This document shows, in pieces, positions 1 through 16,021 of a stretch of 16,021 bases of DNA. The stretch's first letter is position 1. The number at the start of each line of letters is the position of its first letter. This DNA is from Bugula neritina. Its lineage: Eukaryota; Animalia; Bryozoa. Below the pieces are notes generated by a model. It was not told the origin of the DNA and made no database searches. It saw only the letters and a list, made by a program, of their open reading frames with translations. Location of the stretch: contig CAXIUT010000234.1 in assembly GCA_964035545.1 (NCBI GenBank), positions 1 through 16,021 of the forward strand. The letters run 5' to 3'. The translations under genes were made by a program, and so were the position numbers.

Positions 1-70
1 CCCAACCCCAACCCCAACCCCAACCCCAACCCCAACCCCAACCCCAACCCCAACCCCAACCCCAACCCCA
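1..70. repeat. Left telomere, (CCCCAA)n, Tetrahymena-type C4A2
   Basis: Perfect CCCCAA tandem array from base 1, ending ...CCCCA at 70. Confidence 0.99.
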
Positions 71-211
71 GATATTGTAAATCAAATATAATCATTTAGA
101 TGAATAGTCAATATTGTATTTATGTATGAGAATGAATCAACTAAAATAAAATTATTTTTATAAACTCTTTAGCTTTTCAATAGTTCATAATTATTTGAAA
201 AAGATTTAAGA

Positions 212-995
212 ATGAGTTTCAAGACCCTCTCAGACTATAAAAAAGACTGTACTTCTTAATCTATTTAGAAAAAAAAGGAGACGACAAGAAAAAAAATACT
301 ACTTCTTACACTGGAGGATAAAGCAGTGGATTGGGAGTCATCAATCCAGATGTTGCAGGTATCATGTAAAAAGCATAAAAAAATTCAAAGTAACTTCTCT
401 TTTATCTAGATCTCCAGAAGAATACTCTAAAGAAGAAAAGGGAAAAGGAGGTAATGTGGTCAAAATAACTTTATATTAAAATGGATATACGATAGATGAT
501 GGAGATTTCAATGACTACAGTGACCCTAAAAACAAAGAGTTTATGAAAAAACTAAATGAAGGATATATTCCACCTGAACTAAGAAAGAAATACCCCAATG
601 GAGAGCTATCGGTTAGTTTGAGTGATAAGACAGGATAGAAATATATTCCACCACCTCCTCCAGCATATGTTTAATTTTCAGGAAGTGGAGTTTCTTTATC
701 AGAGCCAGCAAAATAGACAAAATTTGCTAAAAAATCAAAAGCATGTTAAAATTTTATCTTACAACCCAACAAAAACAAAGAAGTCACCACTATGAGAGTG
801 CGTCTATCTAACGGAACTACTATAACTATGTAGGCGAATCTCGATTCATCACTTCAAGAAGTGCATAATCACATAGCGACAGTGAGTGGTTTATCTTCAT
901 TTAGTTTGGTAGGAGGGTATCCACCGAAGCCATTGGATATGAAGTCGACAGTGGAGGCAAGTGATTTGGCTGATGGCACATTGATTCAGAAATGA
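212..995 (+). CDS. SEP + UBX domain p97/Cdc48 cofactor (p47/p37/Shp1 family), 247 aa; introns 249-268 and 390-409
   Basis: Spliced frame with TAR=E reads MSFKTLSDYKKDEKK...SYTGGESSGLGVINP. SEP domain: VKITLYENGYTIDDGDFNDYSDPKNKEFMKKLNEGYIPPEL. SHP-box-like FSGSGVSL. UBX domain: TTMRVRLSNG...GGYPPKPL...LIQK, TGA at 993-995. No N-terminal UBA seen. Confidence 0.93.
249..268 (+). other. 20-nt spliceosomal intron
   Basis: gtacttcttaatctatttag; removal joins ATG 212 to the YTGG frame. Confidence 0.9.
390..409 (+). other. 20-nt spliceosomal intron
   Basis: gtaacttctcttttatctag; removal joins the upstream frame to the SEP-domain frame. Confidence 0.9.
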
Positions 996-1024
996 TCTTA
1001 TGATGATGATAGTGATAATAATTA

Positions 1025-2053
1025 ATGAATAAAAATCAATATAGGTACTAACCTCATATATCTAAGATTCAAGCTAATTTAAAAGAAATGAAATAATCTG
1101 TAAATGATTATCTTAAAAAGAATAATAAAGATGGAGTTCCACCTATCTTGAGGGGAAGACATTATCTTCTATTAGATACTATTAATAGTCTTAATTCTAG
1201 TAAAACTATCGATAGTCCTAAAAAATTAATCAAAGATATAAGCTCATAAAATATTCATCATCAAATCACCTAAAACGATAAATTTTAGCCTTTAAGAGGT
1301 ATTTGTTAGAAACAATAAAAAAATAAAATTGTTAAACAAAAAAAAATAGTTACTGGCAGCAATAGCTTCTACAATAACTCCATACAACCTGAACTCAATT
1401 GTCTTCTACCCAATATATGTGATCTAAAATTCATTAAAAACAAAAATATGACCCCAACTGTTAACTCGAAACGGTAGTTAAGTAAATAGAAAAGACTTAA
1501 CTAAAATAGAACAATGTTGAACTAACAAAATTCAATAAGATAGAACTATCTGAATAACTATCAGAGTATAGATTTGTGTGAGCAAAGTCATTTGATAAGT
1601 CCAAAGATAGACAAAAATACATTGAAAGGGACTAAAAGAAAATGGATATCTAAATCAGTCAATAAACAATATCAATAACCATACTACTTTGATAAATTTT
1701 CTGACTATTATCCTAAAGCCACCATGAATAGCTATATCTAAAACAGTAAAATCATAAAATATGATGATAGCTAAGTAAATATGAATGATTCGTCTGCTAT
1801 CATCGAGGAGTTGGGCAATGTGCAGCATGTGAATCCTCGTCGGAAAGTATTTCAGAAGATAGGGAGTTAGCTTGATAAATCATTGAAATATAAGAATTCT
1901 AGTAAAAAAATAACTATTTCTACTTCTCAAAAATTCAAAATGAAAAGTAAGGAGAGTAATCCTGAGATGGATGGGCAGAGGTTTGATCCTTGGTAGAACT
2001 AGTAAATCGGTAGGCGAGAAGATGAGTTTATTTTGGATAATGATATCTATTGA
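1025..2053 (+). CDS. Hypothetical K/N/S-rich protein, about 342 aa (alternative start ATG 1088)
   Basis: TGA-free frame from ATG 1025 (MNKNQYRYEPHISKIQANLKEM...) to ...FDPWENEEIGRREDEFILDNDIY, TGA 2051-2053. It fills the gap between flanking genes. No recognisable domain. Confidence 0.75.
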
Positions 2054-2074
2054 TCTTTTTACAGTCATAAAACA

Positions 2075-5000
2075 TCAACTATAAAATTTCCTAACATACT
2101 TTGCTCTATTTAAAACCAGTTCATAGTATATTTTGAACTGTTTTTTGAATTTTTGGTGGGTTAACTATGTTTCAAATACTGGTGCTATGGGTGCTCCTTT
2201 GATCTTTGAAAAACATTCAAGAATTTTATGTTTTTCTGGAATAACATCATTGGTAAGTAATGATTAAGAGTTAACTAGTTTGAGTAGTCTATTGAGTTAT
2301 CTTTATTTTCTCTTTATTTAGATAGAATCATTGCCTTTGATTTTATTGAATTCGAGGATATATTTCCAACGATATGAGGCTAGCTGTTAGTAGTTGTCTC
2401 TGATGAAAAGAGATAGTTTTAGTTCGTATTCTTTTCTGGCTGTACAGAATTCTTTCCATTGGACGTGAATTATATCTTTTAGTACTTTTGTGTATATTTT
2501 TCTTTACTAGGAGACCCATCTTTCAGTTTGTTTCATGTTATCAGGGATGTTTATTTAGCTATTTTTTGGTTTGAAAAAGAAGTCGTAATGATGAGAATAT
2601 AGCAAGATATCAACTATACCTCCATGTGTACTTTTTCTATCGAAAGGTCGATAAAAAGTCTCAACTTTCCAATCGCTTTTACTTGCTTCAACCCAACTGA
2701 TACTTTTCTTAAGCTAGCTTTAAAACCTTTTCAAAACAGGATAATCTTATCTCTATGCCATCAATTTATTCTCTTTCAAAGTTGACAAAGTGACTGGAAA
2801 TGGAAGTTTTAGTTTACAAATAGGGCTTATACTTAGTACTGTTTCTAATTTGACTGGTTTATGTTTTTATTGGATGGGTTTGAAGTTGAGTTCTTATCTG
2901 CATATCAGTGGACTTTTATTTTAGAAGGATGGAGTTGGTTTGATGTATAATAATAAAAATTTCTTCCATTGACATTTCATATGAAACATTCTTTATCTTT
3001 TTTAGTTGCTCAGCCATTTTCCTACTTTCTATATTTTTCTGGTTTTTATCCAAAGACTACCTAATTCTTGACTAATTTTTTTTCTTAAAGAGTATTATAC
3101 CAGAGATGATATGATATTTTTTCTTAATGATGATATTTTGTTTGATTTCCATTTTTTCATGGCATTTCCTATAACTTTTTTGATTAGAGCAAATGATTTA
3201 GGTTTTTATTAACTTAATGTTTTAAGTATACTTAATGCCCTTTGTTTATATAATAGATTTTTCATATTATTAGCTACTTTATTAAAACATTTTTTACTAC
3301 TTCTTTATTTCATTTTTAATTTTTTTGCTTTATTTAAACTAGATATAAATAAAGAAGTGATAAATGTTTTTTTGAAGATTTAAGATATAGCTACAATACA
3401 TTGATCTGGTTCTGGTTAATTGATAACAAGTGATTTATGGGTAGATCTTTTTTTAATACATTATTAATATTTTTATTGTAATAATATTTATTTTCTCTAC
3501 TGTGCTGCATCTCTTCTTTATTAATAACTTAATAATTTATGAGTTTTATTGTTGGTAGGCATAGTTAGCTTCTTTTTATTACTTTTTGTATGTTTTATAT
3601 GATTGTAATGATCTCTTATTATTCTATCTGCTTTTTATGTTTAAACTAAATATTTTATAGATTATCTAGCACTATTGACAGTTCTATGTCTTTATTTTCT
3701 TTTAATTGTGTGTTTTCTTTTTATTTTTACCTAGTTTTCTATCATATTTAAAGGTAATTGAGGTCTAGATTAGTTTAATATATTTTTAAATACTTTTTAT
3801 TAATCTTGAATATTTTAAAAATATCTTTACTTTCCTGCTTTATAACTTATTAATCTATCAATATAATCTTCACTATTTTTAGGTAACTAAGGAGTACAAT
3901 TAGCACTTTTATATTTTAAGTGTTTTCTTGATTTTAGTTGAGAATTAGGTTTACATGTTATTTTATTAGGAAATAACTTGATATTGACTTTTTTTAATAC
4001 TTATGAGAAATAATAAGTTTACTATTTATTTAGATTTCCTTTATCTTTAGAAACTAAAAGTATTATTGAATTTTATTGTAGTTAAAAATCAATTATTTTA
4101 GTAGACTTATCTTTAACTATATGATATGGTTAGTGATAAATAATGCCTTCTTATCCACCTATTATCTCTGACAATCCTTTTCCCCATATATACAACTAAT
4201 TTGCTGAAGTAAGTCCACCAAATTTACATTAGTATCCTTTGATATCAACAAATTTTAATTTTTTAGTATCAACTAGAGTAGGCTCCAGAAGATGTTATCC
4301 TTTTAATGTTCTTTCATTATTATATAAGTACATGCCCCATTAATAAACATTCCCATCGATTCCTAAAGCTATTGAATAACTTGTTGATGCAAAAGCTTTT
4401 ACTATTGGCTCTTTTATTTCTATTTCTTATAATGACTAATAGAAACTCTAAATAGAATTTATATTTACTTTGTTGTATTCTTTTAGTCCTAAAGCCAAAT
4501 TTTTACATCCCCAGCCGAATAATCTGCCCTACTAGGTCCATACTAGTCCGTGATATTTACCCAGACTCATTCCTTTTGGAGTTTCAATGATAGATGTCTT
4601 CTTGCCGATTGGAAAACGAATCAACTCTTAATCTTTTGTGTTTAATTGATATAGTTTTACTGTGTTTTAGAGGGTTTTTACTGAGCTGTAGTACCATATT
4701 GATCCTTATTTTATGTTTTATTCGACATAATATGCGTCGATAAGTCCTGAATAAGTTCCATTTGATAATATAATTTTTCTTAATTTTTCACTCTTAAACT
4801 CAGGTTTACTAGTCCATGTCACAAGAATGATATCTTTACGTTTACTTTCAAATAATAGTTGCCCTTCTCCTAAATAAACCCTTTTTGCTTTAACTTTTAT
4901 CAGCTCTGTGAGGTTGACAGGCTGTCTGAAAATGTTACCAACGACCCATAGACATCCCTTCTCTATATTGCTGCATTATTACAATCAATTAAGGCGATGA

Positions 5001-5175
5001 TTCCGTTGTAGCAGGCCATGGCTGATGGAATTTTATTTTCATTTGAGTGTTATTATTGATCTTAGTTGATTTTTAGAGGACCTGAAGGAGCAGTGAATGC
5101 TTTTATGGTGCCGGATGGTTGTCCAAGAATGAGGATATTGGGTTTCCAGTCACAGTAGAATGGTTGTTCTATCAT
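2075..5175 (-). CDS. RCC1-like repeat protein with long basic/coiled-coil C-terminal region, about 1026 aa; intron 4963-4982
   Basis: One 20-nt intron gives a continuous frame of about 3 kb. RCC1-type repeats: SLGKYHGLVWTEEGRLFGWG, FASTSYSIALGIDGNVYEWG, KFGGLTSANELYIWG. Two further 21-nt in-frame intron candidates (4311-4331, 4448-4468) cannot be excluded. Confidence 0.85.
4963..4982 (-). other. 20-nt spliceosomal intron
   Basis: gtaataatgcagcaatatag on the minus strand; without it the ATG 5175 frame hits TGA shortly afterwards. Confidence 0.88.
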
Positions 5176-5208
5176 AATAGAAATTAATTTATATTAATAT
5201 TATGAAGA

Positions 5209-7141
5209 TCATGATAAGTATTGAATCAAAAAGCTCTATTTCTTTAGTTACATATTTTAATTTTGTATTTTCTAAAGGATTTATTCTTTCAATTCTTTGT
5301 TCAAAATATCTTTTTGTTTATTTTTATTCAGTGAAGAATCAAGTTCAATGTTGAGGAACTGTCTGTAGCCTGGTAAAATCGACTATCTTAGTATCAATGC
5401 CTGCTTTTATTAGTTACAATTACATGATGCATGAAGTAAGAGAGAGGCAAATACTTGATTTCCAAAGGAGTTGAAGTTGAAATTATTGATTAAAGTTCTG
5501 ATTTGTTCGATTGATAGTACATTGTCAATGATAGTTAGTGGATGATTCAGTACCTTAGAAACAAGTTATTTGAGTATATCTTGTTTAATTTGTGAGTAGT
5601 ATTAGTCTTCGAGAAGAAACATTTAAAGCAAAGTTGAAAGAATGTAGTTGGGATTGATTAAAATAACCTTTTTTTGTATATATTGACTGATCCATTCAAA
5701 GACATGCTATAAAGAAGCTATTTGTTATTCAGAGATAGTTTTTCCGTTTAAATCGGATAAAGTATTGAAGAGGAGAAATGAACAGATGAGTTGTGCTTTT
5801 TATCCTGGAGTATTTGATATATTTTATACAAGTTGCCAACTTTGTCCACCGATGAATCTACAGAGAAAGACGACTTGGAATATATACTAAGGATTAATAT
5901 TCCCAACTACTTTGAATGAATTTTTATACTAATGTTTATATTGAAGGAGTCCATAGTTGTCTTTGATTTTGAATGTTGACATATGATTATTTATTTCTTT
6001 TGATGATAAGTTTATTGATAAACTAATACAAAAACTTCAAGTACTCTAGAAGTTATTAAAGATCTCCACATTTATCAACACTTTTATAAGTAGTAAGCCA
6101 ATATCCATCATTTTCTGATTCTTCTAATAAAGATAGCTAAACTATAGCATCAATACTTTTTAGCCAATTATTGATTTGAACATCTTAATCATCTTAAGAG
6201 AGGGATAGTTAAATAAAATTTAATGAGGTTTTGATATCGTTTTTGTCTTTTTATTAAATATCAAGTATTTTTATTCTAGAAATAGCGATAGATATTTTGC
6301 TTTTTATTTACGATTTAGTTTTTTTATTGATGTAATCTTTCATGTTTGTTATCACCTCAGCAAGTGACGTACAGAGTTAGAGAAATACACTTTTATAAGA
6401 AGTCGAATTGACTATTTTTAGAGAAAGGAATAATATTTTTATAAGTTATCGGACAAGTTGACCTACATGCAGAGGTACCTTATTTACATAAATGAGTTAT
6501 CTTGTCTTAGTTGTAGCTAAGTTAGTAATAGCTTTCATCCAGTAGTCTAGATATTTACCTCCTGTCACTTGAGATTGGTTGTTTTATGAACCTACACATA
6601 AAGCTAACTTATTAAAATCTATGAATTCTTCAGAAGTATTTTAGGTGTATTCAAGGTTTTAGTCTTTAAGATTTAGTTTTAGGTATTATTTCCAACTTTA
6701 ATTTTTTACCGCTTAATTCTCTTATGATATAGTTTTGTTTGAGAATTATTATTCTTCTTTCTTTTAGGCTTTAGTTTTAACAGGATTTGCTTTGTTTTTA
6801 GTTAGTTTGCTCAGAAAGACTTTTGGCAGTTCGAATTGTAGAGATTTGATGGTTTATTCACGTTCAGATTGACTCATCTTATCAATAGCTTTCCAATTTT
6901 ATTAGTCTATTTTCCCTAGTTCCTCTTCTTTAAGTACATCTTTGTCATTTATAGAGTGTAAAAAGCTCTTGGGAAGTAGCTTTTCTTCTTGGAATTTTTC
7001 TTCAGATGGCTCATTGGTTGAAAGTTGATTTTTTTCAATGATGCAAGGTGCAATAGGAAAGCCATTATCTTATTCTTTCATTTTGGACCGAGCTTCTTTG
7101 ATTCTTTGTTTGAAGAGTGACACTTTCTCTTAGCCTTTCAT
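5209..7141 (-). CDS. RPAP1: RNA polymerase II-associated protein 1 (RPAP1/Rba50)-like, about 636 aa; intron 6023-6044
   Basis: MKGEEKVSLFKQRIK...NGFPIAP..., then KIDEENWKAIDKMSQSEREETIKSLQFELPKVFLSKL, which resembles the RPAP1 N-terminal motif (I.EEN..L..MS.EEI......L...L....L..L). A helical repeat-like region follows; TGA at 5209-5211. Confidence 0.65.
6023..6044 (-). other. 22-nt spliceosomal intron (inferred)
   Basis: gtacttgaagtttttgtattag; the only GTA...AG of typical size I found that connects the upstream and downstream coding frames. Confidence 0.7.
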
Positions 7142-7170
7142 TCCAATTTGCTATATTGAGCTAAAAATTA

Positions 7171-7290
7171 ATTATAAGTTAATGAATCATTTTCTTTTTA
7201 AACTTGAATATTTATAAGTTAATCAGTCATTTTCTTTTTAAACTTGAATAATTATAAGTTAGTCAATCATTTTCTTTTTAAACTTGAATA
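7171..7290. repeat. 40-bp tandem repeat, 3 copies (7171-7210, 7211-7250, 7251-7290)
   Basis: Unit is wttataagttartsartcattttctttttaaacttgaata; the last 24 nt are identical in all three copies. Confidence 0.97.
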
Positions 7291-8520
7291 CTTGGAACGT
7301 GTATCTCCATTAATGGTGATATTCATGGTGCTTTAACTCCATTTTGACTAGTTTTCATTCGATTTAACACTTTTCTTTCAATCTATTGGATCTTTAGTTT
7401 GGCAGATGAAGAAGCCCTTGAAACGATTTCTTCTCTAGAATGATTTCTGGATCTATTTTTCATGAGAGAATCTATTTACCCTGTTCTTTATTCAATGTTA
7501 TGGGTGTAGGGGATGAGAGACCTTTTCAATATTTATTCTATGTCTCTTTTTTATTTATGACTAGAATTCTATTTGATGGGCTATATATTTTTTTTAAAGA
7601 AGTGATTGATATTTAAATCATTTTACTATTGCATTACTCGAGGGTACATTGAACTTCTTTAATTTTTGATTATTTATTTTTATTTATGATCAGATTTTCT
7701 ATGAATTAGACCTGCTAATTTATTTGTTTTTAAAGGAATATCTGTTGATTGAGTTTATTGATATATTTTTATTTCTTTTGTAGGTATATGACTTCCATAT
7801 TGTCGATTTGATTTAAAATATCTAATTAGGTTAATTATTTATTTTTTTATATGATTTTTTATTGATAGTTTTATTACTTAACCATTTTATCTAGATTTAT
7901 TGATTATTATTTCCAAAAAATGTGTTTTAGTGGTAGTTGTTCAACATCTTATCCCAGAAGATACTTACTTAATAAACTAATATTTAGTCTGCTGTAAATA
8001 TTAAGACAACTTAGTACTTAAACAAGCATTGTTTTAGTGAGATATAGTTGGCTTTGAGGATAGAATTTATTTAAACATAGTTTTAGTGTTTACAAATCAT
8101 TAATAACGTTATTTCTTTGTATTTATATTTATTTATAACTTTTTAGTGCTACTTTTATTAGTTAGAGTATTCCTTATTCTGCTTTATATATTTTTTCTGA
8201 GTGAATAGATTTAGGATTAGCAAACTGGAAAAACATATTTTGGAAGAGATCGATATCTAGTTTAGAATATTTATTGAATCCAAAATATTTGTTAATAAAT
8301 TTGAGATCTTTCTTATCCAAAACTATATCTTTTCTTTAAGAAAAGCATAAAGATCCTAAACAAATATCTACTAGCATTCTAGATGATCCACTACTTTAAA
8401 CAATTCTGATAGTTACGATAGATCAATTGATGCTTTGATTTGATCTATTTGTAGTTAGCTGGTGATGATGGTGGTGATGAGGGTGGTGAATGCGGGTGGA
8501 AATGTAGGTTATTCGATCAT
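7267..8520 (-). CDS. Degenerate EF-hand-like protein with 2-3 unresolved frame discontinuities (possible pseudogene, assembly indels, atypical introns or recoding); 3' end at 7267 or 7323
   Basis: ATG 8520 reads MIEEPTFPPAFTTLITTIITSELQIDQIK...LFKVVDHLECEEIFVEDLYAFLKEK. Protein-like sequence then continues one base back (DIVLDKKDLKFINKYFGFNKYSKLDIDLFQNMF...). A third frame carries KRDIEEILKRSLIPY...SREEIVSRASSS. The resemblance to ciliate tandem EF-hand proteins is by eye only. Confidence 0.55.
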
Positions 8521-8580
8521 TTTCTATTAGTTTTTATAATAATGGAATAATAAATTAATATGATATATTTGTGCTGATGA

Positions 8581-8808
8581 TCACTATGGGGCTAGGTCGT
8601 AGATGAAGGACTAGAATAGATGAGAAGGTACTAGTTTTGCGATGACTGTTTTATAGAATTAAATATCTTTTTTTATTTTGTGTTTGCTTTGTTTGAGGTA
8701 TTATGTTTTGATGTGGATGTCTTGAAGTTCGTGTTCCATTCTTGTTACTTTTTTCTAGCTTAAATATCTAGTTACATCTACTATCTTTTAGGTTTAGTTC
8801 ATGTTCAT
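8581..8808 (-). CDS. Small hypothetical coiled-coil protein, about 75 aa (start could be 8802, 8808 or 8832)
   Basis: MNMNETEKIVDVTRYLSEKKVTRMEHELQDIHIKTEYLKQSKHKIKKDIEFYKTVIAKLVPSHLFESFIYDLAPE, TGA at 8581-8583. Confidence 0.6.
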
Positions 8809-8855
8809 TTAATCAACTATTATAACCCGCATAAAGTTGTATATTCTTATAAATA

Positions 8856-9280
8856 ATGAGTAAGTAATAATCTATCTTTCTTACCCAGGGATTGGCTGCT
8901 TCTCAAATGAGAAAAAGAACAGTGCAAAATTATATTGCTGATACTCAGAACAATGAAATCAACTAGATTCGATAAAAAACAGAAGAACTGATAGTAAAGG
9001 TTCAATAGATAAAGCCGCATGAGAGTACTAGTGAGTATCGCAAGTTGAGACGTCAGATGAAGCAGGCAAAATCCAGGCTGAATCTTAGTCGATAAAAATA
9101 TAGAAATGTATTGGTATTGATTTGACATTTGCTAAAAAATGTATAACTAACGAAGGAATGCCTTGTTATGATAATATTTTAAATGTTTTGGAGAAATAGG
9201 AGAAGTAGAATAGATAGTTGTTGGAAGAGTTGGTTAGTTTGGAGGATAGAATGGGTAGAATTGAAAATTAGATTGGATGA
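8856..9280 (+). CDS. Small hypothetical coiled-coil protein, about 134 aa; intron 9025-9044
   Basis: MSKEESIFLTQGLAASQMRKRTVQNYIADTQNNEINEIREKTEELIVKVQEIKPHE, then after the intron IETSDEAGKIQAESES...ILNVLEKEEKENRELLEELVSLEDRMGRIENEIG, TGA at 9278-9280. Confidence 0.7.
9025..9044 (+). other. 20-nt spliceosomal intron (inferred)
   Basis: gtactagtgagtatcgcaag; reconciles the two halves of the ORF, but is more GC-rich than the other introns. Confidence 0.6.
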
Positions 9281-9467
9281 TAGTTATATTATTTATGTCA
9301 TTTCTGTCTTAAGGGGTCATTAGTAGTAAAATTTGATAGATATTGAAAAATGAAAAACGATATTAGTTACAAACTTTCATTAAGGACATATTATCAAATG
9401 ATAAAGTTGTATTTAATCATTTTGTTTTAGTTAATAAAATATCAATTTGAATCATAGTTAATAAAAG

Positions 9468-10288
9468 ATGTTGTTATCAAAACTGAAACAAACCTTACCC
9501 CTTATCTCAAGTACACTTTATATCACTAAGAAAGTCAATTTTCATTTGGTCTTATCACTTAGTATAACTAGCGTGCAAACAAAAAGCTTAACATCAATCA
9601 TTCTATTCCTGACAAGCATAGTTTCTTTGTGACTCCTGCTCGACCTGGAAACTTTGGAGATCATATTGATTTTAAAGCTAATATTGATAATTGGTTTGAC
9701 TAGAATAGAGTACATAACTAACATTAAACTGATATCAGAAGAACACAAATTTATATGCTGAGTGCAGTCTATTATGCTGCTCTGGCTAATTTAGCAAGAC
9801 TCTATGCTGTGGCTGCCATTGGCCGACTAAATGGATGGACCAGATATGATAGAAATACATATTTGGAAGTCGATATCTCAGAAATTCCTCCAGGAGAAGT
9901 ACTGCAGATAGTATGGAATGGAACTCCTGTTTTTATCAGAAGATTAACTCAACAGTAAGTCTACCAGGAAGAAAACTAGTATCCAAAGGCAACTCTTCTT
10001 GATCAGGTGAGTGAAGTTTGTCTGAATACAGCTGGTAGTACTCAGATATTGGTTTGTTCTGCAGTTTGTACTCATTTAGGATGTATCCCTATACCATATT
10101 TGGGAGCATATAATGGTTGGGTTTGCATATGCCATGGTTCTGTTTATGACAAATTCGGACGGGTACGTCAAGGCCCAGCTCTTCTGAATCTTCCCTATAT
10201 TAACAATTCTCTGTATGAGGATGGAACATTGCTTTGTATTGAAGAGATGAAGTTTCCAAGAGAACCATCAACTCGTTTCTGGGCATGA
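9468..10288 (+). CDS. UQCRFS1: Mitochondrial cytochrome bc1 Rieske iron-sulfur protein, 266 aa; intron 9511-9530
   Basis: Rieske boxes CTHLGC and CICHGSVYD, plus GPALLNL and WNGTPVFIRRLT. The N-terminus MLLSKLKQTLPLISKSQFSFG looks like a targeting peptide. Track ORFs 9755-9958 and 10007-10288 are one frame joined through TAA/TAG. Confidence 0.98.
9511..9530 (+). other. 20-nt spliceosomal intron
   Basis: gtacactttatatcactaag; joins ATG 9468 to the Rieske frame. Confidence 0.9.
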
Positions 10289-10388
10289 TTGTGATAAATA
10301 TAACCATTATTAGATGTATTTTAGTGATAAATTATTAGTCATAAATGTTAGTATGATCAGTAAGTTATTTATATATGAGGTAGATGTA

Positions 10389-13049
10389 TCATAGTTATGT
10401 AAAGATTCTTTTTCCAACTATTTATTGAAATTTGAAGGTAGGATTTGTCTGGATCATTGGATTGCTTTGGACTGTTAGTTTTCTAATTAATTATTTCTTA
10501 ATTGTCTATTTTTGAAGACTGTAATATGTTTTTCGAAAACTTTAGTTATTTTATAACTTATTAGATCGATTTACTGATTCATCATGAGTTTATGTCTTTA
10601 GTTTACTTCTTTTCTAAAATCCTAAGGTAGTATTTGAGACTTATATTGGATTTATCAAAAAATTAAGATTTATTATTTTGGCTGTAGCATTCGGGTCGAT
10701 TTATTTTGTTGTATGAGGATGAGGAGGAGAAGGAGAACTAGTCATCGTGTAAATCTTCTTTCTAACAAAAGGATTCTTTCTGACTCTTTCAAGAATAGGT
10801 CTTTTTCTTGACTATTATAGAAGTTATTCATCAAGTTAGGTCATAAAAGATCCTCTTTTTATTATTTTCATTCCTTATTTGGGTATCTTTTAAGCTTATT
10901 CAACTACACTTTTGATAGATTTTATTTTTTTTATTAATTTTTTTTAACCATAAACCATAGTCTTGATTTATTGAACATCAATATCATCTTCACTATTCTA
11001 ACTATCTGATTTTCCTTAACTTAGCTCATCATCACTGCAATTGACTCTAGATTTATTCTAATCAGTTATTTATGTGATTAATTAGTTCAAAATAGAATTT
11101 TTCTTTTACATGGGAAGATCAAAATTTAAATTTATGTTAAGCTTTGATTTTTTACCTGCTATATTACTTTTATTTCTGAAAGAAGAAGAATGAGATCTTC
11201 TAGCTATTATATTTTTACTTTTTAAACGATTTTCTCTTTATTTTTTTCTTTTCTAGCGAGTCTATTCTATCTATTTTACTATCATCCAATAATCAAAAAG
11301 AGATTAACATACTTTCTATCCTAATAAAATCCATTTTTAAATAGAAAAAGGCGTTGCTTATTTGACTTATTGATTAAAATAGCTTCCATTTGATGTTTCA
11401 ATAGTATAAACAAAGGGGATATTGAACTATCTAAGCAGCACTGCTCGAGCAGTTGAAGTTTTATATTGACTTACTTTGAAACTACAAGAATAATATCGAA
11501 AAAGTTCTGTTCTTTTCGATAGTAATTTAGGTATTAACCTGCTTTCATAGTATTTGGAGTGAGTAAGAGGGTATTATGGTCCATAAGTAAATGCATTTTT
11601 TTTAACTGTGTGTCCATGAAAATCAAGAAAGAACTAAAATTTCTTCTGATAGATCCATCTGCATTTCTGTAAAAATATTTTCATTTGAGCGACTTAGACA
11701 AACCAACTAGAATCTGGACTAATAAATTATCGATTGAAGTCTCTGCCTGATAATCCTGTTCGATAGTTGCCCATAACTACTCCATCGATATTGAACATGG
11801 GTATTATTTTGAAGATATATTTGTTTCTGAGTTCTTGTGATTCTTGTGAATAGTTGCAAAGCCATTTGATGAATCCTTAAACAACATGAGATCCGTTGGC
11901 TTATCCTGGATGAATGCGACCCATTACGCAAATTAATCTCTTATCACTATAGGTTTTTTAGTGTTTATAGGCATTTTAAGTTTAAAGTACAGAGTTAGTG
12001 ATAGTTAATAGAGGAATTTTGAATCCTCCCAGACTGGTGCAAAGATGTTACTAACTGATGATATTTCTTTATCTATTTTGAGAGACAGTTGTTTTGATAA
12101 ATTACGTTAGATTAGTAAAGCTATAAGGAGCACAGTAGGCTATTTCTAGTGTATCATTTTGATATTCTGTAGATATTTTGAAAGAAAGATTAAATAATTT
12201 ATTTTAGTCATCCATTTATTCTTTACCAAATAAAACTTCAAATGTTTTTGATCTTTTCTTTGTGTATTCGATATTTTATCCTTTTTGTTACCATTTTATT
12301 CCTTAAGATTAGTGCTATTTATGCGAATAAACGTATGGTTTCATTCCTCTGGTGTAAAGAGTTTTTGATTTTTGAAAATTACAGATATTTATCTTATATT
12401 ATGTAAATGCTTTGATATTAGTTATTTTGAAGTAGTACCATTGCAAGTGTCCTCGAGTATTGGCATCTACTCTCATAAAACAATCATATTCGTTCGTATC
12501 TACCTTAGTTATATCATTAATACTTTGAAGACGGCATCTAGGTTGCCACTTTAGAATACTGAGTCGAATTTTATTTATGATTTTTTAGTTTATGGACTCA
12601 TGCCTGTAAACCTGCGATTAGTAAGTGTCACTTTTTGTTATCCCATATAGTTGTAAGGAAATTATACTTTATAGACTTTCCATGCTGAGTAGGTGGTATC
12701 AAAGTGAGGACCGAGATATAGTAGTTCTATTTCTGTTGGTTTAGTTCTATTGTAGGCATTGAGTGCTTATGCGATGAGATCTTGGTGGAAGGTGAGAGGG
12801 ATGGGTTTGGATAGACTGATTTTAGGCGCCCACCTAGGTAAGAAGGAAGTACCCTGTAACCATATCTGGATGTAGTGAGTATGATTTTTATTTGATTTAC
12901 TGTGGGGGAGGAATGAATTTGATCATTTGTTCTGTGACAACTAATTTATGTTCGATGGTTTCTTCTGTTTCTACTTTGACTAAATCTATTTTATCTTCTT
13001 AGTAGTTTTCAAATCCATCTTCGAAGGCTTGACTGGCGCATCGCTCCAT
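10389..13049 (-). CDS. Cytosolic carboxypeptidase (M14D, CCP/Nna1/AGBL family; tubulin deglutamylase-like), about 873 aa; introns 12504-12523 and 12834-12852
   Basis: Family motifs in order: FDSVFESGNL, NEYDCFMRVDANTRGHLQWYYF, LYTRGMKPYVYS, AYCAPYSF, LCTSLGG, GRIHPGEANGS (zinc HxxE), FKIIPMFNIDGVVMGNYR, GRDFNR, DFHGH..KKN.F.YG, STARAV...YTIETS (catalytic Glu). A long low-complexity C-terminal tail follows. Confidence 0.96.
12504..12523 (-). other. 20-nt spliceosomal intron
   Basis: gtattaatgatataactaag; joins SGNLDAVFK to VDTNEYD. Confidence 0.93.
12834..12852 (-). other. 19-nt spliceosomal intron
   Basis: gtacttccttcttacctag; joins the ATG 13049 frame (HPDMVTG) to WAPKISL. Confidence 0.8.
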
Positions 13050-13131
13050 TGACTATTTATTATTATTATAAAACTTTGAGTATGATTATTTGACAAAGAT
13101 GTTAATTAGATAAATATAAATTGAATGAGTT

Positions 13132-14069
13132 TCATTTTTTAGTTGTTTTCTTTTTGACATTCAATGGGGTTTAATGTTCTTTTGATGATAGTATTTTGTG
13201 GTTGTCTGTTGCCCAAATTTGTGAATTTTAAAACATGTTTAAATTTTATTATACGATGTTGATGTATTCTTGGCAGTGGAGAATTCCTCTTAATATCTAT
13301 TGTAATTTGACTTTGCTGCTAGGATTTATCGTTTAGGCATCTCTGAAAAAGTTCTATATATTCTATTCTGTGACAAAGATTAGATTGTTGTGTTGTTGGT
13401 TGAATAGTTATTTTTATTTCATGATGTTTAGGAGTGTTTGTACTAAGACTGAGAAGGGAGGTTTGCTGAACTATTTATTATTTTTTATTTATTCCTTTAC
13501 TATTATTTTATAGATTTGTAAAAAATCTATTTATTCTTCTTGCTAGAAATATGAAGATAGGGTTTATATATATTCTGTATAAACCATAAATAGATAGATA
13601 GCTTGTTGTATTTTTTTAGGTTGTAAGGTTTTATACATTTGCTGTGAATCTTATTTAGGCAAAAGAAGAGAAACTGACTTTTGTATAAACTATTTAGGGA
13701 AATCACTGCATAGCAAACGAGATAGTTGATAGTAATCGAGTCCATTTCTTTGACTTTGGTCTATTTCGAATATTTTTATAAAGTTATAGAGGAAACATAT
13801 TTTGCAAATGGTTGATTTGCTGAATGATCCATAAGATTTAAGTAGAACATTTTATCCTTTGTTGCACTGATTGAGATATTATGATAGAACTTGATTTCCA
13901 CTGATTCCATTCTAAATGCTTATCAATAAAATACCTTTTTAAGTAATATTTTTGTTGCTTCTGATAGCAGCTAGTATAAATGTACCGCTTATGCGTAGTC
14001 ATGGTATGAATTCAGGTTGCGAGAGAGGCTAGGTTTGCCTACGTAGATAGCGTTTATTTATTTTTTCAT
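13132..14069 (-). CDS. CSTPP1: CSTPP1/C11orf49 (UPF0705)-like tubulin polyglutamylase complex regulator, about 304 aa; intron 13912-13934
   Basis: LSEATKILLKK...VLSEYLNQCNKGENVLLKSY...CFLYNFIKIF...LDYYQLSRLLCSDFPKEFIQKS...IYLFMVYTEYIE matches my recollection of C11orf49 (EYF.SV..G.HIL.RE; EYH.LL.LLCPDFP.EL.QK; FYYSEF). Needs HMM confirmation. Confidence 0.75.
13912..13934 (-). other. 23-nt spliceosomal intron
   Basis: gtattttattgataagcatttag; contains an in-frame TGA, and removal restores the homologous frame. Confidence 0.85.
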
Positions 14070-14090
14070 AATTTAAATTATAAGGGTTAA

Positions 14091-15864
14091 TCATTTGATT
14101 GAGATGTAGACCTTTACATGATCTGATTATTCAGTGTAGTCTAATCTGTTCTAGCGACACCATTGGGATACTGTTGGCTTTAAAATGCTTCTGTTTCCTC
14201 TAGAGTGGATTCCCTTGCCAGTCATTACGATCAAATTGGCTGTCCTTTTGCCTCGTACAGTTCGGATCTTCACTTTTTCATTACCTTTCTAGATTAATAG
14301 ATACCCATGTTGGCTTCTGAACAGATCATTCTTTGGATGGAGTCCATGAGTTAGCTGATTTATTGTTCTCTCCAGCCGTGGAGATCGACATAGAGAGGAT
14401 CATTTTTTATCATATTTTGGATTATTTTGATCCTAGAGGCTGCTGATAGCTTTTCAATAAAAGGTTCATTTATACTAAATAAGTTTAAATGTACTTGCTT
14501 ATGCGATCAAGTTCTTTTCTTTGGTTATTACTTTTTATTTTCATTTTAGTGAGTTGAAAAGCTTGTCTTAGTTTGTAAAGATGATCGATTTAATCTCTAA
14601 GTTGATCTAGAGATAAATGTTTGAGTTCTTCATCGATTTATTCTTATTTTCTATGTCCATTATGATGTTTTTTATGACTGCTGATGGTTTATGATTTATG
14701 TACAGTTCTTATTTATTTAATAACTTTTTGTTTTCTTTTAGATTCGTAGTGTTTCTGATTTATATGATTATTACAAGTAAAAATTATCGAGATCTGTTGT
14801 AGTCTCCTGCTAGAGCTTTATATATAAATTTTAAATCGATAATAGGGACATCTTCAAATTATTTATGCAGACTGATAAGATCTTTTTATGAGTTATACTT
14901 GTTATCAACATTGAAAATGGAAACTTAGTTGTTTTTTTATCTGGCAAATTTAGGAAGAATGCTTTTAGATGGTGTAAATAGATGTTATTTTTCTTTTTTT
15001 ACTTGATTTTATTGTTTGATTCGATCGATTATACTCTTTTGTTAGGTATATCCATCACCTATATCTATATTATGATGTACCTAGGGAGGGATAGTCTTCT
15101 TAGAGTTGTTTTTACTGTTTGACTTGTTTATTGATGATTTATTAAACAAATTGTTGGATTTGAGCATACAATGGTGAAGTAGAATCAAATTAAAAGTCAT
15201 CAAAATTACTTAATTCTTATCTGAAACCAACGATAAAGGTCTGTTTAATAGTGTTACATTAGTCAACAAAGCTATTGATTTCTAGCATTCCTACACCTTG
15301 CTCCTTTTGATCTTATTTTATCATCTAGGCTATTTCTTAAAACAATTCTTCAAATTATCTACCATTTATCTCTTACTTCAAAAGGGTATCGAACACTTCA
15401 CTCATTAGGTTGTTGGCTGTTTATGAAGGAGCTGATGAAGTACTTTTATCTTATGATTTCTTTTTTGGTATTTGTTATATTTATTCTAACTCTTTTTTCC
15501 ATTATTATTCCTCTTAGTTGTCTGGAGGCAATAGTAGTAATTTATGATAGGCAGATTCTTTATCAAAGTTACTTTATTGAAGTTTTTTAAGAATTGTGCC
15601 TTATTTGTAGTCTGAGAGGACTGAACAGAGTTCTTTAAATATTTTTTAATCGTTTTGCTTGTCATGATTGGTCGTTTATTTCACTTTACCTCTAGATTTA
15701 TGTAGTTAGCTAGTTTGCTATATTTATTCTTGGATGTTGTTTGACTCTGGTTGTACTTTTTTTTTGTATTTTTTTCCTTTTTTGTTGGTGGGTTATTCTT
15801 AATCAATTTTTTTGTTTTTCTTTGATACGAGTTGGTTTTCAAATAGAAGTTTATCATCATTCAT
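14091..15864 (-). CDS. CUE/UBA-like + C-terminal Smr domain protein (Cue2/N4BP2/NONU-1-like endonuclease), about 563 aa; introns 14285-14304, 14475-14494, 14755-14774, 15059-15080
   Basis: Smr motifs YVDLHGWREQE and LIVMTGKGIHSRGNRSILKPTVSQWCREN. CUE-like LISLHKEFEDVPIIDLKFIYKALAGDYNRSREFL. UBA-like IFKELCSVLSDYKEGTILKKLQESNFDKESAYHKLL. Also EEDYPSLG. Spliced length of 1692 nt is a multiple of 3. Confidence 0.9.
14285..14304 (-). other. 20-nt spliceosomal intron (skips an internal TAG at nt 16)
   Basis: gtatctattaatctagaaag; only the 20-nt version links DLHG to TGKGIHS in frame. Confidence 0.88.
14475..14494 (-). other. 20-nt spliceosomal intron
   Basis: gtacatttaaacttatttag; frame-restoring. 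Confidence 0.88.
14755..14774 (-). other. 20-nt spliceosomal intron
   Basis: gtaataatcatataaatcag; frame-restoring after the CUE-like domain. Confidence 0.85.
15059..15080 (-). other. 22-nt spliceosomal intron (a 16-nt version ending at 15065 is also in frame)
   Basis: gtacatcataatatagatatag; gives EEDYPSLG-DG. Confidence 0.78.
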
Positions 15865-15938
15865 AATTCAAGTTTAATTATATCGATATTTCAACTATTA
15901 ATATTTAAATCAATATTCTTATACATAGAACAATAGAA

Positions 15939-16021
15939 GGGGTTGGGGTTGGGGTTGGGGTTGGGGTTGGGGTTGGGGTTGGGGTTGGGGTTGGGGTTGG
16001 GGTTGGGGTTGGGGTTGGGGG
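15939..16021. repeat. Right telomere, (TTGGGG)n
   Basis: GGGGTT tandem array to the end of the window, oriented as the complement of the left array. Confidence 0.99.

Follow-up and report, generated by a model that had tools for sequence, protein, structure and literature searches.

We identified the 16,021-bp stretch of DNA analysed here (the window) as a complete ciliate macronuclear minichromosome with C4A2/G4T2 telomeres on each end. In the nuclear code that it reflects, UAA and UAG very probably both specify glutamate, with UGA retained as the only stop, the assignment listed as NCBI translation table 30. Based on established knowledge, the tRNAs for the reassigned codons would be tRNA-Glu-like, one with a UUA and one with a CUA anticodon, and the release factor eRF1 would be specific to UGA alone. 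The source organism is most likely a sessilid peritrich.

Molecule and gene content

The telomeres, (CCCCAA)n at positions 1-70 and (GGGGTT)n at 15939-16021, were identified by direct reading; C4A2 is the repeat type of Tetrahymena and other oligohymenophoreans. Between them lie approximately nine genes, in which in-frame TAA and TAG are abundant. For Pfam searches only stop-free translated pieces served as queries, and X-masked translations were used in scripted alignments. A p47-like SEP/UBX gene (212-995, plus strand) was recognized from stop-free pieces that match SEP (E 2e-15) and a UBX-like domain. Its frame from 216 to 992 contains three TAA and three TAG codons; lacking an alignable relative, the gene lies outside the codon-by-codon comparison.

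A large gene (2075-4984, minus strand) and an RPAP1-like gene (5209-7186, minus strand) are both conserved on a syntenic scaffold, L001, the former with 369 and 179 bits. In Pfam, the RPAP1-like gene has a weak, marginal match to TPR_RPAP1 (E 0.075). The TAA codons that the original prediction placed in an IDEEN motif of this gene are present, as ID-TAA-TAA-N at 6896-6910. The genes for a mitochondrial Rieske iron-sulfur protein (9347-10288, plus strand; Pfam Rieske) and a cytosolic carboxypeptidase of the M14 family (CCP; 10389-13109, minus strand; Pfam M14 and CCP N-domain matches) follow. The CSTPP1-like gene (13132-14094, minus strand) carries a name taken from the original prediction; Pfam searches gave no support for the gene names CSTPP1 or RCC1. 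The last gene (14091-15867, minus strand) has multiple exons and a terminal Smr domain, the latter from a weak Pfam match. Frame changes in its alignments imply candidate small introns.

The frames themselves are informative. TGA-free frames of 969 codons (the large gene) and 769 codons hold 51 TAA plus 14 TAG and 46 TAA plus 13 TAG, respectively. With TGA at about 2% of the codons in all six frames, the calculated probability of a 969-codon TGA-free run by chance is about 1e-9. Long frames that bear TAA and TAG and lack TGA are thus far beyond chance. Across 4,155 window codons aligned in coding frame, TAA is the commonest glutamate-type codon (221), followed by GAA (134), TAG (55), and GAG (27).

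TAA and TAG at conserved glutamates

All of the codon positions cited in the original prediction were verified. In the CCP gene, the glutamate of the HPGE motif, a zinc ligand, is encoded by TAA (11901-11903, minus strand), within the reading ..RIHPG-TAA-ANGSH. The corresponding codon is GAA in one relative, L014, and TAG in another, L001. A bridging piece of L014 aligned its own HPGE to that of the solved carboxypeptidases 4b6z, 3k2k, and 8v3m. The glutamate of FESGNL is likewise TAA (12551-12553, minus strand; F-TAA-SGNL) and is GAG in L014; we infer a 20-nt intron after this exon. Strain variants in the CCP gene are mostly synonymous and include a TAA to TAG change at 10836, within the species. 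The exception among the claimed positions is LLR-TAG-F (11424-11438), where the TAG was expected to match glutamate in homologues. The codon is present, and relatives have Ser and Asn there.

The Rieske gene contains in-frame TAA at 9719, 9725, and 9956 and in-frame TAG at 9701 and 9977. As had been proposed, the TAA at 9956, in RRLTQQ-TAA-V, falls on a glutamate, that of RT..E; among 92 Rieske homologues, 91 have E at this position. This deep sampling of standard-code homologues covers part of the Rieske protein only. At the other four positions the closest relatives have E. For TAG 9701 (NWFD-TAG-NR, 9701-9703), also assigned to glutamate in the original prediction, eight relatives have GAG or GAA and two have TAA. 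In a further relative, L017, TAG itself occupies the invariant Rieske glutamate.

Similar exchanges occur in genes with less certain names. The CSTPP1-like protein is 56-61% identical to its relatives, and of the six codons opposite the TAG at 13692 in its DFPK-TAG motif (13690-13704), three are TAA, two are GAG, and one is TAG, consistent with the glutamate proposed there. In the Smr gene, the acidic run in which TAA was said to be mixed with GAA and GAG reads TAA GAG GAA TAA TAA (15502-15516, minus strand). When this gene is compared with three related loci (L009, L014, and L015), TAA or TAG swaps repeatedly with E.

Codon substitution patterns

We tallied codon partners across 12 distinct loci of syntenic metagenome relatives; similarity at the DNA level produces alignments in every frame, so only the best frame per locus was counted. 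TAA is paired with TAA (75), GAA (71), GAG (45), and TAG (35), and rarely with CAA (8) or CAG (8). The partners of TAG are GAG (31), GAA (25), TAA (22), TAG (8), and CAG (7). In a likelihood test of TAA, E is favored over Q by 228 nats and over K by 317 nats; for TAG the margins are 93 and 144 nats. These differences overstate the strength of the evidence, because the relatives in the tally themselves use this code and are not independent of one another phylogenetically. As a control, leave-one-codon-out assignment was correct for 54 of 55 sense codons.

Glutamine for both codons (table 6) is the commonest ciliate reassignment, and a few TAA and TAG codons are indeed opposite Q or K; others at variable sites are also opposite non-glutamate residues. 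Lysine for UAA with glutamate for UAG, as in Oligohymenophorea sp. PL0344, and tyrosine for both are the related options. Mesodinium reads UAA and UAG as Tyr. The likelihood deficits of Q and K argue against these readings, as does the position of Tyr outside the top five for either codon, and TAA encodes invariant catalytic and structural glutamates. We consider the chance that any of the three applies to be negligible, and the window alignments rule out glutamine, lysine, and tyrosine.

Deep conservation and codon substitution patterns are thus two independent lines of evidence that both TAA and TAG specify glutamate. The evidence for TAG, anticipated to be weaker, is thinner than that for TAA, yet still decisive. 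Glutamine, lysine, or a split meaning of the two codons had been named beforehand as the outcomes to look for; both codons resolve to glutamate.

TGA as the stop codon

All gene ends seen in the window are TGA. This stop is kept in eight relatives for the Rieske gene (10286-10288) and in six for the CSTPP1-like gene (13134); including the Smr gene, conservation of the terminal TGA extends over two to eight relatives. Conserved coding sequence of the window was free of in-frame TGA. Sense use as in table 31, with UGA read as Trp, was rejected: at gene ends TGA is opposite TGA, and only one of 39 TGA alignment pairs involves TGG, located at a frame change.

One TGA deserves comment. At 14001-13999, flanked by conserved blocks, it falls in the reading frame of the CSTPP1-like gene, as might be expected if glutamate-encoding UAA and UAG were combined with a context-dependent code in which UGA is also sense (Trp), or in which UAA and UAG also terminate. 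The codon sits within a poorly conserved 72-nt GT..AG stretch, in which the TGAs of relatives occur at shifted places; this stretch is a candidate intron, which would account for the in-frame TGA. The remaining TGAs inside alignments are at gene ends or at frame changes of small introns. Context dependence of this kind is therefore quite unlikely, and UGA appears to be the only stop in the window, with no sense use.

Source organism

A diverse and widespread environmental clade has this code in common, with Rieske identities of 69-91% and GC contents of 23-42%. Three related loci (L010-L012) share the Rieske gene with the window without synteny, and a Rieske protein 82% identical occurs in NCBI assembly GCA_041443065.1. 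Clusters of Rieske and uL23 homologues comprise only metagenome proteins, a probable contaminant in a Gracilaria transcriptome, and proteins 53-54% identical from the nassophorean Pseudomicrothorax. Together with the C4A2 telomeres and a tiny intron, the sharing of the code by this clade is what a large group already known, for instance the sessilid peritrichs, would show. UAR=Glu is known in Peritrichia, with a single origin there (PMC10553269, PMC11687900). A literature search found no paper that describes how macronuclear chromosomes of peritrichs are built or what their telomeres are.

Alternatively, the organism could be a non-peritrich, in which case the reassignment would have a second, independent origin in ciliates. 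Oligohymenophorea already contains a non-peritrich lineage with UAG=Glu, PL0344 (PMC10553269). No rRNA, tRNA, or eRF1 gene was found in the window or the related loci compared; the window was scanned for tRNAs and against Rfam, and 14 related loci were scanned for tRNAs. For the ribosomal protein uL23 of one relative, the closest homologue with a name is uninformative, being the probable contaminant in the red-alga transcriptome. Against a second origin are the fit of the clade to a known group and the existence of publicly available peritrich genomes (PMC13685798). We regard a second origin as very unlikely, and a peritrich source as much the more likely.

Implications

Translation of this genome requires table 30, as the standard or bacterial code fragments every gene in the window. 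Table 6 would miscall about 6.6% of residues as Gln, TAA and TAG together accounting for 276 of the 4,155 aligned codons. For the evolution of genetic codes there is nothing new here unless the organism falls outside Peritrichia or UGA has a dual use elsewhere in the genome. It is unlikely that either a non-peritrich source (a second ciliate origin of UAR=Glu) or genome-wide context-dependent UGA=Trp alongside UAR=Glu applies. If true, the latter would represent a code with no dedicated stop that is based on Glu rather than Gln.

Comparison with known codes

The window resembles table 6 (Tetrahymena, Paramecium, and Oxytricha) in the sense use of UAR and in UGA as sole stop, and it has the same telomere repeat as Tetrahymena. 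The difference is in the residue, which is Gln in table 6 and Glu in the window. Blastocrithidia (table 31) also reads UAR as Glu in its nuclear code. However, it is a trypanosomatid with UGA=Trp, whereas the window, a minichromosome of a ciliate, has C4A2 telomeres and TGA conserved as stop. PL0344, an oligohymenophorean ciliate, shares with the window UAG=Glu, UGA as stop, and ciliate affinity of oligohymenophorean type, but reads UAA as Lys (PMC10553269); in the window UAA is Glu, given the 317-nat deficit of K and the presence of TAA at invariant Glu positions. The UAR=Glu code is already known: it is the peritrich nuclear code of table 30 (Vorticella, Opisthonecta, Carchesium, and Campanella). 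With these organisms the window shares UAR=Glu, UGA as the only stop, and a ciliate macronuclear chromosome, and there is no difference in code between them.

Chromosome architecture and reading frames

The 16,021-bp window is a ciliate macronuclear minichromosome, complete from telomere to telomere, as telomere repeats occur at both ends: (CCCCAA)n at 1-70 and (GGGGTT)n at 15939-16021, both read directly from the sequence. It has a GC content of ~29% and carries ~9 genes, most on the minus strand. No description of multigene minichromosomes in peritrichs was found in the literature searched, and tRNA and Rfam scans of the window identified no tRNA genes or Rfam families.

The longest TGA-free frames comprise 969 codons (with 51 TAA and 14 TAG) and 769 codons (46 TAA and 13 TAG). 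Computed from the ~2% share of TGA among codons in all six frames, the chance probability of the 969-codon run is ~1e-9. Stop-free pieces matched Pfam models for SEP (E 2e-15), a UBX-like domain, Rieske, Peptidase_M14, the cytosolic carboxypeptidase N-domain and, weakly, Smr. Two TGA-free, TAA/TAG-rich frames from the frame scan, at 1016-2050 (+) and 7326-8580 (-), have no family assignment; around them, conservation with the related metagenomic locus L001 is confined to 7709-8344 and 8626-8916. At 14091-14094 (minus strand), the sequence ATGA combines a candidate ATG start for the following gene with the TGA that terminates Smr, so these two same-strand genes would have no intergenic spacer.

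Glutamate at conserved protein positions

The original prediction was that TAA and TAG encode glutamate, and every codon that it cited is present in the window. In the carboxypeptidase gene (minus strand) these include HPG-TAA (11901-11903) and F-TAA-SGNL (12551-12553), and in the mitochondrial Rieske gene RRLTQQ-TAA-V (9956-9958) and NWFD-TAG-NR (9701-9703). Also present are ID-TAA-TAA-N (6896-6910), LLR-TAG-F (11424-11438), DFPK-TAG (13690-13704) and the run TAA GAG GAA TAA TAA (15502-15516, minus strand).

When the stop-free C-terminal piece of Rieske was used in a word search, at least 120 matches were obtained, and those listed were aligned to the window protein with TAA and TAG masked as X. 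Among them, E is found opposite TAA 9956 in 91 of 92 aligned sequences. The column at TAG 9977 is variable overall; the closest relatives among the matches listed have E. The closest of these, L003, has E codons opposite TAG 9701 and TAA 9719, and again TAA opposite TAA 9725. The zinc-ligand glutamate of the carboxypeptidase HPGE motif is written TAA in the window, GAA in L014 (a second metagenomic relative) and TAG in L001, and the FESGNL glutamate is TAA in the window versus GAG in L014. The HPGE of a stop-free L014 piece aligns with that of solved carboxypeptidases (4b6z, 3k2k, 8v3m), with E-values that are weak because the query has just 46 residues.

Codon substitution among relatives

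We compiled 18 loci from contigs encoding Rieske homologues and from a single scan of metagenomes that used a conserved segment of the gene at 13.1-14.1 kb as query; several (L001, L009, L014, L015, L017, L018) share many-gene synteny with the window. All frames were translated with X at TAA and TAG, the best-scoring frame alone was retained per region and locus, and four redundant loci were left out, giving 12 distinct window-aligning loci. Opposite window TAA these have TAA (75), GAA (71), GAG (45), TAG (35), GAT (22), AAA (20), CAA (8) and CAG (8), and opposite window TAG they have GAG (31), GAA (25), TAA (22), TAG (8) and CAG (7). In the reverse direction, the relatives' TAA and TAG fall mainly opposite window TAA, GAA and TAG. 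At sites with at least three sense-aligned relatives, E is the majority residue at 13/26 TAA and 8/12 TAG sites, and any other residue at two or fewer.

Likelihood assignment, using an empirical substitution table derived from the same alignments, identified Glu as the best residue for both codons. Gln is second (behind by 228 nats for TAA and 93 for TAG) and Lys trails by 317 and 144 nats, gaps that overstate independence because the relatives share both a code and ancestry. When each ordinary codon was treated as unknown in turn, 54/55 were correctly recovered. Despite the kinship of the relatives, the direction of this alignment-based result is not in doubt. The glutamate reading is thus upheld: neither codon aligns mainly with Gln or Lys, and the two do not differ. 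As shown by these comparisons, TAA and TAG occupy glutamate-equivalent positions and behave in evolution as synonymous with GAA and GAG.

The chromosome is also present in public-run contigs at ~98-99% identity. Read in the assigned frames, these contigs differ from the window mostly by synonymous changes at third positions, including TAA to TAG at 10836. TAA leads the glutamate codons among the 4,155 coding codons that were aligned (TAA 221, GAA 134, TAG 55, GAG 27), so ~63% of glutamates are written with former stop codons. In-frame TAA and TAG are far fewer in the higher-GC relatives L003 (42%) and L014 (38%), suggesting that their use tracks AT content.

Stop codons and introns

Gene-end TGA is conserved in eight relatives for Rieske, six for the CSTPP1-like gene and two for Smr. 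Some TGAs inside alignments lie at frame changes in the multi-exon Smr gene and the carboxypeptidase, which are explained by putative small introns. One, a predicted 20-nt GT..AG intron after the FESGNL exon (~12480-12500), would restore the frame and join ..FKV to DTNEYDCF... A 72-nt GT..AG stretch (13970-14042, minus strand) containing TGA and TAG, poorly conserved between conserved CSTPP1-like blocks, is probably also an intron, much longer than the carboxypeptidase one. Among TGAs inside alignments of the window to relatives, no case of UGA as a sense codon was found.

Synteny

Gene order is kept between window 2087-14070 and L001, and between 11166-15867 and L014, at just 43-52% residue identity over aligned codons, indicating that synteny in this clade is old. 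The scaffolds sharing it derive from lake and other metagenomes. The tubulin-deglutamylase-type carboxypeptidase (CCP) adjoins the CSTPP1-like gene (10389-14094), an adjacency that recurs in L001 and L014. The latter name comes from the original prediction, CSTPP1 being a tubulin polyglutamylase complex regulator; Pfam gave no support for it in the window gene (13132-14094). Separately, the uL23 of EukProt entry P0181, labelled Gracilaria changii (a red seaweed transcriptome), is 73% identical to that of L003 and is probably an epibiont ciliate contaminant.

Source lineage and comparison with known codes

A peritrich source fits the window on indirect evidence. The window contains no rRNA, and named homologues are uninformative about the taxon. 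Its telomeres are of the C4A2 type, which occurs in oligohymenophoreans, and the same code is found in diverse environmental relatives (Rieske identity 69-91% among the matches listed, GC 23-42%). The tiny carboxypeptidase intron also fits, since peritrich introns are reported to be short with a narrow length distribution (PMC13685798). An independent origin of UAR=Glu, in a non-peritrich source, is very unlikely. The literature gives the reassignment a single origin within Peritrichia, whose oligohymenophorean ancestor had UAR=Gln (PMC10553269). By analogy with ciliate stop-codon reassignment, GluRS would charge cognate tRNAs bearing UUA and CUA anticodons, and eRF1 would recognise UGA alone; neither the tRNAs nor eRF1 is encoded within the 16,021-bp window.

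Several other codes were rejected: table 6 (UAR=Gln), given the 228- and 93-nat deficits of Gln; that of the oligohymenophorean PL0344, as UAA in the window is not Lys; the Mesodinium code (Tyr); and the Blastocrithidia code, given that UGA is a stop on what is a ciliate minichromosome. Significance beyond table 30 would arise only if the organism were not a peritrich, or if UGA had a dual use. The window code, UAR=Glu with UGA as sole stop, is identical to the already known peritrich nuclear code (table 30), in which UAR is reassigned to glutamic acid (PMC11687900).
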